Assembly (NCBI RefSeq): GCF_050920415.1 | Contig: NZ_CP169309.1 | Reading direction: 5' to 3' (one strand) | DNA length: 64,000 nucleotides | Source of the DNA: Escherichia coli | GTDB lineage: Bacteria > Pseudomonadota > Gammaproteobacteria > Enterobacterales > Enterobacteriaceae | In this document: positions 1 through 64,000 of the stretch, piece after piece | Layout: every line of letters starts with the position of its first letter | Numbering within the stretch: position 1 is the stretch's first letter | The notes under the pieces: model-generated | What the model was told of the DNA's origin: nothing | The model's input: only the letters and a program-made list of their open reading frames with translations | The model's database searches: none | Program-made: the position numbers and the translations under genes

Positions 1-1047
<1,047 letters not shown>

Positions 1048-1171
1048 AAAAGTTTGATGCTCAAAGAATTAAACTTCGTAATGAATTACGTGTTCACTCT
1101 TGAGACTTGCTATTCATTTTTCGTCTTGCGACGTTAAGAATCCGTATCTTCGAGTGCCCACACAGATTGTC

Positions 1172-1191
1172 TGATAAATTGTTAAAGAGCA
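1172..1191 (-). promoter_or_regulatory. rrn leader boxA antitermination element
   Basis: Minus-strand TGCTCTTTAACAATTTATCA in the 16S leader, matching the rrn boxA consensus. Confidence 0.8.
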
Positions 1192-1231
1192 GTTGCGACG
1201 CGGCTTTCAGCTCACTGTCGCGAGTTGGCGT

Positions 1232-1259
1232 ATATTACGCTTTCCTCTTTCAGAGTCAA
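1232..1259 (-). promoter_or_regulatory. rrn P2 promoter
   Basis: Minus-strand TTGACT, 16-nt spacer, TAATAT, about 190 nt upstream of the mature 16S 5' end. Confidence 0.8.
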
Positions 1260-1332
1260 CCCTGAATTTCAGGATTTTTCTCTTCAACCGAACCGGCTGT
1301 TTGTGTGAAGTGATTCACATCCGCCGTGTCGA

Positions 1333-1395
1333 TGGAGGCGCATTATAGGGAGTCGTTTCAGGAAGACAAGCGGAAAAATGCATTTTTATTTCAAC
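1333..1395 (-). promoter_or_regulatory. rrn P1 promoter with A/T-rich UP element
   Basis: Minus-strand CTTGTCT-N16-TATAATGCGCC (near-identical to the rrnB P1 core and GC-rich discriminator), preceded by an A/T-rich block (AAATAAAAATGCATTTTTCC). Confidence 0.85.
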
Positions 1396-1412
1396 CGCTC
1401 ATCTTTTAATCA

Positions 1413-1985
1413 TTACGCCGGTTTTTGCTGCTTTTTTATCGCTTGCGGCAGGTCTGCCAGGCTATTTAACACCCAATCCGCCGCGTTTTCTGCTTCAGGC
1501 GTAATAGGTTTTCCCGTACGCACCAGCACTTTTGTTCCCACGTTCGCCGCAGCCGCTGCCTGCATATCTTCTAATTTATCGCCCACCATATAAGAAGCAG
1601 CCATATCAATATGTAAATAATCGCGTGCTGACAAAAGCATCCCCGGATGTGGTTTGCGGCAATCGCAGACCTGACGAAACTCTTCAACACTACCCTGCGG
1701 ATGATGCGGGCAATAATAGATGCCATCCAGATCGACATCGCGGTCCGCCAGCGACCAGTCCATCCACTCGGTCAGCGTTTCAAACTGTGCTTCAGTAAAT
1801 TTACCGCGAGCAATGCCAGACTGGTTGGTTACTACCACCAGCGCAAAGCCCATTTTTTTTAGCTCGCGCATGGCGTCAATAACACCGTCGATAAATTCAA
1901 AGTTGTCGATCTCATGGACATAGCCGTGATCGACATTAATGGTGCCATCACGGTCAAGAAAAATTGCGGGTACGCTCTTCGCCAC
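1413..1985 (-). CDS. gmhB: D-glycero-beta-D-manno-heptose-1,7-bisphosphate 7-phosphatase (HAD family)
   Basis: 190-aa [20 protein letters not shown]... with HAD motif DxDGT. GTG start. Lies immediately upstream of the rrn promoters. Confidence 0.95.
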
Positions 1986-2074
1986 CTTTTATAGCTCCTT
2001 AATAAGGCATGTGACGCTAGTATCGCATGTTTCGACCTGCAAGAAAGTGCTCTTCGCATAAACCTGATTGATTT

Positions 2075-2106
2075 AGACGTCTGGATGCCTTAACATCCAT
2101 TTCATT
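2075..2106. promoter_or_regulatory. Tandem met boxes (MetJ operator) in the metN promoter region
   Basis: Four contiguous 8-bp units AGACGTCT GGATGCCT TAACATCC ATTTCATT, the first a perfect met-box consensus, about 70-100 nt upstream of metN. Confidence 0.7.
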
Positions 2107-2172
2107 GACGGCTTTGACCGTTTCAGGCATTCGAAATGCCACGACTAACTTAATGACGATAATAAATAATCA

Positions 2173-3204
2173 ATGATAAAACTTTCGAATATCACCAAAG
2201 TGTTCCACCAGGGCACCCGCACCATCCAGGCGTTGAACAACGTCAGCCTGCATGTGCCAGCTGGACAAATTTATGGCGTTATCGGTGCCTCAGGCGCGGG
2301 TAAAAGTACGCTTATCCGTTGTGTAAACCTGCTGGAGCGCCCAACCGAGGGTAGCGTGCTGGTCGATGGTCAGGAACTGACCACGCTGTCAGAATCCGAG
2401 TTGACCAAAGCTCGCCGCCAGATTGGTATGATTTTCCAGCATTTTAACCTGCTCTCTTCGCGCACTGTTTTTGGCAACGTGGCACTGCCGCTGGAGCTGG
2501 ACAACACGCCGAAAGACGAGATTAAACGTCGCGTGACAGAATTACTGTCATTGGTTGGTCTTGGCGATAAGCATGATAGTTACCCGTCTAACCTTTCCGG
2601 TGGGCAGAAACAACGTGTGGCGATTGCCCGTGCGTTAGCCAGCAATCCCAAAGTATTGCTGTGTGATGAGGCCACCAGCGCGCTGGACCCGGCAACAACA
2701 CGTTCTATTCTCGAACTGCTGAAAGACATCAATCGTCGTCTGGGTTTGACGATTCTGTTGATCACCCACGAAATGGACGTTGTGAAGCGCATTTGTGATT
2801 GCGTGGCGGTGATCAGTAATGGCGAGTTGATCGAGCAGGACACGGTAAGTGAAGTGTTCTCGCATCCGAAAACGCCGCTAGCGCAGAAGTTTATTCAGTC
2901 GACCCTGCATCTGGATATCCCGGAAGACTATCAGGAACGACTGCAAGCGGAACCATTCGCTGACTGCGTGCCGATGCTGCGTCTGGAGTTTACCGGTCAA
3001 TCGGTCGATGCCCCGCTTCTTTCTGAAACCGCGCGTCGTTTCAACGTCAATAACAACATTATTAGCGCGCAGATGGATTACGCCGGTGGCGTTAAGTTCG
3101 GCATCATGCTGACTGAAATGCACGGCACACAACAAGATACGCAAGCCGCCATTGCCTGGCTGCAGGAACACCATGTAAAAGTAGAGGTACTGGGTTATGT
3201 CTGA
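2173..3204 (+). CDS. metN: Methionine ABC transporter, ATP-binding subunit
   Basis: 343-aa ORF with Walker [10 protein letters not shown] and ABC signature LSGGQKQRV. Overlaps metI by 8 nt. Confidence 0.97.
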
Positions 3205-3850
3205 GCCGATGATGTGGCTGCTGGTTCGTGGCGTATGGGAAACGCTGGCAATGACCTTCGTATCCGGTTTTTTTGGTTTTGTGATTGGTCTGCCGGTTGG
3301 CGTCCTGCTTTATGTCACGCGTCCGGGGCAAATTATTGCTAACGCGAAGCTGTATCGTACCGTTTCTGCGATTGTGAACATTTTCCGATCCATCCCGTTC
3401 ATTATCTTGCTGGTATGGATGATTCCGTTTACTCGCGTTATTGTCGGTACATCGATTGGTTTGCAGGCAGCGATTGTTCCGCTGACAGTTGGTGCAGCAC
3501 CGTTTATTGCCCGTATGGTCGAGAACGCTCTGCTGGAGATCCCAACCGGGTTAATTGAAGCTTCCCGCGCAATGGGTGCTACGCCGATGCAGATCGTGCG
3601 CAAAGTGCTGTTACCGGAGGCGTTGCCAGGTCTGGTGAATGCAGCAACTATCACCCTGATTACTCTGGTCGGTTATTCCGCAATGGGTGGCGCAGTCGGT
3701 GCCGGTGGTTTAGGTCAGATTGGCTATCAGTATGGCTACATCGGCTACAACGCGACGGTGATGAATACGGTACTGGTATTGCTGGTCATTCTGGTTTATT
3801 TAATTCAGTTCGCAGGCGACCGCATCGTCCGGGCTGTCACTCGCAAGTAA
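3197..3850 (+). CDS. metI: Methionine ABC transporter permease
   Basis: 217-aa hydrophobic ORF in the metNIQ arrangement. Confidence 0.96.
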
Positions 3851-3889
3851 CGTTCAACACAACATAAATAATTGAAGAAGGAATAAGGT

Positions 3890-4705
3890 ATGGCGTTCAA
3901 ATTCAAAACCTTTGCGGCAGTGGGAGCCCTGATTGGATCACTGGCACTGGTAGGCTGCGGTCAGGATGAAAAAGATCCAAACCACATTAAAGTCGGCGTG
4001 ATTGTTGGTGCCGAACAGCAGGTTGCAGAAGTCGCGCAGAAAGTCGCGAAAGACAAATATGGCCTGGACGTTGAGCTGGTAACCTTCAACGACTATGTTC
4101 TGCCAAACGAAGCATTGAGCAAAGGCGATATCGACGCCAACGCCTTCCAGCATAAACCGTACCTTGATCAGCAACTGAAAGATCGTGGCTACAAACTGGT
4201 CGCAGTAGGCAACACTTTTGTTTATCCGATTGCTGGTTACTCCAAGAAAATCAAATCACTGGATGAACTGCAGGATGGTTCGCAGGTTGCCGTGCCAAAC
4301 GACCCAACTAACCTTGGTCGTTCACTGCTGCTGCTGCAAAAAGTGGGCTTGATCAAACTGAAAGATGGCGTTGGCCTGTTGCCAACAGTTCTTGATGTTG
4401 TTGAGAACCCAAAAAACCTGAAAATTGTTGAGCTGGAAGCACCGCAGCTGCCGCGCTCTCTGGACGATGCGCAAATCGCTCTGGCGGTTATCAACACCAC
4501 CTATGCCAGCCAGATTGGCCTGACTCCGGCGAAAGACGGTATCTTTGTCGAAGATAAAGAGTCTCCGTACGTAAACCTGATCGTGACGCGTGAAGATAAT
4601 AAAGACGCAGAGAACGTGAAGAAATTCGTCCAGGCTTATCAGTCTGACGAAGTTTACGAAGCAGCGAACAAAGTGTTTAACGGTGGCGCTGTTAAAGGCT
4701 GGTAA
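3890..4705 (+). CDS. metQ: Methionine-binding lipoprotein (ABC substrate-binding protein)
   Basis: 271-aa ORF with lipoprotein signal ...LALVGC. NlpA-family binding protein. Confidence 0.96.
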   Translation: MAFKFKTFAAVGALIGSLALVGCGQDEKDPNHIKVGVIVGAEQQVAEVAQKVAKDKYGLDVELVTFNDYVLPNEALSKGDIDANAFQHKPYLDQQLKDRGYKLVAVGNTFVYPIAGYSKKIKSLDELQDGSQVAVPNDPTNLGRSLLLLQKVGLIKLKDGVGLLPTVLDVVENPKNLKIVELEAPQLPRSLDDAQIALAVINTTYASQIGLTPAKDGIFVEDKESPYVNLIVTREDNKDAENVKKFVQAYQSDEVYEAANKVFNGGAVKGW

Positions 4706-4742
4706 TTTTTAGGCTGTTTCCACAATTTGTAATATCATTCAG

Positions 4743-4771
4743 GACGGGCGCTTGCCCGTCTTGTCATTTTT
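4743..4771 (+). terminator. Rho-independent terminator downstream of metQ
   Basis: GACGGGC-GCTT-GCCCGTC hairpin followed by TTGTCATTTTT. Confidence 0.8.
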
Positions 4772-4822
4772 ACAAGCTCCTGATTCAATATTGACGTTTT
4801 GATCATACATTGAGGAAATACT

Positions 4823-5227
4823 ATGCGTGCTTTACCGATCTGTTTAGTAGCACTCATGCTAAGCGGCTGTTCCATGTTAAGCAGATCCCCTGTCGAACCC
4901 GTTCAAAGCACTGCACCCCAGCCGAAAGCGGAGCCTGCAAAACCGAAAGCACCGCGCGCCGCGCCGGTCCGAATTTATACCAATGCAGAAGAATTAGTCG
5001 GCAAACCATTCCGCGATCTCGGTGAAGTCAGTGGCGATTCTTGCCAGGCCTCTAATCAGGACTCTCCGCCGAGCATTCCAACCGCGCGTAAGCGGATGCA
5101 AATCAATGCCTCTAAAATGAAAGCCAATGCGGTATTACTGCATAGCTGCGAAGTTACCAGCGGTACGCCAGGCTGCTATCGTCAGGCTGTATGTATCGGT
5201 TCTGCGCTTAACATTACGGCGAAATGA
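4823..5227 (+). CDS. rcsF: Outer-membrane lipoprotein RcsF (Rcs phosphorelay sensor)
   Basis: 134-aa ORF with lipobox ...MLSGC and a Pro/Ala/Lys-rich linker. Overlaps the next gene by 4 nt (ATGA). Confidence 0.95.
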   Translation: MRALPICLVALMLSGCSMLSRSPVEPVQSTAPQPKAEPAKPKAPRAAPVRIYTNAEELVGKPFRDLGEVSGDSCQASNQDSPPSIPTARKRMQINASKMKANAVLLHSCEVTSGTPGCYRQAVCIGSALNITAK

Positions 5228-5931
5228 GCAGTTTCCAGTTCGAGCAAATAGGCGTTATTCGCTCGCCCTATAAAGAAAAATTCGCCGTTCCGCGCCAGCC
5301 AGGTCTGGTAAAAAGCGCCAACGGTGAACTGCATCTCATTGCTCCCTACAACCAGGCCGACGCCGTACGCGGCCTGGAGGCGTTCAGCCATTTATGGATA
5401 CTTTTCGTCTTTCATCAAACGATGGAAGGCGGCTGGCGCCCAACTGTGCGTCCGCCTCGTCTTGGTGGTAATGCCAGAATGGGCGTTTTCGCCACACGCT
5501 CTACTTTCCGTCCTAATCCGATTGGTATGTCGCTGGTAGAGCTGAAAGAGGTTGTTTGCCATAAAGACAGCGTGATTCTGAAGCTTGGCAGTCTGGATCT
5601 GGTCGATGGGACGCCAGTGGTGGATATCAAACCGTATCTCCCCTTTGCCGAATCGCTTCCCGATGCCAGCGCCAGCTATGCGCAAAGTGCACCAGCGGCA
5701 GAGATGGCGGTGAGTTTTACCTTAGAGGTCGAAAAGCAGCTTTTGACACTGGAGAAGCGATATCCGCAGTTAACGCTGTTTATCCGCGAAGTACTGGCGC
5801 AGGACCCGCGTCCAGCCTATCGTAAAGGTGAGGATACGGGCAAAACCTATGCCGTCTGGCTGCATAATTTTAACGTTCGCTGGCGCGTCACCGACGCTGG
5901 TTTTGAAGTCTTTGCGCTGGAACCGCGTTAA
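5224..5931 (+). CDS. trmO: tRNA (adenine37-N6)-methyltransferase TrmO (YaeB/TsaA family)
   Basis: 235-aa ORF MSSFQFEQIGVIRSPYKEKFAVPRQPG..., YaeB family. Confidence 0.93.
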   Translation: MSSFQFEQIGVIRSPYKEKFAVPRQPGLVKSANGELHLIAPYNQADAVRGLEAFSHLWILFVFHQTMEGGWRPTVRPPRLGGNARMGVFATRSTFRPNPIGMSLVELKEVVCHKDSVILKLGSLDLVDGTPVVDIKPYLPFAESLPDASASYAQSAPAAEMAVSFTLEVEKQLLTLEKRYPQLTLFIREVLAQDPRPAYRKGEDTGKTYAVWLHNFNVRWRVTDAGFEVFALEPR

Positions 5932-6041
5932 ATTCGCGCCCTTCTCTTTTGACATTTCTTTTGCACTGGTAAACTAAATCACTTTTTTTGTCCCAGGCTC
6001 GCCTTGAGCCTGCTCTACCTTCCAACTGGAACCGTAACAAC

Positions 6042-7760
6042 ATGCGTACTAGCCAATACCTGCTCTCCACTCTTAAGGAGACACCTGCCGACGCCGAGGT
6101 GATCAGCCATCAGCTGATGTTGCGCGCCGGGATGATCCGCAAGCTGGCCTCCGGGTTATACACCTGGCTGCCGACCGGCGTGCGCGTTCTGAAAAAAGTC
6201 GAAAACATCGTGCGTGAAGAGATGAACAACGCCGGTGCGATCGAGGTGTTAATGCCGGTGGTTCAGCCATCTGAACTGTGGCAAGAGAGTGGTCGTTGGG
6301 AACAGTATGGCCCGGAATTGCTGCGTATTGCTGACCGTGGTGACCGTCCGTTCGTACTTGGCCCAACTCATGAAGAAGTGATTACCGACCTGATTCGTAA
6401 CGAGCTGAGCTCTTACAAACAGCTGCCGCTGAACTTCTATCAGATCCAGACCAAGTTCCGTGATGAAGTGCGCCCGCGTTTCGGCGTCATGCGTTCCCGC
6501 GAATTCCTGATGAAAGATGCTTACTCTTTCCATACCTCTCAGGAATCCCTGCAGGAAACCTACGATGCAATGTATGCGGCCTACAGCAAAATCTTCAGCC
6601 GCATGGGGCTGGATTTCCGCGCCGTACAGGCCGATACCGGTTCTATCGGCGGCAGCGCCTCTCACGAATTCCAGGTGCTGGCGCAGAGCGGTGAAGACGA
6701 TGTGGTCTTCTCCGACACCTCTGACTATGCAGCGAACATTGAGCTGGCAGAAGCTATCGCGCCGAAAGAACCGCGCGCTGCTGCTACCCAGGAAATGACG
6801 CTGGTTGATACGCCGAACGCGAAAACCATCGCTGAACTGGTAGAACAATTCAATCTGCCGATTGAAAAAACGGTTAAGACTCTGCTGGTTAAAGCCGTTG
6901 AAGGCAGTAGCTTCCCGCTGGTTGCGCTGCTGGTTCGCGGTGACCACGAGCTGAACGAAGTTAAAGCTGAGAAACTGCCGCAGGTTGCAAGCCCGCTGAC
7001 TTTCGCGACTGAAGAAGAAATTCGTGCCGTGGTTAAAGCCGGTCCGGGTTCACTGGGTCCGGTAAACATGCCGATTCCGGTAGTAATTGACCGTACTGTT
7101 GCGGCGATGAGTGATTTTGCTGCTGGTGCTAACATCGATGGCAAACACTACTTCGGTATCAACTGGGATCGCGATGTCGCAACCCCGGTAGTTGCGGATA
7201 TCCGTAACGTAGTGGCTGGCGATCCAAGCCCGGATGGACAGGGTACGCTGCTGATCAAACGTGGTATCGAAGTCGGTCACATCTTCCAGCTGGGTACTAA
7301 GTACTCCGAAGCACTTAAAGCCTCCGTTCAGGGTGAAGATGGCCGTAATCAGATCCTGACTATGGGTTGCTACGGTATCGGCGTAACGCGCGTAGTAGCT
7401 GCGGCAATTGAGCAGAACTACGACGAACGCGGCATCGTATGGCCTGACGCTATCGCACCTTTCCAGGTGGCGATTCTGCCGATGAACATGCACAAATCCT
7501 TCCGCGTACAGGAGCTGGCTGAGAAACTGTATAGCGAACTGCGCGCACAGGGTATCGAAGTGCTGCTGGATGACCGCAAAGAACGTCCGGGCGTGATGTT
7601 TGCTGATATGGAACTGATCGGTATTCCGCACACTATCGTGTTGGGCGACCGTAACCTCGACAACGACGATATCGAATACAAATACCGTCGTAACGGTGAG
7701 AAACAGTTAATTAAGACCGGTGACATCGTCGATTATCTGGTGAAACAGATTAAAGGCTGA
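6042..7760 (+). CDS. proS: Prolyl-tRNA synthetase
   Basis: Protein [20 protein letters not shown]... The track ORF begins 18 codons upstream at a TTG; the ATG at 6042 matches the known N-terminus. Confidence 0.96.
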
Positions 7761-7767
7761 TGCCAGA

Positions 7768-7797
7768 AAGGGTCCTGAATTTCAGGACCCTTTTTTA
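7768..7797 (+). terminator. Rho-independent terminator downstream of proS
   Basis: GGGTCCTGAA-TTT-CAGGACCC hairpin followed by TTTTTT. Confidence 0.85.
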
Positions 7798-7812
7798 CAT
7801 GGATTGTATAAA

Positions 7813-8637
7813 ATGGATAAACCAAAGGCGCACTGGTGCCTGCTTCTCCCCTGCTTTCTTTCACTTTCGGCCTGTACCGTTGACATCAGCCAGCCAGACT
7901 CATCAGCCACAGCGGTAGATGCCGCGGCAAAAACATGGGCAGTCAAATTCCAGCATCAAAGCTCTTTCACCGAACAATCAATAAAAGAAATAACAGAACC
8001 TGATCTCAAACCCGGCGATTTACTGTTCTCCTCAAGCCTTGGGGTAACCTCATTTGGTATCCGCGTCTTCAGCACTTCCTCTGTGAGCCACGTTGCAATC
8101 TTTTTGGGAGATAATAACGTTGCAGAAGCGACAGGAGATGGCGTCCAGATTGTTTCCCTTAAAAAAGCGATGAAGCATAGTGATAAGCTTTTCGTCTTAC
8201 GAGTTCCGGATCTTACCCCGCAACAAGCCACAGAAATTACCGCGTTTGCCAATAAAATCAAAGATAGCGGTTATAACTATCGCGGCATTGTCGAATTTAT
8301 TCCATTTATGGTGACTCGCCAGATGTGCTCACTGAATCCGTTCTCCGAGGATTTTCGCCAACAGTGCGTCAGCGGCCTGGCGAAAGCGCAGTTAAGCAGT
8401 GTGAGCGAAGGAGACAAAAAGTCGTGGTTTTGTTCGGAATTTGTCACTGATGCATTTGCCAAAGCCGGACATCCGCTTACGCTGGCACAGTCTGGCTGGA
8501 TTAGCCCTGCCGATCTGATGCATATGCGTACTGGCGATGTCTCTGCGTTTAAGCCAGAAACGCAGTTAGAGTATGTCGGGCACTTGAAGCCAGGGATTTA
8601 TATTAAAGCGAGTCGCTTTGTTGGTCTGACTCGGTGA
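7813..8637 (+). CDS. yaeF: Predicted lipoprotein, permuted papain-fold (YiiX/YaeF family) putative peptidase or amidase
   Basis: 274-aa ORF from the ATG at 7813 (a TTG lies 3 codons upstream). Lipobox LSLSAC. His (SHVAIF) precedes Cys (WFCSEF), consistent with a permuted NlpC/P60 arrangement. Confidence 0.85.
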   Translation: MDKPKAHWCLLLPCFLSLSACTVDISQPDSSATAVDAAAKTWAVKFQHQSSFTEQSIKEITEPDLKPGDLLFSSSLGVTSFGIRVFSTSSVSHVAIFLGDNNVAEATGDGVQIVSLKKAMKHSDKLFVLRVPDLTPQQATEITAFANKIKDSGYNYRGIVEFIPFMVTRQMCSLNPFSEDFRQQCVSGLAKAQLSSVSEGDKKSWFCSEFVTDAFAKAGHPLTLAQSGWISPADLMHMRTGDVSAFKPETQLEYVGHLKPGIYIKASRFVGLTR

Positions 8638-8642
8638 TAAAA

Positions 8643-8660
8643 GCCGGAGAATGCTCCGGC
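8643..8660. terminator. Hairpin between convergent yaeF and nlpE (possible bidirectional terminator)
   Basis: GCCGGAG-AATG-CTCCGGC perfect 7-bp stem in a 29-bp convergent spacer. Flanking T-tracts are weak. Confidence 0.45.
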
Positions 8661-8666
8661 ATTCAA

Positions 8667-9377
8667 TTACTGCCCCAAACTACTGCAATCCTGGTTTGGG
8701 TAAAATTTACCTGCCGTATCGGGCGCTAATACTTTGGTTGGCGCACCGTTATCCGGATTAGTCTCAAGCGTAAAGTGACCTTCTACTGACAGTAACACCG
8801 GTTTTTCACTGTTACCGCGCGCAGCCAGGTAGCTACGCTCCAGCTCTGCATTATTCGCTACCATGAAACGTTTTCCGGTCGCACAATCAGTAAAGGTTGC
8901 CGCATCAGCCATATAAAAATACATGCCGCGTAGAGTCATCGGCGTCACTGGCAGGCTGGATTTTGCCGGTTCCAGTGTATAGTTGAACTGCGATTCGATC
9001 GGATTGCCTTCACGATCGAGCATCTCCAACGCATCTCCTTTCGCCCGATAATATGACTTTTCACCTTTACTGTCGGTTAATACCAGTTTGTCAGCGGTTC
9101 GCGCCCATGTACCGTAGGAGGCGAAAGAGAAAGGTTCTTCACGAGCCCCCAGATAACGCTCATTCATCACCCAGGTTCCATCTTTTTCGAGGAACAGAGA
9201 GGTTTCGATACCTTCGCAATCAGCACACGGCAGCACGCCGCGCCAGCTTTGCGGCATCGGCTTCAGTTCAGCGGCCTGCGCCGGAGAAAGCGTATCGACT
9301 TCGGCTCGATTATTACATCCCATCAGAGTAAAGAGGCTGATTACAGCCATCGCTGTCACTATCGCTTTTTTCACCAT
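8667..9377 (-). CDS. nlpE: Outer-membrane lipoprotein NlpE (Cpx pathway activator)
   Basis: 236-aa ORF MVKKAIVTAMAVISLFTLMGC... with lipobox and a CxxC motif (CADC). Confidence 0.95.
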   Translation of the reverse strand: MVKKAIVTAMAVISLFTLMGCNNRAEVDTLSPAQAAELKPMPQSWRGVLPCADCEGIETSLFLEKDGTWVMNERYLGAREEPFSFASYGTWARTADKLVLTDSKGEKSYYRAKGDALEMLDREGNPIESQFNYTLEPAKSSLPVTPMTLRGMYFYMADAATFTDCATGKRFMVANNAELERSYLAARGNSEKPVLLSVEGHFTLETNPDNGAPTKVLAPDTAGKFYPNQDCSSLGQ

Positions 9378-9390
9378 CCATTCCTTCTTT

Positions 9391-9813
9391 TTATTCCCGA
9401 CCGCCGCGCACTTTGCCGCGCAACGCCTTCACGCTTGATTTTTGTGCTTTCGATACCAGCCTGCGCTCTTTTGATGCGCGGGTAGGTCGTGTCGGTCGTC
9501 GGGCTTTTTGTTCTGTTGTTAATTCTTTAATCACTGCCACCAACCGTGCCAGCGCCGCTTCGCGGTTCAGTTCCTGGCTACGGTATTCCTGTGCCTTGAT
9601 GACTATCACTCCATCGCTGCTAATCAGATGATGGCTGGCAGCGAGCAGGCGCTCTTTGTAATACTCTGGCAGGCTGGACGCTCGAATGTCAAAACGCAGA
9701 TGAATAGCCGTTGAGGTCTTATTAACATGCTGTCCGCCCGCGCCCTGTGCACGAATAGCAGTGATCTCAAACTCGCCATTGGGGATAGCAACATGTCGGG
9801 AAATCACAATCAT
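9391..9813 (-). CDS. arfB: Alternative ribosome-rescue factor / peptidyl-tRNA hydrolase ArfB (YaeJ)
   Basis: 140-aa ORF with GGQ motif (AGGQHVNKT) and a basic C-terminal tail. Overlaps the yaeQ stop by 4 nt. Confidence 0.95.
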
Positions 9814-10355
9814 GAAGGTTGTTGCCAGACGGTTAAGTTCACTTCCAGATTATTCTTGTCATCCGATAACCAGATCACGCCATCCTGAATCGTTGCCTGC
9901 AGCGTCATGGTACGATCGGCAAAGGCGCTCACTTTTGCCAGTTGCTCGTCGTCCAGATACCAGACGGAAAGATTGGCAAACTGCGCACATTTACTCTGAT
10001 TTTGCTGCCACCAGATTTGCGCCGCCCGACTATTATAGGCAAACAGCGCCACTTCTGCGGCCTGGGTGCAGGCTTTCTTAATCCGCCGCTCATCCGGCAA
10101 TCCCAGTTCAATCCACAAATCAATGCCCAGATGATCATTACGCAGCCACGCTTCCGGCTCATCATCGGCACACAAACCTCGGGTAAATTGCAGACGTTCA
10201 TCAGCATATTTCAGCCACGCCAGCAGGCGCAGCATCATGCGCTCCTGGGTTTCTGAAGGATGGCGCGCCAGCGTCAGAGAGGCATCGAGAAACTGGTTGC
10301 GGTCGAGATCGGCCACATTAACCGTCGCTTTATAAATTGTCGCTTTAAGCGCCAT
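9810..10355 (-). CDS. yaeQ: YaeQ family protein (PD-(D/E)XK-like fold, function unknown)
   Basis: 181-aa [24 protein letters not shown]..., conserved enterobacterial YaeQ. Confidence 0.9.
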
Positions 10356-10520
10356 AAGAAAACTCCTTTCGAATCAGGAGGCCATTGTAACGGAATACGT
10401 GCAGTTGCGACGCTGATATTGCAGAAATGAGTGTGGTATAGTCACCTTGCGAAACAGAGTTTATCTTCGTAGGCTTAGACTTGCATCCACGGTTAAGTCA
10501 GAGTGCTGACAGGAGGGCAT

Positions 10521-10721
10521 GTGGAAAAATATTGTGAGTTAATACGCAAGCGGTACGCGGAAATCGCCAGCGGAGACTTAGGATACGTTCCGGACGCGCT
10601 GGGCTGCGTTTTGAAAGTGCTGAATGAAATGGCTGCCGACGATGCCCTTTCTGAGGCTGTCAGGGAAAAAGCAGCATACGCTGCGGCAAACTTACTGGTG
10701 AGCGATTATGTCAATGAATGA
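10521..10721 (+). CDS. yaeP: Small conserved protein YaeP (UPF0253)
   Basis: 66-aa protein from a GTG start ([12 protein letters not shown]...). The track ORF begins 6 codons upstream at an ATG. 3' end overlaps rof. Confidence 0.8.
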
Positions 10722-10968
10722 TACGTATCAACCAATCAATTGTGATGATTACGATAATCTTGAGCTCGCCTGCCAGCATCATTTAATGCTGACACTTGAG
10801 CTGAAAGATGGCGAAAAATTGCAGGCGAAGGCCAGCGATTTAGTCTCCCGCAAAAATGTGGAGTATCTGGTCGTCGAGGCCGCTGGTACAACCCGCGAAC
10901 TGCGTCTGGATAAAATTACCAGCTTTAGCCACCCGGAAATCGGTACGGTGGTGGTGAGCGAGTCCTGA
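10714..10968 (+). CDS. rof: Rho-binding antiterminator Rof (YaeO)
   Basis: 84-aa protein [23 protein letters not shown]... An alternative ATG lies 2 codons upstream at 10708. Confidence 0.9.
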
Positions 10969-10976
10969 TTGACTTT

Positions 10977-11009
10977 CGCCGGATGCGACGTTTGATGCGT
11001 CTTATCCGG
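10977..11009. repeat. REP (repetitive extragenic palindrome) between convergent rof and tilS
   Basis: GCCGGATGCGACG...CGTCTTATCCGGC palindromic unit matching the REP consensus. Confidence 0.65.
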
Positions 11010-11020
11010 CTTTCACTTAA

Positions 11021-12316
11021 CTAAGCGTTTCGCCGCCAGACAAAACTTACGCCATTCTCACCTTCAGCCACACCTTCTTGCGTCACAAATACCTCTGCCG
11101 CTGCAATCAGCGTTTCGCCATAAAACAGCAGTGGCGTGGTGTCACGCAACCACGGCGGTACGCCCAGTTCCTGCCAGATTTTCTTTAACTTACGCCCACC
11201 ATTGCGCCCGACAATATGCAGCAATCCTGGCGCTTTGAAACGCACGCTGACCGCTTCGTCTGCACGCGGAGGGCGAATATCGCCTCCCGCAGTAAGCTGT
11301 ACACTTCCCAGCGCCGCCGGTAATTCCAGCGGTTGTAACCACGTCTGCCACGGCACAATGGTTTCGCTTTGCCCAGTGACGGATTTAATCCACCACAGTT
11401 GCGATTGATAGCGGCGGATTTCAAACGCCCCCAAACGTAAACAGGGGGAAGCATCTTCTCGCGCCAGCGCCACTTCCTGCCAGATCCTCACCAACGCGTC
11501 GCGGGAAGGCATCGGTGCATTCTGCCCTGCAAGCCAGCGGCGAATAATCGCCGCGCGACGGGCATCACTCATCGCCAGCATTGGCGCAATCTGCAGCGTT
11601 CCCTGCGGCGTTTGACAGTGTGCTAAATCATCCACCAGCAGTTCATCCAACAGGCTCTCTTGCTCAGCACAAAGTGCGGCGCTGCGGGCCGTTGCTTCGG
11701 CAAAATGCGGCCAACGCTGCTGCAATAACGGCACAACGCGCAGGCGCAGGAAGTTACGATCGTATGAGTCGTCCTGATTACTTTCGTCTTCAATCCAACG
11801 TAAACCATGCGCCAACGCCCACTGCTCCAGTTCTCCCCGCGTGCGGGCGAGCAACGGGCGGATAAGCCGCGTTCCGGCAAACTCCGAGATTTCCGCCATA
11901 GCCGAAAGCCCTGCAGGACCGCTACCGCGTTTTAGCGCCAGCAGAAACGTTTCACATTGATCGTCGAGATGTTGCGCTGTAACCAGCACTTCACCAGGTA
12001 ACAGGGTACGAGCAAATGCCTGATAACGTGCCTGCCGCGCCTGGGCCTCAATACCTAGCCCCTCTTGCGCAAGTTGCACACGCTCAACCACCAGCGGCAC
12101 CTGCCACTGCTGGCAGATATTTTCACAATGTTTCACCCAAGCATCAGCGTTGGCACTTAAACCGTGATGCACATGAATAGCGCGCAGGATGACGCTCGGA
12201 TTTTCCGTCCGCCACTGCACCAACTGATGCAGCAGAACGGTGGAGTCAAGCCCGCCGCTAAAGGCCACCAGAATCTGGCGTGAGATGAGAAGTTGTCTAT
12301 TGAGAGTGAGTGTCAT
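11021..12316 (-). CDS. tilS: tRNA(Ile)-lysidine synthetase
   Basis: 431-aa ORF with PP-loop motif SGGLDS near the N-terminus. Confidence 0.95.
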
Positions 12317-12380
12317 GATGGTGCGATTTTACAGTAGCAATGCCCGGCACGTTACCGGGCAAATATGGCGATGACAAGCC

Positions 12381-12770
12381 TTACTGCTCATACAGTTCCA
12401 ACGGCAGTCCGTCCGGATCGTTAAAGAATGTGAAGCGCTTTTGCGTGTAGGGATCGACACGTATGGCTTCACATTTCACGTTATGGCTTTCAAGGTGCGC
12501 CACTGCCGCATCGATATCATCAACGCTAAAAGCCAGATGACGCAGGCCGCAAGCTTCCGGTCGGCTGGGGCGCTCCGGCGGGAACGGAAATGAGAAAAGC
12601 TCAATCACATATTGCCCATTAAGCGCCAAATCCCCTTTCCACGAATCGCGCGCTTCGCGATAGACTTCGCTTTGCAGCGTGAAACCGAGAATATCGCAGT
12701 AGAAAGCTTTGCTCACCGCATAATCCGTCGCAATAATCGCAATATGATGAACCTGTTTTAAACCCAGCAT
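12381..12770 (-). CDS. yaeR: VOC/glyoxalase-family protein
   Basis: 129-aa protein MLGLKQVHHIAIIATDYAVSKAFY... The track ORF is extended 9 codons upstream. Confidence 0.88.
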   Translation of the reverse strand: MLGLKQVHHIAIIATDYAVSKAFYCDILGFTLQSEVYREARDSWKGDLALNGQYVIELFSFPFPPERPSRPEACGLRHLAFSVDDIDAAVAHLESHNVKCEAIRVDPYTQKRFTFFNDPDGLPLELYEQ

Positions 12771-12826
12771 AACGTCTCCTTTATTTGTTAACAGCACGTT
12801 ACTCGCCCGGAAGCCGCTCTGGCAAG

Positions 12827-14968
12827 TTATCCCGCCATTTTTAGGACTCGTACGCGGTAAACGCCATCTCCGTCCTGTTTCGCGCCGTGAATATCCGTTT
12901 CAAAGCCGGGGTAATGTTGCCCTACGGAACAAAGCATCAGTAGAAAATCGAGTACTGTGCGGCTCTCTTTGGTCAGCATTTCTCCAGGCATCAACAGCGG
13001 TACGCCCGGTGGATAAGGCAGGATCATATTTGCCGATACTCTACCGACCAGTTGTTCCAGCGCAATGGTTTCTACTTCACCTTTAATCTGCCGTTGCCAT
13101 GCCTGATGTGGCGTCATGATCATCTCCGGCAAAGTATCAAATGCCCGCAACATCAAACCGGGAAGATCGTGTTTACGAATCAGCTTATGTATCCCTTGCG
13201 CGAGATCCTGAATACGCATATTGCGATAAAAATCGGGATCTTCTGCATAGAGATCGGGCAGCATATTTTTGATCCGCAGGTTGAGATCGTAAGAGCGCTT
13301 AAATTCCGTCAACCCACGCAATAATCCCATTGCTTTGGTTTTATCGATGCCAATACTAAAGAGAAACAGCAGGTTATAAGGGCCGGTTTTCTCTACTACG
13401 ATCCCACGTTCGTCGAGGAATTTTGCCACCAGCGCCGCAGGGATCCCCTCATCGCTCATATTGCCCTGCTCGTCCATCCCCGGTGTCAAAATAGTGACTT
13501 TAACCGGATCGAGAAACATATGATCGGCATCCGCATCGTTAAAGCCGTGCCACTGTTCGCCAGGCGCAACGGGCCAGCATTCGGCTTCATCCACCTGCGG
13601 CGGTTGCCAGATATCGAAAAACCAGCCGTCAGACTCTTCCCGCAGCCGCTGGACCTCTTTGCGAAAATGCAGCGCTCGTTCTACTGAACGGTTAATCAGC
13701 CGTTTGCCCGGATTACCACGCAGCATCGCCGCCGCTGTCTCAACCGAAGCAACAATGGGATAACTGGGCGAAGTGGTGGTATGCATCATAAAGGCTTCAT
13801 TAAACGCCTCTTCGTCGTACTCACCTTTAATGTGGATCAGTGATGCCTGCGACAACGCCGCCAGCATTTTGTGGGTCGATTGCGTTTCGAAGAAAACTTT
13901 TCCTGCCACCCGATCGCCACTCATACCACTTTTGCCCTGATAGATCGGATGAAAATGAGTATACGGGACCCAGGCGGAATCGAAGTGGATCGAGGGGACA
14001 TCCAGCGTCTGTTTGATCCAGTCGGTGTTGTAGAGCAAGCCATCATAGGTGGAGTTGGTGATCACCGCATGAACCGGCCATTGTGCCTGCGTGGTAGCAG
14101 CGACTTTCTCTTCGATACTGTCGCGGGTAAATTCTCGTCGCGGGATCCCGCCCAGAATCCCCAACGCATTACGTGTTGGTTTTAGCCAGACCGGCACGAC
14201 ATCGTTCATCATCAACAGATGCGCCAGCGATTTATGACAATTGCGGTCAATTAACAGCGTACTGCCGGATGGCGCGGCGTACATACCCACAATTTTGTTC
14301 GACGTCGATGTTCCGTTGGTGACGATATAACTCTGTTCCGCGCCGAAAGTCCGTGAGATGTATTCTTCCGCTTCCAGATGTGGCCCGGTGTGGTCGAGCA
14401 ACGAACCTAGCTCGGTTACCGAAATAGAGACGTCCGCCTTGAGGGTATTCCCGCCGAAAAAATCATAAAACAGACAGCCTACCGGGCTTTTCTGATACGC
14501 GGTGCCGCCCATATGCCCCGGCGTACAAAAGGTGTACTTCCGCTCTTTGACATAAGTAAACAAGGCTTTAGTGAATGGCGGGGTAATGTTATCGAGATAT
14601 TCGTTGGTGTACTGACGCATACGAATGGCGATATCTTCTGCCTGCCCCAGCGCATATTCAAAGAACCAGAGCGCCATCCGCATATCCTGCACGCTGACAT
14701 CCATCGTCGAGTGAGTATTGATGAAGGCATAAAGCGGGAGATATTCATTAAGTTGATTGATATCGCTACATAAATCGAGACTGTATTCATCCCAGTCAAA
14801 AATCACGCCGCATATTCGTGGGTTGTGTTCGATAAATTTCAGCAAATCAACGCTGTTTTGTGGCCAGATAATCTGAAAACCTTGCGCCACCAGCGCCGAC
14901 TCCAGTTCTTTGATGGGCTCATCTTTATAAAAGACGCCATGCGGTCCCATAATGGCAATGATATTCAT
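12827..14968 (-). CDS. ldcC: Lysine decarboxylase, constitutive (LdcC)
   Basis: 713-aa ORF MNIIAIMGPHGVFYKDEPIKELESAL..., Orn/Lys/Arg decarboxylase family with PLP lysine region (SxHK). Confidence 0.95.
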   Translation of the reverse strand: MNIIAIMGPHGVFYKDEPIKELESALVAQGFQIIWPQNSVDLLKFIEHNPRICGVIFDWDEYSLDLCSDINQLNEYLPLYAFINTHSTMDVSVQDMRMALWFFEYALGQAEDIAIRMRQYTNEYLDNITPPFTKALFTYVKERKYTFCTPGHMGGTAYQKSPVGCLFYDFFGGNTLKADVSISVTELGSLLDHTGPHLEAEEYISRTFGAEQSYIVTNGTSTSNKIVGMYAAPSGSTLLIDRNCHKSLAHLLMMNDVVPVWLKPTRNALGILGGIPRREFTRDSIEEKVAATTQAQWPVHAVITNSTYDGLLYNTDWIKQTLDVPSIHFDSAWVPYTHFHPIYQGKSGMSGDRVAGKVFFETQSTHKMLAALSQASLIHIKGEYDEEAFNEAFMMHTTTSPSYPIVASVETAAAMLRGNPGKRLINRSVERALHFRKEVQRLREESDGWFFDIWQPPQVDEAECWPVAPGEQWHGFNDADADHMFLDPVKVTILTPGMDEQGNMSDEGIPAALVAKFLDERGIVVEKTGPYNLLFLFSIGIDKTKAMGLLRGLTEFKRSYDLNLRIKNMLPDLYAEDPDFYRNMRIQDLAQGIHKLIRKHDLPGLMLRAFDTLPEMIMTPHQAWQRQIKGEVETIALEQLVGRVSANMILPYPPGVPLLMPGEMLTKESRTVLDFLLMLCSVGQHYPGFETDIHGAKQDGDGVYRVRVLKMAG

Positions 14969-15022
14969 GTGTTCCTCCTGGAAAATCCTTCCTTAATCAT
15001 AGCCCGCTCAAACCATGGCGAT

Positions 15023-15052
15023 AAAAAAGGGCCACCGAAGTGACCCTTTTCA
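15023..15052 (-). terminator. Rho-independent terminator downstream of accA
   Basis: Minus-strand GGGTCAC-TTCG-GTGGCCC hairpin followed by TTTTTTAT. Confidence 0.75.
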
Positions 15053-15065
15053 GAACATTTGCTGA

Positions 15066-16025
15066 TTACGCGTAGCCGTAGCTCATCAGGCGCTGATAAC
15101 GACGATTTTTTAAATCTTCAGTGCTTAACACGTCGAGATCGGCCAGATCCGCCAGCAGCTGCGCTTTCAGAGACGCCGCCATCGCTTCCGGGTTACGGTG
15201 AGCACCGCCCAGCGGTTCCGGGATGATGGAGTCAATCAGTTTCAGTTCTTTCAAACGCGGAGCGATGATCCCCATCGCTTCAGCCGCCAGCGGTGCTTTG
15301 TCGGCGCTCTTCCACAGAATGGACGCGCAACCTTCCGGCGAAATAACGGAATAGGTGCTGTATTGCAACATATTCACTTTATCGCCCACGCCAATCGCCA
15401 GTGCGCCGCCAGAACCACCTTCACCGATAACGGTACAAATAGTCGGTACGCTAAGGCGAGACATTTCACGCAGGTTGCGTGCAATGGCTTCAGACTGACC
15501 GCGCTCTTCTGCGCCCACGCCCGGATAAGCCCCCGGGGTGTCGATAAAGGTGATGATTGGCATCTTAAAGCGTTCAGCCATTTGCATCAGACGCAGTGCT
15601 TTGCGGTAACCTTCTGGCGCTGGCATACCAAAGTTACGGCGAATTTTTTCTTTGGTTTCACGACCTTTTTGATGACCAATGATCATCACCGGACGACCAT
15701 CGAGACGGGCGATACCCCCGACGATAGCTTTATCGTCTGCATACGCGCGGTCGCCAGCCAGTTCGTCAAATTCATCAAAGGCCAGGCGAACGTAATCCAG
15801 GGTATAAGGACGCTGTGGATGGCGTGCCAGTTGCGCAATCTGCCATGCACCGAGATCGGCGAAGATTTTACGCGTCAGTTCTACGCTCTTTTCACGCAGA
15901 CGATGCACTTCTTCATCGATATTAATATCCAGTTTCTCATCCTGGCGGCTAACCGCAGTCAGAGAATCGATTTTCGCTTCCAGCTCTGCAATCGGCTGTT
16001 CAAAATCAAGGAAATTCAGACTCAT
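15066..16025 (-). CDS. accA: Acetyl-CoA carboxylase carboxyltransferase alpha subunit
   Basis: 319-aa [26 protein letters not shown].... Confidence 0.97.
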
Positions 16026-16037
16026 AGTATTCCTGTA

Positions 16038-19000
16038 TTAGTCAAACTCCAGTTCCACCTGCTCCGAACCAATGAGGCCACGGAGATCGTTTAATAAACG
16101 ATCGCTCGGAGAGACACGCCACGTCGCGCCAAAACGCAACCGCGCGCGTGCATCCGCCCTCTGATAGTAGAGATGTACTGGAATTGTCCCAGAGCGGTGG
16201 GGTTCCAGAGACTGACGGAGTCGGTTTAAAAGCTGGTCATCAATTTGCCTGTCCGTCAGCGAGATAGCAAGCCCGCGAGCATATTTTTCCCGGGCTTCGT
16301 CAATATCCATCACTTCGCGAGCGGTCATTTTAAGCCCACCGCTGAAGTCATCAAAGCTGACCTGTCCGCTGACGATAAGTATGCGGTCTTTTTCCAGCAA
16401 TTGCTGGTATTTATCCAGGGCGTCAGTAAACAACATCACTTCCAGCCGCCCGGAACGGTCATCCAGCGTGCAGATACCGATACGATTGCCGCGCTTGGTG
16501 ACCATAACCCGCGCAGCAACAACGAGCCCCGCAGCCGTGGTGACTTTACCACGTTCTGTCGGGTGCATGTCTTTCAGCCTTACGCCTCCGACATAACGCT
16601 CAATCTCTTTTAAATACTGGTTGATAGGGTGTCCCGTCAGGTACAGACCTAACGTTTCACGTTCCCCATCTAACACCACCTGCTCCGGCCACGGTTGGCA
16701 ACTGGCGTAGGATTGTTCAATTTGTTCCGGCTCTTCTGCCAGCACGCCGAACATATCGGCCTGACCGATGGCTTCTGCTTTCGCGTGTTGATCAGCCGCC
16801 TTTAACGCATCGCCCAGCGAGTTCATCAGCGCCGCGCGGTGTGGCCCAAGACGGTCAAACGCCCCGGACATAATCAGTTTTTCCAGCACTCGCCGGTTTA
16901 ACTTTTTGGTGTCTGTACGGGCGCAGAGATCAAACAATTCACGGAAATAGCCGCCTTTATTACGGGCTTCAATGATCGCCTCAATCGGACCTTCACCTAC
17001 CCCTTTGATCGCGCCAATACCATACACGATTTCGCCGTCGTCGTTGACGTGGAAATGGTAAAGACCGGAGTTTATATCTGGTGGCAGGATTTTCAGCCCC
17101 ATCCGCCAGCACTCATCCACCAGGCCCACCACCTTCTCGGTGTTGTCCATATCGGCGGTCATTACTGCCGCCATAAACTCCGCCGGATAGTGCGCTTTCA
17201 GCCATAACGTTTGATATGAAACCAAAGCATAGGCCGCAGAGTGCGATTTGTTAAATCCGTACCCAGCGAATTTCTCCACCAGGTCGAAGATTTTCATCGC
17301 CAGTTCGGCGTTGATCCCGTTCTTTTCTGCGCCTTCAGCAAATACAGAACGCTGCTTGGCCATCTCTTCCGGCTTTTTCTTACCCATCGCACGACGCAGC
17401 ATATCCGCGCCACCGAGGGTATAACCAGAAAGCACCTGGGCAATCTGCATGACCTGTTCCTGATACAGGATGATGCCGTAGGTTGGCTCCAGTACCGGTT
17501 TCAGGCTTTCATGCTGCCACTGCACATCCGGATAGGAGATCTCTTCGCGACCATGTTTACGGTCGATAAAGTTATCCACCATCCCTGATTGCAACGGACC
17601 AGGGCGGAACAATGCCACCAGTGCGATCATATCTTCGAAGCAGTCAGGTTGCAGACGCTTGATCAGGTCCTTCATGCCGCGCGATTCAAGCTGGAATACC
17701 GCAGTGGTTTCCGAGCGTTGCAGCATGTCGAAACTTTTCTTGTCATCCAGCGGGATCGCGGCGATATCCAGCGGCGGCTCGCCATTCTTCGCCCGCCGCT
17801 TGTTGATCATCTCCAGCGCCCAGTTGATGATGGTGAGCGTACGCAAACCAAGGAAGTCGAACTTCACCAGCCCGGCGTATTCAACGTCGCTTTTATCAAA
17901 CTGGGTAACCGGATGTTTGCCCTCTTCATCGCAATAAAGCGGCGCAAAATCGGTAATTTTGGTCGGCGCGATAACCACCCCACCGGCGTGCTTACCAGCG
18001 TTACGGGTGACCCCTTCCAGTTTGCGCGCCATGTCGATCAGCGCCTTAACTTCTTCGTCCGCTTCGTAGATTTCCGGCAGTTGCGGCTCGGCTTCAAACG
18101 CTTTCGCCAGCGTCATCCCCGGATCGGGCGGGATCAGTTTCGAGATACGATCGACAAAGCCGTACGGATGCCCCAGCACGCGGCCTACGTCGCGGATCAC
18201 CGCTTTTGCCGCCATTGTACCGAAGGTGATGATCTGCGATACCGCATCACGGCCGTACATATCTGCCACGTGTTCGATAACCTGGTCGCGTTTTTCCATA
18301 CAGAAGTCAACGTCGAAGTCAGGCATGGAGACACGTTCCGGGTTAAGGAAACGTTCGAACAGCAGGTCAAACTCCAGCGGATCGAGGTCGGTGATTTTTA
18401 ACGCGTAAGCCACCAGTGACCCTGCACCAGAACCACGGCCTGGCCCTACCGGTACGCCGTTATCTTTCGACCACTGGATAAATTCCATAACGATGAGGAA
18501 GTAACCCGGGAAGCCCATCTGGTTGATAACCTGAAGTTCAGTATCCAGACGCTCGTCATACTCCGGGCGACGCTTAAGACGTTCTTCCTCGTCAGGGAAT
18601 AAAAATGCCAGACGCTCTTCCAGGCCTTCTTTTGCACGCTTGACCAGATAATCTTCGGTGCTCATGTCCCCGGTCGGGAACTGCGGCAGGAAGTATTCAC
18701 CCAGACGCACAGTCACGTTACAGCGTTTGGCGATCTCAACAGTGTTGGCAAGGGCTTCGGGGATGTCGGCAAACAGCTCGCACATCTCCTCTTCGCTGCG
18801 CATATATTGCTGCGGCGAATAATTACGCGGGCGTTTGGGATCGTCGAGAGTAAAGCCGTCATGGATCGCGACGCGGATTTCGTGCGCGTCAAAGTCGCTG
18901 CTGTCGATAAAGCGCACGTCATTGGTCGCCACGACGGGCAAACCGCGCGCTTCCGCCAGTTCCACTGCCGCGTGCAGATAACTTTCTTCGTCCGGCCTGC

Positions 19001-19520
19001 CGGTTCGGATCAGTTCGAGAAAATAGCGATCCGGGAAGTGCTCTTCATAAAACGCAACGCACTCATCTACCAGCGCGCTGTTACCACGCAAAAGACTGCG
19101 CCCGACGTCGCCCATGCGCCCGCCGGAAAGGAGGATCAGCCCTTCGTTTAATTCGATAAGCCAGTCGCGATCGATGATAGGCCCGGCGGCACCGTACCCG
19201 CGCTGATACGCTTTTGAGATCAGCAACGTCAGATTCTGATAGCCGATATTGTTCGCCGCCAGCACCGTCAGGTGGGTTAACTCATCACCCAGCAGGTCGC
19301 ACTGGACATTAAAATCTGCCCCGACGATGGGCTTAATCCCTGCGCCATGTCCCGCTCCGTAGAACTTCACCAGACCGCAAAGGTTGGTGAAATCGGTGAT
19401 CGCCAGTGCTGGCATACCCAACGCCGCCGCCTTTTTTACCAGCGGTGCGGTTTTGGCCAGGCCATCGATCATCGAGTAGTCGCTGTGCACCCGCAGGTGT
19501 ACGAAACGTGGTTCAGACAT
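16038..19520 (-). CDS. dnaE: DNA polymerase III alpha subunit
   Basis: 1160-aa [27 protein letters not shown]... with PHP domain N-terminus. Confidence 0.98.
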
Positions 19521-19556
19521 CTTCAGATTCCGGTTTACTTAATCTCGACACAAGAA

Positions 19557-20153
19557 TCAGGACGCAAGTCCCAGTGCGCGTTTGACAGGCCCAAAGCTGC
19601 GACGATGATGTTCAGTCGCGCCATATTCAGCCAGTTTTTCCAGATGAAAAGCGGTTGGATACCCTTTGTGCTGGGCAAAACCATATTGCGGGAAAACAAT
19701 ATCCAGCGCCGCCATTTCAGCGTCGCGCGTCACTTTCGCCAGGATAGACGCAGCACTGATTTCCGGTACGCGGCTATCGCCTTTCACCACTGCCATCGAA
19801 GGCATCGGTAATTTTGGGCAGCGGTTACCATCAATCAACACATATTCCGGCGCAATATGCAGCCCCGCGACGGCGCGCTGCATCGCCAGCATGGTCGCGT
19901 GTAAAATATTCAGTTCGTCGATTTCGTGGGGTTCCGCGCGGCCCAGACTCCAGCTTAACGCTTTCTCTTTGATCTCTTCACAGAGCGCCAGACGGCGTTT
20001 TTCGCTCAGCTTTTTGGAATCATTCAGCCCGGCAATCGGGCGCGTCGGGTCAAGGATTACAGCAGCGGTAACCACCGCGCCAACCAACGGCCCGCGTCCA
20101 ACTTCATCCACACCCGCAACCAGCTGCGTGTGTGGATAAACAAATTCGATCAT
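19557..20153 (-). CDS. rnhB: Ribonuclease HII
   Basis: 198-aa ORF with RNase HII motif ([12 protein letters not shown]). 4-nt overlap with lpxB. Confidence 0.96.
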
Positions 20154-21298
20154 TGTGCTAACTCCAGAACGGCTTGTGCCGCCTGCTCATCGGCATTGCA
20201 GCGGATCTGCTGATGCAGCTCGCGGAAGGTGTCGTGCATCGCGTGGCTGGTTTTCCCGTTCGCCAACAGCGGTAACAGCGCCGCAGCCAGTTTTTGCGGC
20301 TCACACTCTTCCTGCAATAACTCTTTGACTAACTCTCTGCCCGCCAGCAAATTTGGCAGCGAGACATACTCGGTTTTCACCAGCCTCTTCGCCAGCCAGA
20401 AGGTAAAAGGCTTCATGCGATATCCCACCACCATCGGGCATTTCGCCAGCATGCACTCCAGGGCTGCCGTACCCGACGCCAGTAGCGCCGCATCACTGGC
20501 GACCATCGCCTCACGGCCCATTCCATCCAGCAGATGAACCGACAGGTCTGGCGCAACTTCAGCTTTGATACGCTCAAACTGCTCGCGGCGTTTGGCATTC
20601 ACCAGCGGCACCACGATCTCGAGATCGGGATACGTCTGACGCAAAAGCTGGGCCGTTTTCAGGAAATCGGCACTCAGCATCTCCACTTCCGCACCACGAC
20701 TTCCCGGCAGCAACGCAAGACAGTGAGCATCGTGAGGGATCCCCAGCACATCACGGGCGGCATTTTTATCTGGATCTAACGGCATGGCATCAGCCATGGT
20801 GTGACCGATAAAACGGCACGGCACGTTGTATTTGTCATAAAACGCTTTTTCGAAAGGCAGAAATGCGAGCACCAGATCGGTGGCTCTGCCTATTTTGAAA
20901 ACGCGTTTCTGTCGCCACGCCCAGACGGACGGACTGACGTAATGAATGGTTTTGATACCCTGCTTTTTAAGATTACCTTCGAGGGTAATATTGAAGTCAG
21001 GTGCATCAATGCCGACAAAAACATCTGGCTTCAGTTCGCCAAAACGCTTTGTCAGATCGGCACGAATATGCAGTAAGCGACGCAGACGACCGAGCACTTC
21101 AACAATGCCCATCACCGCCAACTCTTCCATTTCGTACCAGGCTTCGCAGCCTTCGGCCTGCATTCGTGGCCCGGCAACGCCAACAAAGCGGGCGTTGGGC
21201 ACTCGTTCTTTCAGAGCACGGATTAAACCGGCCCCCAGGATATCGCCGGAGGTTTCTCCGGCGACCAGGGCAATCGTTAATGGACGCTGTTCAGTCAT
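20150..21298 (-). CDS. lpxB: Lipid-A-disaccharide synthase
   Basis: 382-aa [28 protein letters not shown].... Confidence 0.96.
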
Positions 21299-22086
21299 TA
21301 ACGAATCAGACCGCGCGTTGAGCGTGCAAAGAAATCGGTAAAGGCTTTTACTTCCGGATATGTTTCCGCCAGTTCGGCAATTTCCGGTTTCACTTCATCG
21401 AGCGTTTTACCGCTGCGATAAATCAGCTTATACGCATTGCGGATAGCGGTAATCGCCTCACGGCTGAATCCGCGGCGCTTCAGCCCTTCGATGTTGACAC
21501 CGAACGGCGTTGCGTGGTTACCCTGCGCAATGACATAAGGAGGGACGTCCTGCGCCACACCGGAACAGCCGCCAACCATCACGTGCGCACCAATGATGCA
21601 GAACTGATGGACTGCGGTCATGCCGCCGATGATCGCGAAGTCGTCTACCGATACATGACCCGCCAGCGTTGCGTTGTTGGCGAGGATGCAGCGGTTACCT
21701 ACCGTACAATCGTGCGCAATGTGCGCGTTGATCATCAGTAAGTTGTCGCTGCCCACCTTCGTCAATCCACCGCCCTGGACTGTGCCACGATGAATGGTGA
21801 CGCTTTCGCGAATGCGGTTACGATCGCCGATTTCCACACGGGTCGGTTCGCCAGCATATTTAAGATCCTGGTTGACTTCGCCGATGGAGGCGAACTGATA
21901 AATCTCATTGTCGCGGCCAATTTTAGTATGACCATTCACAACAACGTGAGATTTCAGTACGGTACCCTCACCAATTTCGACATGGGGTCCAACGATACAA
22001 AAAGGACCAATGTGAGCGTTGGCGGCAATCGATGCGCCCTCTTCCACAATGGCGGTTGGATGCACAAAGGCGGATTTATCAATCAC
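21298..22086 (-). CDS. lpxA: UDP-N-acetylglucosamine O-acyltransferase
   Basis: 262-aa ORF with hexapeptide repeats. 1-nt overlap with lpxB. Confidence 0.96.
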
Positions 22087-22089
22087 GTA

Positions 22090-22545
22090 TCAGGCCTCCC
22101 GGCTACGAGCACACATCATCGTTGCTTCGCAAACTACTTTACCGTCGACCAGAGCAACCCCTTTAAAACGGGTCAGGCCGCGGCGCGTTTTTTCGAAAGT
22201 GACTTCCATGATCATTTGATCGCCAGGCACGACCGGGCGCTTGAAGCGCGCTTCGTCAATACCAGCGAAATAGTACAGCTCACCCGGTTCCAGTTTTCCT
22301 ACGCTTTTAAACGCCAGAATACCTGTTGCCTGTGCCATTGCTTCCAGAATAAGCACACCCGGGAAAATCGGTTTTCCAGGGAAATGGCCCTGGAAGAATG
22401 GCTCATTGACAGAGACATTTTTTACTGCGCGCAGAAAACGACCTTCTTCAAAATCCAGCACGCGATCCACCAGTAAGAACGGGAAACGGTGCGGCAGAAG
22501 TTCTAAAATCTCTTCAATCTGCAGAGTATGAGTGTTAGTAGTCAA
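22090..22545 (-). CDS. fabZ: 3-hydroxyacyl-ACP dehydratase FabZ
   Basis: 151-aa protein (L)[26 protein letters not shown]... from a TTG start. The track ORF is extended 31 codons upstream. Confidence 0.93.
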
Positions 22546-22649
22546 GATACTCTTCCTGTCAAAATATAAGAAACGACAATAATAACACGGCCTGCCGCAA
22601 TCGTAAGAATGAGACAGGCCGTAAAGTTTGGCGAACAAAAGATGGAACG

Positions 22650-23675
22650 TTAGTCTTGTTGATTAACCTTGCGCTCAAGCGATTTCAAACGCTTGCTCAT
22701 GTCATCAATGTTCATCACCAGTGCAGCGGTTTTGCGCCAGACTTTGTTGGGTTGCAGCGGAATGCCTGAGGAATAGACGCCTGGTTCAGTGATGGGACGC
22801 ATCACCATACCCATGCCCGTAACCGTCACTTTGTCGCATATTTCCATATGCCCGTTGATTACGCTGGCTCCGCCGATCATGCAGTAACGACCAATTTTCA
22901 GGCTTCCCGCCATAATGACGCCACCGGCAACCGCCGTATTGTCACCAATCACGACGTTATGTGCAATCTGGCACTGGTTATCAATGATCACACCATTGCC
23001 AATAACAGTGTCATCCAGCGCGCCGCGATCGATGGTAGTACATGCGCCGATCTCCACGCGATCGCCAATAATTACGCGACCAATCTGCGGGATCTTCACC
23101 CAGTTACCCCGATCGTTGGCATAACCAAAGCCGTCTGCGCCTACCACTGTTCCAGACTGGATCAGGCAATTCTGACCGATCTGGATCTCATGGTAAATGG
23201 TTACGTTCGCCCAGAGACGCGAACCTGCACCTATTTTGCTGTTTTTACCTACGAAGCAACCGGCACCGATAATCACGTTATCGCCCAGTTCAACGCCGGA
23301 CTCAATCACCGCGTTAGCGCCAATCGATACGTTGTTACCCAGCTTCGCCGTCGCGTCAATCACTGCACTGGGTGCAATGTTCTGCGCAGGCTGCGGCGTG
23401 GTATCTAAAATTTGCGCCATGCGCGCGTAAGTCAGGTAGGGGTTCTTCACTACCAGCGCGGCACTTTTCGCGAAAGGAAGATCGTCCTGGGTCATGACAA
23501 CCGCGGACGCCTGGCACAAGCCTAAATGCTCACGGTATTTTGGGTTAACCATGAACGTGATGTGACCTGTTTGTGCAGATTGCATGGACGCAACGCCGGT
23601 GATGACGATATCGCCATCACCGTGTAGTTCTGCATCCAACTGCTGCGCTAAATCAGCCAGTCGAATTGAAGGCAT
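22650..23675 (-). CDS. lpxD: UDP-3-O-(3-hydroxymyristoyl)glucosamine N-acyltransferase
   Basis: 341-aa [25 protein letters not shown]... with hexapeptide repeats. Confidence 0.96.
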
Positions 23676-23678
23676 TAC

Positions 23679-24164
23679 TTATTTAACCTGTTTCAGTACG
23701 TCAGCAGTGATGTCTTTTACATCGCTGCTGTTGTAAGCAACGGCGTTTGCATCAACAACCAGATCGATATCCTGGCTGTTGGCAACGGATTTCACAGCAG
23801 TCTGGATACGAGTAACCAGTTTGCCGCGTTCTTCGTTGGAACGACGAGCGCGATCCTGCTCAAAAGCCTGCGCTTTCTGAGCAAAAGTCTGGCGCTGAGC
23901 CATCACGTCTTTTTCCAGTTTGGTACGATCGCTGCCCGCTTTCATGGACTGCAGCTTTTTCATTTTAGCCTGCAGATCGGTTTCCATACGCTGCAGTTCG
24001 CTGGCACGGCCTTTGAACTCATTTTCCAGCGTGTTAGAAACACCGGTTTTCTGCGCTACCTGCTGGAACAGGCTGCCCATATTGACGATTGCAATTTTGT
24101 CAGCCGCCTGAGCAGAAGTTGCCAGTGCTAAACCGAGACCTGCAGCTAATAACCACTTTTTCAC
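23679..24164 (-). CDS. skp: Periplasmic chaperone Skp
   Basis: 161-aa ORF with signal peptide [20 protein letters not shown]. Confidence 0.96.
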
Positions 24165-24285
24165 AATAAACTCCTTACCATCCCATTTGCACCGGAGGGT
24201 GCAGTTCTTTGCGTGGCCCGGCGATCTTATATTGATCGCCTAAAGTCATCGCTACACTACCACTACATTCCTTTGTGGAGAACAC

Positions 24286-26736
<2,451 letters not shown>

Positions 26737-26747
26737 CTAACTAACTC

Positions 26748-28100
26748 TCATAACCGAGAGAAATCATTGAAAAGTGCAAGCCCCATTAACAGCACCAGCA
26801 AAATCGAGCCAATGCGATAACAAAAGTCTTGAACCCGCTCGGATACCGGTCCGCCCTTGATCTTTTCGATCGCAAGGAACAGCAGATGCCCCCCGTCAAG
26901 TACGGGCAACGGAAACAGGTTAATTATCCCTAAGTTCACGCTAATGAGCGCAAGAAACGGCAGGTAATAAACAACCCCGAGTTCCGCTGTCATCCCAGCC
27001 CCCTTGGCGATAGAGATCGGCCCACTGAGGTTGTTCAGTTTCACATCACCGGTGATCAATTTTCCCAGCATACTGACCGTCAGCTTCATCAGCTGCCACG
27101 TTTTGTCCGTGGCTTCGACGATAGCGTTGAACGGCCCATACTGGCGTACAACTTTATACTCATCTGGCAAAGGAATGACTTTCGGCTCAATACCGACAAA
27201 ACCAATCGCTTTACCATTACCCGGTTTACTCTCCGGGATTAATGTCAAAGACAAGGGACTCCCCTGTCTTTCGATTTCTAACGCTAAGGATTTACCCGGG
27301 TTATCCCGGACAAGCATCACAAAGGTCACCCACTGCGTTAAGGGCTGACCATCGACTTTAACGATCCTGTCGCCTGCTTGCAAACCTGCCTTGCTTGCGG
27401 CCGAGTTTGGCTGCACATTTTCCAGTACAGGTTCAATTTGCGGGCCACGAGGACGAATCCCCAGCGAAGATACCGGATCTTCTTTATCAGGCTCAAACGC
27501 CCAGTGACGTAAATCGAGCTTTACATCCCGTCGTTGGTCGCTGCCAAATGGCGCTACCGTAATGGTGGTGCTTTCATCGCCAATTTTATCGACCAACTGC
27601 AAACGCACGGCATCCCAATCAGGCGTTTCGATACCATCTACGGCTTTTAGTTCCGTACCTGGTGCAATTTGTGCTTCCGCAGCTATCGAATTGGCTGCTA
27701 TTTCGCCAACCACCGGACGTACGCCAGGCACACCAATAATAAAAACCAGCCAGTAGGCAAAGATAGCAAAAATGAAGTTTGCAACCGGACCTGCGGCAAT
27801 AATCGCCGCACGTTGGCCGACAGATTTATTATTGAAGGCATGGTGGCGGAGTTCCGGAACAACCGGTTCTGCGCGCTCATCCAGCATTTTGACATAACCG
27901 CCCAACGGGATCAGGGCGATGACATATTCGGTGCCTAGCTTATCAGTTCGGCGCCAGAGCGCCTTGCCAAAACCTATTGAGAAACGCTCAACGCGAACAC
28001 CACAACGCCGGGCAACCCAGAAATGACCAAATTCATGCACGGTGATAAGTACACCCAGTGCAACGATGAACGAAGCCAAATCCCAGAGAAAACTCAGCAT
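26748..28100 (-). CDS. rseP: Regulated intramembrane protease RseP (site-2 protease)
   Basis: 450-aa protein [13 protein letters not shown]... with HEFGH zinc motif. The track ORF is extended 15 codons upstream. Confidence 0.95.
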
Positions 28101-28111
28101 ATTACCTTCCG

Positions 28112-28969
28112 TTAAAGCGTCCTGAATACCAGTAACAACAAGCAAGCAAAGACCGGTACCGCAGCCGTCAGACTATCAATACGATCTAAAATACCACCGT
28201 GTCCTGGAATTAAATGACCGCTGTCCTTAATTCCTGCTTCACGCTTAAACATACTCTCGGTCAGATCGCCGAGCACTGAGGCTAACGCTGCGACAATAGA
28301 GCAAATGAGTAAGGTGACGGGAGCGACGTCGAGATTCGCCCACATGCCATAACCCCATGAGATTACCGCTGCAGTCGCGAGTCCACCGATAAAGCCTTGC
28401 CAGGTTTTACCCGGAGAAACCTTCGGTGCCAGCTTATGTTTACCAAACAATTTGCCAAACATATATGCGCCAGAGTCAGCGCCCCATACCAGGATCATGA
28501 CATAGAGCAGCCATATTGCGCCACTGTAATGATTCTCGTCGTAGTGCCAGGCCCGTAACGCCAGCATGCCCCAGAAGAAGGGAACAATGGTTAGCACGCC
28601 AAAAATAATGCGCAATGTTTTAGAGTTACGCCAGATTGCTGCGGAACCTGGGTAAAACAGCACCAGCAATAGCGCGACAATCCACCAACCCAGCGAAGCC
28701 CAAAGTGAGATTTCAACCAGCGGTTGATGAATATTTCGGTGATATTCCGGCAACAGAAAAAGCATCAGCGCCAACAATAACCCACATAACACCGCCAACC
28801 ATACTCGCTGCGAGCGAGTGGTAAAACCGCTAAGCTGTCCCCATTCCCACGCTGCCAGCATGCAGACCACCAGCGTTACAATGGCGAACCCCACCGGCGG
28901 CAACAGAAACAACGCCGCGATGACGACGGGTATTAACACAAAAGCAGATATCAGGCGATACTTCAGCAA
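28112..28969 (-). CDS. cdsA: Phosphatidate cytidylyltransferase (CDP-diglyceride synthase)
   Basis: 285-aa polytopic membrane [24 protein letters not shown].... Confidence 0.95.
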
Positions 28970-28981
28970 AAGCGACCCCCA

Positions 28982-29743
28982 TCAGGCTGTTTCATCACCG
29001 GGCTCGGTGCCGCCGAAACGACGCTCTCGATTAGCAAAGGCATTTAACGCCCCTTCAAAGTCTTGTTCATCGAAATCGGGCCAGAGAACATCTGTAAAGT
29101 AAAGTTCGGCATAGGCAATTTGCCAAAGCAAAAAGTTACTAATGCGATGCTCCCCCCCAGTCCTAATTACTAAATCTACAGGGGCCAGTTCATGCATACA
29201 GACATGCTGGTTTAGCATCTCTTCATCTATCTGATCTGGTTGCAGGTTTCCTTGCTGCACCTTTTCAGCCAGTTGCCTGACTCCCTGGACTATATCCCAA
29301 CGTCCACCGTAGTTCGCCGCAATATTCAGCGTTAGACCGGTATTTCCGGCTGTTAGCGCTTCCGATTTACGAATACGTTCTTGCAAACGCGAGTTAAAGC
29401 GACTGGTATCGCCAATAATACGCAGACGTACGTTATGTCGGTGCAGGCTTTTTACTTCGCTATCGAGCGCCCAAACAAACAGTTCCATTAACGCACTGAC
29501 TTCCTGCGCTGGTCGGTTCCAGTTTTCACTACTAAAGGCATACAGCGTTAACGCCTCAATACCGTTGTTGGCCGCAAAAGAGACAGCCCGGCGGACGGAT
29601 TTTGCCCCGGCTTTATGCCCAAAGGCACGAATCTTCCCTTGCTTTTTTGCCCAGCGACCATTGCCGTCCATAATGATCGCAACATGACGACAGCCATGTA
29701 CTGGCAATTTTTCGCTAAGTGGTTGAGTAGCAGACAACATCAC
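28982..29743 (-). CDS. uppS: Undecaprenyl-diphosphate synthase
   Basis: 253-aa ORF with HVAIIMDGNGRWA motif. Confidence 0.96.
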   Translation of the reverse strand: MMLSATQPLSEKLPVHGCRHVAIIMDGNGRWAKKQGKIRAFGHKAGAKSVRRAVSFAANNGIEALTLYAFSSENWNRPAQEVSALMELFVWALDSEVKSLHRHNVRLRIIGDTSRFNSRLQERIRKSEALTAGNTGLTLNIAANYGGRWDIVQGVRQLAEKVQQGNLQPDQIDEEMLNQHVCMHELAPVDLVIRTGGEHRISNFLLWQIAYAELYFTDVLWPDFDEQDFEGALNAFANRERRFGGTEPGDETA

Positions 29744-29796
29744 GCGTTTCTTATTCCCTGACAGGGTTTACGGTACTCAGGAATACTGAAGCCTAT

Positions 29797-29824
29797 ACAA
29801 AAAAAAGCCGTGTAAAACCACGGC
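29797..29824 (-). terminator. Rho-independent terminator downstream of dxr
   Basis: Minus-strand GCCGTG-GTTTTA-CACGGC hairpin followed by TTTTTTTT. Confidence 0.7.
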
Positions 29825-29928
29825 ATACCTGACCTTATAAAGCCAACTACTTATGGTCAGATGGCGCAGACTATATCACTGAAGCCCTACGCTAACAAAT
29901 AGCACGACTCTCTGTAGCCGGATTATCC

Positions 29929-31125
29929 TCAGCTTGCGAGACGCGTCACCTCTTTTCTGGCGACTTCACGCGCGTTCGTATCAACAGATAACACATCGTC
30001 CACGCATTGTGGTTCGCGCATATCCATTTTTTCCAGTACGGATAAATTCAACGCGGCGATATCCGTAAAGCGGATTTGTTGCGCAAGAAAGGCTGCAACG
30101 GTGATTTCGTTTGCGGCATTCAATGCAGTCGTCGCAGCCTGGCCTTGTTCGAACGCGTCCATTGCCAGTTTAAGGCATGGATAGCGATCATAATCCGGTG
30201 CGGCAAATGTCAACGCACTGAGTTTGCAAAAATCGAGCGGCTTCACACCAGAGTTCACGCGATTCGGCCAGGCCATGGTGTGGGCAATTGGCGTACGCAT
30301 ATCCGGTTCACCCAACTGCGCCAGAACGCTGCCGTCCTGGTAGCGCACCATTGAGTGAATCACTGACTGCGGGTGAATCAGCACTTCCATCTGGCTGGCA
30401 CTGGCGTTAAACAACCAACGCGCTTCAATGTATTCCAGACCTTTGTTCATCATGGTAGCCGAATCGACAGAAATTTTACGCCCCATCGACCAGTTCGGAT
30501 GACGGCAGGCTTGATCCGGCGTCATTATTGCCAAATCGCGCAATGGCGTCTCACGGAAAGGGCCACCAGACCCGGTAAGTAAAATGGACACCACGCCATT
30601 TTGCTCAAGGTCAGCGTATCCCAGATTATGCTGGATAGGTTGCGGTAAACTCTGAAAAATGGCGTTATGTTCGCTATCGACCGGTAACAATTGCGCTTTG
30701 CTCTGCTTTACGGCGTCCATAAACAGACGTCCGCAGGTAACCAGTGATTCTTTATTGGCCAGCAAAATGGTTTTACCCGCGCGGATCGCAGCAAGCGTAG
30801 GTAACAGCCCAGCAGCGCCAACAATGGCTGCCATCACCTGATCAACATCCTCAAGCGCTGCCATATCGCAAGCGGCTTGTTGCCCACTTAAGACTTCGGT
30901 GCGGCTACCCTGTTGCTGTAGCATCGTTTTAAGAAGTTTCGCACTCGCTTCATCGTCCATTACGGCATAGCGGGGAGAGAATTCCAGGCACTGCTCTACC
31001 ATGCGAGTGACATTTTTGCCTGCCACCAGCGCAACTACGCGGAAGTGTTCGGGATTATGGCGCACCACGTCCAGCGTGCTGCAACCAATCGAGCCGGTCG
31101 AGCCCAGAATGGTGAGTTGCTTCAT
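29929..31125 (-). CDS. dxr: 1-deoxy-D-xylulose-5-phosphate reductoisomerase
   Basis: 398-aa [28 protein letters not shown].... Confidence 0.97.
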
Positions 31126-31149
31126 GAAACATCCAGAGTTGAGACAGAG

Positions 31150-31198
31150 TAAAAAGCAAAACGCCGCCAGCCGATCCGCAAGGATCTACTGAGCGGCG
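31150..31198 (-). terminator. Rho-independent terminator downstream of frr
   Basis: Minus-strand GC-rich stem (CGCCGC...GCGGCG with inner GATCC-GCAA-GGATC) followed by TTTTGCTTTTT. Confidence 0.75.
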
Positions 31199-31217
31199 TT
31201 TTTTGTCGTTCAAGAAA

Positions 31218-31775
31218 TCAGAACTGCATCAGTTCTGCTTCTTTGTCTGCCAGCGCCGCTTCAATTTTCTTGATTGCAGCATCAGTCAGTTTCTGTACAT
31301 CGTCCTGAGAACGGCGATCGTCGTCTTCGCTGATCTCTTTATCTTTCAACAGTGCTTTCACTTTGTCGTTCGCGTCACGACGCACGTTGCGTACTGCAAC
31401 ACGCGCTTGCTCTGCTTCACCACGAACGATTTTGGTCAGATCTTTACGACGTTCTTCCGTCAGCGGCGGCAGCGGAACACGGATGTCGCTACCCGCAGAG
31501 TTCGGGTTCAGGCCAAGATCGGACGCCATAATCGCTTTTTCAACGGCCGGAGACATTGAACGATCAAACACGTTGATTTTCAGAGTACGGGAATCTTCTA
31601 CCGTTACGCTTGCCAGCTGACGCAGCGGCGTCGGCGTGCCGTAATATTCCACGACAATGCCATCCAGCAGGCTGGGAGAAGCACGACCCGTGCGTATTTT
31701 GCTGATTTGGGTTTTGAACGCTTCTACGCATTTGTCCATGCGTACTTCAGCATCTTTTCTGATATCGCTAATCAC
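31218..31775 (-). CDS. frr: Ribosome recycling factor
   Basis: 185-aa ORF (M)[20 protein letters not shown]... from a GTG start. Confidence 0.97.
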
Positions 31776-32066
31776 GTTACGAATCCTTGAAAACTTGTCT
31801 CAGTCAGACCAGACAGTCACACACAGTGGAAGTGTGCTAAGTATAGCCCTGATTAAACATATTACGGGTAATCGTCTGGATTATTAGGCTATTTTATTTG
31901 CCATTTTGGCCCCGGGCAGTGCTCGCCATCCTCACGTACTTGTGTACGCTCCGGTTGCTGCGCGCTGGCCGTGACCAAACTGCCTGCAACAATAACGCCT
32001 TATAACCAGACTTACGCCCCCGCGATACTTGTGCGGAATCTTACCCTTATTTATCCATCACGGGAA

Positions 32067-32792
32067 TTATTCCGTGATTAAAGTCCCTTCTTTTTCACCC
32101 ATTACCACACGGCGCAGCGCACCCGGTTTGTTCATGTTGAAAACACGAATCGGTAATTTATGGTCACGAGCCAGCGTGAAGGCCGCCAGGTCCATGACTT
32201 TCAGCTCTTTTTCCAGCACTTCGCTGTAAGTCAGTTGCTCGTACATGGTTGCGGTTGGATCTTTCGCCGGATCAGCGGTAAACACGCCGTCAACTTTGGT
32301 TGCTTTCAGCACCACATCAGCTTCAATTTCGATACCACGCAGGCAAGCTGCTGAGTCGGTGGTAAAGAACGGGTTACCTGTACCGGCGGAGAGGATCACC
32401 ACACGGTTGTTGCGCAACAAGCTGATAGCTTCTGCCCAGCTGTAGCTGTCGCACACGCCATTCAATGGAATAGCGGACATCAGACGAGCGTTCACATAGG
32501 CGCGGTGCAGTGCATCACGCATTGCCAGGCCGTTCATTACGGTCGCCAGCATTCCCATGTGGTCGCCCACAACGCGGTTCATACCCGCTTTCGCCAGACC
32601 AGCGCCACGGAACAGGTTACCCCCACCAATCACCACACCAACCTGAATACCCAGTTCAACCAGTTCTTTGATTTCCTGAGCCATGCGATCCAGTATGCTT
32701 GCATCAATACCGAAGCCTTCCGTGCCCTGCAGAGCTTCGCCACTCAACTTAAGCAGAATGCGTTTATAGACGGGTTTTGCATTGGTAGCCAT
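32067..32792 (-). CDS. pyrH: Uridylate kinase
   Basis: 241-aa [24 protein letters not shown].... Confidence 0.97.
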
Positions 32793-32899
32793 GTTTCTTT
32801 CCTGAGACTGTCAACGATTGAAATGAATTAATACCGGCGACATTGTACGTCGCTTTTCAGCGCAGCCCCATAAGGGTTAGCTGAATTTACAAGATGGGC

Positions 32900-32926
32900 G
32901 CAAAAAGAAGCCGCCCTCAGGCGGCT
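32900..32926 (-). terminator. Rho-independent terminator downstream of tsf
   Basis: Minus-strand AGCCGCC-TGAG-GGCGGCT hairpin followed by TCTTTTTG. Confidence 0.8.
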
Positions 32927-32938
32927 CCTTTTCGATAA

Positions 32939-33790
32939 TTAAGACTGCTTGGACATCGCAGCAACTTCTGCTGCAAAGTCAGTCTCAACTTTCTCGATGC
33001 CTTCACCTACTTCGAAGCGGATGAAGCCAGTCACTTCAGCGTTATGCTCTTTCAGCAGCTGACCAACAGTTTTGCTTGGTTCCATAACGAACGGCTGACC
33101 GGTCAGAGAAACTTCGCCGGTGAATTTCTTCATGCGGCCTTCAACCATTTTCTCTGCGATTTCTTTCGGCTTACCAGACTGCATCGCGATATCCAGCTGA
33201 ACCTGGTATTCTTTCTCTACCACTTCAGCGGAAACATCTTCCGGTTTGATGAATTCTGGTTTGCTTGCAGCAACGTGCATAGCGATGTGTTTAACCAGCT
33301 CTTCGTCAGCGCCTTTAGCAGCAACCAGAACGCCGATACGCGCACCGTGCTGATAAGAACCCAGAACGTCGCCTTCCAGCGCAGCAACGCGGCGAATGTT
33401 GATGTTTTCACCAATTTTCGCTACCAGCGCAACACGTTCTTCTTCGAACTGTGCTTTCAGAACTTCAACGTCAGTGATTTTGCCAGCAACAGCTGCGTCC
33501 AGAACTTTGTCTGCGAACGCCTGGAAACCAGCGTCTTTTGCAACGAAGTCAGTCTGGCAGTTAACTTCCAGAATGATGCCGTAGTTGCCGTCGATTTTGG
33601 TTTTGATCACGCCGTCAGCAGCAACGTTGCCTGCTTTTTTCGCTGCTTTGATAGCACCGGACTTACGCATGTTTTCGATTGCCAGCTCGATGTCGCCGTT
33701 AGCTTCAGTCAGTGCTTTTTTGCAATCCATCATGCCTGCGCCAGTACGCTCACGCAGCTCTTTTACCAGGGATGCGGTAATTTCAGCCAT
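32939..33790 (-). CDS. tsf: Elongation factor Ts
   Basis: 283-aa [30 protein letters not shown].... Confidence 0.98.
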
Positions 33791-33842
33791 TCTAAAATCC
33801 TCGGAGATGTGATCTGCCCGGCATTAAACCGCACAGATATAA

Positions 33843-33873
33843 AAGTGAAAAAGGGGGCCATATGCAGGCCCCC
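33843..33873 (-). terminator. Intrinsic terminator or attenuator in the rpsB-tsf spacer, ~50 nt upstream of tsf
   Basis: Minus-strand GGGGGCC-TGCATAT-GGCCCCC perfect 7-bp GC stem followed by TTTTTCACTTTT. Confidence 0.8.
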
Positions 33874-34047
33874 TAACCAAACGTGTACTACCTGGTCTAT
33901 AAGGGCTCTCCCCCTTCATATTTCGCGCCGCAGATGCGTTGTCTTCGCTCGCTCATCCCGGTCACTTACTGATGTAAGCTCCCGGGAATTCTCGAGCTTG
34001 CCGCCTTTCTGCAACTCGAACTATTTTGGGGGAGTTATCAAGCCTTA

Positions 34048-34995
<948 letters not shown>

Positions 34996-35140
34996 TCAGA
35001 CGATGAATTTTCTATTATAGAAAACGTTCAGTGGCACGTTTGGCGAAATTCAGAATGATTCTCAATTTGCCCGGGTGTGATACCATTGACGACACTTACA
35101 TATATATTGTCGGTATCACCGACGCTGATGGACAGAATTA

Positions 35141-35935
35141 ATGGCTATCTCAATCAAGACCCCAGAAGATATCGAAAAAATGCGCGTCGCTGGCCGACTG
35201 GCTGCCGAAGTGCTGGAAATGATCGAACCGTATGTTAAACCGGGCGTCAGCACCGGCGAGCTGGATCGCATCTGTAATGATTACATTGTTAATGAACAAC
35301 ACGCGGTTTCTGCCTGCCTCGGCTATCACGGCTATCCGAAATCCGTTTGCATCTCTATTAATGAAGTGGTGTGCCACGGTATCCCGGACGACGCCAAGCT
35401 GCTGAAAGATGGCGATATCGTTAACATTGATGTCACCGTAATCAAAGATGGTTTCCACGGCGACACCTCGAAAATGTTTATCGTCGGTAAGCCGACCATC
35501 ATGGGCGAACGTCTGTGCCGCGTAACGCAAGAGAGTCTTTACCTGGCGCTACGCATGGTAAAACCGGGCATTAATCTGCGCGAAATCGGCGCGGCGATTC
35601 AGAAATTTGTCGAAGCAGAAGGCTTCTCCGTCGTTCGTGAATATTGCGGACACGGTATTGGTCGCGGCTTCCATGAAGAACCGCAGGTGCTGCATTATGA
35701 CTCCCGTGAAACCAACGTCGTGCTGAAGCCGGGAATGACCTTCACCATCGAGCCAATGGTCAACGCGGGTAAAAAAGAGATCCGCACCATGAAAGATGGC
35801 TGGACGGTAAAAACCAAAGATCGCAGCTTGTCTGCACAATATGAGCATACTATTGTGGTGACTGATAACGGCTGCGAAATTCTGACGTTACGCAAGGATG
35901 ACACCATCCCGGCGATAATCTCGCACGACGAATAA
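35141..35935 (+). CDS. map: Methionine aminopeptidase
   Basis: 264-aa ORF MAISIKTPEDIEKMRVAGRLAAEVLEMIEPYVKPG.... Confidence 0.97.
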   Translation: MAISIKTPEDIEKMRVAGRLAAEVLEMIEPYVKPGVSTGELDRICNDYIVNEQHAVSACLGYHGYPKSVCISINEVVCHGIPDDAKLLKDGDIVNIDVTVIKDGFHGDTSKMFIVGKPTIMGERLCRVTQESLYLALRMVKPGINLREIGAAIQKFVEAEGFSVVREYCGHGIGRGFHEEPQVLHYDSRETNVVLKPGMTFTIEPMVNAGKKEIRTMKDGWTVKTKDRSLSAQYEHTIVVTDNGCEILTLRKDDTIPAIISHDE

Positions 35936-35937
35936 GA

Positions 35938-35965
35938 TGAAGCCGGCGAATGCCGGCTTTTTTAA
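35938..35965 (+). terminator. Rho-independent terminator downstream of map
   Basis: AAGCCGGC-GAAT-GCCGGCTT hairpin followed by TTTTTTAAT. Confidence 0.85.
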
Positions 35966-35978
35966 TGCGATAATTTAA

Positions 35979-38669
<2,691 letters not shown>

Positions 38670-38699
38670 TGTGTTTACTGATATGAAAAGAGTTTAACA

Positions 38700-39524
38700 A
38701 TGCAGCAGTTACAGAACATTATTGAAACCGCTTTTGAACGCCGTGCCGAGATCACCCCAGCCAATGCAGACACCGTTACCCGCGAAGCGGTAAATCAGGT
38801 GATCGCCCTGCTGGATTCCGGCGCACTGCGTGTTGCGGAAAAAATTGACGGTCAGTGGGTGACGCATCAGTGGTTGAAAAAAGCGGTGCTGCTCTCTTTC
38901 CGTATTAATGATAATCAGGTGATCGAAGGGGCAGAAAGCCGCTACTTCGACAAAGTGCCGATGAAATTCGCTAACTACGATGAAGCACGTTTCCAGAAAG
39001 AAGGCTTCCGCGTCGTGCCACCAGCGGCAGTGCGTCAGGGCGCGTTCATTGCCCGTAACACCGTGCTGATGCCGTCTTACGTCAACATCGGCGCATATGT
39101 TGATGAAGGCACCATGGTTGATACCTGGGCGACCGTCGGTTCCTGTGCGCAGATTGGTAAAAACGTCCACCTTTCCGGTGGCGTGGGTATCGGCGGCGTG
39201 CTGGAGCCGCTGCAGGCTAACCCGACCATTATTGAAGATAACTGCTTCATCGGCGCACGCTCTGAAGTGGTTGAAGGGGTGATTGTCGAAGAAGGTTCCG
39301 TCATCTCTATGGGCGTATACATTGGTCAGAGCACCCGTATTTACGACCGTGAAACCGGCGAAATCCACTACGGTCGCGTTCCGGCTGGTTCGGTGGTTGT
39401 GTCAGGTAATCTGCCGTCGAAAGATGGCAAATACAGCCTCTACTGTGCGGTTATCGTTAAGAAAGTTGACGCGAAAACTCGCGGCAAAGTCGGCATTAAC
39501 GAACTGCTACGCACCATCGACTAA
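38700..39524 (+). CDS. dapD: Tetrahydrodipicolinate N-succinyltransferase
   Basis: 274-aa [51 protein letters not shown].... Confidence 0.97.
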
Positions 39525-39533
39525 AAGTCAGTA

Positions 39534-39562
39534 CACGGGCAGCATGAAGCTGCCCGTTTTTT
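39534..39562 (+). terminator. Rho-independent terminator downstream of dapD
   Basis: ACGGGCAGC-ATGAA-GCTGCCCGT hairpin followed by TTTTTTT. Confidence 0.85.
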
Positions 39563-39576
39563 TACAGGGATGAATG

Positions 39577-40389
39577 ATGATCACACGCAGGCGTTTTTTA
39601 CAGGCTGCCGCCGCGACGTTAACGGTGAGTTCAGGTTTCGGTTATATGCATTACCTGGAACCCGGCTGGCTTGAATTAAGCCATCACCGCTTCGCCTTTT
39701 TTGAAGAAAAAGCCGCACCATTCAAAATTCTGTTTCTGGCCGATCTCCATTACTCTCGTTTTGTTCCTTTAAGCCTGATTTCTGACGCTATTGTCCTTGG
39801 CGTAGCGCAAAAACCTGATTTGATTTTGCTGGGTGGCGATTATGTTTTATTTGATATGCCGCTGAATTTTTCGGCGTTCAGTGACGTACTCTCTCCCCTT
39901 GCCAAATGTGCACCGACATTTGCCTGTTTTGGCAATCACGATCACCCCGTGGGTACAGAGAAAAATCGCTTAATTGGCGAGGCGTTAAAATCGGCGGGGA
40001 TCACTGTGTTGTTTAACCAGGCAACGGTAATCGCCACATCAAAACGGCAATTTGAACTGGTTGGCACTGGTGATTTATGGGCCGGACAATGCAAACCACC
40101 TCCCGCCAGCGAAGCAAATCTGCCTCGTCTGGTGCTGGCACATAATCCCGACAGCAAAGAAGTCATACGTGATGAACCCTGGGATCTGATGCTGTGCGGC
40201 CATACTCACGGCGGGCAACTGCGCGTACCGTTGGTTGGTGAACCTTTTGCCCCTGTCGAAGATAAACGTTACGTCGCCGGATTAAATGCCTTTGGCGAAC
40301 GACACATCTACACAACCCGTGGCGTGGGCAGTTTGTATGGTTTGCGTCTGAACTGCCGCCCGGAAGTAACGATGCTGGAACTGGTGTAG
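39577..40389 (+). CDS. yaeI: Calcineurin-like metallophosphoesterase with twin-arginine signal peptide
   Basis: 270-aa protein MITRRRFLQAAAATLTVSSG... (RRxFL Tat motif). Metallophosphoesterase motifs ADLHY, GGDYV, GNHD, GHTHGG. Confidence 0.88.
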   Translation: MITRRRFLQAAAATLTVSSGFGYMHYLEPGWLELSHHRFAFFEEKAAPFKILFLADLHYSRFVPLSLISDAIVLGVAQKPDLILLGGDYVLFDMPLNFSAFSDVLSPLAKCAPTFACFGNHDHPVGTEKNRLIGEALKSAGITVLFNQATVIATSKRQFELVGTGDLWAGQCKPPPASEANLPRLVLAHNPDSKEVIRDEPWDLMLCGHTHGGQLRVPLVGEPFAPVEDKRYVAGLNAFGERHIYTTRGVGSLYGLRLNCRPEVTMLELV

Positions 40390-40550
40390 AACGTGAATTT
40401 TATCGCCAGAATAAAGCAGGTAATTTTTTGATTTTTACGCCATGATAGAAGTCTGGAAGAAAAAGGCTTTCTGCGATCACAGTCGAGCCGGGCGGGCCAG
40501 GCCAAATGCTAAAATAAGCACAATTTACTGACTCATTTTGAGGTAACGCT

Positions 40551-40937
40551 ATGTACGACAATCTGAAAAGTCTGGGTATTACCAATCCTGAAGAAATTGA
40601 TCGTTACAGCCTCCGGCAGGAAGCCAACAACGATATTCTGAAAATCTATTTCCAGAAAGACAAAGGCGAGTTTTTCGCCAAGAGCGTGAAATTTAAATAT
40701 CCACGTCAGCGCAAAACGGTAGTCGCTGATGGTGTGGGTCAAGGTTATAAAGAAGTACAGGAAATCAGCCCGAACCTGCGGTATATCATTGATGAACTTG
40801 ATCAAATCTGCCAGCGTGACCGCAGCGAAGTTGATCTTAAGCGTAAGATCCTCGACGACTTACGTCACCTGGAGTCAGTAGTAACCAATAAGATCAGCGA
40901 GATTGAAGCCGATCTGGAAAAACTGACGCGTAAATAA
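40551..40937 (+). CDS. yaeH: Conserved protein YaeH (UPF0325), function unknown
   Basis: 128-aa [45 protein letters not shown].... Confidence 0.88.
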
Positions 40938-40950
40938 TGTCATTCTGTGG

Positions 40951-40980
40951 GCCGGGTAAAGTCTCACCCGGCTGTAATTT
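40951..40980. terminator. Hairpin between convergent yaeH and cdaR
   Basis: GCCGGGT-AAAGTCTC-ACCCGGC stem followed by TGTAATTTTGT on the plus strand. Confidence 0.5.
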
Positions 40981-40990
40981 TGTAATCGAC

Positions 40991-42148
40991 CTACCGCTCT
41001 TCATCCAGTTGTAACGCCACATACAGCAGCAACCTGTCATCAAAATTGCCCAAATCAAGCCCGGTCAGTTCCGATATACGATTAAGCCGATACTCAAGAG
41101 TATTACGATGAATAAACAACGCCTTTGACGTTGCCAGCGGTTGCACATTGTGGCGAAACCACGCCGCCAGCGTTCGCCGCAGCAAGCCGTTATTGTCCAT
41201 CGCTTTCAGCCGCGCCAGCGGTCGCGCCAGTTCGTTGGCCTGCCAGTCGCCACGCAAACTGTCGAGCAACACAGGCAACATCAGATCCTGATAAAAATAG
41301 CAGCGACTTTCGGGCATCCGCTGTTTACCCACCACCATCGTCGTTTTCGCCGTACGATAAGAGCGGGCAATACTGCCTGGTCCGGTAAAATAGTTACCCA
41401 GCGAAACGCGAAAACGTAGCTGACCATACTCTTTCATGCGGGCAATCAGTTGTTCAACTCGCTTACGATGATCTTCTGCATCCCAGCGCCCAAACGAATT
41501 CAACGCCGGTTTCAACACCACCATTTCGGTCAGTGAAACAATCGCCACCAGATTATTACGCTCGGGTGTAGTCAGCGCGTTTTGCAGTTGCTGTAACTCC
41601 GCCATTGCGCTGTCCACGCCAAGTTGACCGCTATCGACCTCAACAATAGCCACCACTCGCGGTTGATTGAGATCGATCCCCAGCCGTTGCGCCCATTCAG
41701 TGAGTGCAGGAGTATTCTCCTCCGCCTGAATCAGGTTCATCACCAGTTCTTCCCGCAAACGGCTATCCTGCGCCAACAGATGCATCAACCGCGACTGTTC
41801 CAGCATCATTTCAGCCGTCATGCAGACCAGTTCGCCATATTTACGCAGATTCTCTGGTTCACCAGTCAGGCCGATTACGCCGACAATTTCACCTTCCAGC
41901 CGTAATGGTAGATTAATCCCCTGCCGCACACCGTGCAGATGACGTGCCACCGCGTCATCGATATCAACTACTCGTCCCTGTGAAAGTACCAGCAATGCAC
42001 CTTCGTGCAATTCACCAATACGCTCACGATCGCCGCTGCCGATAATACGCCCGCGGGCATCCATTACGTTAATATTGGTATCAATGATGCGCATGGTGCG
42101 CGCCACGATATCCTGCGCCATTTTGGTATCAAGATGCCAGCCAGCCAT
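40991..42148 (-). CDS. cdaR: Carbohydrate diacid regulator CdaR (SdaR)
   Basis: 385-aa protein MAGWHLDTKMAQDIVARTMRII... with C-terminal HTH. The track ORF is extended 6 codons upstream. Confidence 0.93.
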   Translation of the reverse strand: MAGWHLDTKMAQDIVARTMRIIDTNINVMDARGRIIGSGDRERIGELHEGALLVLSQGRVVDIDDAVARHLHGVRQGINLPLRLEGEIVGVIGLTGEPENLRKYGELVCMTAEMMLEQSRLMHLLAQDSRLREELVMNLIQAEENTPALTEWAQRLGIDLNQPRVVAIVEVDSGQLGVDSAMAELQQLQNALTTPERNNLVAIVSLTEMVVLKPALNSFGRWDAEDHRKRVEQLIARMKEYGQLRFRVSLGNYFTGPGSIARSYRTAKTTMVVGKQRMPESRCYFYQDLMLPVLLDSLRGDWQANELARPLARLKAMDNNGLLRRTLAAWFRHNVQPLATSKALFIHRNTLEYRLNRISELTGLDLGNFDDRLLLYVALQLDEER

Positions 42149-42266
42149 AAGTCCTCCGTTATGCACGGCTTAGCATAAGGAAGTACGTAACGTACGGCAT
42201 TGTGCAAATGCCCAAAGGATGAGGAAGATGTATGGAGTTGTGGTGAAGTTCACAGATTGTAAGGAG

Positions 42267-42294
42267 AACCCCTTCCCGTTTTCAGGAAGGGGTT
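42267..42294 (-). terminator. Hairpin downstream of degP (putative terminator)
   Basis: AACCCCTTCC-loop-GGAAGGGGTT perfect 10-bp inverted repeat just 3' of the degP stop. No strong U-tract. Confidence 0.45.
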
Positions 42295-42302
42295 GAGGAA
42301 GA

Positions 42303-43727
42303 TTACTGCATTAACAGATAGATGGTGCTGTCGCCGCGCTGAATATTCAGTGCCAGCACAGACGGTTTGCTGTCGAGAACTTTACGCAGTTCAGCGATGT
42401 TTTTCACTGCCTGCTGGTTCGCACCAATAATCACATCACCTTTCTTCAGGCCGATCTGCGCAGCCGGAGTGCCCGTTTTCACGTTGTTCACCACCACGCC
42501 CTGATCTTTGCCTTTGTTGCTCATCTCAGCGCCTTCAATGCCGTTGAAGATGGTGCTGGAATCAACCTGATTCTGGCTGCTCTGCTGCAGTTCCAGGTTC
42601 ACGTTAACCTGCTTCCCGTCGCGCAGTAAGCCCAGGGTCAGTTTGCTGCCTACCGGCATAGTGCCCACCTGAGCACGCAGTGCGGCAAAGCTGCTGATTG
42701 GCTTACCGTTCAGTGAGGTGATCACATCACCCGCTTTAATGCCCGCTTTCGCGGCGGAAGAGTTCGGCAGAACCTGGCTTACGAAAGCACCGCGCTGGGC
42801 GTCAACTTTCATCGCTTTCGCCAGATCGGAGTTCAGCTCAGTGCCCATAATACCCAGCTCACCACGTTTCACCTGGCCGTATTCCACCATCTGCGAGGTC
42901 AGGTTTTTCACCATGTTGCTCGGGATAGCAAAACCGATACCGATGTTTCCGCCGTCCGGTGCGAGGATCGCGGTGTTGATACCAATCAGTTCGCCGTTCA
43001 GGTTAACCAGCGCGCCACCAGAGTTACCCCGGTTGATCGCAGCATCGGTCTGGATGAAGTTTTCATAGTTTTCGGCATTCAGACCGCTACGCCCCAGCGC
43101 AGAGACAATCCCGGAAGTTACCGTCTCGCCCAGACCAAACGGGTTACCAATTGCTACGGTGTAATCACCCACGCGCAGTGCATCAGAATCCGCCATCTTA
43201 ATTGCGGTCAGATTTTTCGGGTTCTGGATCTGGATCAGCGCGATATCAGAGCGCGGATCTTTGCCAACCATCTTCGCGTCGAACTTACGACCATCGCTCA
43301 GCTGGACTTTAATCACCGTCGCGTTATCAACAACGTGGTTGTTGGTGACGACATAGCCTTTATCGGCATCAATGATGACGCCGGAACCCAGCGCCATGAA
43401 TTTCTGTTGTTGGCCGCCGCCATTACCGCCCTGGCCCCCCTGGCAGAACGGAGAGCTCTGGAACGGAGAACCTTCCTGGCAGAACGGAGAATCATCACCG
43501 AAGAACTGCTGGAAATTACGCGGCATACGCGGCGTATTAACGGTTGTGCTACCTTCTACGTTAATGCTGACCACTGAAGGCATCACCTTTTCGAGCATCG
43601 GTGCAAGGCTTGGCATCTGCTGGGCTGTCGTTGCTGAAGAAGTCTCAGCCGCCGTTGCAGAGAGCGGAGATAACGCCAAACCTAAACTCAGAGCCAGTGC
43701 ACTCAGTGCTAATGTGGTTTTTTTCAT
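42303..43727 (-). CDS. degP: Periplasmic serine endoprotease DegP (HtrA)
   Basis: 474-aa ORF with signal peptide, trypsin-like domain (GNSGGAL), Q/G-rich loop and two PDZ domains. Confidence 0.97.
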   Translation of the reverse strand: MKKTTLALSALALSLGLALSPLSATAAETSSATTAQQMPSLAPMLEKVMPSVVSINVEGSTTVNTPRMPRNFQQFFGDDSPFCQEGSPFQSSPFCQGGQGGNGGGQQQKFMALGSGVIIDADKGYVVTNNHVVDNATVIKVQLSDGRKFDAKMVGKDPRSDIALIQIQNPKNLTAIKMADSDALRVGDYTVAIGNPFGLGETVTSGIVSALGRSGLNAENYENFIQTDAAINRGNSGGALVNLNGELIGINTAILAPDGGNIGIGFAIPSNMVKNLTSQMVEYGQVKRGELGIMGTELNSDLAKAMKVDAQRGAFVSQVLPNSSAAKAGIKAGDVITSLNGKPISSFAALRAQVGTMPVGSKLTLGLLRDGKQVNVNLELQQSSQNQVDSSTIFNGIEGAEMSNKGKDQGVVVNNVKTGTPAAQIGLKKGDVIIGANQQAVKNIAELRKVLDSKPSVLALNIQRGDSTIYLLMQ

Positions 43728-43772
43728 GTATTTCAGTCTCGATTAACAGATAACGCAAAATTGCTGTGTTCT

Positions 43773-43800
43773 TCAGATTCGTTTTATAGCGCGAAGTTCC
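43773..43800 (-). promoter_or_regulatory. sigmaE-type promoter of degP
   Basis: Minus-strand GGAACTT, 16-nt spacer, TCTGA, matching the sigmaE -35/-10 consensus, about 45-70 nt upstream of the degP start. Confidence 0.65.
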
Positions 43801-43856
43801 GAACTAAAGTTTCTGCAAAAGGTAAAAATTTATTGTTCGTCTTTACAAAAGCCTGG

Positions 43857-45374
43857 TTATTGTTCTACGGCCATCAGACGTCGGTATTCATCCCAGGCAT
43901 AGAGGTCGGTCATACCGCTGATATAATCCTGCAGCAGGCGGCAACGGTAATAATATTCCCATAGCGGAAACTCAGGAGAATCTGACGGTAATTTACTGAC
44001 AGCCTCGACATAGGCCAGCCGATGGCGCGTCGAGAGTTTGTGGAATAAGCGCGATTCAATAGGGAAACGTTTCACCCGTTCTTTTTCTACCAGTTCAGTA
44101 AAGTCTGATAACGACAGGCTTAATAAAGGGCGATAAATCTCTAATAATCCGCTAATGACCCGATAGCCCTGCAATTCAAGCTGCTCGACATCTGGATGGC
44201 TAAACACATGTTTTACAGCGACATTTTTATATAGCTTTAGAAGATCGCTGCATTCGCTGGCATCTTCCAATAATGCATGATTAAACGTTCCGGCGAAAAT
44301 CGCAGGCAGATTATCAATAAATCGTTGTGCTGCGTAGGGTACCAGTTTATTTAGGGTGTTTACCCGTAAATACATAAAAAACTGATCTTCCGTACTGCGG
44401 CTTAAACTATTTGAGCGTGATTTTTCCCAGGCATTTTCAACCACCAGCGAAAAGAGCGAACCTTTCTCATGCTGGCCCCACGCTTCGTGCAAATGATGAT
44501 AAAGCTGCTCAACGCTGAATATTCTTTTCTCTACCGCATCTTCAAGATCTGCCACACAATAGGAGATGTCGTCGGCAGCTTCCATAATCCACGTTAATGG
44601 AAAACGACTGTAAAGCGCCAAATTAAGTTCTTTACGCAACCGGGCAATATAAGCTTCTTCAGAAAGATAATAACCCGGCTTTTTCATTAAATAGTGATGT
44701 GTCTCAGGCGTTTCGCCACGCCACCACGCCGGACGGGTATATTTTAAAATACCGCCAACCTGTGCCCAGGTGAGATTCATCCGCATCAATGTATGCACCA
44801 GACGAATACCTTGTGCATTCCCCTCAAAATGGCATAAGTCCTGACGAATTTTGCGCCGCAGTTCGTTAAGCGGTTCTTCCCCTTCCCGTAAACGTAATGC
44901 CACCACGCAGCAGCGATCGTCAGTCAGAGGCTGGCTTTCGGCATCAGCCGGAAACAAACGCTGGCGAAACCAGTCATTTATCGCCGCTTCACCAAAATGG
45001 CCAAACGGCGGATTGCCGATATCGTGCATCAGGCATGACATCTCAACAATACTTTCAAAGGGGCCGGTCAGTTCATCCAGACCATACTCTTCCAGTAATT
45101 TAAGTTCTTTCAGACGGCTTAAAATTTCTTTGGCGATGTAGCGCCCCACCTGCTGGACTTCCATTGAATGGGTTAGACGCGTGCGCACGGCGGCATTTCG
45201 CTCCAGCGGAAAAACCTGGGTCTTTTGTTGCAGACGACGAATTGCCGGAGAGTTAATAATACGCCCGCGATCGCTCTCAAAGATTCGCAGGATCTCATGT
45301 TCGGTTTTAACGCCCTGTGGTGAACGGTAACGACGATGCCAGTTTATTTTTTTTCGGAAATCAATCTGTGCCAT
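43857..45374 (-). CDS. dgt: dGTP triphosphohydrolase
   Basis: 505-aa [24 protein letters not shown]... with HD-domain motifs. Confidence 0.96.
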
Positions 45375-45457
45375 GTCCTCTCCCGCGTGAGAAATACGCT
45401 TCCCCGTAAGCGCATGGTAAACTATGCCTTCAAATCGGGCTTATCGCGAGTAAATCT

Positions 45458-46156
45458 ATGAAAATCGGCATCATTGGTGCAATGGAAGAAGAAGTTACGC
45501 TGCTGCGTGACAAAATCGAAAACCGCCAAACTATCAGTCTGGGCGGTTGCGAAATCTATACCGGCCAACTGAATGGAACCGAAGTTGCGCTTCTGAAATC
45601 GGGCATCGGTAAAGTTGCTGCGGCACTGGGTGCAACTCTGCTGTTGGAACACTGCAAGCCAGATGTGATTATTAACACCGGTTCTGCTGGTGGCCTGGCG
45701 CCAACGCTGAAAGTGGGCGATATCGTTGTCTCGGACGAAGCACGTTATCACGACGCGGATGTCACGGCATTTGGTTACGAATACGGTCAGTTACCTGGCT
45801 GCCCGGCTGGCTTCAAAGCTGACGATAAACTGATCGCTGCCGCTGAGGCCTGCATTGCCGAACTGAATCTTAACGCTGTACGTGGCCTGATTGTCAGCGG
45901 CGACGCTTTCATCAACGGTTCTGTTGGCCTGGCGAAAATCCGCCACAACTTCCCGCAGGCCATTGCTGTAGAGATGGAAGCGACGGCAATCGCTCATGTC
46001 TGCCACAATTTCAACGTCCCGTTTGTTGTCGTACGCGCCATCTCCGACGTGGCCGATCAACAGTCTCATCTTAGCTTCGATGAGTTCCTGGCTGTTGCTG
46101 CTAAACAGTCCAGCCTGATGGTTGAGTCACTGGTGCAGAAACTGGCACATGGCTAA
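45458..46156 (+). CDS. mtn: 5'-methylthioadenosine/S-adenosylhomocysteine nucleosidase
   Basis: 232-aa [39 protein letters not shown].... Confidence 0.97.
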
Positions 46157-46949
46157 GTCACTGTTCAGGGCGCTGGTCGCCCTGTCTTTTCTCGCCCCTC
46201 TGTGGCTCAACGCCGCACCGCGCGTCATCACGCTTTCACCCGCCAACACTGAACTTGCTTTTGCCGCCGGGATCACGCCGGTTGGGGTCAGCAGTTATTC
46301 CGACTACCCTCCACAAGCGCAAAAGATTGAGCAGGTTTCAACCTGGCAGGGGATGAATCTCGAACGCATTGTGGCCCTTAAACCCGATCTGGTGATTGCC
46401 TGGCGTGGAGGTAATGCCGAGCGGCAGGTTGACCAGTTAGCTTCGCTGGGAATAAAAGTGATGTGGGTCGATGCGACAAGCATTGAACAAATTGCCAATG
46501 CGTTACGTCAACTGGCCCCCTGGAGCCCACAACCGGACAAGGCTGAACAAGCCGCGCAATCCCTGCTGGACCAGTACGCACAATTGAAAGCGCAATATGC
46601 TGATAAACCTAAAAAACGTGTTTTTCTGCAATTCGGCATTAATCCGCCATTTACCAGTGGAAAAGAGTCGATTCAAAACCAGGTACTCGAAGTTTGTGGC
46701 GGAGAAAACATCTTTAAAGACAGCCGGGTTCCCTGGCCGCAAGTTAGCCGCGAACAGGTGTTAGCACGCGCGCCACAGGCGATTGTCATTACAGGTGGAC
46801 CGGACCAAATTCCTAAAATCAAACAATACTGGGGTGAACAGCTCAAAATTCCCGTTATTCCTCTCACGAGTGACTGGTTTGAACGTGCAAGCCCACGTAT
46901 TATCCTCGCTGCACAACAGCTCTGTAATGCGCTTTCACAGGTAGATTAG
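46149..46949 (+). CDS. btuF: Vitamin B12 periplasmic binding protein
   Basis: 266-aa protein [31 protein letters not shown]... The track ORF is extended 9 codons upstream. Start overlaps the mtn 3' end by 8 nt. Confidence 0.94.
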
Positions 46950-46986
46950 CGCCTGATCTTTTCAGGTGCTCAGTGGGGATAGAACA

Positions 46987-47610
46987 ATGCTCGTCTATTG
47001 GCTGGATATAGTCGGCACAGCGGTATTTGCCATCTCCGGCGTTTTGTTAGCCGGAAAATTGCGTATGGACCCTTTTGGTGTCCTGGTATTAGGCGTGGTT
47101 ACCGCAGTAGGCGGCGGGACAATTCGCGACATGGCGCTGGATCACGGCCCGGTCTTTTGGGTGAAAGATCCCACCGATCTGGTTGTTGCAATGGTGACCA
47201 GCATGCTGACGATCGTGCTGGTGCGCCAGCCAAGACGCTTACCGAAATGGATGTTGCCGGTGCTGGATGCCGTTGGTCTGGCGGTGTTTGTCGGCATTGG
47301 CGTGAATAAAGCCTTTAATGCGGAAGCCGGTCCGTTGATCGCGGTTTGTATGGGCGTCATTACTGGCGTTGGCGGCGGGATCATTCGTGATGTACTGGCC
47401 CGCGAAATCCCCATGATTTTACGCACAGAAATCTACGCAACGGCCTGTATTATCGGCGGTATTGTCCACGCTACGGCTTATTACACATTTTCCGTGCCCC
47501 TGGAAACAGCCAGTATGATGGGCATGGTCGTGACGCTATTGATTCGACTGGCGGCTATTCGTTGGCATCTTAAGCTACCGACGTTTGCGCTGGATGAGAA
47601 TGGGCGTTGA
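46987..47610 (+). CDS. yadS: UPF0126/TRIC-like inner-membrane protein
   Basis: 207-aa hydrophobic protein MLVYWLDIVGTAVFAISGVLLAG... with two internally repeated halves (GGGxIRD motif twice). Confidence 0.88.
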   Translation: MLVYWLDIVGTAVFAISGVLLAGKLRMDPFGVLVLGVVTAVGGGTIRDMALDHGPVFWVKDPTDLVVAMVTSMLTIVLVRQPRRLPKWMLPVLDAVGLAVFVGIGVNKAFNAEAGPLIAVCMGVITGVGGGIIRDVLAREIPMILRTEIYATACIIGGIVHATAYYTFSVPLETASMMGMVVTLLIRLAAIRWHLKLPTFALDENGR

Positions 47611-47620
47611 AGAGAGGAGA

Positions 47621-47645
47621 TGTGCCGGATAGCTTATCCGGCACA
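47621..47645. repeat. Perfect inverted repeat between convergent yadS and erpA
   Basis: TGTGCCGGATA-GCT-TATCCGGCACA, 11-bp perfect arms. No canonical U-tract on either strand. Confidence 0.6.
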
Positions 47646-47656
47646 CGAATAAGAGA

Positions 47657-48001
47657 TTAGATGCTGAAGGAAGAACCGCAACCGCAGGTGCTTTTCGCGT
47701 TCGGGTTGGTCACGATGAAACGAGAACCTTCCAGACCTTCGGTATAGTCAACGGAACCGCCGACCAGATATTGCAGGCTCATCGGGTCAACCACCAGGCC
47801 TACGCCCTGTTTTTCGATGGTCATATCGCCTTCATTCACCTGATCATCAAAGGTGAAACCATACTGGAAGCCGCTACAACCGCCACCGGTGATATACACG
47901 CGTAATTTCAGATTCGGGTTATCTTCGTCAGCGATCAGGCTTTTAACTTTGTTGGCTGCTGCGTCGGTAAACTCCAGCGGCAGTGCTACGTCATCACTCA
48001 T
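47657..48001 (-). CDS. erpA: Iron-sulfur cluster insertion protein ErpA (A-type carrier)
   Basis: 114-aa protein [20 protein letters not shown]... with C-terminal CGCGSSF motif. The track ORF is extended 11 codons upstream. Confidence 0.95.
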
Positions 48002-48082
48002 ATTTTGCTCCAAACGACATCGGCAATTGGGCAAATTCTAACCCAATAATAATCGCCATTATCTAATACCCTGGTATTTCGT

Positions 48083-49522
<1,440 letters not shown>

Positions 49523-49728
49523 TCATACAAATAAGATGACGGCATTTTACTCGCACGTTCCATGAAAATCCTTTGCAAAGCGTAATGTTTCAAATGCACA
49601 AAACTTTTATACTCTAAGAAATCAGGATTGTACCAGTACAAGCAACCTGACGTTTGACGAGTATTTAACTTGTTATGAATAACATAGAATAGCAGCCATT
49701 CACTTTTTCTACGAATCAGGAACCCTCC

Positions 49729-51009
49729 ATGAGTAAGTCTGAAAATCTATACAGCGCAGCGCGCGAGCTGATCCCTGGCGGTGTGAACTCCCCTGTTCGC
49801 GCCTTTACCGGCGTGGGCGGCACTCCACTGTTTATCGAAAAAGCGGACGGCGCTTATCTGTACGATGTTGATGGCAAAGCCTATATCGATTATGTCGGTT
49901 CCTGGGGGCCGATGGTGCTGGGCCATAACCATCCGGCGATCCGCAATGCCGTGATTGAAGCCGCCGAACGCGGTCTGAGCTTTGGCGCACCGACCGAAAT
50001 GGAAGTGAAAATGGCGCAACTGGTGACCGAACTGGTCCCGACCATGGATATGGTGCGCATGGTGAACTCCGGCACCGAAGCGACGATGAGCGCCATCCGC
50101 CTGGCCCGTGGTTTTACCGGTCGCGACAAAATCATTAAATTCGAAGGTTGCTACCACGGTCACGCTGACTGTCTGCTGGTAAAAGCCGGTTCTGGCGCAC
50201 TCACTTTAGGCCAGCCAAACTCGCCGGGCGTTCCGGCAGATTTCGCCAAACATACATTAACCTGTACTTATAACGATCTGGCCTCGGTACGCGCCGCGTT
50301 TGAGCAATACCCGCAAGAGATTGCCTGTATTATTGTCGAGCCAGTAGCAGGCAACATGAACTGTGTTCCGCCGCTGCCAGAGTTCCTGCCGGGTCTGCGC
50401 GCACTGTGCGACGAATTTGGCGCATTGCTGATCATCGATGAAGTGATGACCGGTTTCCGCGTGGCGCTGGCTGGCGCGCAGGATTATTACGACGTGGTGC
50501 CAGACCTCACCTGCCTGGGCAAAATCATCGGCGGTGGAATGCCGGTAGGCGCATTCGGTGGTCGTCGTGATGTGATGGATGCGCTGGCCCCAACCGGTCC
50601 GGTCTATCAGGCGGGTACGCTTTCCGGTAACCCGATTGCGATGGCAGCCGGTTTCGCCTGTCTGAATGAAGTCGCGCAGCCGGGCGTTCACGAGACGCTG
50701 GATGAGCTGACAACACGTCTGGCAGAAGGTCTGCTGGAAGCGGCAGAAGAAGCGGGAATTCCATTGGTCGTTAACCACGTTGGCGGCATGTTCGGTATTT
50801 TCTTTACCGACGCCGAGTCCGTGACGTGCTATCAGGATGTGATGGCCTGTGACGTGGAACGCTTTAAGCGTTTCTTCCATATGATGCTGGACGAAGGTGT
50901 TTACCTGGCACCGTCAGCGTTTGAAGCGGGCTTTATGTCTGTGGCGCACAGCATGGAAGATATCAATAACACCATCGATGCTGCACGTCGGGTGTTTGCG
51001 AAGTTGTGA
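49729..51009 (+). CDS. hemL: Glutamate-1-semialdehyde 2,1-aminomutase
   Basis: 426-aa [29 protein letters not shown].... Confidence 0.97.
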
Positions 51010-51022
51010 TCCAGCATGGTTT

Positions 51023-51106
51023 GTCGGATGCGGCGTAAACGCCTTATCCGACCTACAGATCAGGACCGTTTGTAGGCCCGATAAGACGCCACAGCGTCGC
51101 ATCGGG
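51023..51106. repeat. BIME: two REP palindromic units in inverted orientation between hemL and fhuB
   Basis: GTCGGATGCGGCGTAAACGCCTTATCCGACCTACA, then (as complement) ACCCGATGCGACGCTGTGGCGTCTTATCGGGCCTACA. Confidence 0.75.
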
Positions 51107-51166
51107 TATCCGTTGCCGCGTAAAAGCTTTATCCATCCAGGAGTTAAGGGCCGTTATATGGAAAAA

Positions 51167-53149
51167 TTAACGGCTCTGCTTTCTCAACAAATAGATAAAA
51201 TACGGCGCGCCGATAAAGGTCGACAGCAGCCCCGCTGGGATCTGGAATGGAAACAGCACCATCCGCCCACACCAGTCAGCGAACACCAGCAGTAAACCAC
51301 CCACCAGCGCCGAAATCACAATATGCGGCATCGTCCGTCGAAAGCCCATCATCCGCGCGATATGCGGTGCCATCAGACCAACAAAACTCAACGGTCCAAT
51401 GGTCATTGTCGCGGTCGCCGTCAGGCAAGCCGCCAGCAGCAGTAGCGCAATTCGCGTCGGCGTCAGCGCCATTCCCACTGCTCGTGCGGTATCACCGCCC
51501 AGCGGTAAAATGGTCAGCCAGCGGCGGCACAGCGGGGTAATCGCCAGCAAAATTACCATCACAATTCCCGTGCGCCAGACCTGCGCCTCGGTCGCGTTGT
51601 AGGTCGAACCGGAAATCCACGTCAGCACTTGCGCCATTCGCGGGTCACCACTTGCCTGCAACATCATCAAAAGCATGGTGAACGCGGTACTTAAGGCCAT
51701 CCCCGCCAGTAACATGCGGTGTGGGGAAAATCCACCGCGTCCGGCAGCGATCATAATGATCAACAGCGTCACCGCCGCGCCGAGACTGCCCGCGGGTAAC
51801 AGCCAGCCAAAGGCATTACCCGGCACCAAAAACAGCATCAATACCACACCAAACGCCGCGCCGGAACTAATCCCCAGCACTTCCGGGCTTGCCATCGGGT
51901 TTCCGGTCAGCCGCTGAATAATACAGCCCGCCACTGCCAGCATGATGCCCGCAAACAGTGCCGCCATAATTCGCGGCCAGCGCCAGGGCATTAAATCATC
52001 GAGCAGCGCCCCGCTCGCCCACGTCCAGCCGTGCGCATCACGACCAAACGACAGCGCCACCACCACAGCAATTATCAGCAGCACACCGCCAGCAAGGGCA
52101 AACGCCAGCACATGTTGGCGTTCAGTCGCGACACGATCGTTGGCCTTCATATCCGGCGCACTGATGCTGCGTAAACGCGGCAGCAGCCACAGCAGCAGCG
52201 GCGCACCGATGAGCGCAGTGACCGAACCGGTAGAAACTTCCATCCACACGCGAGTCAGCCAGAGGATGATTTGATCGGAAAGCCAGAGGATCAGCGCACC
52301 AATCAGTGACGCCAGCAGCAGTCTTGGCAGCAGACGCCGCGCCCCCAGCATTTTTGCCAGCAGCGGCGCGAACAACCCGATAAAGCCGATAATCCCCACC
52401 GCGTTCACCAGCAGCGCACTGATGACTATCGCCAGCGACAGCGCCGCCAGACGCGCGAGCGACAAGGCCAGCCCGAGATTGCGCGCCACGCCATCATCAA
52501 GCCCCATCAGGGTTAACGGACGAAGTAGCAGTAACGTCAGCATCACGCCGCCCAGCAACTGCGGCCATAAACGCTCAACGCCGCCCCAGTCGGTTTGCGT
52601 CAGCGTTCCGGTGCTCCACAGGAACATGCTTTGTAGCTGGTCGTGATGGAAGATAACCAGTAACTGATTGATTGCCCCGCAATAAAGGCTCACCACAAGC
52701 CCCGCGAGGATCAGCGTTACCGGAGAAAGCCGTTTCCCCCACGCGACGCCAAAGACAATTAAGCCAACCACACAAGCCCCTGCCAATGCAGCAAACTGGC
52801 TCGCCATCGCACCAGGGATCGCCCAGAGCGTGGTGACGGTAATCCCCAGTTGCGCGCCTGTAGCAACGCCCAACGTCGTCGGTTCCGCCAGCGGGTTACG
52901 CAGCACTTGCTGAAACAGCACGCCCACCAGCCCCAGGCCCGCGCCCACCAGCAGCAAAATCGCCAGACGCGGTAACAAGCTGTAGTGAAAAATCATCTGC
53001 TCGATGACATCGATATCCGGCGACCAGGTGGCCTGCACCCACTGGCTACGCGGCAGCGCCTGCGAGAAGTTCATCCAGGTGAGCATCGCTGCGGCAATCA
53101 CCAGCAGCGCCAACAATAACGCCGGGAAAAGCGCAATACGTTTACTCAC
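51167..53149 (-). CDS. fhuB: Ferrichrome ABC transporter permease
   Basis: 660-aa ORF with duplicated FecCD-type permease halves. 4-nt overlap with fhuD. Confidence 0.96.
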   Translation of the reverse strand: MSKRIALFPALLLALLVIAAAMLTWMNFSQALPRSQWVQATWSPDIDVIEQMIFHYSLLPRLAILLLVGAGLGLVGVLFQQVLRNPLAEPTTLGVATGAQLGITVTTLWAIPGAMASQFAALAGACVVGLIVFGVAWGKRLSPVTLILAGLVVSLYCGAINQLLVIFHHDQLQSMFLWSTGTLTQTDWGGVERLWPQLLGGVMLTLLLLRPLTLMGLDDGVARNLGLALSLARLAALSLAIVISALLVNAVGIIGFIGLFAPLLAKMLGARRLLPRLLLASLIGALILWLSDQIILWLTRVWMEVSTGSVTALIGAPLLLWLLPRLRSISAPDMKANDRVATERQHVLAFALAGGVLLIIAVVVALSFGRDAHGWTWASGALLDDLMPWRWPRIMAALFAGIMLAVAGCIIQRLTGNPMASPEVLGISSGAAFGVVLMLFLVPGNAFGWLLPAGSLGAAVTLLIIMIAAGRGGFSPHRMLLAGMALSTAFTMLLMMLQASGDPRMAQVLTWISGSTYNATEAQVWRTGIVMVILLAITPLCRRWLTILPLGGDTARAVGMALTPTRIALLLLAACLTATATMTIGPLSFVGLMAPHIARMMGFRRTMPHIVISALVGGLLLVFADWCGRMVLFPFQIPAGLLSTFIGAPYFIYLLRKQSR

Positions 53150-54036
53150 GCTTTACCTCCAATGGCGTTATCCAGAATACGCACAAAGTGCATTGCCGAG
53201 AGCGTCGCACCATAAAACCAGACTGCAGGTACGCGCTGAAAGCGTCCGGCGCGGACAAACGGCATAGCCTGCCACAGCGGGGTTGCCATTAGGGTATCCA
53301 TGTCTTTGCTGTTGTCGTGATCAAAACAGAGCACATCAACGTCTTTATACGCTGCCAGACGATCGATACTGACGGCGGTACTGCCCCAGAAGTTGGTTTC
53401 CCCTTGCCAGGCATTTGGGATGCCGTACTCATCAAGAATTTCCTGGAACAAGCTGTTTGGACCGAAGACCAGCATATGGCGCGGATCGATAAGTGTCGTC
53501 AGCAATAACGGGCGCGCACCACGCTTCACAAAGCGGGGTTTCATGCTGCGGATAAAGTCTTCATAGTGCGCTAAATGCGTTTCCGCTGCGCTTTGCAGGT
53601 TAAGTAAATCTGCCATTTCCGTCAGTGACTTACGCGCCATCGCCAGCGGCTGTTTGCCGTCGCTGAAGTTAAATCCGCGCCCAGGCGCAATGCGTGCCAG
53701 CATTTCTGGTGAAGGGCCATACCCTGCCGACCAGACCATAAACGACGGTTTCATTTCGGTCAGCAGTTCAAGGTTAGGTTCTGTACGCAAACCAACGTCA
53801 ATCACTGAATCCGGCAATGGTGGCTCGCTGACCCACAGGCGATAGTTGATGGTATCCGCCACGCCGTAAGGCACGATGCCGAGCGCCAGCAGTAATTCCA
53901 CCGGCAACCACTCCAGCGCCACAATACGCTTTGGATCAATAGCCGCCGCGCGGGCGGTATTCATCTGCCATAACAACGGAGAAAGCGCCATCGCCGTTAA
54001 CAGTCGACGGCGCGAAATAAGAGGTAAGCCGCTCAT
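53146..54036 (-). CDS. fhuD: Ferric hydroxamate periplasmic binding protein
   Basis: 296-aa protein MSGLPLISRRRLLTAMALSPLLW... with Tat-like RRRLL signal. The track shows one extra upstream Met. Confidence 0.94.
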   Translation of the reverse strand: MSGLPLISRRRLLTAMALSPLLWQMNTARAAAIDPKRIVALEWLPVELLLALGIVPYGVADTINYRLWVSEPPLPDSVIDVGLRTEPNLELLTEMKPSFMVWSAGYGPSPEMLARIAPGRGFNFSDGKQPLAMARKSLTEMADLLNLQSAAETHLAHYEDFIRSMKPRFVKRGARPLLLTTLIDPRHMLVFGPNSLFQEILDEYGIPNAWQGETNFWGSTAVSIDRLAAYKDVDVLCFDHDNSKDMDTLMATPLWQAMPFVRAGRFQRVPAVWFYGATLSAMHFVRILDNAIGGKA

Positions 54037-54833
54037 CAATAAACAAAACTCACAGGTGCAGCACCCGCCGGATGCGGCAAAATACCCATCGGGATGCCAT
54101 AAATCATTTCGAGGGTTTCGCCGCGCATAATTTCCGCAGGCGTTCCCTGAGCAATCATTTCACCGCCGCGCAGGGCGACCAGATAATCACAGTAACGCGC
54201 AGCCATATTGATATCGTGCAGCACGGCAATGACCGTCAGGCCACGCTCCTGACTTAAACGGTGCACCAGCGCCAGCACATCAACCTGGTGGGCGATATCC
54301 AGCGCCGAGGTCGGTTCGTCCAGCAACAGACAACGGCTATCCTGCGCCACCAGCATGGCGATCCACGCCCGTTGACGTTCGCCGCCAGAGAGGCTATCGA
54401 CCAGCCGATGCGCCAGCGGTTTTAAGCCAACCAGCGAGATAGCCTCTTCGACCTTTTCGCGATCTGCCGCGCCAAAGCGCCCCAGCGCGCCATGCCACGG
54501 GTAACGACCAATCGCCACCAGTTCACGCACCGTCATCCCTTCTGCCGGAGGAAGCTGCTGCGGCAAATAAGCCACTTTGCGAGCAAACGCTTTGCTGCTC
54601 CAGCTTTCCAGCGGCTGGGCATCAAGAAGAATCTCCCCTTCCGACGGCGGTTGGTGACGGCCAAGCATTTTGAGCAGAGTGGATTTACCAGAACCGTTGT
54701 GACCAATCAGACCGGTCACTTTCCCGGCAGGAAAGGTTAACGACAGCGGATGCAAAAGCGTGCGCCCGGGCACACGAAAGGAGATATTACGCAGTGCAAA
54801 AGTGGTATCGGAATGATTCGTGTATTCCTGCAT
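54036..54833 (-). CDS. fhuC: Ferrichrome ABC transporter ATP-binding subunit
   Basis: 265-aa protein MQEYTNHSDTTFALRNISF... with Walker A GHNGSGKST. The track ORF is extended 14 codons upstream. Confidence 0.95.
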   Translation of the reverse strand: MQEYTNHSDTTFALRNISFRVPGRTLLHPLSLTFPAGKVTGLIGHNGSGKSTLLKMLGRHQPPSEGEILLDAQPLESWSSKAFARKVAYLPQQLPPAEGMTVRELVAIGRYPWHGALGRFGAADREKVEEAISLVGLKPLAHRLVDSLSGGERQRAWIAMLVAQDSRCLLLDEPTSALDIAHQVDVLALVHRLSQERGLTVIAVLHDINMAARYCDYLVALRGGEMIAQGTPAEIMRGETLEMIYGIPMGILPHPAGAAPVSFVY

Positions 54834-54883
54834 AACAGCCAACTTGTGAAACGGGCACGGAAATCCGTGCCCCAAAAGAGAAA

Positions 54884-57127
54884 TTAGAAACGGAAGGTTG
54901 CGGTTGCAACGACCTGACGTTCTGCGCCCCAGAAGCAGCCATAGGTATTAAAGCAGCTGGCGACGTATTCACGATCGAACAGGTTGTTGACATGCAGCGC
55001 CACGTTGGAGCCCGCCATGCCGACTCGCGCCAGATCATAACGCACTAACGCATCCACGACCGTATAACTTCCCACTTTAAAGGAGTTAGCCGGATCACCA
55101 TAGCTGGAGCCTGTAAAGCGACCGCCAGTACCGAGCGTCAGGCCGGAGAGCGGGCCTTCAAAGAAGGTGTAGTCAGCCCACAGAGAAGCCATGTGTTTTG
55201 GCACCTGCGCAGGCGTGTTGCCTTTGTAGGTAGTATCGGTGGTGTATTCTGCATCGGTGTAAGTATAAGAACCAACTACGTTAACACTCGCCGACAGCGC
55301 CGCTTTCGCTTCGATTTCTACGCCACGCGCGCGGATTTCACCACCTTCAACCGAGAAGAAGGAACCCTCAGGGTCCGCCATCAGGTTGTTGGTTTTAGTG
55401 AGATTATACACAGCACCAGTAACCACAATTGGGCGATCTTCCGGTACATATTTCACGCCGACCTCATACTGCTTACCTTTAGACGGCGCAAAAATATTAC
55501 CATCCTTCCCAACTTGTGAAGAAGGTTCAAACGATTCGCTATAGCTGAAGTAAGGTGTTACACCATTATCAAACAGGTAGTTAACACCACCACGCCAGGT
55601 AAACTGTTTGTCATCACGTTTATCGGTCGTCCCTTCAACGCGGTTATGAGACTCTTGATCCGCCCAGTCATAACGACCGCCCAGGGTGACCAGCACTTTA
55701 TCCCACTGCGCCTGATCCTGAACATAAACACCCGTTTGTTTCTGCTTATTCAGAATGCGGTAAGGGCCGGAGTTTGCCGGATCTTTCGCATTGAAGTCGA
55801 AATCGGTATTCACCGGATTGTACAGATCGAGCAGCGGTACGGAGTCGTCGTAACCAAACCAGGCGTTGATGTCATTACGCATACGCATAAAGTCGACACC
55901 GGTCAGCAGAGTGTGGTCGATATCGCCAGTGGCAAACTTGCTCTGCAACTGGGTATCAACGGAGAAGTTTTGCAGCTTCTCATCATCAACGACGTATTTA
56001 CGTGCCAGGTAGTGACCTTTATCGGCTGGCGCTAAAGCGGCACACTGTTTGCTGTAAGCATTCGCCGGATCGGAGCAGACGCCGTAACCATAAACGCTGT
56101 TTTGCGAGGTTTTGTTTTCAGCAAAGCGCAGGTTCTGACGCACCGTAAAGGTGTCGTTAAATTCGTGATCGAAGCTGTAGCCCACCATCTTCTCATTACG
56201 AGAATAGGTGTTGTTCTTCGCCCCTTCGTTAAAATCTGTCGGCAGACGCTTACCGTTCGGCAGCGGCTCAACGGTTCCCTCTTTCGGCAGCCAGCCGTAA
56301 TAACCGGTTTCCGGCTCGTTCTGGAAGTAAAAAAGGAAGGTGAAATTGGTTTTATCATCCGGGCGCCAGGTGAACGCTGGAGCAATAGCATAACGCTGCT
56401 CTTCTGCCCCCTTCTGCTGAGCATTGGCTGAACGCGCAATACCAGTCAGACGATAAGAGTAAACGCCGTCATCATCCAGCGCATCACTGAAGTCAAAACC
56501 AGTCTGGAACAGGCTGTCAGTACCGGCTTTAAACTGAATTTCTTTCAGCGGTTCTGTAGTCGGGCGCTTGCTGACCATGTTCAACAGGCCGCCAGGACTG
56601 CTTTTACCGTAAAGCACTGAAACCGGACCACGCATAATTTCAGCGCGTTCCAGCATATACGGGTCAATAACTGCATCGTTATAGAAGTTGCCTTGCAACT
56701 TCAGACCGTTGAGATAGTTATTCTGGCTTTGGCCTTCTGCTGCAAAACCACGAATAATCAAATGATCATAAGTGTTTGATGCACCACGCGTACCGACCGA
56801 AACGCCTGGCGTATAGCTAAGAGCTTCTTTTACCGACTTCGGCTGATGCAGCGCCATCTCTTCGGCGGTCACAACAGAAATAGACTGTGGCACTTTTTGA
56901 ATCGGTGTATCGGTTTTGGTGCCGGTAGCGGACTGTCGCGCCGCAATAGTTGCAGCTGGCCCCCATGCGCTTTCTTGCGGCGCTGGTGCAGCGGTAACGG
57001 TGATAGTGTCTTCTTTCGGTTCAACCGCTGCCTGTGCGTAAACAGACATGCCGCTAACCGCTGTGGCTACTACAACTGCGATTTTACGCAGTGAGTGTTT
57101 TGGCTGAGCAGTTTTGGAACGCGCCAT
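54884..57127 (-). CDS. fhuA: TonB-dependent ferrichrome outer-membrane receptor
   Basis: 747-aa ORF with signal peptide, TonB box (DTITVTA) and C-terminal beta-barrel ending ...ATATFRF. Confidence 0.97.
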   Translation of the reverse strand: MARSKTAQPKHSLRKIAVVVATAVSGMSVYAQAAVEPKEDTITVTAAPAPQESAWGPAATIAARQSATGTKTDTPIQKVPQSISVVTAEEMALHQPKSVKEALSYTPGVSVGTRGASNTYDHLIIRGFAAEGQSQNNYLNGLKLQGNFYNDAVIDPYMLERAEIMRGPVSVLYGKSSPGGLLNMVSKRPTTEPLKEIQFKAGTDSLFQTGFDFSDALDDDGVYSYRLTGIARSANAQQKGAEEQRYAIAPAFTWRPDDKTNFTFLFYFQNEPETGYYGWLPKEGTVEPLPNGKRLPTDFNEGAKNNTYSRNEKMVGYSFDHEFNDTFTVRQNLRFAENKTSQNSVYGYGVCSDPANAYSKQCAALAPADKGHYLARKYVVDDEKLQNFSVDTQLQSKFATGDIDHTLLTGVDFMRMRNDINAWFGYDDSVPLLDLYNPVNTDFDFNAKDPANSGPYRILNKQKQTGVYVQDQAQWDKVLVTLGGRYDWADQESHNRVEGTTDKRDDKQFTWRGGVNYLFDNGVTPYFSYSESFEPSSQVGKDGNIFAPSKGKQYEVGVKYVPEDRPIVVTGAVYNLTKTNNLMADPEGSFFSVEGGEIRARGVEIEAKAALSASVNVVGSYTYTDAEYTTDTTYKGNTPAQVPKHMASLWADYTFFEGPLSGLTLGTGGRFTGSSYGDPANSFKVGSYTVVDALVRYDLARVGMAGSNVALHVNNLFDREYVASCFNTYGCFWGAERQVVATATFRF

Positions 57128-57147
57128 TGGTATATCTCTGATGTAAA

Positions 57148-57192
57148 GTGAATGATAACGTAAACGAGAATGATTATTATAAAGATAAGATA
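57148..57192 (-). promoter_or_regulatory. Putative Fur box in the fhuA promoter region
   Basis: A/T-rich region with GAGAATGATTATTATAAAG and GTGAATGATAACG, partial matches to the Fur consensus GATAATGATAATCATTATC, 20-65 nt upstream of the fhuA start. Confidence 0.5.
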
Positions 57193-57305
57193 ATATTCGA
57201 AACGCTGGCGGGTTCGCAAGCGGTACGCAATCTGAGCGTTCCTGAAGGGTTAATAAACAACCAGATGAAAAGAAAGGGTTAATACTTTAGGTGGGATGTT
57301 ATTTT

Positions 57306-57330
57306 ACCGGATGGCAACTCGCCATCCGGT
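57306..57330. repeat. Inverted repeat between the mrcB 3' end and the fhuA promoter
   Basis: ACCGGATGGC-loop-GCCATCCGGT, perfect 10-bp arms. No clear U-tract. Confidence 0.4.
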
Positions 57331-57346
57331 ATGTCACGCTTAGACG

Positions 57347-59881
57347 TTAATTACTACCAAACATATCCTTGATCCAACCTGCTACGCCGTCACTGTCTTT
57401 CTGCTCTTGCTGAGCAGGTTGCTGTTGCGGCTGTTGCTGCGGCTGAGAAGACTGATCAAACGGATTGCCTGACGGTTGCTGCTGCATCTCACTCTGCTGG
57501 CACAGCGATTGCGGATCGCTGGTCCAGACCGGTAAGACACGCATGCCCCCGCTGCAGACAAAGTTGCCGTCGTAGTCCACGCCCATATCAGCAATGTCTT
57601 CTGGCGGAACAAGATTCAGCGGTGTTGGTGTCTGGTTAGCCAGATAACGCTGATAAATCGACATTGCCCCACTGGCACCATACAGTTTGGTCGGCTGGTT
57701 GTTATCACGGCCTACCCAGGTGATGGTCACCGTGCTGCCGTCAATGCCCGCAAACCAGGTATCCACGTTGTTGTTGGTAGTCCCGGTTTTGCCCGCCAGA
57801 TGCAGGTTCGGGTATTTCGCCCCAAGCTGACGACCCGTACCGCGTTGTACCACCTGCTGCATGGTCCATAGTGTCAGATACGCCGCCTGCGCCGGAACCG
57901 CGCGTTCCGCCTGCGGGAAGCTCTGATACAACACCTTGCCATCTTCCGCGATTACCGAACGCAGCGCAGAAAGCGGTGCTCGATTACCACCACTAGCGAT
58001 GGTCTGGAACGCCTGCGCCACTTCAATTGGCGTTAAGTTCAACGCCCCCAGCAGCATTGCCGGAACCGGATGCAGCTGATCTTTCGGTACGCCCAGTTTA
58101 ATCCAGGTATCCGTAACCGCAGGCAGACCCAGCGCCATCCCCAGATTCACCGTCGGCACGTTCATCGAACGTGTCAACGCATCCACCAGCATCACTCTGC
58201 CACTTTCGCTATAACGACGATCATCGTTCTGCGGTGACCAGACCTGGCCATTCGGCTGACGCAGCGCGATTGGCGCATCGGCAATCCACGTGTTCAGGCG
58301 ATAGATTTTCGGCTGGCTTAAGGCCGTCAGATAAGTCGCTGGTTTTGCAAGGGAACCAATCGAACGACGCGCCTGCATCGCACGGTTGTAACCTGCAAAC
58401 TGCGGCTCAGAACCACCAACCATCGCGCGAACTTCACCGCTAAAGCGGTCGACAACCACAATTGCCGTTTCCAGATCGCTCAGCTTTCGCTGTTTCTTCA
58501 GCGCCGGAATACCTTCCACGGCGGCTTTTTCTGCCGCGTCCTGGGCCACCGAGTCAAAGGTAGTGAAGATCTTCACGCCGGAGAGATCTTTCACTTTATC
58601 GCCCAGTTTCGCCTGTAGCTCCTGACGCACCAGTTGCATAAAGGCTGGCTGTGGAGAGATTACCCCGCCGCGCGGCTGAACCCCCAGCGGACGTGCACTC
58701 AACATGTCATAGAGCTCTTGATCAATAATCTGCTGTTGTTGCAGCAGACGCAGCACCAGGTTACGTCGCTCCAGCGCCAGTTTCGGGTTACGCCACGGGT
58801 TGTAGATGGACGCTCCTTTCACCATACCCACCAACAGCGCCTGCTGATCGAGGCTCAATTCTTCTACCGGGCGACCAAAGTAATACAAGCTCGCCAGCGG
58901 GAAGCCGCGGATTTCGTTGTCGCCGCTCTGACCGAGATACACCTCGTTCATATACAGCTCAAGAATGCGGTCTTTGCTGTAACGCGCATCCATGATCAGC
59001 GCCATGTAGGCTTCGTTCGCTTTACGCCAGTAAGAACGTTCGCTGGAGAGGAACAGGTTTTTCACCAACTGTTGCGTCAGCGTACTCGCTCCCTGCACCG
59101 TGCGTCCGGCGGTCAGGTTTGCCAGCACCGCACGTCCGATGGAGTAGAGACTGATCCCATCATGCTCGTAGAAATGACGGTCTTCTGTCGCCAGCAAAGT
59201 ATCCACCAGCAAATCCGGGAAACCACTGCGCGGCACAAACAGACGTTGCTCACCGTTTGGTGAAGAGATCATAGTGATCAGGCGCGGATCAAGACGGAAG
59301 AAACCGAACTGACGGTTGTTCTCCATATTGACGATCGTCGCCAGATGATCGCCATCAAAGGTCAGACGCGCACGCACCTGTCCTTCTTTGCTGTCCGGGA
59401 AATCAAACGGACGACGGATCATCTCAATGCTGTTGGCCTGCACGGTAAATTCGCCAGGGCGCGTCATTTTCGACACCTGACGATACTGGGTCGCCTCCAG
59501 CAGCTTCACCATCTCGTTTTTGCTGATGGTCATGTCTGGCTCAAGGTTGACCATTCGGCCATAAACAGCCGCAGGCAATTGCCAGACTTTGCCATCAATA
59601 CGGCTACGAATTTTTTGATCGAGATAAACGCCGTAAATGGCGATCAGCACGGCAAAAACAATAGCCAGTTTTAGCAGCAGCCATAGCCAGCCGCGTTTGC
59701 CACGAGGCTTACGCCCTTTGCCTTTGCCCTTACCTTTGCGCGGCATCGGTTCTTCATCCTCATAGTCATCATAATCGTCGTAATCATCGTCATCTTCGTA
59801 ACGACGACGGCTTACCTTTTGTTTGACCGGACGCGTCGGTTTCCCTTTGCGTCCAATTGGCTCGCGGTCATTCCCGGCCAT
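57347..59881 (-). CDS. mrcB: Penicillin-binding protein 1B (bifunctional transglycosylase/transpeptidase)
   Basis: 844-aa protein [22 protein letters not shown]... with acidic and basic N-terminal clusters, TM segment, transpeptidase and Q-rich C-terminus. The track ORF is extended 5 codons upstream. Confidence 0.97.
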
Positions 59882-59924
59882 GCTTTTTCTCCGCAATATT
59901 CAGGCGCAAAAGCCCGATTTTCTG

Positions 59925-59948
59925 TTCTTCTGTAACAAGACAGAAGAA
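59925..59948. other. A/T-rich hairpin in the hrpB-mrcB spacer
   Basis: TTCTTCTGT-AACAAG-ACAGAAGAA, 9-bp perfect arms. Confidence 0.3.
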
Positions 59949-59974
59949 GATATCTCTCAAATTTACTTTGGTCT

Positions 59975-62404
59975 TCATGAATACTTTTTCGTCCGTCGCG
60001 TCGGTGCGGTATTTGCCGGATCATCCGGCCAGACGTGTTTGGGATAACGCCCTTTCATCTCTTTTTGCACATCGCAATACGCTCCTTTCCAGAAGGCGCT
60101 CAAATCTCGTGTGATTTGCAGCGGCCTTTGGGCAGGAGAAAGCAACTCCAGCACCAGCGGCACACGCCCCTGGGCGATCGTCGGATTGGTGGCCTCGCCA
60201 AACATCTCCTGCATTCTCACCGCCAGCGCGGGCGGGTTATCTTCATGGTAACGAATGGCGATCCGGCTTCCCGTCGGCACAGTGTAATGCGCAGGCAATT
60301 CACTATCCAGACGTTGCTGCATCCCCCAATCAAGTAATCCGCGTAGCGCCTGATAAATATCGAGTGATTTCAGGCCGCGTAGCGAATGTACGCCTGCCAT
60401 ATGCGGCAGTAGCCACGTTTCCAGCGTCGCCAACAAACTTTCATCATCAACCGCTGGCCAGTCATATTCTGGCAACCACCTGGCGGCGCATAACAAACGC
60501 AAGCGTAGCTGTTCCGCTTCCGGCGTCCAGTTAAGCACGCTTAAGCCTTTTTCACGAATGCCGTTAAGCATCGCCTGATGCAGCTCGTCTTCTGAAGGCT
60601 TCGCCAGCGGCTGCACTTTTACCGTCAGTTGGCCGATTTGCAACCGACGCCAGGCTTTCAGCGTACCTTGCGCATCATCCCACTCCACGGTGTCCGATTG
60701 CTGCACCAGCTGCGGACAGCGTTGCACTAATTCATCGATATCGACCGGTAGCGCCAGTAAAATCCGCGCATCCGGCGAGGCGCTACCCTGCAATAATAAC
60801 GGTGCGATCAACCATTCGTGGCGGCTGAGCGCATCATCGGCATCGAGCATTGCCCCCATGCCGTTTGCCAGTTGATAGCGCCCCTCTTGCCCACGGCGGC
60901 GAGCGATGCGATCGGCAAACGCTCCGGCAAGTAACGGTGCGATAAGCGAACTGTCTGCCTCACCGCCGCGTACGTTTAAGCGCTTTAACAGTTGCTGGCT
61001 ACGTTGCTGCCAGGCAGGTTGATTGCGCGAAAACGCCACGCCCAGATCGATATTGCCCATCCGTGGTGGCTCTTCGAGAATAGCGGCAATTTTTGCAGCG
61101 GTAGCAGCTTCGTCGTCGCTCTTTGCGCTCACCAGCATTGCCGCTAAACGCGGATCGTTACCCAGCGTCGCCATTTTCTGCCCTTTCGTGCTTAGCCGTT
61201 CACCGTCCATCGCCCCCAGCATCCGCAACAGGCGTTTCGCGGCCTGTAAATTCACGGCTGGCGGTTGATCCAGCCAGCTCATCTGCGTCGGATCGCTGCA
61301 TCCCCATTGCAGTAATTCCATCAGCAAACCGGAGAGATCGCTTTGTAAGATTTCCGGTTCACTTTGCGCGGAGGCGCGTTCTGCTTGTTCTTTGGCGATT
61401 AAATGTAGACAGATCCCCGGCTCCAGACGTCCGGCACGCCCCGCACGCTGCGTCATAGATGCCTGACTAACGCGTTGAGTAATCAGCCGCGTAAGCCCCG
61501 TGCGCGGATCAAAGCGCGCCACACGTTCCTGAGCACAATCCACCACCAGACGAATACCTTCGATGGTTAAACTGGTTTCAGCAATATTGGTTGCCAGCAC
61601 TACTTTGCGCATCCCTTCTGGTGCCGGAAGGATCGCTTTTCGCTGATCGTTCAGCGACAACGCGCCATACAGCGGGCAGAGCAACACATCACTACCGATG
61701 CGCGAAGCCAGTTGTTCCTGAACGCGCTGAATTTCTCCGACACCAGGTAAAAATAACAGTAATGAGCCGCTTTCCTGATGCAGCAATTCGGCGGTGGCAA
61801 CCGCCACGGCTTCATCAAAACGCTGATGAGCGGGCAGCGGTAAATATCGGCGTTCAACCGGAAACGAGCGCCCTTCTGAGATGACGACGGGCGCTTCTGG
61901 CAGCATCTGCTGCAAGCGGTCATTGTCCAGCGTAGCCGACATAATCAGTAGTTTAAGGTCATCACGCAGACCTTGTTGCACATCGAGTAACAGCGCCAAC
62001 GCCAGATCCGCCTGCAAGCTGCGCTCATGAAACTCATCGAGGATCACCAATCCAACGCCGCTCAGTTCAGGGTCACGCTGGATCATGCGCGTCAACACGC
62101 CTTCGGTAACTACTTCCAGGCGAGTATTTGGCCCGACACAGTTTTGCGCGCGCATCCGGTAGCCTACCGTATCACCTGTTTTTTCGTTAAGCAGTTCCGC
62201 CAGTCGTTGCGCAACGTTACGCGCCGCCAGGCGACGCGGCTCCAGCAGGATAATTTTTCCGTTAATGCCGGGATGCGCCAGCAGTTGCAGCGGCAGCCAG
62301 GTTGATTTCCCGGCCCCGGTCGGCGCACTTAATAACACCTGCGGTGCACCATCGAGGGCAGCAAGTAACTCAGGTAAGACGGCAGCAACGGGCAACGACG
62401 ACAC
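59975..62404 (-). CDS. hrpB: ATP-dependent RNA helicase HrpB (DEAH-box)
   Basis: 809-aa protein from a GTG start (VSSLPVAAVLPELLAALDGAPQVLLSAPTGAGKST...) with DEFH box. The track ORF is extended 15 codons upstream. Confidence 0.93.
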   Translation of the reverse strand: MSSLPVAAVLPELLAALDGAPQVLLSAPTGAGKSTWLPLQLLAHPGINGKIILLEPRRLAARNVAQRLAELLNEKTGDTVGYRMRAQNCVGPNTRLEVVTEGVLTRMIQRDPELSGVGLVILDEFHERSLQADLALALLLDVQQGLRDDLKLLIMSATLDNDRLQQMLPEAPVVISEGRSFPVERRYLPLPAHQRFDEAVAVATAELLHQESGSLLLFLPGVGEIQRVQEQLASRIGSDVLLCPLYGALSLNDQRKAILPAPEGMRKVVLATNIAETSLTIEGIRLVVDCAQERVARFDPRTGLTRLITQRVSQASMTQRAGRAGRLEPGICLHLIAKEQAERASAQSEPEILQSDLSGLLMELLQWGCSDPTQMSWLDQPPAVNLQAAKRLLRMLGAMDGERLSTKGQKMATLGNDPRLAAMLVSAKSDDEAATAAKIAAILEEPPRMGNIDLGVAFSRNQPAWQQRSQQLLKRLNVRGGEADSSLIAPLLAGAFADRIARRRGQEGRYQLANGMGAMLDADDALSRHEWLIAPLLLQGSASPDARILLALPVDIDELVQRCPQLVQQSDTVEWDDAQGTLKAWRRLQIGQLTVKVQPLAKPSEDELHQAMLNGIREKGLSVLNWTPEAEQLRLRLLCAARWLPEYDWPAVDDESLLATLETWLLPHMAGVHSLRGLKSLDIYQALRGLLDWGMQQRLDSELPAHYTVPTGSRIAIRYHEDNPPALAVRMQEMFGEATNPTIAQGRVPLVLELLSPAQRPLQITRDLSAFWKGAYCDVQKEMKGRYPKHVWPDDPANTAPTRRTKKYS

Positions 62405-62477
62405 AAAACGCTCCAGAGGGTTAACATTCTTCGCGCCACATTGTAGCATCGCGGTAATGCATAACCGAGTACCTCAC

Positions 62478-63727
<1,250 letters not shown>

Positions 63728-63904
63728 TAGAGTAAGTAACTGGTTAATTTACATTCTGGTCGCGTGCGCAAATACGCTTTTCCTCACACAGTTGTCAAGT
63801 GTTACGTTTAGATAATTGCTATCCGGAAAAGCTTCTGCTATTTATAGCGGCCTCATTTTTCCCCCGAACATGGGGATCGATAGTGCGTGTTAAGGAGAAG
63901 CAAC

Positions 63905-64000
63905 ATGCAAGAAGGGCAAAACCGTAAAACATCGTCCCTGAGTATTCTCGCCATCGCTGGGGTGGAGCCATATCAGGAGAAGCCGGGCGAAGAGTATATG
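63905..64000 (+). CDS. dksA: RNA polymerase-binding factor DksA (N-terminal 32 codons; continues beyond window end)
   Basis: MQEGQNRKTSSLSILAIAGVEPYQEKPGEEYM matches the DksA N-terminus. About 177 nt downstream of sfsA. Confidence 0.9.
   Translation, partial: MQEGQNRKTSSLSILAIAGVEPYQEKPGEEYM

Follow-up and report, generated by a model that had tools for sequence, protein, structure and literature searches.

The window analysed here is a 64,000-nt stretch of Escherichia coli DNA in which rpsB and tsf lie on the minus strand, separated by a spacer of 257 nt (33791-34047). The original prediction had given this length and a normal terminator for the spacer, and measurement agrees with both, with a terminator-like stem-loop and T-run at 33874-33852. 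In K-12, tff, rpsB and tsf form one transcript (10.1101/262964; PMC8848933). Upstream of rpsB, a match to the t44/tff RNA (RF00127, 83.5 bits) at 34801-34887 on the minus strand corresponds to the annotated tff attenuator, or S2 leader, of the operon. The features of the locus are collected in Table 1; the annotation of NC_000913 holds no repeat feature at the rpsB-tsf site.

The 16-mer CCCGGGAATTCTCGAG occurs once in the window, on the plus strand, where it had originally been described. It consists of recognition palindromes for SmaI/XmaI (33981-33986), EcoRI (33986-33991) and XhoI (33991-33996), with neighbours overlapping by one base, and is flanked by the inverted hexamers AAGCTC (33976-33981) and GAGCTT (33994-33999).

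Table 1. Coordinates of genes, repeat, RNA structures and Rfam match at the rpsB-tsf locus (window positions).
Feature	Coordinates	Strand	Remarks
rpsB (ribosomal protein S2)	34048..34773	-	stop codon 34048-34050
tsf (EF-Ts)	32939..33790	-	co-transcribed with rpsB
Complete ERIC/IRU (RU-1) repeat, 127 nt	33908..34034	-	gapless alignment to consensus
'Polylinker-like' 16-mer CCCGGGAATTCTCGAG	33981..33996	reads CTCGAGAATTCCCGGG on transcribed minus strand	ERIC element positions 39-54
ERIC hairpin, 5' arm	33974..34034	-	contains motif, in helices 3 and 4; minimum-free-energy fold
ERIC hairpin, apical loop AUCA	33970..33973	-	minimum-free-energy fold
ERIC hairpin, 3' arm	33908..33969	-	compensating changes CUGGGGUG to CCGGGAUG, GCGAAC to GCGAGC
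Small hairpin ACCAGG...UUGGUU, conserved	33875..33897	-	downstream of repeat; in filled and empty alleles and in other genera
Intrinsic-terminator-like stem-loop, then T-run	33852..33874	-	common to filled and empty alleles
Rfam CssrA (RF02798) match	33853..33962	-	136.6 bits against a gathering score of 93; full-length

The ERIC (enterobacterial repetitive intergenic consensus) repeats, also called IRU or RU-1, were reportedly described by Sharples & Lloyd 1990, Hulton et al. 1991 and Wilson & Sharp 2006. It is nearly certain that the motif is part of a native, full-length member of this family of miniature inverted-repeat elements. The element is exactly 127 nt long. Wilson & Sharp's 127-nt ERIC (RU-1) consensus for E. 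coli, in the form quoted in Table 1a of PMC2759123, can be aligned with it without a gap, giving 100 matches over the full length (79%) and 100 of 119 (84%) over consensus positions 5-123. The published consensus has the orientation of the window's plus strand, and the rpsB-tsf transcript bears its reverse complement. Sites for the ERIC-PCR primers ERIC1R and ERIC2, which target the conserved central inverted repeat, are present with three mismatches each (0 matches expected by chance); the primer sequences agree with PMC6066780.

Other traits of the family are found as well. The copy is an imperfect palindrome whose RNA has a minimum-free-energy fold of -66.3 kcal/mol, with covariation across the family (see below), and it lies between two genes inside a single transcript. 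It is also one of many: E. coli genomes have a median of 11 matches each (range 2-18) to a 124-nt stretch of it, and the enterobacterial DNA retrieved yielded about 17 independent ERIC loci. The site is filled in some strains and empty in others, pointing to past mobility. In three respects the window copy departs from the published family: its termini read CTCC...GGAG where the consensus has TATA...TATA, the two ends having changed complementarily; no simple TA duplication marks its junction with the empty allele; and helix 3, which holds CTCGAG, is fully paired here and in only a minority of copies. Rfam contains no ERIC family. The finding is an ordinary, long-known repeat element, neither synthetic nor specific to this operon, and it leaves knowledge of the family unchanged.

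The original prediction had likened the three contiguous palindromes to a synthetic cloning linker, while leaning towards a native structured element; the latter view is upheld. A 38-mer centred on the motif has a match of at least 99% identity at the locus in 3993 complete E. coli genomes of wild and clinical origin, with sources that include humans, cattle, pigs, dogs, chickens, a wallaby and seawater, among others. This same sequence at the same place in independent wild-type genomes is what had been named beforehand as the observation that would speak against an engineering artefact. Of 5426 complete E. coli genomes, 4094 have the wider 151-nt region between rpsB and tsf, and the K-12 sequence differs from the window at a single base (33941), outside the motif. 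With a synthetic multiple-cloning site (SmaI-EcoRI-XhoI linker) the 16-mer shares three common restriction sites in 16 bp, a visual resemblance only; in contrast to such a site it occurs naturally and widely, as part of a repeat element, and no vector sequence lies near it. The consensus alignment runs through it without interruption over all 127 nt and without foreign flanks, and the motif recurs in a divergent Escherichia metagenome contig (L104). A scar or linker left behind in a laboratory strain is therefore hardly conceivable.

Position 33941 is a common C/T polymorphism among filled alleles, with C on the transcribed strand of the window (GAAGACAAC) and T in K-12, and sits in an unpaired internal loop of the ERIC hairpin. 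Three plasmid-labelled records in the E. coli genome collection also contain the rpsB-tsf region, probably because the replicon was mis-assigned or the record is a chromosomal fragment.

Nor does the supposed rarity of triple palindromes in native DNA hold up. In 100 composition-matched (first-order Markov) simulations of the 64-kb window, three palindromic hexamers chained by 1-nt overlaps turn up 0.44 times per 64 kb on average, and 38% of the simulations contain at least one such chain. Triple chains at offsets of 4-6 nt number 3 in the window, compared with 3.5 expected from the simulations, and the 16-mer itself, allowing up to 3 mismatches, is found once in the window (0.45 expected).

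The ERIC family shows how the three sites came together. The consensus reads TGAGTG/GAATCC/CCCAGG where the window has CTCGAG/GAATTC/CCCGGG, a total of six substitutions, with GAATTC (EcoRI) and CCCGGG (SmaI) each one substitution away. GAATTC occurs at the equivalent place in two other ERIC copies (c13, c17), CCCGGG in copies c21/c22 and in the published Salmonella SeRU-1, and CTCAAG takes the place of the window's CTCGAG in contig L115. The restriction sites are an accident: the consensus TGAGTGAATCCCCAGG is already close to the 16-mer, and six substitutions complete it. Each variant recurs in the family, and their joint occurrence is a coincidence. The locus is a cautionary case: clusters of familiar restriction sites arise naturally in palindromic repeats and are not to be read as engineering.

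The 257-nt spacer RNA is strongly structured, with a predicted fold of -108 kcal/mol (z = -7). Within it, the ERIC hairpin starts 14 nt past the rpsB stop codon, and the motif supplies the 5' strands of helix 4 (UCCCGG/CCGGGA, pair probabilities 0.89-1.0) and helix 3 (GCUCG/CGAGC, 0.97); the terminal helix CUCCCCC/GGGGGAG is predicted at 0.90-1.0. The near-palindrome AAGCTC...GAGCTT, to which the original prediction had drawn attention, is present as sequence but not as structure. As a local functional hairpin, AAGCUC/GAGCUU was rejected, with a pair probability of about 0 in the spacer RNA ensemble; its two halves fall in different helices of the long-range hairpin of about 127 nt.

Covariation was assessed at the level of the family with an alignment (A2) of 15 independent ERIC copies. 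In the consensus hairpin 87% of cells are paired, compared with 31-42% in slid controls, and 26 of 36 consensus pairs have changes on both sides; none of 500 shuffles reaches the observed values. The window copy differs from the consensus at 27 positions. Eight pairs are changed on both sides (1-127, 2-126, 3-125, 4-124, 27-101, 39-87, 48-79 and 52-75), and all eight still pair, while random substitution yields a mean of 0.83 such pairs and a maximum of 5 (20,000 trials). Three of the six substitutions that create the motif are halves of compensated pairs (C39-G87, U48-A79 and G52-C75). With these bases compensated, the hairpin has been kept intact or made stronger. The fold loses 1-6 kcal/mol of stability if CTCGAG is changed back to the consensus, or if only one partner of the EcoRI or SmaI pair is. 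Taken together, prediction and covariation indicate that the rpsB-tsf mRNA carries a hairpin here that has been maintained.

As RNA, the transcribed strand folds more stably than its complement by 14 kcal/mol, and the window copy forms the most stable hairpin of the 15 copies. Such strand-asymmetric stability suggests pairing as RNA rather than as DNA. Across the family, 13 of the 15 copies fold better in one orientation, by a mean of 9.7 kcal/mol, which is due to conserved G-U pairs (alignment columns 23-118 and 63-79, for example).

Queries anchored in both genes revealed a presence/absence polymorphism in E. coli: about 1330 genomes match in two pieces, spanning about 124 bp less than the window. 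A junction-specific query found this 'empty' spacer allele of 134 nt in 1329 complete genomes; with the 4094 filled genomes this makes 5423 of 5426. The empty group contains O25b:H4-ST131, ST1193, F11, CFT073 and IAI39, which we take to belong to phylogroups B2 and F; K-12, REL606, O157:H7, O104:H4, O111:H8 and ETEC H10407 are among the filled ones. Presence or absence of the ERIC appears to follow the phylogroups, with A/B1/E filled and B2/F empty. The comparison sets window positions 33905-34038 against L001, L207 (CFT073) and L208 (IAI39).

In the empty allele, TAATAAGGC-ACGCTCGTAC-GAGCCCTTATAG forms a small hairpin directly past the rpsB stop codon. Enterobacter, Klebsiella, Yersinia, Photorhabdus and about 70 metagenomic enterobacterial spacers share this short form, with a loop that varies, and none of these sampled sequences has an ERIC at the E. 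coli site. From this distribution across other genera, the short spacer is ancestral and the ERIC derived, occupying the place of the small ancestral hairpin next to the rpsB stop. The relatives come from a scan of genome contigs with Tsf, which returned mostly distant taxa and 6 Enterobacterales, and from a supplementary metagenome scan anchored on the rpsB 3' end; a scan of viral contigs for the rpsB 3' end gave one contig only, already known from the other scans. The post-stop hairpin AAGGC..GCTC-loop-GAGC..CCTT is conserved across the Enterobacterales with its variable loop (window 34039-34047 and 33897-33904; L003-L008, L090-L206). The ACCAGG...TTGGTT hairpin and the terminator are highly conserved too, making the ancestral spacer itself a structured 3' UTR.

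All contigs that have the filled allele of the window also have an E. coli-type spacer. One of them, the metagenome contig L104 (OASX01001218.1), shares 92.6% identity with the window over 13.7 kb, and its tsf differences are nearly all synonymous; this suggests that it derives from an Escherichia other than E. coli. It carries the same filled allele including the motif, with 2 differences in the 257-nt spacer against 7.4% divergence contig-wide. Either the insertion predates E. coli, in which case the emptiness of B2/F needs explaining, or the spacer has recombined. Selection on the repeat as the cause of this near-identity was rejected: rpsB is equally conserved (3/726), so that general constraint or recombination explains the pattern in L104.

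The insertion in E. coli replaces 10 nt of the empty allele by 134 nt. Positions 1-2 and 126-127 of the window copy read CT...AG, without the terminal TA, and the empty allele, which has a central TA (GCTCG-TA-CGAGC), offers no counterpart to the 7-9 nt preceding the element. A clean TA-duplication reconstruction was rejected: although the right junction can be made to fit, the left flank (TTGATAA versus ACGCTCG) cannot. In L095/L115, a complete ERIC with a clean TA duplication lies in the loop of the second spacer hairpin, and in L160 an ERIC-like insertion lies at the TA of a small palindrome (GAGA-ACTA-TCTC). Overall, at least four other enterobacterial lineages, represented by metagenome contigs (L095/L115, L121, L160 and L150), have independently acquired an ERIC or ERIC-like element in the rpsB-tsf spacer. 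The points of capture vary between the first hairpin, the second hairpin's loop and a position downstream of the terminator; all captures share the orientation of the window copy, and most are at a TA central in a small pre-existing hairpin.

The Rfam model CssrA (RF02798, chromosome-encoded Shigella sRNA A) aligns from end to end with a region that takes in the greater part of the ERIC 3' arm together with the small hairpin and the terminator; its first 55 or so positions are the ERIC 3' arm. CssrA is defined as an sRNA gene with its own start, whereas the region in the window looks like rpsB 3' UTR and spacer. The source paper reports a Northern band of about 110 nt in S. flexneri, takes the 3' end from a terminator prediction, back-calculates the 5' end from the band size, and lists map/rpsB as the neighbours in its table. 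These neighbours correspond to the t44/tff region rather than to rpsB/tsf. Because of this listing and of a 5' end that is only estimated, the placement of CssrA and its standing as an independent sRNA are doubtful. A pattern made from the CssrA consensus variant CTGCGGCTCGAAATATGNNGGGGG had 0 matches in the metagenome scan for filled alleles outside E. coli; the variant is evidently not a real sequence.

The CssrA record nevertheless hints at a stable 3' fragment. The element could on this basis be the precursor of a discrete sRNA, if cleavage of the hairpin were to free the 3' arm and terminator as a 3'-UTR-derived RNA of about 110 nt. The strong model match and the band of that size speak for such processing, while the estimated ends, the map/rpsB neighbours and the lack of any known target or function make it quite improbable.

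We assign a probability of roughly 0.85 to the overall explanation, which joins ERIC identity, an RNA hairpin and a proposed RNA-level mechanism. The ERIC is transcribed inside the tff-rpsB-tsf mRNA and is predicted to fold as a hairpin of about 127 nt after the rpsB stop. In the proposed mechanism this hairpin would be an enlarged replacement of the ancestral post-stop hairpin. It may act as a barrier to 3'-exonucleases and as a processing site, and so might mildly change how stable the rpsB segment of the transcript is compared with the tsf segment. Taken by itself, the RNA-level role (a tolerated, mildly modulatory 3'-UTR hairpin), drawn by analogy with co-transcribed ERICs in Yersinia, is the likeliest one but is put forward tentatively, at somewhat less than even odds. 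E. coli can do without the element: about a quarter of the species, the B2 and F lineages, has no ERIC here.

De Gregorio et al. 2005 reportedly described comparable co-transcribed ERICs in Yersinia enterocolitica. According to the accounts in PMC2229807, PMC3184786 and PMC10969869, co-transcribed ERICs in Yersinia shift the stability of the flanking transcripts relative to each other, depending on orientation and through an RNase E site in one TIR. As far as those accounts go, the Yersinia copies resemble the window copy in being near the upstream stop codon, co-transcribed and capable of forming an RNA hairpin; the orientation-dependent RNase E effect, in contrast, belongs to Yersinia and was shown there, not at rpsB-tsf.

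The same observations bear on several other readings of the element. A regulatory RNA specific to the rpsB-tsf operon and conserved across the Enterobacteriaceae would suit the strong predicted structure and a ribosomal-protein operon known for RNA-based autoregulation. Conservation of this kind, which the original prediction had raised, is contradicted by the distribution: here the element is missing from about 25% of E. coli and from every sampled relative outside Escherichia (Enterobacter, Klebsiella, Yersinia, Photorhabdus and the metagenomic spacers). The sequence moreover belongs to a dispersed repeat family and the known S2 autoregulatory element lies in the 5' UTR, and we regard an operon-specific element as very unlikely. 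Equally slim are the chances that the element works as DNA, for instance as a cruciform or by binding a protein, with an effect on replication or supercoiling. As DNA it is an imperfect palindrome, but its pairing is strand-asymmetric through G-U pairs, by 14 kcal/mol in the window copy and with the same bias in 13 of 15 copies, and a review reports no ERIC DNA motifs besides the TIRs.

A more serious competitor is that the copy is a neutral fossil, a dead selfish ERIC with no effect on the operon, in which the complementary changes would stem from template-switch (quasi-palindrome) mutation or from the source copy. We consider this nearly as likely as the RNA-level role. Dispensability in the B2/F lineages fits neutrality equally well: 1329 E. 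coli genomes and all sampled other genera are without the element and show no sign of harm. Its termini, lacking TA, probably render it immobile, and the low divergence of L104 is matched by rpsB (3/726 versus 2/134), revealing no special constraint. The compensated pairs could be products of palindrome-templated mutation instead of selection, and those that are not terminal could predate the insertion, inherited from a diverged source copy. Neutrality is less at ease with eight of eight doubly changed pairs remaining paired where 0.83 are expected, with the window copy being the most stable of 15, and with all four or five independent insertions in the spacer sharing the orientation that gives the more stable mRNA hairpin. 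The compensatory changes in situ (also at the former TA termini), this exceptional stability and the same-orientation captures, mostly into loops of pre-existing hairpins, are the grounds for a bolder proposal, namely that the rpsB-tsf ERIC has been co-opted as an RNA module, selection favouring a large hairpin that would set the S2:EF-Ts expression ratio. We think such co-option unlikely; if true, the natural polymorphism between filled (A/B1/E) and empty (B2/F) E. coli would be a ready-made experiment. For the RNA-level role of ERICs in general, which is debated, the polymorphism, the repeated captures by the spacer and the structure-preserving substitutions could make the question directly testable in a well-studied essential operon.

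Beyond the enterobacteria, the Correia/NEMIS elements of Neisseria are likewise MITEs that are co-transcribed with their neighbours and form RNA hairpins that are nuclease substrates; they differ from the window copy in their unrelated sequence, in RNase III cleavage at the TIRs and in belonging to a different phylum-level lineage. A weak Rfam match to the Vibrio AS5 RNA (24 bits, E = 0.037) extends across the whole ERIC hairpin (33912-34035, minus strand). The V_AS5 model describes a similar long hairpin, which suggests that this family models an ERIC-like repeat of Vibrio.

Follow-up and report, generated by a model that had tools for sequence, protein, structure and literature searches.

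Does the gene behind dapD in Escherichia coli encode an enzyme exported by the Tat pathway, and what kind of bond would that enzyme hydrolyse? A sequence-only reading of a 64,000-nucleotide stretch of E. coli DNA (the window, whose positions are used throughout) had identified the gene as yaeI and its product as a predicted Tat-targeted periplasmic phosphoesterase of undefined substrate. We conclude that YaeI is probably a Tat-exported, binuclear-metal phosphoesterase of the YkuE/YaeI/LpxG clade, periplasmic, accessory in role and expressed by read-through. As first stated, the description is correct but not new and matters little, the gene being named and annotated, its Tat-type signal already known from the literature, and the substrate gap long-standing and small.

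The yaeI gene and its locus

The list of open reading frames places a frame at 39574-40389 on the plus strand, which also carries the signal, motif, terminator and Shine-Dalgarno features given below, and this frame opens with ATGATG. Translation from the second ATG gives a protein of 270 amino acids, and the coding sequence accordingly runs from 39577 to 40389, stop codon included. RefSeq/PGAP annotation uses the same start in NZ_CP169399.1 (WP_000633011.1, 'phosphodiesterase YaeI'), the sequence of E. coli MFDS1022581, which is 100% identical to the window over 39300-40600. A putative Shine-Dalgarno (SD) core, AGGG (39566-39569), lies 7 nt upstream of this ATG. A start at 39574 was rejected because the SD core would be too near and because the annotation uses 39577.

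The protein matched the NCBIfam YaeI equivalog NF008460 over residues 1-270 with 508 bits, against a cut-off of 188. The order map-glnD-dapD-yaeI-yaeH, with cdaR and degP on the opposite strand, is the same in K-12, and the position of yaeI between dapD and yaeH is kept in the window, K-12, E. albertii and Superficieibacter. RefSeq annotation and the glnD-dapD-yaeI-yaeH context thus bear out the earlier identification: the frame corresponds to yaeI, which is already catalogued in E. coli. K-12 YaeI (b0164, NP_414706.2) has the same locus, length, RR motif and catalytic motifs and is 91% identical at the amino acid level, with 24 differences, mainly in residues 1-197 (through M197I).

A complete active site in a large family

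Four quoted metallophosphoesterase motifs had suggested the function of the protein, and all four are present, with catalytic residues that are invariant in 143 homologues. They are motif I, D56-L-H58 (39742-39750); motif II, G87-D88 (39835-39840; GDY is G87-D88-Y89); motif III, G119-N120-H121-D122 (39931-39942); and motif V, G208-H209-T210-H211 (40198-40209; GHTHGG is residues 208-213). The homologues form alignment A1, in which identity to YaeI runs from 90% down to ~33%. Invariant among them are D56, H58, G87, D88, G119, N120, H121, H189, G208, H209 and H211, while D122, R4, R5 and E28 are each kept in at least 90%.

The fifth metallophosphoesterase motif, IV, is also present, although the earlier reading did not list it: it consists of H189 (40141-40143) in AHNPD.

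By its five metal-binding motifs and its fold, YaeI belongs to the calcineurin-like metallophosphoesterase superfamily. The match is far better than chance could give: Pfam Metallophos (PF00149) returned E=1.8e-12. The sole other NCBIfam match was to LpxG. Of 1.84 billion cluster representatives searched exhaustively, 6481 were recovered at E<=1e-10 as members of the YaeI/YkuE/LpxG clade.

An AlphaFold2 model of YaeI built on A1 reached a pLDDT of 96.8 and a pTM of 0.92. The predicted fold gives only generic metallophosphoesterase matches: solved metallophosphoesterases (Mre11/SbcD, GpdQ, Rv0805, Lmo2642 and PhoD) are remote, with Foldseek TM-scores of ~0.45-0.55. Searching the PDB with the single YaeI sequence returned no match, and the YaeI profile retrieved remote Mre11/SbcD-type matches (best E 1e-7) covering motifs I-III only. 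Since the PDB searches gave nothing beyond these three motifs, the clade is without a solved structure.

A class III cyclic-nucleotide phosphodiesterase (CpdA/Icc/Rv0805) was considered and rejected, YaeI being no nearer to these enzymes than to any other metallophosphoesterase. The YaeI profile matched Rv0805/Icc remotely and locally (E=0.003-0.004 over ~50-90 profile positions), and the fold match to class III phosphodiesterases was no better than to other metallophosphoesterases.

The natural substrate is indeed undefined, as had been stated. One homologue carries the source name 'phosphodiesterase with model substrate bis-pNPP', and activity on bis-pNPP, from the work of Kuznetsova et al. 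in 2005, is said to be the only one reported for E. coli YaeI. Gene neighbourhoods outside Enterobacteriaceae are unrelated to one another; those of distant homologues that we inspected (a Logan contig, and an Opitutus contig with its Logan duplicate) had nothing in common and offered no clue to the substrate.

A predicted Tat signal conserved across the family

The N-terminus of YaeI reads MITRRRFLQAAAATL, just as it had been quoted. Residues 1-22 (39577-39642) form a predicted Tat-type signal peptide with the n-region MIT and the h-region FLQAAAATLTVSSGFG. The claimed twin-arginine motif is there: T3-R4-R5-R6-F7-L8-Q9 (39583-39603), read from the sequence and conserved in homologues, fits the S/T-R-R-x-F-L-K Tat consensus. 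A conserved junction motif, Y23-M-H-Y-L-E28-P29-G-W31-L-E33 (39643-39675), follows directly after the h-region.

The conserved E-P after the hydrophobic segment served as the anchor for aligning 204 full-length homologues. RRx-hydrophobic-hydrophobic occurred in 187 of them (92%), 18-32 residues upstream of the E-P with a mode of 25. In the 17 homologues without RR, the 15-residue segment before the junction had a mean Kyte-Doolittle (KD) value of 1.94, compared with 1.16 in those with RR (Mann-Whitney p=4e-8). Such an inverse relation is expected for Tat versus Sec signals. The corresponding segment of YaeI itself, with a mean KD of 0.63, is among the least hydrophobic of the set, and the hydrophobicity of the h-region is low overall (KD 0.63-1.08). 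Several of the proteins without RR nonetheless exceed the cut-off of the YaeI model and are therefore true family members, which would have switched to a Sec-type anchor. At the level of sequence, this trade-off indicates that the catalytic domain would be extracytoplasmic across the family.

At the junction, Y is found in 85% of the homologues, R or H in 72%, P in 84% and W in 78%, the E standing at 100% as the alignment anchor. The motif is common to YaeI, B. subtilis YkuE and a metagenomic LpxG-like protein (P0233).

Homology to YkuE, a proven Tat substrate, extends through the signal. YaeI and YkuE (P0343) aligned over residues 2-269 with 33% identity (E=5e-41), SRRQFLK pairing with TRRRFLQ and GYARYLEP with GYMHYLEP. 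The real YkuE sequences (P0341, P0343) had been retrieved by an approximate query, 76% correct, used as bait only. YkuE is a substrate of TatAyCy and needs Tat specifically (PMC3827258, PMC6708511). Its Tat signal peptide is cleavable, it lacks transmembrane domains, and the Tat literature has aligned it with 'the shorter homologue from E. coli' (PMC5449189). It is a Mn/Zn-dependent phosphatase, for which Tat export fits metal loading before export (PMC10550928). RR conservation, homology to YkuE and the complete motif set together support the earlier description of a Tat-targeted periplasmic phosphoesterase, as a prediction. We infer from them that YaeI itself depends on Tat, takes up metal before export and resides in the periplasm.

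A candidate cleavage site at the end of the signal

The sequence G20-F21-G22 before Y23 is a candidate signal-peptidase site that satisfies the -3/-1 rule; S-S-G before F fits as well, and no classic A-x-A precedes Y23. Among the homologues, Ala, Gly or Ser occupies -1 and -3 before the conserved Tyr in ~75% of sequences, compared with 54% at -2, and small-x-small stands directly before this Tyr in 70% of RR-bearing and 25% of RR-less proteins. Such patterns arise easily by composition, since the whole h-region is Ala/Gly-rich. The hydrophobic segment adjoins the junction Y-x-R/H-x-x-E-P-x-W-L-E with no variable linker. In the AlphaFold model, residues 4-30 form one continuous, confident helix that runs straight into the first beta-strand, and a helix so predicted would suit a signal peptide and an uncleaved anchor equally well. 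By analogy with YkuE, we favour a cleaved signal in YaeI over the main rival, an uncleaved anchor.

Probable expression by read-through of the dapD terminator

A terminator scan located a strong intrinsic terminator of dapD at 39535-39563, ending 3 nt before the SD core of yaeI. Its hairpin, a 9-bp stem (7 of the pairs being G-C) closed by a 5-nt loop, is followed by a U7 tract, and the RNA folds with -18.1 kcal/mol (z=-2.9). The layout of terminator, SD and ATG is the same in K-12 and E. albertii; Superficieibacter has a hairpin without a U-tract at the corresponding place.

A sigma-70 scan upstream of yaeI found no promoter. The exact sigma-E pattern matched only the degP promoter (43773-43799), and a relaxed sigma-E scan of 37500-39580 yielded three poor candidates with 3 mismatches each. 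The gene has been assigned to the rpoE regulon, with Rezuchova 2003 as one of the sources given (PMC5105897). Since our scans found no sigma-E site upstream of yaeI, this membership is not confirmed from the sequence. With the dapD terminator ending so close to the ribosome-binding site, there is no room for a promoter of its own, and yaeI is therefore probably expressed in Escherichia at a low level, by read-through of that terminator.

Loss and divergence of yaeI

A sensitive blastn search detected yaeI in 2084 of 5426 complete E. coli genomes; it is missing from the other 3342 (~62%). In genomes without it, such as B2 strain 536 and O157:H7, an unrelated filler of ~135 nt lies between dapD and yaeH and replaces window positions ~39563-40405. 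Neither yaeI nor the filler of strain 536 gave a match in an Rfam scan. Because dapD-yaeI-yaeH is kept in E. albertii and Superficieibacter, the gene is ancestral and has been lost from the genomes without it. Truncated YaeI clusters with many members (221 aa, 66 members; 172 aa, 94 members; 157 aa, 53 members) point to ongoing decay in some lineages.

The allele in the window is rare, being at least 95% identical in only 13 of the 5426 genomes. Sliding comparison with K-12 showed deep allelic divergence over 39500-40200, a block assigned to neither strand, with 82-94% nucleotide identity per 100-nt window; identity rises to mostly 95-100% in the flanks and to 98-100% over the final ~190 nt of yaeI. 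Within the divergent block dS relative to K-12 is 0.44, about 3-fold the 0.14-0.17 of dapD, glnD and yaeH. Between alleles, dN/dS of yaeI is 0.12-0.15, compared with 0-0.02 in the flanking genes, so that selection on yaeI is purifying but relaxed, as for a gene that still functions in the genomes that keep it. The window thus carries a deeply diverged, mosaic yaeI allele that is still under purifying selection.

Enterobacterial homologues were patchy (Pseudocitrobacter, Superficieibacter and one Salmonella record). The next nearest relatives among the matches with a taxon name, with 44-56% identity, belong to Verrucomicrobiota.

Alternative explanations

Two alternatives concern how YaeI leaves the cytoplasm and where it stays. 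It may be exported via Sec or by both routes, in which case RR would not be strictly required. Some family members carry a hydrophobic Sec-type segment instead of RR and are evidently still functional, and YaeI has only a His at the position after the h-region that is R in 52% of homologues; with only His in place of the basic residue that could serve as a Sec-avoidance signal, Sec promiscuity of YaeI is possible as far as the sequence goes. Tullman-Ercek et al. reportedly tested ~29 E. coli RR peptides in 2007, that of YaeI among them, and are said to have found the majority promiscuous with reporter proteins. Against this, RR is kept in ~92% of homologues together with low hydrophobicity, the YaeI h-region lies at the low end of that range, and YkuE depends on Tat specifically (PMC3827258, PMC6708511). 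We therefore consider Sec or dual export unlikely. An uncleaved anchor deserves more weight, although on balance we doubt it: here the RR segment would be inserted by Tat and retained, and the catalytic domain would lie on the periplasmic face of the inner membrane, acting there on a phosphodiester or diphosphate substrate linked to a lipid, with chemistry that would match that of LpxG on the periplasmic side. The absence of a linker before the junction, the nearly fixed RR-to-EP spacing and the continuous helix of the model would all suit an anchor, and RR-less members, with their strongly hydrophobic segments and mostly without small-x-small before the Tyr, look like true anchors. Moreover, polytopic YkuE-type variants keep the RR-preceded segment as a fourth transmembrane domain (PMC5449189), and LpxG is membrane-associated via its N-terminal helix (PMC4807358). 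However, a 15-residue mean as low as that of YaeI is poor for a stable transmembrane helix, and G20-F21-G22 before Y23 obeys the -3/-1 rule. YkuE, the nearest proven case, is cleaved, and the short E. coli and B. subtilis forms were termed 'soluble variants' (PMC5449189). YaeI also lacks the LpxG-specific insertion of ~45-50 residues.

Two further alternatives concern function. Electronic annotation with 'lipid A biosynthesis' would make YaeI a cytoplasm-facing UDP-2,3-diacylglucosamine diphosphatase, a second enzyme of the LpxH/LpxG type, which we regard as extremely unlikely. The homology behind it is real: the LpxG model NF033458 matched YaeI with E=5.9e-36, and P0233, which scores 306 bits on that model, is 33% identical to YaeI, from residue 26 onward only. 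Yet YaeI reached only 124 bits where the model requires 350, and the match fell into two pieces (the best pairing residues 134-269 with model positions 175-318) that skip approximately model positions 120-175, a segment missing from YaeI. Membership of YaeI in LpxG was rejected on this score and on the absent insertion. Unlike YaeI with its canonical RR, P0233 lacks a twin arginine; acidic residues occur in its N-terminal helix, and GNHD is followed by ~44 residues that YaeI does not have. Nor can yaeI be a housekeeping lipid A enzyme, as it is missing from ~62% of complete E. coli genomes. Moreover, lpxH is essential in K-12, although K-12 has yaeI. After a transposon screen for T7 resistance, yaeI was treated as an LPS gene on the basis of annotation (PMC7414163), and the 'lipid A biosynthesis' label seems to stem from annotation transfer and not from evidence. 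LpxG itself is a membrane-associated enzyme whose substrate, UDP-2,3-diacylglucosamine, is cytoplasmic (PMC4807358); YaeI may share with it the bond chemistry (phosphodiester/pyrophosphate) but not the substrate. We also hold it to be very unlikely that yaeI is a relic in the course of being lost, with hardly any expression behind the dapD terminator and no current function. Its absence from 3342 genomes, the many-membered truncated clusters, the strong terminator with no recognisable promoter directly upstream, and a dN/dS about ten times that of neighbouring genes all speak for such decay. But a dN/dS of 0.12-0.15, at dS values reaching 0.5, clearly reflects purifying selection. The reading frame, RR motif and catalytic residues are intact in the window, K-12, E. 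albertii and more distant enterobacteria, and the arrangement of terminator, SD and ATG is itself kept in E. albertii.

Proposed route and significance

We thus return to YaeI as a probable Tat-exported periplasmic phosphoesterase. Its catalytic domain would fold in the cytoplasm and there take up two metal ions, of the Mn, Fe or Zn type. T-R-R-R-F-L-Q and the weakly hydrophobic h-region, made of Ala, Thr, Ser and Gly, would then be recognised by TatABC, and the folded enzyme would cross the inner membrane. Signal peptidase I would probably cut near the bond between G22 and Y23, leaving the mature enzyme in the periplasm, near the outer face of the inner membrane, where it would hydrolyse a phosphodiester or pyrophosphate (NDP-X type) bond by attack of a metal-activated water, as its relatives do. 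Being accessory and dispensable in most E. coli lineages, yaeI is likely to have a conditional rather than a housekeeping role.

More speculatively, YaeI and its many RR-bearing relatives could work in the periplasm close to the membrane, as pyrophosphatases or phosphodiesterases of an envelope intermediate linked to a lipid and so as outward-facing counterparts of LpxG; we think it improbable. Lipid A or undecaprenyl diphosphate species, or a phospho-substituent of an envelope glycan, would then be candidate substrates. If this were true, the presence, absence or allele type of yaeI would tune envelope chemistry and phage/host interactions between E. coli lineages, and such tuning would explain both the deep allelic divergence and the repeated loss. 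The loss from most E. coli and the old mosaic alleles suggest a conditional, possibly niche-specific envelope function. LpxG is the only member of the YaeI/YkuE/LpxG clade with a known physiological substrate, and YaeI is a useful target, as its substrate, once defined, would annotate thousands of exported enzymes.

Comparison with known systems

YaeI is equally distant from YkuE and LpxG. With YkuE it shares the S/T-R-R-x-F-L signal, the G-Y-x-x-Y-L-E-P junction and all five metal-binding motifs. YkuE scores 148 bits on the YaeI equivalog, under the cut-off of 188, and is therefore a relative of YaeI rather than its orthologue. It is bound to the cell wall of a Gram-positive host, whereas YaeI would end up in the periplasm. 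Polytopic YkuE-like enzymes, with four transmembrane domains and dual Sec/Tat insertion (Tooke et al. 2017), have the same catalytic domain as YaeI, and their twin arginine stands directly before the last hydrophobic segment (PMC5449189); YaeI differs from them in having a single RR segment and no upstream transmembrane domains.

LpxG of Chlamydia belongs to the same calcineurin-like clade, with ~33% identity from the E-P junction onward, and is a Mn-dependent enzyme that attacks a pyrophosphate bond (PMC4807358). YaeI, in contrast, is without the ~45-50-residue segment after GNHD. In place of the non-RR membrane helix of LpxG it has an RR export signal, and its gene is dispensable.

Distribution of yaeI among E. 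coli genomes

yaeI lies outside the E. coli core genome; of 5426 complete genomes of the species, sensitive blastn detected the gene in only 2084. In the remaining genomes the gap between dapD and yaeH is occupied by ∼135 nt of unrelated filler, as seen when window 39563-40405 is compared with the corresponding loci of E. coli 536 and O157:H7. Since E. albertii and Superficieibacter retain yaeI at the same locus, its absence from E. coli genomes reflects loss.

Shortened YaeI proteins of 153-221 aa form large clusters of up to 94 members (proteins P0017, P0024, P0029, P0030 and P0031). Since some of them are encoded on long contigs, yaeI may have been disrupted or have acquired premature stops in certain lineages of E. 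coli/Shigella. In strain EC0026B, yaeI is divided between two places.

A mosaic yaeI allele

The yaeI allele of the window is a rare, mosaic one. Between 39500 and 40200, identity to K-12 is 82-94% per 100-nt window; the flanks of this block are mostly 95-100% identical, and the final ∼190 nt of yaeI 98-100%. Within the block, dS reaches 0.44 versus ∼0.15 in neighbouring genes, with dN/dS ∼0.14. Together, the identity pattern and these rates suggest exchange of old yaeI alleles by recombination.

The dapD-yaeI junction

Window positions 39535-39579 span both the intrinsic terminator of dapD (-18.1 kcal/mol, U7) and the yaeI start. Because the terminator ends 3 nt short of the yaeI Shine-Dalgarno core, no space is left for a yaeI promoter. 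This layout is common to the window, K-12 and E. albertii. The terminator U-tract is interrupted in yaeI-less strains (CCCGATTGCTTTCTGG).

Other features of the window

Upstream of degP, on the minus strand, lie a sigma-E-type promoter (GAACTT-N16-TCTGA, 43773-43799) and the HtrA 5′UTR thermometer (Rfam, 43722-43767). Rfam gathering-level matches on the same strand correspond to an incomplete 16S rRNA at the edge of the window (1-1047), CssrA sRNA (33853-33962) and t44 RNA (34801-34887). The yaeH-cdaR intergenic region (40900-41064) carries an indel of ∼32 nt relative to K-12, with local identity of 71-87%.

Homologues lacking the twin arginine

A minority of the YaeI family (among them P0148, P0168, P0195, P0206, P0225 and P0259) is devoid of the twin arginine. 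The N-terminal helix of these homologues is strongly hydrophobic, and in most cases no peptidase site immediately precedes the conserved Tyr (Y23 in YaeI). Ahead of the same catalytic domain, the Tat signal appears to have been exchanged in evolution for a Sec-type membrane anchor.

Follow-up and report, generated by a model that had tools for sequence, protein, structure and literature searches.

The interval 43728-43856 is very probably the canonical, well-studied control region of degP (htrA) in Escherichia coli, a feature that is already known and whose accepted picture is left unchanged here. With a similarly high degree of confidence, signals are integrated in this region at two levels, transcription and translation. 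In the proposed mechanism, RNA polymerase carrying sigma-E would recognise GGAACTT-N16-TCTGA and initiate at A 43767, and phosphorylated CpxR would bind a conserved A/T-rich block about 55-83 bp upstream of this main start, including a degenerate GTAAA-N5-ACAAT. From that block CpxR would raise transcription, probably in a class-I-like manner by polymerase recruitment. Minor transcripts would be contributed by an overlapping promoter of the sigma-70 or sigma-S type (-10 TATAAA, start at G 43774) and by a weak promoter inside dgt (start 43942). Finally, the 40-nt fourU leader is predicted to mask the Shine-Dalgarno sequence at low temperature and to open at heat-shock temperature.

The motifs, the geometry, the conservation and the Rfam match come from the present analysis, and the transcription starts, the sigma-24 occupancy, the induction by Cpx and the listing of the CpxR boxes come from the literature; we infer both the holoenzyme that is assisted by CpxR and the occupancy of the pentamers. 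A previous sequence-only reading of the same interval had described a sigma-E promoter with imperfect CpxR-like half-sites upstream. Each of the facts it gave is confirmed and its interpretation is supported. That reading is incomplete rather than wrong, as the RNA thermometer, the overlapping second promoter and a better CpxR box inside dgt were left out.

The dgt-degP intergenic region

In E. coli, dgt and degP are separated by 129 bp, and the interval coincides exactly with this intergenic region; degP lies on the minus strand. The limits of the interval are set by the degP start codon (ATG, 43727-43725, minus strand) and by the dgt stop codon, which ends at 43857; read on the minus strand, the interval is CCAGGCTTTTGTAAAGACGAACAATAAATTTTTACCTTTTGCAGAAACTTTAGTTCGGAACTTCGCGCTATAAAACGAATCTGAAGAACACAGCAATTTTGCGTTATCTGTTAATCGAGACTGAAATAC, followed by the ATG. 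The degP (htrA) coding sequence (42303-43727, minus strand) encodes 474 amino acids and matches the NCBIfam DegP equivalog with 935 bits. The upstream gene on the same strand is dgt, encoding a dGTPase (43857-45374, minus strand; a 505-aa ORF matching a dGTPase equivalog), and cdaR comes after degP. The G+C content is 36% in the intergenic region and 52% in the window, by which we mean the whole 64-kb stretch of DNA that was analysed.

The window runs in reverse with respect to K-12, and a window position w is converted to an MG1655 position m by m = 224611 - w. In comparison with E. coli K-12 degPp, which is sigma-E dependent and CpxR activated, the locus, the gene order, the -35 and -10 elements, the start and the CpxR boxes are the same. 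Against MG1655 180600-181000, 398 of 401 positions are identical, and two adjacent bases of the sigma-E spacer differ. Of 5426 complete E. coli genomes, 5424 carry a single copy of the 401 bp spanning the interval, and likewise of the 129-bp interval itself, between annotated dgt and degP genes. The other two genomes have no match to the dgt-degP region, and three records labelled as plasmids carry it; these cases are probably mislabelled replicons or assembly issues.

A terminator scan detected no intrinsic-terminator-like sites between the dgt stop codon and degP (43857-43728, minus strand), and transcripts that read through from dgt, or that start inside it, can therefore extend into degP. 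A dgt terminator inside the interval was considered and rejected, the scan having returned zero sites. A protein-coding or antisense feature was also rejected; the ORFs that overlap the interval (43761-43964 and 43372-43746, both on the plus strand) are attributable to chance only. Rfam families other than RF02700, which is described below, have no match in the interval. The gene for the lipoprotein NlpE, an activator of the Cpx pathway, had been placed in the same window by the sequence-only reading, and it is indeed present at 8667-9377 on the minus strand (NCBIfam NlpE equivalog, 396 bits). It lies 34 kb from the degP control region and has no cis relation to it.

The sigma-E promoter and the additional transcription starts

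The sigma-E promoter GGAACTT-N16-TCTGA, claimed from the letters alone, is found on the minus strand at 43800-43773, with a spacing to the start that fits. The -35 element (43800-43794, minus strand; -33..-27) is an exact match to the consensus GGAACTT, and the 16-nt spacer (43793-43778, minus strand) includes an invariant TATAAA at 43788-43783. The -10 element TCTGA (43777-43773, minus strand; -10..-6) preserves three of the five positions of the TCAAA consensus, and is invariant in all 11 orthologous sequences. The composite motif GGAACTT-N15-17-TCNNA occurs only once in the 64-kb window, where 0.34 occurrences are expected from shuffled sequence. Published rules for sigma-E promoters (Rhodius, PMC1312014) specify GGAACTT, a spacer of 15-19 nt (preferably 16), TCAAA, a discriminator of 5 or 6 nt and a purine start. 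Here the -35, the 16-nt spacer, the -10 and a purine start at the appropriate distances (5-6 nt downstream of the -10 and 25-28 nt downstream of the -35) are all found.

This geometry predicts initiation at A 43767, which is 5 nt past TCTGA and 26 nt past GGAACTT, and the prediction agrees with the mapped main start, here called P3 (sigma-E type; 43767, minus strand; MG1655 180844), which gives a 40-nt 5' UTR. The start at 180844 is present in three independent genome-wide maps: that of Kim 2012 (PMC3415461), in which the 40-nt UTR is given, that of Cho 2014 (PMC3923258), in which it is seen under exponential and glutamine conditions, and the Cappable-seq map of Ettwiller 2016 (PMC4782308), in which its score is 41.6. 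All three maps thus put the start at window position 43767 and not at a different place. Binding of both sigma-24 and sigma-38 at the degP promoter was detected by ChIP-chip, and the promoter was assigned to sigma-E (Cho 2014, PMC3923258); degP is also among the active promoters of the Rhodius sigma-E promoter library.

The surroundings of these elements are conserved as well, with 11 of the 16 columns of the sigma-E spacer invariant across genera (69%). Upstream of the -35, the conserved sequence CAGAAACTT (43807-43815, minus strand; -48..-40) falls in the zone where the sigma-E promoter would have an UP element. The pattern that was used in the orthologue search includes seven of the nine bases of this sequence (43813-43807), and conservation there is not independent evidence. 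On the plus strand, CAGAAACTT belongs to a weak N6 CpxR-like match, CTAAAGTTTCTGCAAA (43804-43819), and this 16-mer appears in the PSSM scan of PMC9600279.

The window and K-12 MG1655 differ within the spacer at 43792-43791, where the window has GC and MG1655 has AG (GGAACTTCGCGC versus GGAACTTCAGGC). The window allele agrees with the other genera, in which GCG is kept, and it is the majority form in E. coli: 4034 of 5424 genomes are at least 99% identical to the interval of the window, and 1390 genomes are in the 95-99% identity band, where the K-12 allele (98.4%) falls.

A second transcription start, P2, is located at a G inside TCTGA (43774, minus strand; MG1655 180837), and corresponds to a 47-nt 5' UTR. 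This start lies 7 nt upstream of the main start; being inside the sigma-E -10 element, it needs a promoter of its own. The start at 180837 was detected in stationary phase only, with 28 reads and with sigma-38 and sigma-24 ChIP signal at the site (Cho 2014, PMC3923258). A Klebsiella pneumoniae start has been mapped to the same G (207608), and the Salmonella transcript with a 47-nt UTR is that of htrAp2 (PMC5602114). The invariant TATAAA of the sigma-E spacer is close to TATAAT and ends 8 nt before the start at 43774, which makes it a candidate -10 hexamer of an overlapping promoter of the sigma-70 or sigma-S type. It is preceded by a C, and a C directly before the -10 hexamer is a sigma-S-like feature. 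No -35 element near TTGACA was found 16-18 nt upstream (AACTTT, AAACTT and ACTTTA match at no more than one of six positions), and a consensus promoter scan gave no minus-strand promoter at P2.

The third start belongs to a candidate promoter inside dgt, P1 (43942-43955, minus strand), which combines a -10-like TATTAT at 43955-43950 with a weak start at G 43942 and a 215-nt 5' UTR. This position was predicted from the 215-nt UTR of Salmonella htrAp1 before the Cappable-seq data were looked up, and the weak Cappable-seq start at MG1655 180669 (window 43942; score 1.8, PMC4782308) agrees with it exactly. There is no recognisable -35 for P1, the sequence at that place being CTCCTG.

E. coli degP is usually described with a single promoter. 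Three promoters, htrAp1, htrAp2 and htrAp3, are described for Salmonella Typhimurium htrA (Lewis 2009, as summarised in PMC5602114), and the Salmonella 5' UTRs of 40, 47 and 215 nt correspond exactly to the E. coli starts at 180844, 180837 and 180669. The intergenic length and the motifs are also the same in Salmonella htrA and in E. coli. Unlike the named Salmonella promoters, the extra E. coli starts (180837 and 180669) are weak and come from genome-wide maps only.

The CpxR boxes and the promoters they may serve

The GTAAA-like pentamers that had been described upstream on the minus strand as a partial match to the CpxR consensus are represented by GTAAAGACGAACAATAAA at 43846-43829 (minus strand). 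It has three mismatches to GTAAA-N5-GTAAA, with a first pentamer that matches at five of five positions and a second (ACAAT) that matches at two of five, and the word "degenerate" used in that description is accurate. GTAAA-N5-GTAAA sites with two or fewer mismatches are absent from the intergenic region. The 15-mer GTAAAGACGAACAAT, inside GTAAAGACGAACAATAAA, appears under the name "degP1 (htrA)" among the 41 known CpxR sites compiled in PMC9600279 Table S1, where it is attributed to De Wulf 2002; the listed site falls within the sequence already quoted and not elsewhere. The degP1 box, GTAAA-gacga-ACAAT, occupies 43832-43846 (minus strand), or -79..-65 from the main start. A full-text literature search for GTAAAGACGAACAAT found only a knockout primer.

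A CpxR position weight matrix was made from 38 compiled published boxes, with the three sites that lie in this window left out. It gives degP1 a score of 6.4 bits, versus a median of 13.8 for the known sites, and 162 positions in the window score at least as high as degP1; the motif match alone is at chance level. Compared with the consensus CpxR boxes of cpxP (GTAAAACAACGTAAA) and ppiA (GTAAAATTAGGTAAA), degP1 likewise has a perfect 5' GTAAA, a 5-bp spacer and a position less than 100 bp upstream of the start. It differs from them in this low score, in the second half-site ACAAT and in the presence of a third pentamer, TTTAC, which is inverted and lies 5 bp beyond the second half-site.

The published skp CpxR box, GTAAAACCTGGTAAG at 24285-24299 (minus strand), served as a positive control for the matrix, and at 14.3 bits is the third best match in the window. 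The top match of the whole window is GTAAATCTATGAAAA (45450-45464, plus strand; 16.7 bits), in the divergent dgt / mtn-btuF intergenic region; this sequence is a candidate in the genome scan of PMC9600279 and is absent from the known sites given there. With two or fewer mismatches, GTAAA-N5-GTAAA occurs 75 times in the window versus 45 expected, and none of 100 dinucleotide shuffles reaches 75. Because most of these matches fall in coding sequence, the excess is probably an effect of codon usage rather than of CpxR sites.

As a putative CpxR site, degP1 is supported by conservation instead of by motif score. It belongs to a conserved upstream block of 29 bp, TTTTGTAAAGacGaACAATAaaTTTTTAC (also given as TTTTGTAAAGnnGnACAATAnnTTTTTAC), at 43822-43850 on the minus strand (-83..-55). 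This block contains three pentamers in 10-bp phase (GTAAA at 43846-43842, ACAAT at 43836-43832 and TTTAC at 43826-43822), of which the outer two form an inverted pair. In total, 24 of its 29 columns are invariant (83%), versus 22% at dgt third-codon positions; the three pentamers are what is invariant, and the first N5 (gacga) varies. The half-site pentamers of degP1, within 100 bp upstream of the main start, are thus conserved beyond the dgt third-codon rate. Seven non-redundant sequences were aligned (the window, E. albertii, Salmonella arizonae, two Citrobacter, Klebsiella pneumoniae and Pluralibacter), and the five genera compared are Escherichia, Salmonella, Citrobacter, Klebsiella and Pluralibacter. 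Orthologues were retrieved by scanning genome contigs with the pattern GAAACTT-N3-T-N-CGGAACTT, which returned 118 loci, 10 of them enterobacterial degP and the rest chance matches. The block at 43850-43822 lies outside this pattern, and conservation inside the pattern was not counted as evidence.

A second CpxR box, degP2 (GTAAATTACCGTCAG), is found inside the dgt ORF at 43982-43996 (minus strand), at -54..-40 from the weak start 43942 and outside the interval 43728-43856. The same compilation (PMC9600279 Table S1) includes degP2 among its known CpxR sites, again with De Wulf 2002 as the source. With two mismatches to GTAAA-N5-GTAAA and a score of 12.2 bits, the sixth best in the window, it is a better match than degP1. 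Its second half is GTCAG in Escherichia and CACGG in S. Typhimurium.

Expression data bear on the role of CpxR at this locus, as degP mRNA was 32-fold up on NlpE overproduction, and only 6.4-fold up without cpxR (PMC9600279 Table 1). In a CpxR ChIP-exo study, degP was neither among the direct targets nor in the CpxR iModulon, whereas RegulonDB does list degP (PMC7657598).

In the mechanism favoured here, CpxR bound at the block would assist at the sigma-E promoter. It is possible, but rather unlikely, that CpxR~P acts not with sigma-E polymerase but on the sigma-70/sigma-S promoter P2, and possibly on P1 via degP2, these being separate promoters on shared DNA. Three genera share the P2 start, and its distance from the invariant TATAAA, which lies in a sigma-E spacer that is normally free to vary, is constant. 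Both P2 and P1 are devoid of a recognisable -35, a feature to be expected of activator-dependent promoters. The position of degP2 relative to the Cappable-seq start 180669 would suit such a scheme, as would the sigma-38 ChIP signal at P2 and the detection of that start in stationary phase only. Cpx-mediated degP transcription is also said, in the abstract of Danese 1995, to be only partly dependent on sigma-E polymerase, and this was counted in favour of separate promoters. However, P2 and P1 are weak, with 28 reads and a Cappable-seq score of 1.8, respectively, versus the 41.6 of the main start. Conservation of degP2 does not extend to its second half in Salmonella, the organism in which htrAp1 was originally described, and reported as constitutive (PMC5602114). 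The degP1 box, at -72..-58 from P2, suits class-I activation of either promoter equally. It is likewise doubtful, although conceivable, that E. coli degP shares the three-promoter layout of Salmonella htrA with Cpx control exerted largely via the two promoters that have no -35. In that case, the GTAAA-N5-ACAAT-N5-TTTAC block may serve P2 (43774) and degP2 may serve P1 (43942) from -54..-40, and the sigma-E and Cpx inputs would be physically separate on overlapping DNA. The original genetics of 1995 reportedly left open which holoenzyme the Cpx system assists at degP. E. coli counterparts of the htrAp1 and htrAp2 starts of Salmonella are already present in public start-site maps, aligned with the invariant TATAAA and the second CpxR box, and these starts offer a handle on that holoenzyme.

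The conserved block itself might also be read differently, and part of it may function as an UP element instead of contacting CpxR. It is far less probable that the GTAAA-like pentamers are altogether incidental, with the block at -83..-55 bound by the alpha C-terminal domain as an UP element, or by some other protein, and with Cpx acting indirectly or through degP2 only. Such an explanation would accommodate the chance-level matrix score of degP1, the A/T-rich UP sequences that are common at sigma-E promoters, with peaks near -48/-49 and -57/-58 (PMC1312014), and the ChIP-exo study in which degP was not reported as a direct CpxR target (PMC7657598). However, the invariant columns are pentamers 10 bp apart, separated by an N5 (gacga) that varies, an arrangement characteristic of a phased protein site and not of a generic A/T tract, and the block reaches -83, past the usual UP zone. 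CpxR~P was reportedly footprinted upstream of degP by Pogliano and colleagues in 1997. Moreover, the De Wulf 2002 compilation (via PMC9600279) includes the sequence among its known CpxR sites.

The fourU leader of degP

The 5' UTR of degP matches the HtrA fourU RNA thermometer family (43722-43767, minus strand; Rfam RF02700, 77 bits versus a gathering score of 52). The whole model (positions 1-46 of 46) is covered, and the first matched base coincides with the mapped start, 43767. The UUUU at 43760-43757 pairs with the Shine-Dalgarno GAGA at 43740-43737, and the minimum free energy fold of the leader is the same hairpin, which is weak at -3 kcal/mol with a z of +0.69. RNA thermometer hairpins are typically weak. 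Across six distinct sequences 87% of cells pair and there are no compensatory changes. Neither the RNAalifold consensus nor the pair count gives covariation support for the leader hairpin in these six sequences, and RNAalifold prefers other small hairpins. The assignment of the leader as a probable thermometer is supported by the Rfam match together with SHAPE and reporter work on the Salmonella htrA thermometer, in which translation is temperature-dependent (PMC5602114).

Like RF02700, which it matches over the full length, the degP leader has a bulged C, a 5-nt loop and a UUUU that faces the Shine-Dalgarno sequence. At 43761/43736, the Escherichia leader carries A.C, a mismatch that weakens the lower stem, in place of the A-U pair of Salmonella, Citrobacter and Klebsiella. 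In Klebsiella, Pluralibacter and one Citrobacter, the UUUU is replaced by CUUU.

Follow-up and report, generated by a model that had tools for sequence, protein, structure and literature searches.

The perfect inverted repeat that lies between the convergent genes yadS and erpA in Escherichia coli is probably a degenerate REP, REP14, whose RNA hairpin sets and protects the 3' ends of the mRNAs arriving from either side, with release of the polymerase assisted by Rho and possibly also by collisions. The repeat, referred to here as the dyad, was analysed within a window, meaning the whole stretch of 64,000 nucleotides under analysis. It is already known in K-12, where it carries the REP14 label and is a mapped bidirectional termination site. 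The gene erpA is important for the delivery of Fe-S clusters; the 3' end of its mRNA may matter physiologically and has already been mapped by three independent transcriptome methods. The locus is of interest as an example of a convergent hairpin without a U-tract that sets RNA ends alongside Rho-dependent read-through that persists on either strand, and it bears on the dispute that opposes Rho termination with exonuclease trimming to Rho-independent, collision-driven termination. It also illustrates how rapidly hairpins at 3' ends are replaced between genera while the need for a hairpin persists.

The dyad and its setting

Within the window the genes mtn, btuF and yadS run on the plus strand, and erpA and clcA on the minus strand. 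This orientation is the reverse complement of that in K-12, where erpA occupies MG1655 positions 176610-176954 and yadS lies on the minus strand at 177001-177624. The features relevant to the analysis are the following.

46987-47610, plus strand: yadS coding sequence (TRIC/PF03458 family), the upstream gene on this strand, with its stop codon at 47608-47610
47591-47620, minus strand: C-rich, G-poor tract with 14 C and 1 G in 30 nt, a candidate rut site
47611-47656, no strand: convergent spacer between the yadS and erpA stops, 46 nt
47616-47617, minus strand: position homologous to the 3' end of the erpA mRNA (K-12 176994/176995, transferred by collinearity)
47621-47645, no strand: dyad (REP14 homologue) with 11-bp arms and a 3-nt loop, collinear with MG1655 176966-176990
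47621-47631, no strand: left arm TGTGCCGGATA, which holds the REP lower-stem heptamer GCCGGAT at 47624-47630
47632-47634, no strand: loop GCT, which is GTT in K-12 and in 98.8% of E. coli genomes
47635-47645, no strand: right arm TATCCGGCACA, which holds ATCCGGC at 47636-47642
47650, plus strand: position homologous to the yadS-strand 3' end (K-12 176961, 5 nt past the stem; entry no. 10 of the list of terminators described below)
47657-48001, minus strand: erpA coding sequence (Fe-S cluster insertion protein), the upstream gene on this strand, with its stop codon at 47657-47659

The dyad, TGTGCCGGATAGCTTATCCGGCACA, fills positions 47621-47645 exactly and has this one exact match in the window, against 0.00 expected by chance. 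It reads TGTGCCGGATA-GCT-TATCCGGCACA, the two 11-bp arms being fully complementary and the loop 3 nt long, and its borders fall at GATGT/GCC on the left and GGC/ACAC on the right. Sequence and stop codons agree with the original prediction of a perfect repeat with 11-bp arms in a convergent spacer of 46 nt; the accompanying description of the element as an exact palindrome is true of the arms and does not extend to the GCT loop. A CRP-like reading of the ends of the dyad as TGTG...CACA was set aside, the half-sites TGTGC and GCACA being 15 nt apart as against 6 nt in a CRP site.

Folded as RNA, the plus strand of the spacer (yadS sense) forms a single hairpin of -17.8 kcal/mol (z about -5.9) and the minus strand (erpA sense) reaches -19.2 kcal/mol (z about -6.0), and none of 200 shuffled spacers folds as stably as the real one. 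Perfect hairpins with 11-bp arms and loops of 0-8 nt are found at three loci in the window (7767, 47621 and 57305), where about 0.32 per 64 kb is expected from first-order Markov shuffles, so that the dyad alone is just moderately improbable and could, taken by itself, be due to chance. Its reality rests on its placement, its conservation and the RNA ends that have been mapped to it.

On the yadS-sense RNA the tail past the stem is CGAAUAAGAG / CGAAUAAG, which holds no U-tract, and on the erpA-sense RNA of the window it is a pyrimidine tract, UCUCCUCUCUUC, with 6 U in 12. A simple terminator scan leaves the window version of the dyad uncalled, whereas it does call the K-12 version on the erpA strand, with 12 pairs and the tail CUUCUCUCUU. 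The two versions differ in the loop and in the first base of the tail, the window tail having one U fewer. The earlier statement that a U-tract is missing from both strands is therefore correct for the yadS sense and slightly overstated for the erpA sense. In the erpA sense the C-rich tract follows the hairpin immediately, and the opposite strand of the tract includes the end of yadS. Over the 120 nt downstream of the stem there are 41 C to 21 G in the erpA sense and 30 C to 33 G in the yadS sense, with no C bias in the yadS sense over the first 80 nt past the hairpin. A search of 46900-48300 against Rfam at permissive E-values returns only chance-level matches to SNORD50 and the ylbH leader, far below the gathering scores, and a promoter scan of the window finds no promoter-like site at the dyad.

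RNA 3' ends at the dyad

All of the RNA-end and Rho data come from K-12 and are carried over to the window strain. By Term-seq, the dominant 'primary' 3' end of erpA falls at 176994 or 176995 in three of three growth conditions (Adams et al. 2021, PMC7815308, supplementary file 1), which is 4-5 nt past the stem; the same data list no minus-strand, that is yadS-side, 3' end within 176950-177009. By SMRT-Cappable-seq both full-length erpA transcripts listed are flagged 'novelTTS' (Yan et al. 2018, PMC6131387, Supplementary Data 1). The erpA transcript in M9, from 176560 to 176995, has 29 reads at its TSS, with 10 ending at the site, 7 ending within 50 bp and 3 passing by at least 50 bp; for the clcA-erpA transcript in rich medium, from 175073 to 176994, there are 24 reads at the TSS, 10 ends at the site, 1 within 50 bp and 4 reads that pass by at least 50 bp.

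An end on the yadS strand comes from a table of 306 published overlapping bidirectional terminators between convergent genes, to which REP columns have been added (Harris et al. 2026, bioRxiv 10.64898/2026.03.23.713779). Its entry no. 10 describes an overlap at 176961-176994 for the genes clcA:erpA:yadS:btuF, detected in stationary phase only. The RNA given is UGUUCAUGUGCCGGAUAAACUAUCCGGCACAUCUU, with a stem of 12, a loop of 3 and an energy of -18.9 kcal/mol; its 5' flank contains 0 A and its 3' flank 4 U. It names the REP as REP14, with an 18-nt overlap, the table being built on EcoCyc REP positions. The K-12 copy of the dyad hence belongs among the overlapping bidirectional terminators, its erpA end confirmed by two other methods and its yadS end unconfirmed by Term-seq. 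The source list of the 306 sites (reference 47 of Harris et al.) we take to be that of the SEnd-seq study, Ju et al. 2019. Searches of the literature under the names REP14 and REP15 returned only plasmid replicon typing, and under erpA with yadS nothing relevant.

The original prediction had offered a bidirectional RNA hairpin as one reading and 3'-end mapping as a means of checking it. Published K-12 data provide such mapping, with an erpA end at the dyad and a yadS-strand end in the SEnd-seq-type list only, and the standing of the K-12 copy as bidirectional site no. 10 with a mapped erpA end speaks for the hairpin. A 3' end that is defined and protected by the hairpin is well supported.

How the polymerase is released

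Rho-dependent regions have been mapped in K-12 by comparing cells with and without bicyclomycin in 800-nt windows (Adams et al. 2021, PMC7815308). At 177151 on the plus strand, antisense to yadS, the upstream and downstream reads of 131 and 15 in untreated cells become 200 and 382 with bicyclomycin, giving a Rho score of 16.7 (p = 1e-35). At 176852 on the minus strand, antisense to erpA, they change from 86 and 20 to 62 and 70, with a Rho score of 4.85 (p = 5e-8). Given windows of 800 nt, part of these scores could stem from antisense transcripts with their starts downstream of the dyad. The combination of sharp 3' ends at the dyad with Rho-dependent read-through on both strands indicates that the hairpin sets the RNA ends and is no efficient stand-alone terminator. 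The outcome that the original prediction had held to count against it, transcripts reading through from both sides without 3' ends at the dyad, is seen in its first part, to a degree and in a Rho-dependent form, and not in its second, the erpA ends at the dyad being sharp.

There is a known class of 3' end into which such behaviour falls. Rho-terminated transcripts end precisely just past stable hairpins that are without U-rich tails and without upstream A-tracts; downstream of these hairpins C is enriched over G, with rut sites placed right after, and the ends are attributed to protection by the hairpin against PNPase and RNase II (Dar & Sorek 2018, PMC6061677). In a similar vein, a dual role has been proposed for REPs in 3' UTRs, as a partly Rho-dependent stop and as a block to degradation (Harris et al. 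2026). On this model, transcription of the dyad from both sides would place a stable RNA hairpin of 11-12 bp in the erpA and yadS transcripts. The hairpin would not be an efficient stand-alone intrinsic terminator because it has no real U-tract, so some polymerases would pass it, to be stopped by Rho acting through the C-rich tract 3' of the hairpin on the erpA-sense RNA, and collisions between converging polymerases may add to release. Exonucleases working in the 3' to 5' direction would then trim the RNA back to the hairpin, which would shield the mRNA and leave steady-state 3' ends 4-5 nt past the stem on each strand. The hairpin and its conservation, the 3' ends in K-12 and the read-through under bicyclomycin are observed facts; we infer the order of these events, with Rho release ahead of trimming, as well as the share of each termination route and the likeness of the window strain to K-12 in its behaviour.

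The erpA side fits the class of Dar and Sorek point by point, with a U-poor hairpin, an end near the stem, C-rich sequence downstream and bicyclomycin-dependent read-through. The yadS side fits it less well, having no C bias, a lower Rho score and a 3' end in stationary phase only, which is consistent with weak expression of yadS. At a site just inside btuF, for instance, about 31% of the mtn transcripts that get that far come to an end (53 end, 37 end within 50 bp and 80 pass). For the erpA side we estimate that Rho is the main release route and that some direct intrinsic termination is possible, with collisions playing a minor part because traffic on the yadS strand is low.

The foremost alternative is that the dyad is a weak but genuine intrinsic terminator for erpA, in which the hairpin and its U/C tail themselves release the polymerase, the yadS side being incidental. 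The scan, albeit a permissive one, calls the K-12 version on the erpA strand, with 12 pairs and the tail CUUCUCUCUU; the corresponding tail in E. albertii, UUUUCUCUCUUU, is more U-rich; T-tract terminators stand at this position in E. fergusonii and many other Enterobacterales; and most SMRT-Cappable reads end at the site or no more than 50 bp from it. Against this, the tail holds just 6-7 U in 12 and is interrupted by C, the 5' flank has no A, the scan passes over the window version, and downstream reads rise from 15 to 382 under bicyclomycin. An end 4-5 nt past the stem suits trimming at least equally, and the TERMITe 2025 supplements searched have no entry for erpA or yadS, which is weak evidence. 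Direct intrinsic termination as the principal mechanism is, on balance, rather unlikely.

A second alternative relies on a proposed collision model (Ju et al. 2019; Wang et al. 2022). Polymerases arriving from the erpA and the yadS side would meet at the hairpin, trailing polymerases would aid release, and the hairpin would do no more than position the collision. The locus is among the 306 overlapping bidirectional terminators, the model needs a stem-loop and no U-tract, and REPs occur in about 30% of E. coli convergent spacers. The difficulty lies in the traffic on the yadS strand. Transcription there appears weak, as the loss of mtn transcripts inside btuF suggests, and Term-seq finds no yadS 3' end, the site being seen in stationary phase only; collisions should consequently be rare, and the model itself predicts poor efficiency for weakly expressed pairs. 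Strong Rho-dependent read-through at the locus is a further objection. The Liu laboratory holds that convergent sites of this class terminate by polymerase collisions independently of Rho; the bicyclomycin data at this locus argue against full Rho independence, neither dataset having been designed to resolve the conflict. Collision as the driving mechanism is accordingly judged unlikely, and the preferred reading remains a hairpin that sets and protects the ends, with release mainly by Rho on the erpA side.

Variation within E. coli

Of 5,426 complete E. coli genomes, 5,424 carry the locus, once each. In 5,359 of these 5,424 the K-12 31-mer, made up of the dyad with 3 nt of flank at either end, is unaltered; the window variant, with its GCT loop and a C after the stem, is common to 4, and of the remaining genomes 1 has a change in the flank and 60 have one change inside the dyad. 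The K-12 type of dyad is also carried by 10 of 10 further E. coli contigs. Among 8 diverse strains none of the 22 stem bases differs, in contrast to the loop and to 5 positions in the flanks.

Single changes were surveyed with all 75 single-base variants of the dyad concatenated into one megablast query, a design that finds variant-bearing genomes only, and the counts refer to the 60 matches listed of 64. Among these matches T10A (numbered in the yadS sense) accounts for 46 genomes; it opens the pair adjacent to the loop and still leaves about -17 kcal/mol. The loop changes G12A, T13A and T13G, at positions 12-13, are found in 6 genomes among the matches listed and T13C, the window type, in at least 1, pairing being unaffected in each case. 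C18T, C19T and G4A, with 7 genomes among the matches listed, are transitions, each leaving a G-U pair on one of the strands. No transversion occurs in pairs 1-9 among the variant matches listed, and variation of the dyad in E. coli is greatest in the loop, whose 3 nt show 4 distinct single changes.

The exact dyad is single-copy in each of the 5,424 genomes, megablast finding it in 1 place; the suggestion that the same dyad might recur elsewhere in the genome is therefore not borne out. An apparent second copy reported by blastn was discarded, its 2 places being the two strands of the palindrome.

The same junction in related species

The comparison covered 80 erpA loci from reference genomes together with contigs reached through YadS homologues. 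A protein cluster consulted for other Escherichia species mixes BtuF with YadS and yielded only Salmonella, Shigella and E. coli. In two cases (P0004 and P0018) the open reading frames are frameshifted or fused and the spacers were still used, and one YadS homologue (P0019) was left out as a paralogue in a different gene context.

The E. albertii spacer holds, in the same place, a hairpin equal in size to the dyad, TATGCCGGCCAATCTGGTCGGCATA in the erpA sense. Relative to E. coli, 7 of the 25 dyad bases have changed and pairing is kept: three pairs carry compensatory changes (G-C to A-U, A-U to C-G and U-A to C-G), and one further pair has become G-U on the erpA-sense RNA, which is a mismatch in DNA. 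The three changes belong to a single lineage, and one template switch within the palindrome could have produced them with no selection on the individual pairs.

Salmonella (2 assemblies) and Citrobacter werkmanii have two REPs in the yadS/erpA spacer. The erpA-proximal REP of Salmonella Newport is GTAGGCCGGATAAGACGCTCGCGTCGCCATCCGGCACA, with GTAG present; its counterpart in C. werkmanii occupies the same site, and the flanking sequences are homologous. The E. coli dyad aligns with the two lower-stem arms of the erpA-proximal REP and with the flank on its erpA side, the right arm of the dyad and the flank that follows it aligning with ATCCGGCACA+ACGAACA of the Salmonella element, and the dyad is without the inner 12-16 nt. 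Pseudescherichia vulneris has a REP pair at the locus, and the erpA locus of Pseudocitrobacter faecalis, where yadS was not found adjoining erpA, holds the even shorter TTGCCGG-GCTAT-CCGGCAA. The hairpin of E. fergusonii, also perfect and with 11 bp, is unrelated and is accompanied on the erpA side by a T-tract. Classical terminators, consisting of A-tract, hairpin and T-tract, fill the spacer in a Klebsiella-like genome, Enterobacter cloacae, Citrobacter sp. FP75 and others. All of the convergent yadS/erpA spacers of 43-108 nt that were examined contain a strong hairpin of some kind, and the simplest reading would be that a hairpin is always retained at this junction while its sequence turns over. 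The invariant stem in E. coli, the pairing kept in E. albertii and the presence of a hairpin in all short spacers together point to selection for the hairpin.

It is against this comparison that two further explanations have to be weighed. The dyad might be neutral REP debris that persists by chance, with the RNA ends a passive side effect of the hairpin and no selected function. The dyad is REP-derived, the locations of REPs differ between strains and species, the hairpin at this site is freely replaced across genera, and terminal REPs have no general effect on mRNA half-life (Harris 2026), all of which would suit such a view. Neutrality sits poorly, however, with a stem that is invariant while loop and flanks vary, with the compensatory changes in E. 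albertii and with a strong hairpin in every short convergent spacer examined despite turnover, and we regard it as very unlikely. A role at the level of DNA, as an operator, a cruciform or a REP-type site for gyrase, IHF, HU or TnpA-REP, is highly implausible: the arms form a perfect DNA palindrome, REP/BIME elements are reported to bind such proteins and supercoiling accumulates between convergent genes, yet the dyad lies downstream of both genes with no promoter-like site, E. albertii keeps the pairing through 7 changes in 25 bases with a G-U pair that DNA would read as a mismatch, unrelated hairpins take the site in E. fergusonii, Klebsiella and Enterobacter, the GTAG and bulge required by TnpA-REP are missing, and REP325 was found to have no role in chromosome compaction (Harris 2026). 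The protein operator once entertained for the dyad likewise finds no support; pairing kept in E. albertii with 7 of 25 bases changed fits a structure more than a sequence-specific binding site.

REP membership and origin

What, then, is the relationship of so short an element to the REP family? E. coli REPs are imperfect palindromes of 29-37 nt (z1, y and z2) with a 5' GTAG, an AA/GC bulge and a high copy number (PMC8266576). The dyad agrees with these in its lower stem only, the 7 bp formed by GCCGGAT and ATCCGGC. This motif, in the form GCCGGAT-N(0-30)-ATCCGGC, is found at 3 places in the window, where 0.01 would be expected, and these include the dyad and a canonical REP at 10978-11010. At 25 nt, with a perfect 11-bp stem, the dyad is without the length, the AA/GC bulge and the upper stem-loop of a REP, and there is no GTAG or CTAC, as needed by TnpA-REP, in its flanks; the exact dyad occurs once per genome, while its heptamer arms do belong to a high-copy family. 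The location is that of a REP, extragenic and between convergent genes; about 60% of REPs lie between convergent genes and about 30% of E. coli convergent spacers have one (Harris et al. 2026).

The curated annotation of MG1655 also places the dyad among REPs, under the label REP14, which is known here through the supplementary table of the Harris 2026 preprint. REP15, an annotated element that is also in the window, likewise has no GTAG, and curated REP lists accordingly take in degenerate units. The RefSeq record NC_000913.3 carries no REP feature in 72 kb, nor at the canonical REP15 in the tilS/rof spacer, so that its silence at the dyad is uninformative.

The dyad is best called a single degenerate REP or REP remnant, one that appears to have lost the upper stem-loop, the bulge and the GTAG; a few flanking bases beside the 7-bp REP stem happen to pair in it. 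That a full REP shrank to the remnant, and not the reverse, is suggested by parsimony and by the mobility of REPs, and in its present form the dyad should not be a substrate for the REP transposase. The original prediction had observed that the element is shorter than a REP unit, as it is, and had suggested a REP remnant, a suggestion strengthened by the REP14 label and by the canonical REP at the homologous position in Salmonella and Citrobacter.

A broader reading may be put forward tentatively, namely that the yadS/erpA junction is an obligate 'hairpin slot', where selection would act for some stable bidirectional hairpin and for no particular one. In Escherichia a mobile REP would have been whittled to its 7-bp lower stem and re-perfected into a 25-nt palindrome that sets both mRNA ends, while sister lineages would fill the slot with a pair of full REPs, with an A/T-tract terminator of the classical kind or with an unrelated hairpin. 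If this is true, the locus offers a compact natural test case for the domestication of REPs into 3'-end elements, and for the dependence of convergent terminators without U-tracts on Rho as against collisions.

Comparison with known systems

The dyad stands between several known systems. With the REP/BIME elements (Y, Z1 and Z2) it shares the extragenic convergent site, the lower stem and the position held by a canonical REP in Salmonella and C. werkmanii; it differs from them in being 25 rather than 29-37 nt long, a perfect palindrome without bulge, upper stem or GTAG, and single-copy. REP325 is likewise a REP in a 3' UTR, for which the same combination of stop and degradation block is proposed (Harris et al. 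2026), but it comprises 12 canonical units in a tandem operon, whereas REP14 is one degenerate unit between convergent genes.

In position and hairpin strength the dyad resembles a canonical bidirectional intrinsic terminator, and such terminators occupy the same spacer in Klebsiella, Enterobacter cloacae and Citrobacter sp. FP75. It is not one itself: an A-tract is missing, the yadS side is without a T-tract, and the U/C tract of the erpA side is interrupted. The K-12 Rho scores of 16.7 (plus) and 4.85 (minus) run counter to the Rho independence of an intrinsic terminator. As entry no. 10 it belongs to the overlapping bidirectional terminators of SEnd-seq, with a hairpin in the gap, 3' ends flanking it and no A- or U-tracts. 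That class is described as Rho-independent and collision-driven, whereas this locus shows Rho-dependent read-through and a weak yadS side. There is also a likeness to the protective 3' stem-loops (Dar & Sorek 2018, PMC6061677), with which the dyad shares a U-poor hairpin, a precise end, C-rich sequence downstream and read-through under bicyclomycin, the bias of C over G being confined to the erpA sense. By analogy with these stem-loops, the 3' ends at the dyad may likewise arise through trimming by PNPase and RNase II.

Transcription through mtn, btuF and yadS

The genes mtn, btuF and yadS lie in this order on the plus strand, and the first of the two junctions carries a hairpin of its own.

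46166-46192: hairpin CAGGGCGCTGGTCGCCCTG then TCTTTTCT, directly past the mtn stop codon and within the start of btuF.

In K-12 this site corresponds to the 'primary' mtn 3' end, mapped at 178421/178423 on the minus strand (PMC7815308), and in SMRT-Cappable-seq data 53 reads stop there versus 80 that pass (PMC6131387). The hairpin looks like a partial terminator placed within a coding start, and it is probably what sets the low expression of btuF-yadS.

Protein annotation around yadS and erpA

The E. coli YadS protein (window 46987-47607) falls into a 90%-identity cluster that is represented by a Salmonella BtuF and that mixes 207-aa YadS with 266-aa BtuF proteins. The mixture is probably an artefact of clustering that started from ORFs with fusions or frameshifts, for example two proteins from the YadS-homologue search, P0004 (302 aa) and P0018 (356 aa). 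On the erpA strand RefSeq places a small protein which, being shorter than the length cut-off, is omitted from the ORF listing of the window.

47994-48059 (approximate), erpA strand: YadW, 21 aa, overlapping the erpA start by 8 nt.

The yadS/erpA spacer and other perfect hairpins

Within 47560-47710 the strain has its own version of the yadS/erpA spacer, with a GCT loop, a C past the stem and three more differences in the flanks. The version is rare: a comparison with 5,426 complete genomes of E. coli gave only 4 that match it at 99% or more, strain 2017-02-2CC among them. Two further perfect hairpins are found in the window.

7767-7793: AAAGGGTCCTGAATTTCAGGACCCTTT, with perfect 13-bp arms, preceded by A's and followed by T's.
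57305-57331: TACCGGATGGCAACTCGCCATCCGGTA, with perfect 11-bp arms and no T-tract.

The former has the appearance of a textbook bidirectional intrinsic terminator and provides a useful contrast to the U-less yadS/erpA dyad; the latter, judged from its K-12 position, probably sits in the mrcB/fhuA spacer.

Comparison with other elements

Two elements invite comparison with the dyad, one from the window and one from the erpA locus of Enterobacter sp. Bisph1 (L019).

10978-11010: REP of canonical length, GCCGGATGCGACGTTTGATGCGTCTTATCCGGC, in the tilS/rof convergent spacer.
L019:1546-1589: U-less perfect hairpin TTGAGCCAGAG-CTTAT-CTCTGGCTCAA, in the yadS/erpA spacer.

The first corresponds to REP15 and to bidirectional site no. 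14 in the published table that also lists the dyad (Harris et al. 2026), and its copy here, like the dyad, is without the GTAG tag. The Enterobacter hairpin resembles the E. coli dyad in lacking a U-tract but differs from it in sequence, and U-less hairpins in this spacer are therefore not confined to Escherichia.

Follow-up and report, generated by a model that had tools for sequence, protein, structure and literature searches.

What separates the transcript of mrcB from that of fhuA, the next gene on the same strand of the Escherichia coli chromosome? Several phages, colicin M and albomycin use FhuA as their receptor, and Fur keeps it off while iron is abundant. Transcription running on from the constitutive mrcB would cause leaky FhuA synthesis, and a transcript boundary at this junction therefore has a clear purpose. 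We analysed a 64,000-nt stretch of an E. coli chromosome (hereafter the window), in which hrpB, mrcB, fhuA and then fhuC follow one another on the minus strand (Table 1). An earlier note on this stretch had pointed to a perfect 10-bp inverted repeat between mrcB and fhuA and had suggested that it might insulate the iron-regulated gene. It had missed that the genes lie on the minus strand, that the element is REP-like and recurs almost identically at two other E. coli loci and that the element is absent from 577 of 5426 complete E. coli genomes. We propose, with a probability that we put at about 0.55, that the dyad is a REP-like stem-loop of the mrcB 3' UTR, which would serve as the exonuclease barrier of a Rho-terminated transcript and not as a stand-alone terminator.

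Table 1. Features around the mrcB–fhuA junction of the window, listed in the order in which the minus strand is transcribed
Feature	Position	Strand	Details
hrpB	62449-59975	-	
mrcB (PBP1b) CDS	57347..59881	-	stop TAA 57349-57347; NCBIfam PBP1b 1735 bits; start 59881 set by length equivalence to the K-12 annotation, the mechanical ORF extending to a TTG at 59896
Spacer, mrcB stop codon to hairpin base	57332..57346	-	15 nt
Stem-loop	57305..57331	-	11-bp perfect arms 57331-57321 and 57315-57305 (mRNA order), 5-nt loop GAGTT 57320-57316
C-rich, G-poor stretch, candidate rut (Rho loading) region	57225..57304	-	base composition; rut function inferred
Sigma-70-like promoter match TTGCGA-18-TATTAT, upstream of fhuA	57190..57219	-	both hexamer regions conserved in Salmonella and Citrobacter
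Fur-box-like CTTTATAATAATCATTCTC	57166..57184	-	best match, 14/19 to GATAATGATAATCATTATC; overlaps TATAAT
fhuA CDS	54884..57127	-	NCBIfam FhuA 1467 bits; ATG 177 nt downstream of the hairpin

Read as mRNA, the junction is TAA-15 nt-TACCGGATGGC-GAGTT-GCCATCCGGTA-AAAATAACAT, the stem-loop being followed by AAAATAACATCCC. The arms, TACCGGATGGC and GCCATCCGGTA, pair perfectly over 11 bp, seven of them G-C, and the 10-bp arms reported before are their inner part; the placement of the dyad directly 3' of mrcB and upstream of a fhuA promoter with a Fur-box also holds. The predicted fold of the 27-nt hairpin RNA has -20.1 kcal/mol (z = -6.25), a stability that was never reached in 200 shuffles. The repeat exceeds chance: when arms must pair perfectly over 11 bp or more and loops may span 3-10 nt, the window contains three inverted repeats, whereas 100 dinucleotide shuffles contain 0.14 on average and never more than 1. 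A scan of 56900-57700 against Rfam (E up to 10) returned noise only, with no match at the dyad.

The surroundings of the hairpin contain further sequence features. On the fhuA side, the Fur-box-like block is invariant across genera in the alignment, and upstream of the promoter a second block (57240-57290, minus strand; TTATTAACCCTTTCTTTTCATCTGGTT..TTAACCC) hardly varies between E. coli, Salmonella and Citrobacter. This second block holds TATTAACCCTT twice, 29 nt apart, as a direct repeat (57284-57274 / 57255-57245). It might act as an upstream promoter element, be bound by a regulator or contribute to a Rho loading region. On the other side of mrcB, the 93-nt hrpB-mrcB spacer contains, just upstream of mrcB, a perfect 9-bp inverted repeat, TTCTTCTGT-AACAAG-ACAGAAGAA (59925-59948). 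Adams et al. (2021) give a 3' end in K-12 at 94 nt upstream of mrcB; the K-12 hrpB-mrcB spacer differs in length from that of the window. At the hrpB stop codon, K-12 has an extra G+C-rich mosaic repeat of about 100 nt (L087 4534-4635, compared with 59975-59960 of the window), with the motifs CCCTCTCCC / GGGAGAGGG / GGGGTGAGGG; the repeat is absent from the window and from E2348/69. Two Enterobacter species (L061 and L066) have elements similar to this mosaic repeat past their mrcB stop codons.

Could the hairpin end the mrcB transcript by itself? The feature of intrinsic terminators that lets a hairpin release RNA polymerase is the U-tract. Measured against a criterion of about five or more U in 8 nt, the mRNA strand (AAAAUAAC / AAAUAACA) has one U in the 8 nt 3' of the stem; on the opposite strand, where AUGUCACG follows the stem, there is no U-tract either, and the T-run of that strand lies 5' of the hairpin. 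The lack of a U-tract had already been noticed in the earlier note. The hairpin is called neither by the terminator scan nor by our re-implementation of it, and with no U-tract on either strand we rejected an intrinsic terminator. The idea that the hairpin alone acts as a Rho-independent terminator of mrcB, and thereby shields fhuA, is thus left with a poor prospect: the place and strength of the hairpin would suit such a role, and orthologous positions in most other genera are occupied by true intrinsic terminators, but the defining U-tract is missing on both strands, the scan makes no call, and the alternative hairpin that other Escherichia genomes carry at this position likewise has no U-tract. 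The insulation proposed earlier therefore divides into two parts. That mrcB and fhuA are separated at this spot gains comparative support from the intrinsic terminators of other genera; that the hairpin itself brings this about is unlikely, because the U-tract is lacking.

That comparative support comes from 80 fetched Enterobacteriaceae mrcB loci, or 81 counting the window. Almost all of them have a hairpin within a few tens of nucleotides of the mrcB stop codon, and at 59 of the 81 a canonical intrinsic terminator with a U-tract occupies the same position; several of the remaining loci are near-misses, with four U or a bulged stem. The terminator sequences are unrelated between genera, as illustrated by Citrobacter (AAAACCCGCTTCGGCGGGTTTTT) and Enterobacter (CCCCCTTC...GAAGGGGG), so that the element is conserved in position and not in sequence. 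REP sequences stand there instead in Salmonella enterica subsp. arizonae and diarizonae, in C. amalonaticus and in two others. The outer arms of the inverted REP pair of Salmonella and C. amalonaticus (GCCGGATGGC... and ...GCCATCCGGTAAT or GCCATCCGGCAAAT) align with the E. coli arms, and the sequence 3' of the pair, AATAACAT..TTATTAACCCTTTCTTTTCATCTGG, is collinear with E. coli. We considered from this arm alignment that a two-REP BIME might have collapsed in situ, its outer arms becoming fused by a central deletion. We downgraded this scenario because the same stem and loop recur between ygiC and ygiD and between ung and yfiF, which suggests a shared repeat type and not three independent collapses. 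A separate peculiarity concerns Intestinirhabdus alba (L024), in which about 60 nt with the mrcB terminator (~3899-3960) recur about 270 nt later (~4159-4220), within the first part of fhuA; either a local duplication has disrupted fhuA there, or the assembly is at fault.

How constant is the hairpin within Escherichia? Of 5426 complete E. coli genomes, 4849 have its 57-nt region, and the loop allele GAGTT, the exact hairpin, accounts for 3494 of them, followed by GAGCT (474 genomes) and GAATT (366 genomes). In a sensitive search with a 30-mer, 3494 matches were exact, 1266 differed by a single mismatch and 96 fell into the 90-95% band. In all 23 Escherichia sequences that were read, including matches from the low-identity end, the arms are intact, with six different loops between them (GAGTT, GAGCT, GAATT, GAGTA, GAGTC and GAGCA); about 500 genomes with hairpin variants lie outside this set. 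Among 15 distinct alleles, drawn from E. coli, E. whittamii, two further Escherichia species and metagenome contigs, none of the 22 stem positions varies, compared with three of five in the loop and 13 of 37 in the flanks (stem 0/22 versus loop and flanks 16/42; Fisher p = 0.0005, in a test that ignores shared ancestry). The spacer between stop codon and hairpin has six variable positions, and its length is 15 nt in 14 of the 15 alleles and 14 nt in the remaining one (L097). The hairpin is thus kept intact across Escherichia, presumably by selection. As the stem never varies, the 15 alleles contain no compensatory substitutions, and pairing is supported by conservation only; selection for RNA pairing and upkeep of a palindrome at the DNA level are for this reason inseparable.

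The hairpin region is missing from 577 of the 5426 genomes; in the three of these that were inspected, a fimbrial island with another hairpin appears to stand in its stead. In E2348/69 (NC_011601.1), a 5.3-kb operon (L006 6988-12265) replaces 79 nt of the junction, corresponding to 57346-57268 of the window. It is a four-gene chaperone-usher fimbrial operon, encoding a fimbrial subunit, a frameshifted chaperone, an usher and an adhesin-sized fimbrial protein; M22546 and WL297, which also lack the hairpin, have a fimbrial gene directly upstream of fhuA. For the fhuA-proximal part of these 79 nt, Citrobacter and Salmonella have homologous sequence, and the island state is therefore the derived one at this junction. 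Directly past the mrcB stop codon, E2348/69 carries an unrelated hairpin, GCTCTCCGC-TTAT-GCGGAGAGC, which folds at -19.7 kcal/mol in context, has no U-tract and is shared with E. albertii and the GTDB E. coli representative. Both Escherichia alleles put a strong hairpin devoid of a U-tract 10-15 nt past the mrcB stop codon. Three matches to the mrcB-fhuA spacer sit on records labelled as plasmids and may be mislabelled chromosomal pieces.

Where might the compact hairpin come from? The 30-mer search found a second locus, TACCGGATGGC-GAGT-GCCATCCGGTA, with arms identical to those at mrcB, between the convergent genes ygiC and ygiD, where the stop codons are 7 nt away on the ygiC side and 4 nt away on the ygiD side. 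A third, GCCGGATGGC-AGAGTT-GCCATCCGGC, came to light in a scan of metagenomes that was followed up by a search. It stands between ung and yfiF, which are again convergent, at 14 and 7 nt from the two stop codons; Nissle-type strains have it without mismatch, whereas in K-12 a single A-C mismatch interrupts it. The metagenome pattern, CCGGATGGC-N3-6-GCCATCCGG, matched at least 120 loci, and the matches listed are mostly unrelated G+C-rich palindromes, many of them ordinary terminators of other organisms, with three informative E. coli contexts among them. A stem and loop shared at unlinked loci mean a common origin, and the mrcB hairpin thus belongs to a small family of REP-like repeats. A conserved GTAG/CTAC next to the REP palindrome is a transposase recognition feature. 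No such tetranucleotide stands beside the palindrome at any of the three loci, the flanks being GACA/AAAT at mrcB, ACGA/ATTG at ygiC-ygiD and AAAT/TGAT at ung-yfiF.

Two further hairpins with the REP-type core CCGGAT...ATCCGG occur in the window (47621-47645 and 10976-11012), where chance would give 0.15 such matches. One, TGTGCCGGATAGCTTATCCGGCACA, is palindromic over 11 bp without a mismatch and lies between the convergent ORFs 46966-47610 (+) and 47657-48034 (-), and the other is a longer REP-like element that has no CTAC end. As for K-12 (NC_000913.3), four stretches of its record, in the copy used here (L087, L102, L223 and L224), carry no repeat or REP feature at all, even though one of the four, 4500-12000, is a region with such an annotation, so that the absence of a REP annotation at mrcB is no evidence.

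How might a hairpin that lacks a U-tract mark the end of mrcB? In E. coli, Rho-dependent transcripts have precise steady-state 3' ends just past stable stem-loops without U-tracts, which according to the data of the same study shield them from PNPase and RNase II; the rut sites follow at once on the downstream side, and ends of this type are enriched in REP elements (Dar and Sorek, 2018; PMC6061677). We envision that RNA polymerase passes through the mrcB hairpin, which in the absence of a U-tract would not cause release. With the ribosomes having left at the mrcB stop codon, Rho would load on the naked, C-rich and G-poor RNA that starts right past the hairpin, and would end transcription within about 180 nt, before or around the fhuA promoter. 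The 3'-to-5' exonucleases PNPase and RNase II would then trim the tail up to the stem-loop of -20 kcal/mol and be blocked there, and the outcome would be a defined and stable mrcB 3' end, together with little read-through into the iron-regulated fhuA. Our analysis shows that the hairpin exists and is selectively maintained, that it has relatives elsewhere, that it corresponds in position to the terminators of other genera and that the RNA past it is rut-like in composition; the involvement of Rho, the blocking of exonucleases and the insulating effect are inferred.

The composition of the downstream RNA is striking in its first 40 nt (57304-57265), which contain 11 C and a single G. Values as extreme as this occur in 24 of 127,922 40-nt windows (0.02%), which fall at five places when both strands of the 64 kb are considered; over the first 78 nt, the C/G ratio is 2.2, within the top 0.76% of windows in what is a test of composition only. 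The 40 nt 3' of the hairpin thus resemble, in their base composition, a Rho loading site. Genera with an intrinsic terminator at this place nevertheless conserve the 3' half of the C-rich stretch (~57290-57240) as well, which implies that the composition may serve the upstream regulation of fhuA and not Rho loading. Among published maps, the supplementary text of Adams et al. (2021), as far as it was accessible, has no 3' end or bicyclomycin-sensitive site at K-12 167,28x-167,33x, and the accessible parts of the TERMITe and SMRT-Cappable-seq supplements have no mrcB entry; in each case mrcB may be too weakly expressed. Our search for published text on mrcB or ponB in connection with fhuA, a terminator or bicyclomycin found nothing relevant.

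Alternatively, the element might do nothing for either gene. It could be a functionally neutral REP-type remnant that landed or decayed here and is intact owing to a process at the DNA level, for instance gene conversion (between copies or between arms), or because it is young, in which case neither mrcB nor fhuA would have a selected use for it. The near-identical copies at ygiC/ygiD and ung/yfiF would fit such an origin, as would the REP pair at the orthologous site of Salmonella and C. amalonaticus, the outer arms of which align with those of E. coli, the genomes that manage without the element and the stems that show no compensatory change. Yet in E. coli, E. whittamii and two further Escherichia species the stem does not vary while loop and flanks diverge, the genomes of the E2348/69 type that lack this hairpin carry another strong one in its place, and the presence of a hairpin here in almost every genus points to a need for a 3' structure; we consider neutrality rather unlikely. 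We would be similarly hesitant to separate the copies from REP elements altogether. A distinct, compact family of perfect-stem palindromes may conceivably exist in Escherichia, with the consensus (T/G)(A/C)CCGGATGGC-(A)GAGT(T)-GCCATCCGG(T/C)(A/-), settling 4-15 nt from stop codons, which at mrcB would have displaced the intrinsic terminator that most other Enterobacteriaceae retain; we offer this as a tentative extension that will probably prove too bold. If it were true, the mrcB/fhuA boundary would have shifted from intrinsic to Rho-dependent, and the termination of MrcB translation would possibly be throttled.

Such throttling is also conceivable for a solitary element. According to a summary in PMC12306157, a stable REP-type hairpin at a distance of less than 16 nt from a stop codon impedes the ribosome as it terminates and reduces the output of the upstream protein (Liang, Rudd and Deutscher, 2015). 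By analogy, a stable hairpin near the mrcB stop codon might act as a brake on translation termination, an activity that could exist beside a role at the 3' end. The mrcB stem begins exactly 15 nt past the stop codon, below the threshold of 16 nt and with a spacing that is kept in all but one of the 15 alleles, and the two other copies of the family lie 4-14 nt from stop codons. However, 15 nt is the very edge of the reported range, and membership of the element in REP proper is not established, which makes a brake a doubtful proposition. Finally, the palindrome might be read as DNA, either as the operator of a dimeric fhuA regulator or as a REP-type site associated with gyrase or IHF. A perfect palindrome upstream of a regulated promoter invites this thought, but the dyad is near the mrcB stop codon and precedes the promoter hexamers by about 110 bp, its copies at ygiC/ygiD and ung/yfiF stand between convergent gene ends and not at promoters, and the unrelated hairpins found at the same position in other genera fit a requirement for structure and not the recognition of a sequence. 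A protein site on the DNA is accordingly hard to credit.

What does the locus teach? It offers a natural example of a boundary that is kept while its sequence, and probably its mechanism, turns over. Most genera have an intrinsic terminator at this place and Salmonella has a REP pair, whereas most E. coli have the compact REP-like hairpin without a U-tract and E2348/69-like genomes with the fimbrial island another hairpin without a U-tract. None of this is categorically new for bacterial 3' ends, and the matter is a modest one: the mrcB hairpin is an ordinary gene-end element of a known kind, of which we found no specific description.

Which known kind does it resemble most closely? With intrinsic terminators it has in common a G+C-rich, stable hairpin directly past a stop codon, at a position where true terminators stand in most of the orthologous loci; unlike them, it is not followed by a U-tract. 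With the REP and BIME elements of enterobacteria it shares an extragenic location, a palindromic structure, repetition at the ends of other genes and the core CCGGAT...ATCCGG, and its 5' arm agrees with the original REP consensus, GC(g/t)GATGGCG, at nine of ten positions, as far as the consensus could be taken from the sources at hand. In contrast to REP elements, again as described in those sources, its 3' arm does not have the CTTATC or CTTATC(c/a)GGCCTAC form; it is also shorter (27 nt), its stem is perfect and free of the usual central mismatch, and the 30-mer search and the metagenome scan found three copies in E. coli, compared with hundreds for REP proper. REPs have been reported to stabilise upstream mRNA (Newbury et al., 1987, as cited in a later paper). 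To the REPs that hinder terminating ribosomes (Liang, Rudd and Deutscher, 2015, in the summary mentioned above) the mrcB hairpin can be likened by position alone, sharing their closeness to the stop codon at a borderline distance. The nearest relatives are in all likelihood the 3' stem-loops without U-tails of Dar and Sorek (2018). These belong to transcripts with mapped ends and Rho dependence, whereas mrcB is likened to them by sequence alone; the mrcB stem-loop is, like theirs, stable, situated just past the coding sequence, without a U-tail and followed by a C-rich, G-poor candidate rut region, and it fits each sequence-level criterion of the class.

Follow-up and report, generated by a model that had tools for sequence, protein, structure and literature searches.

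PBP1b, a class A penicillin-binding protein and bifunctional peptidoglycan synthase, is a major enzyme of cell-wall synthesis and an antibiotic target. Escherichia coli makes it in two isoforms, with translation of the shorter gamma form beginning 46 codons downstream of that of the alpha form (PMC13423804, Nature Microbiology 2026). The gamma start dates back to 1984 in the literature (Kato 1984; Broome-Smith 1985; Chalut 2001; all as cited in PMC13423804), where both proteins are described as bands of 94.2 and 88.9 kDa. At the division site alpha alone is enriched and shows higher activity, gamma staying dispersed, and it is the long form alone that strengthens the septum; the first residues of alpha, notably R6, have been proposed to bind FtsA, and an N-terminal peptide termed N-pep (residues 1-14) is reported to recruit PBP1b to midcell via FtsA (PMC13423804). 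The same study employed an M46L substitution to obtain a stable alpha-only form. Ribosome profiling has placed initiation at the internal site in two genera: Meydan et al. (10.1101/520783) recovered by Ribo-RET the internal starts of three E. coli genes in which such a start had already been characterised, mrcB among them, and Fijalkowski et al. (mBio 2024, PMC11005335) mapped the internal mrcB start in Salmonella by Ribo-RET, reported the same proteoform pair and had already noted that a basic stretch precedes an acidic one in the extension.

The stretch of DNA analysed here, referred to as the window, comprises 64,000 nucleotides of the E. coli contig NZ_CP169309.1 (assembly GCF_050920415.1) and carries the mrcB (ponB) coding sequence at 57347..59881 on the minus strand, the strand on which all features below are located unless stated otherwise. 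It encodes the alpha isoform of PBP1b (844 aa plus stop), as judged from the open reading frame, protein models, PDB structures and RefSeq. The product matches two curated PBP1b equivalog models over its full length and above their cutoffs (NF007061 from NCBIfam, 1735.3 bits against a cutoff of 1120; TIGR02071, 1248 bits against 717.75). Its Pfam domains, PBP1_TM (PF14812, residues 1-79, which include the tail), UB2H (113-197), Transgly (209-379) and Transpeptidase (473-714), follow the PBP1b order of a tail with a transmembrane helix, UB2H, a GT51 glycosyltransferase and a transpeptidase. The solved E. coli PBP1b structures 3vma, 3fwl and 5fgz/5hl9 match residues 53-804 at E=0 and are near-identical to it, so that the first-pass annotation was correct in calling the gene MrcB; all of these constructs begin at residue 53 or later and the tail is resolved in none of them. 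In matching RefSeq genomes hrpB is annotated directly upstream of mrcB, and the next reading frame after mrcB in the window (747 aa, 54884..57127) is one that we take to be fhuA from its size and position; with this assumption the neighbourhood fits the order hrpB-mrcB-fhuA.

The start codons, Shine-Dalgarno (SD) motifs, charged blocks and domain architecture are the same as those of K-12 PBP1b (Kato 1984; Broome-Smith 1985; Chalut 2001; Navarro/Vettiger 2026), and there is no difference within the charged tract itself, a 131-nt segment of which is 100% identical to K-12. The two loci differ in that K-12 carries a repeat element of about 100 nt between hrpB and mrcB which is absent from the window. 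The mrcB allele of the window belongs to a rarer lineage, 41-52 SNPs away from the sampled strains over the first 1,273 nt of the gene.

The tail is built from a succession of charged segments. Translation of 59672..59881 (70 aa) places the tract at 59690..59809 exactly on residues R25-G64 of MrcB. The alpha start codon, the ATG of Met1 (59879..59881), agrees with the RefSeq annotation and with the conserved N-terminus of 97 species among the matches listed, and is preceded 7 nt upstream by a GGAG SD motif (59889..59892; GCGGAGAAAAAGCATG, read directly from the sequence). It is followed by the alpha-specific N-pep (residues 1-14, 59840..59881), near-invariant across the Enterobacterales among the matches listed, by a first basic segment, P15-R27 (59801..59839), and by the acidic block Y28-E44 (59750..59800), which forms the C-terminal part of the alpha-only extension and in which 13 of 17 residues are acidic. 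A second basic block, P47-G64 (59690..59743), lies next to the membrane and is common to alpha and gamma; a transmembrane helix at about W65-L87 (59621..59689, boundaries approximate) is apparent as a hydrophobic stretch within the PBP1_TM match.

The clustering of charge in the acidic block is far above chance: in 5,000 shuffles of the protein no 17-residue window held more than 10 acidic residues (mean 5.9). The basic block is less extreme, 10 of its 18 residues being basic where the 5,000 shuffles reached 11 at most (mean 6.5), and would act as a positive-inside membrane anchor for both isoforms. The acidic-then-basic order that had been noted at first reading is thus borne out by translation, the blocks as quoted there omitting only the 'PM' between them. 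Two further reading frames overlap the tract, one of 42 aa on the opposite strand (59637..59765, plus) and one of 40 aa out of frame on the minus strand, and both were put down to the repetitive nature of the coding sequence.

The in-frame ATG of Met46 (59744..59746) is the gamma start in the literature and is occupied by a start-capable codon in all 97 species among the matches listed. Read directly from the sequence, it is preceded by a GAGGA motif (59757..59761) that resembles an SD sequence and is made up of the codons of E41 (GAG) and D42 (GAT); the spacing of 10 nt to the ATG in E. coli is longer than optimal. The suggestion of the first-pass annotation that this internal Met provides an alternative start therefore coincides with an experimentally established site (PMC13423804; 10.1101/520783; PMC11005335) and had long been known. 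A scan of 59500..60200 for consensus sequences returned no promoter and no terminator, and so offers no sign that gamma has an internal promoter of its own; with Rfam families likewise lacking in 59300..60300 at E≤1, neither a separate transcript nor a structured RNA element is supported.

Both isoforms stem from a single message. Initiation at the ATG at 59881 yields alpha, whose 45-residue extension consists of the conserved N-terminal peptide, the basic stretch and the acidic D/E/Y block; on published work, this extension brings the enzyme to the division site, probably through FtsA. Initiation at Met46 yields gamma, in which the basic, KG-rich juxtamembrane block is all that is left of the tail. 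The SD-like motif for gamma is contributed by the final acidic codons, GAG GAT GAA GAA, and the purine-rich acidic tract, being poor at base-pairing, leaves the internal initiation region almost unstructured. The acidic codons may thereby double as an internal platform for ribosome binding.

The conservation of this arrangement was followed through GTDB species representatives, retrieved with a DNA pattern for DREPIGRKG, which gave 97 usable Enterobacterales species among the matches listed. A protein search with the first 200 aa returned mostly fragments, which were usable for N-termini, and all cross-species counts rest on the genome DNA scan. Across these 97 species the N-terminus (M-x-G-[ND]...) is conserved, with hardly any variation in residues 1-14. 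The acidic block spans 10 to 30 aa (median 16), and 42 to 62 residues precede the internal start. At the position of Met46 a start-capable codon is present in 97/97 (ATG in 66, GTG in 26 and TTG in 5), valine occurring there only as GTG and leucine only as TTG; GTG is seen, for example, in Pantoea and Leclercia species and TTG in Tatumella and Rosenbergiella species. By comparison, GTG accounts for only 42% of the other valine codons in the same mrcB genes, and the background of in-frame start-capable codons elsewhere in the tail is 53/2,676 among the species listed. On a 76-taxon tree of these species, Fitch parsimony needs at least six independent changes from one start codon to another and no change to a non-start codon; ACG stands at the Met46 position in one metagenomic homologue (P0015/L148).

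The SD motif shows a similar retention. An SD core is present at positions -18 to -5 in 91.5% of 94 species among the matches listed versus 65±4.6% in synonymous recodings, with a maximum of 79% in 500 simulations, and the P-values derived from these simulations are optimistic because the 97 species are phylogenetically related. The glutamate codons ahead of the internal start are chosen according to position, GAG prevailing over GAA at -5 (63:10) and -4 (26:4) and GAA over GAG at -3 (46:18) and -2 (48:11) in the species listed. Broad synonymous-site constraint around the internal start was not found, the normalised codon entropy of 0.64-0.69 lying close to the control value of 0.70, and an earlier impression, formed on nine closely related genera, of a region frozen throughout at synonymous sites was dropped on these grounds. 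Since synonymous conservation is not elevated overall, the constraint appears to be focal and to concern the start codon and the one or two codons that form the SD motif. The retention of the internal start, the SD motif and the charged-block layout across the 97 species among the matches listed suggests that the short isoform is also under selection. Whether the two-isoform design of PBP1b is selected across the whole order, with a dual-purpose acidic block that serves both as a linker in alpha and as an unstructured, SD-bearing mRNA platform, and with a start codon free to switch between ATG, GTG and TTG, is to our minds an even bet on the strength of these comparisons. If true, such switching could tune the alpha:gamma ratio between lineages.

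The RNA of the region is weakly folded. In the mrcB gene of the window, 50-nt segments covering the acidic tract have folding energies of -0.7 to -2 kcal/mol, compared with -12.0±3.5 for the gene as a whole, and the single least-structured segment of the entire gene falls over this tract and adjoins the internal start. Over 94 species among the matches listed the internal initiation window averages -4.6 kcal/mol versus -12.6 downstream, and in 84% of them the region is less structured than its own synonymous recodings. This computed lack of structure would aid internal initiation; it follows largely from amino-acid composition and may for this reason be a by-product rather than a selected property.

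The DNA of the tract had further been described at first reading as a near-repeat prone to slippage. Tandem Repeats Finder indeed reports an imperfect array of period 9/18 over the acidic tract (59754..59801, 76-77% matches) and one of period 6 over the KG tract (59715..59739, 78% matches), and the repeats of the mrcB tail are attributable to its biased amino-acid composition, which calls for GAY, TAY, GAR, AAR and GGN codons. Perfect repetition is scarce: the longest perfect tandem stretch of the acidic tract is 7 nt, its longest codon-unit repeat being GATGAT (codons D32-D33, 59783..59788), and that of the basic tract is 14 nt (GGCAAAGGCAAAGG, 2.3 copies of a 6-nt unit, 59715..59728). When the peptide was recoded synonymously with the codon usage of the window, the 14 nt of the basic tract proved typical, whereas the 7 nt of the acidic tract is shorter than in 98.6% of recodings (mean 16 nt; P=0.014). 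The alternation of GAT with GAC and of TAC with TAT therefore makes the acidic tract less prone to slippage than its peptide implies.

Length variation was surveyed in complete E. coli genomes with a 131-nt query over the tract, which found a match in 5,424/5,426, at an identity of at least 99% in 5,092 (94%), of 95-99% in 319 and of 90-95% in 13. Alignments of the lower-identity matches revealed three length alleles. In the first (ΔGAT) one GAT is missing from GAT GAC GAT GAT, which shortens DDDD to DDD and the protein to 843 aa; in the second (ΔGGCAAA) one GGCAAA is missing from the 14-nt repeat, which turns KG×4 into KG×3 and gives 842 aa; strain LR14 combines both, along with two SNPs, in a protein of 841 aa. 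Junction-specific megablast queries, which have a word of at most 27 nt in common with the reference and so do not seed on it, located ΔGAT in 180 and ΔGGCAAA in 143 of the 5,426 genomes, and the same approach recovered neither a +GAT nor a +GGCAAA allele in any of them. About 13 genomes, those of the 90-95% band, apparently carry both deletions, the one that was inspected being the double allele; if this holds for all 13, the alleles cover approximately 323 of the 332 non-reference genomes and about 9 lie outside the alleles tested. Both deletions fall on the two longest perfect codon-unit repeats and both are in-frame. Indels also occur in the Q-rich C-terminal tail of the protein.

In-frame length polymorphism between strains, which the first-pass annotation had anticipated and proposed to seek by aligning mrcB 5' regions, is thus present in E. 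coli. Neither of the two outcomes that it had named as speaking against it, an invariant tract length and a lack of peptide evidence for the internal start, was encountered, because length alleles exist and the internal Met is the established gamma start. The imperfect arrays and the two indel sites uphold its view of the tract as a near-repeat, while 'prone to slippage' is an overstatement in the face of two deletion-type alleles in about 6% of genomes, no insertions, mostly lineage-bound inheritance and an acidic tract that is less repetitive than expected.

To trace the history of the alleles, the first 1,273 nt of mrcB were compared between 18 strains in a neighbour-joining tree from which indel columns were excluded. 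The six ΔGAT carriers in the sample all group in one deep mrcB clade, at most 15 SNPs apart and monophyletic in the sample, and the eight carriers that were inspected share only two protein accessions, which fits a single old event that has been stably inherited. The ΔGGCAAA carriers form one B2-like clade with LR14 on a separate branch, and the KG×4 strain APEC O2:K1:H4 lies only 2 SNPs from the KG×3 strain A37, indicating limited recurrence on the 18-strain tree. Outside E. coli, KG×3 occurs in Salmonella, Citrobacter, Enterobacter and the representatives of two further Escherichia species, whose DNA at this point is the same as that of the E. coli 'deletion' allele; in E. albertii the count is KG×4. 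Taken together, the KG×3 outgroups, the KG×4 of E. albertii and the positions of the E. coli carriers on the tree imply that KG×4 is probably a derived duplication whose copy number has flipped a few times, an interpretation of sequence comparisons in which the ancestral state and the number of events within E. coli are only roughly bounded; the mrcB 5' region is too conserved to separate clades, a 300-nt B2-like query being 99.3% identical to K-12. Rare replication slippage at GATGAT and at (GGCAAA)2.3 has probably produced in-frame alleles shorter by one Asp or one Gly-Lys, which particular E. coli lineages carry stably and which may be near-neutral. As the indels are in-frame and largely bound to lineages, the data argue for a tract that is not hypermutable and that undergoes rare slippage at two short perfect repeats.

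Other accounts of the tail have to be weighed against this one. Met46 might be an ordinary residue and the shorter PBP1b a product of proteolysis; disordered tails are accessible to proteases in principle, and nothing was found in support of this view. The stable alpha-only form obtained with M46L (PMC13423804) and the Ribo-RET peaks at the internal site in two genera (10.1101/520783; PMC11005335) refute a proteolytic origin, and the confinement of the site to ATG, GTG or TTG in every one of the 97 species among the matches listed, down to the choice of valine and leucine codons, likewise contradicts it, leaving it with a negligible probability. A more serious contender is that the acidic block acts purely at the protein level in alpha, as a flexible spacer or as a segment that balances charge or binds a partner on the stretch from the FtsA-binding peptide to the membrane, and that the SD motif and low structure are incidental. 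The block keeps its D/E composition and its periodic Tyr or Phe at lengths of 10-30 aa in the species among the matches listed, as is typical of disordered linkers, composition goes a long way towards explaining the low RNA structure, and general synonymous conservation is not elevated; the codon preferences at -5 to -2 and the enrichment of the SD core, however, exceed synonymous expectation, and 84% of the 94 species among the matches listed are less structured than their recodings. We regard an exclusively protein-level role as rather unlikely, although one to be taken seriously, and the protein and mRNA roles are not mutually exclusive.

The tract could also be thought of as a contingency locus, i.e. 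a hypermutable simple sequence in which frequent slippage tunes or switches the length of the PBP1b tail within populations. In-frame length variants do occur at both perfect repeats, and the number of KG units has shifted on more than one occasion, as attested by A37 at 2 SNPs from a KG×4 strain, by the separate branch of LR14 and by E. albertii with KG×4 against two Escherichia species with KG×3. However, the repeats are very short (2 and 2.3 copies) and not the perfect arrays of many copies that such a locus calls for; only two alleles and no insertions turned up in 5,426 genomes, 94% of which are at least 99% identical over the tract; the ΔGAT carriers make up one deep clade instead of a scatter of gains and losses; every change is in-frame; and 98.6% of synonymous recodings are more repetitive than the acidic tract itself. 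Hypermutability of this kind is highly improbable. We favour the reading in which one mrcB mRNA gives rise to alpha and gamma, the acidic codons would provide an unstructured SD platform for the latter, and slippage is rare and lineage-bound, and we assign a probability of roughly 90% to this account as a whole.

The core of the finding, a charged tail with a second start, has long been known, and the established picture is unchanged. Our additions are modest and incremental: a census of the length alleles, a DNA repetitiveness that is lower than expected, and the retention of a start-capable codon and an SD motif throughout the order. In about 6% of complete E. coli genomes the acidic block is one residue shorter or the basic block two residues shorter, and these genomes constitute ready-made natural variants with which the effect of tail length or charge could be tested.

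What distinguishes the isoforms of mrcB is not a folded domain, as in infB and clpB, but a short disordered tail close to the membrane that controls localisation. The three genes, listed together by Meydan et al. (10.1101/520783), have in common one open reading frame with two SD-driven starts and a long and a short proteoform. A close counterpart of the tail described here is that of Salmonella Typhimurium MrcB (PMC11005335), which has the same succession of N-peptide, basic stretch, acidic block, internal ATG, KG block and transmembrane helix and differs in an acidic block of 12 aa versus 17 in the window, an extension of 42 residues and KG×3 versus KG×4. With the phase-variable contingency loci of Haemophilus and Neisseria the tract shares length changes at tandem repeats, presumably through slipped-strand mispairing; in contrast to those loci its repeats number only 2-2.3 copies, its changes are in-frame, and its two alleles remain bound to lineages.

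The alpha isoform of PBP1b is most plausibly read from the ATG at 59881 on the minus strand. In a mechanical ORF call the frame begins five codons further upstream, at a TTG at 59896 (MRRKSMAGN...), which would add the segment 59882..59896 on the minus strand to mrcB; the RefSeq annotation and the conservation of the N-terminus across species instead favour ATG 59881 as the genuine start of alpha. Within or just after the acidic and basic blocks of the cytoplasmic tail, an in-frame stop or a frameshift is present in two species representatives, Mixta sp. Marseille-Q2659 (locus L064) and Kluyvera genomosp. 3 YDC799 (locus L098). These disruptions may reflect errors made in sequencing a stretch of low complexity, or else genuine breaks of the alpha frame that spare the gamma isoform.

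The window belongs to an uncommon E. coli lineage, as seen in the region 58600..59980. Over 381 nt, an identity of at least 99% to the window is reached by only 19 of the 5,424 genomes, and a single one, strain MFDS1022581, matches it exactly. When the 5' 1,273 nt of mrcB are compared with 17 sampled alleles, the window is separated from every one of them by 41–52 SNPs. The intergenic spacer between hrpB and mrcB (59882..59974) measures 93 nt in the window versus 195 nt in K-12 and O157:H7, where it includes a GC-rich imperfect-palindrome repeat element of approximately 100 nt (CCCTCTCCCTGTGGGAGAGGGCCGGGGTGAGGGC...). Strain 11899A carries the same element in an arrangement that differs from that of K-12 and O157:H7.

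In-frame length polymorphism is commoner in the Q/P-rich C-terminal tail of the mrcB product (57401..57448, minus strand) than at the N-terminal tract. Approximately 772 of the 5,424 genomes fall into a 90–95% identity band for this tail, the sampled members of which are 9 nt shorter, and about 10 genomes in the same census fall into an 80–90% band, where the single genome looked at is shorter by 12 nt. The 9-nt and the 12-nt deletion are both located in a CAG/CAA/CCG repeat. The C-terminal deletion polymorphism thus accounts for the 841-residue PBP1b of strain WP5-S18-ESBL-09, the N-terminal tract of which has the reference form.

With regard to internal initiation, the window also includes sfsA (63023..63727, plus strand), which Meydan et al. 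(bioRxiv 10.1101/520783) list among the genes for which they confirmed an internal translation start by experiment.
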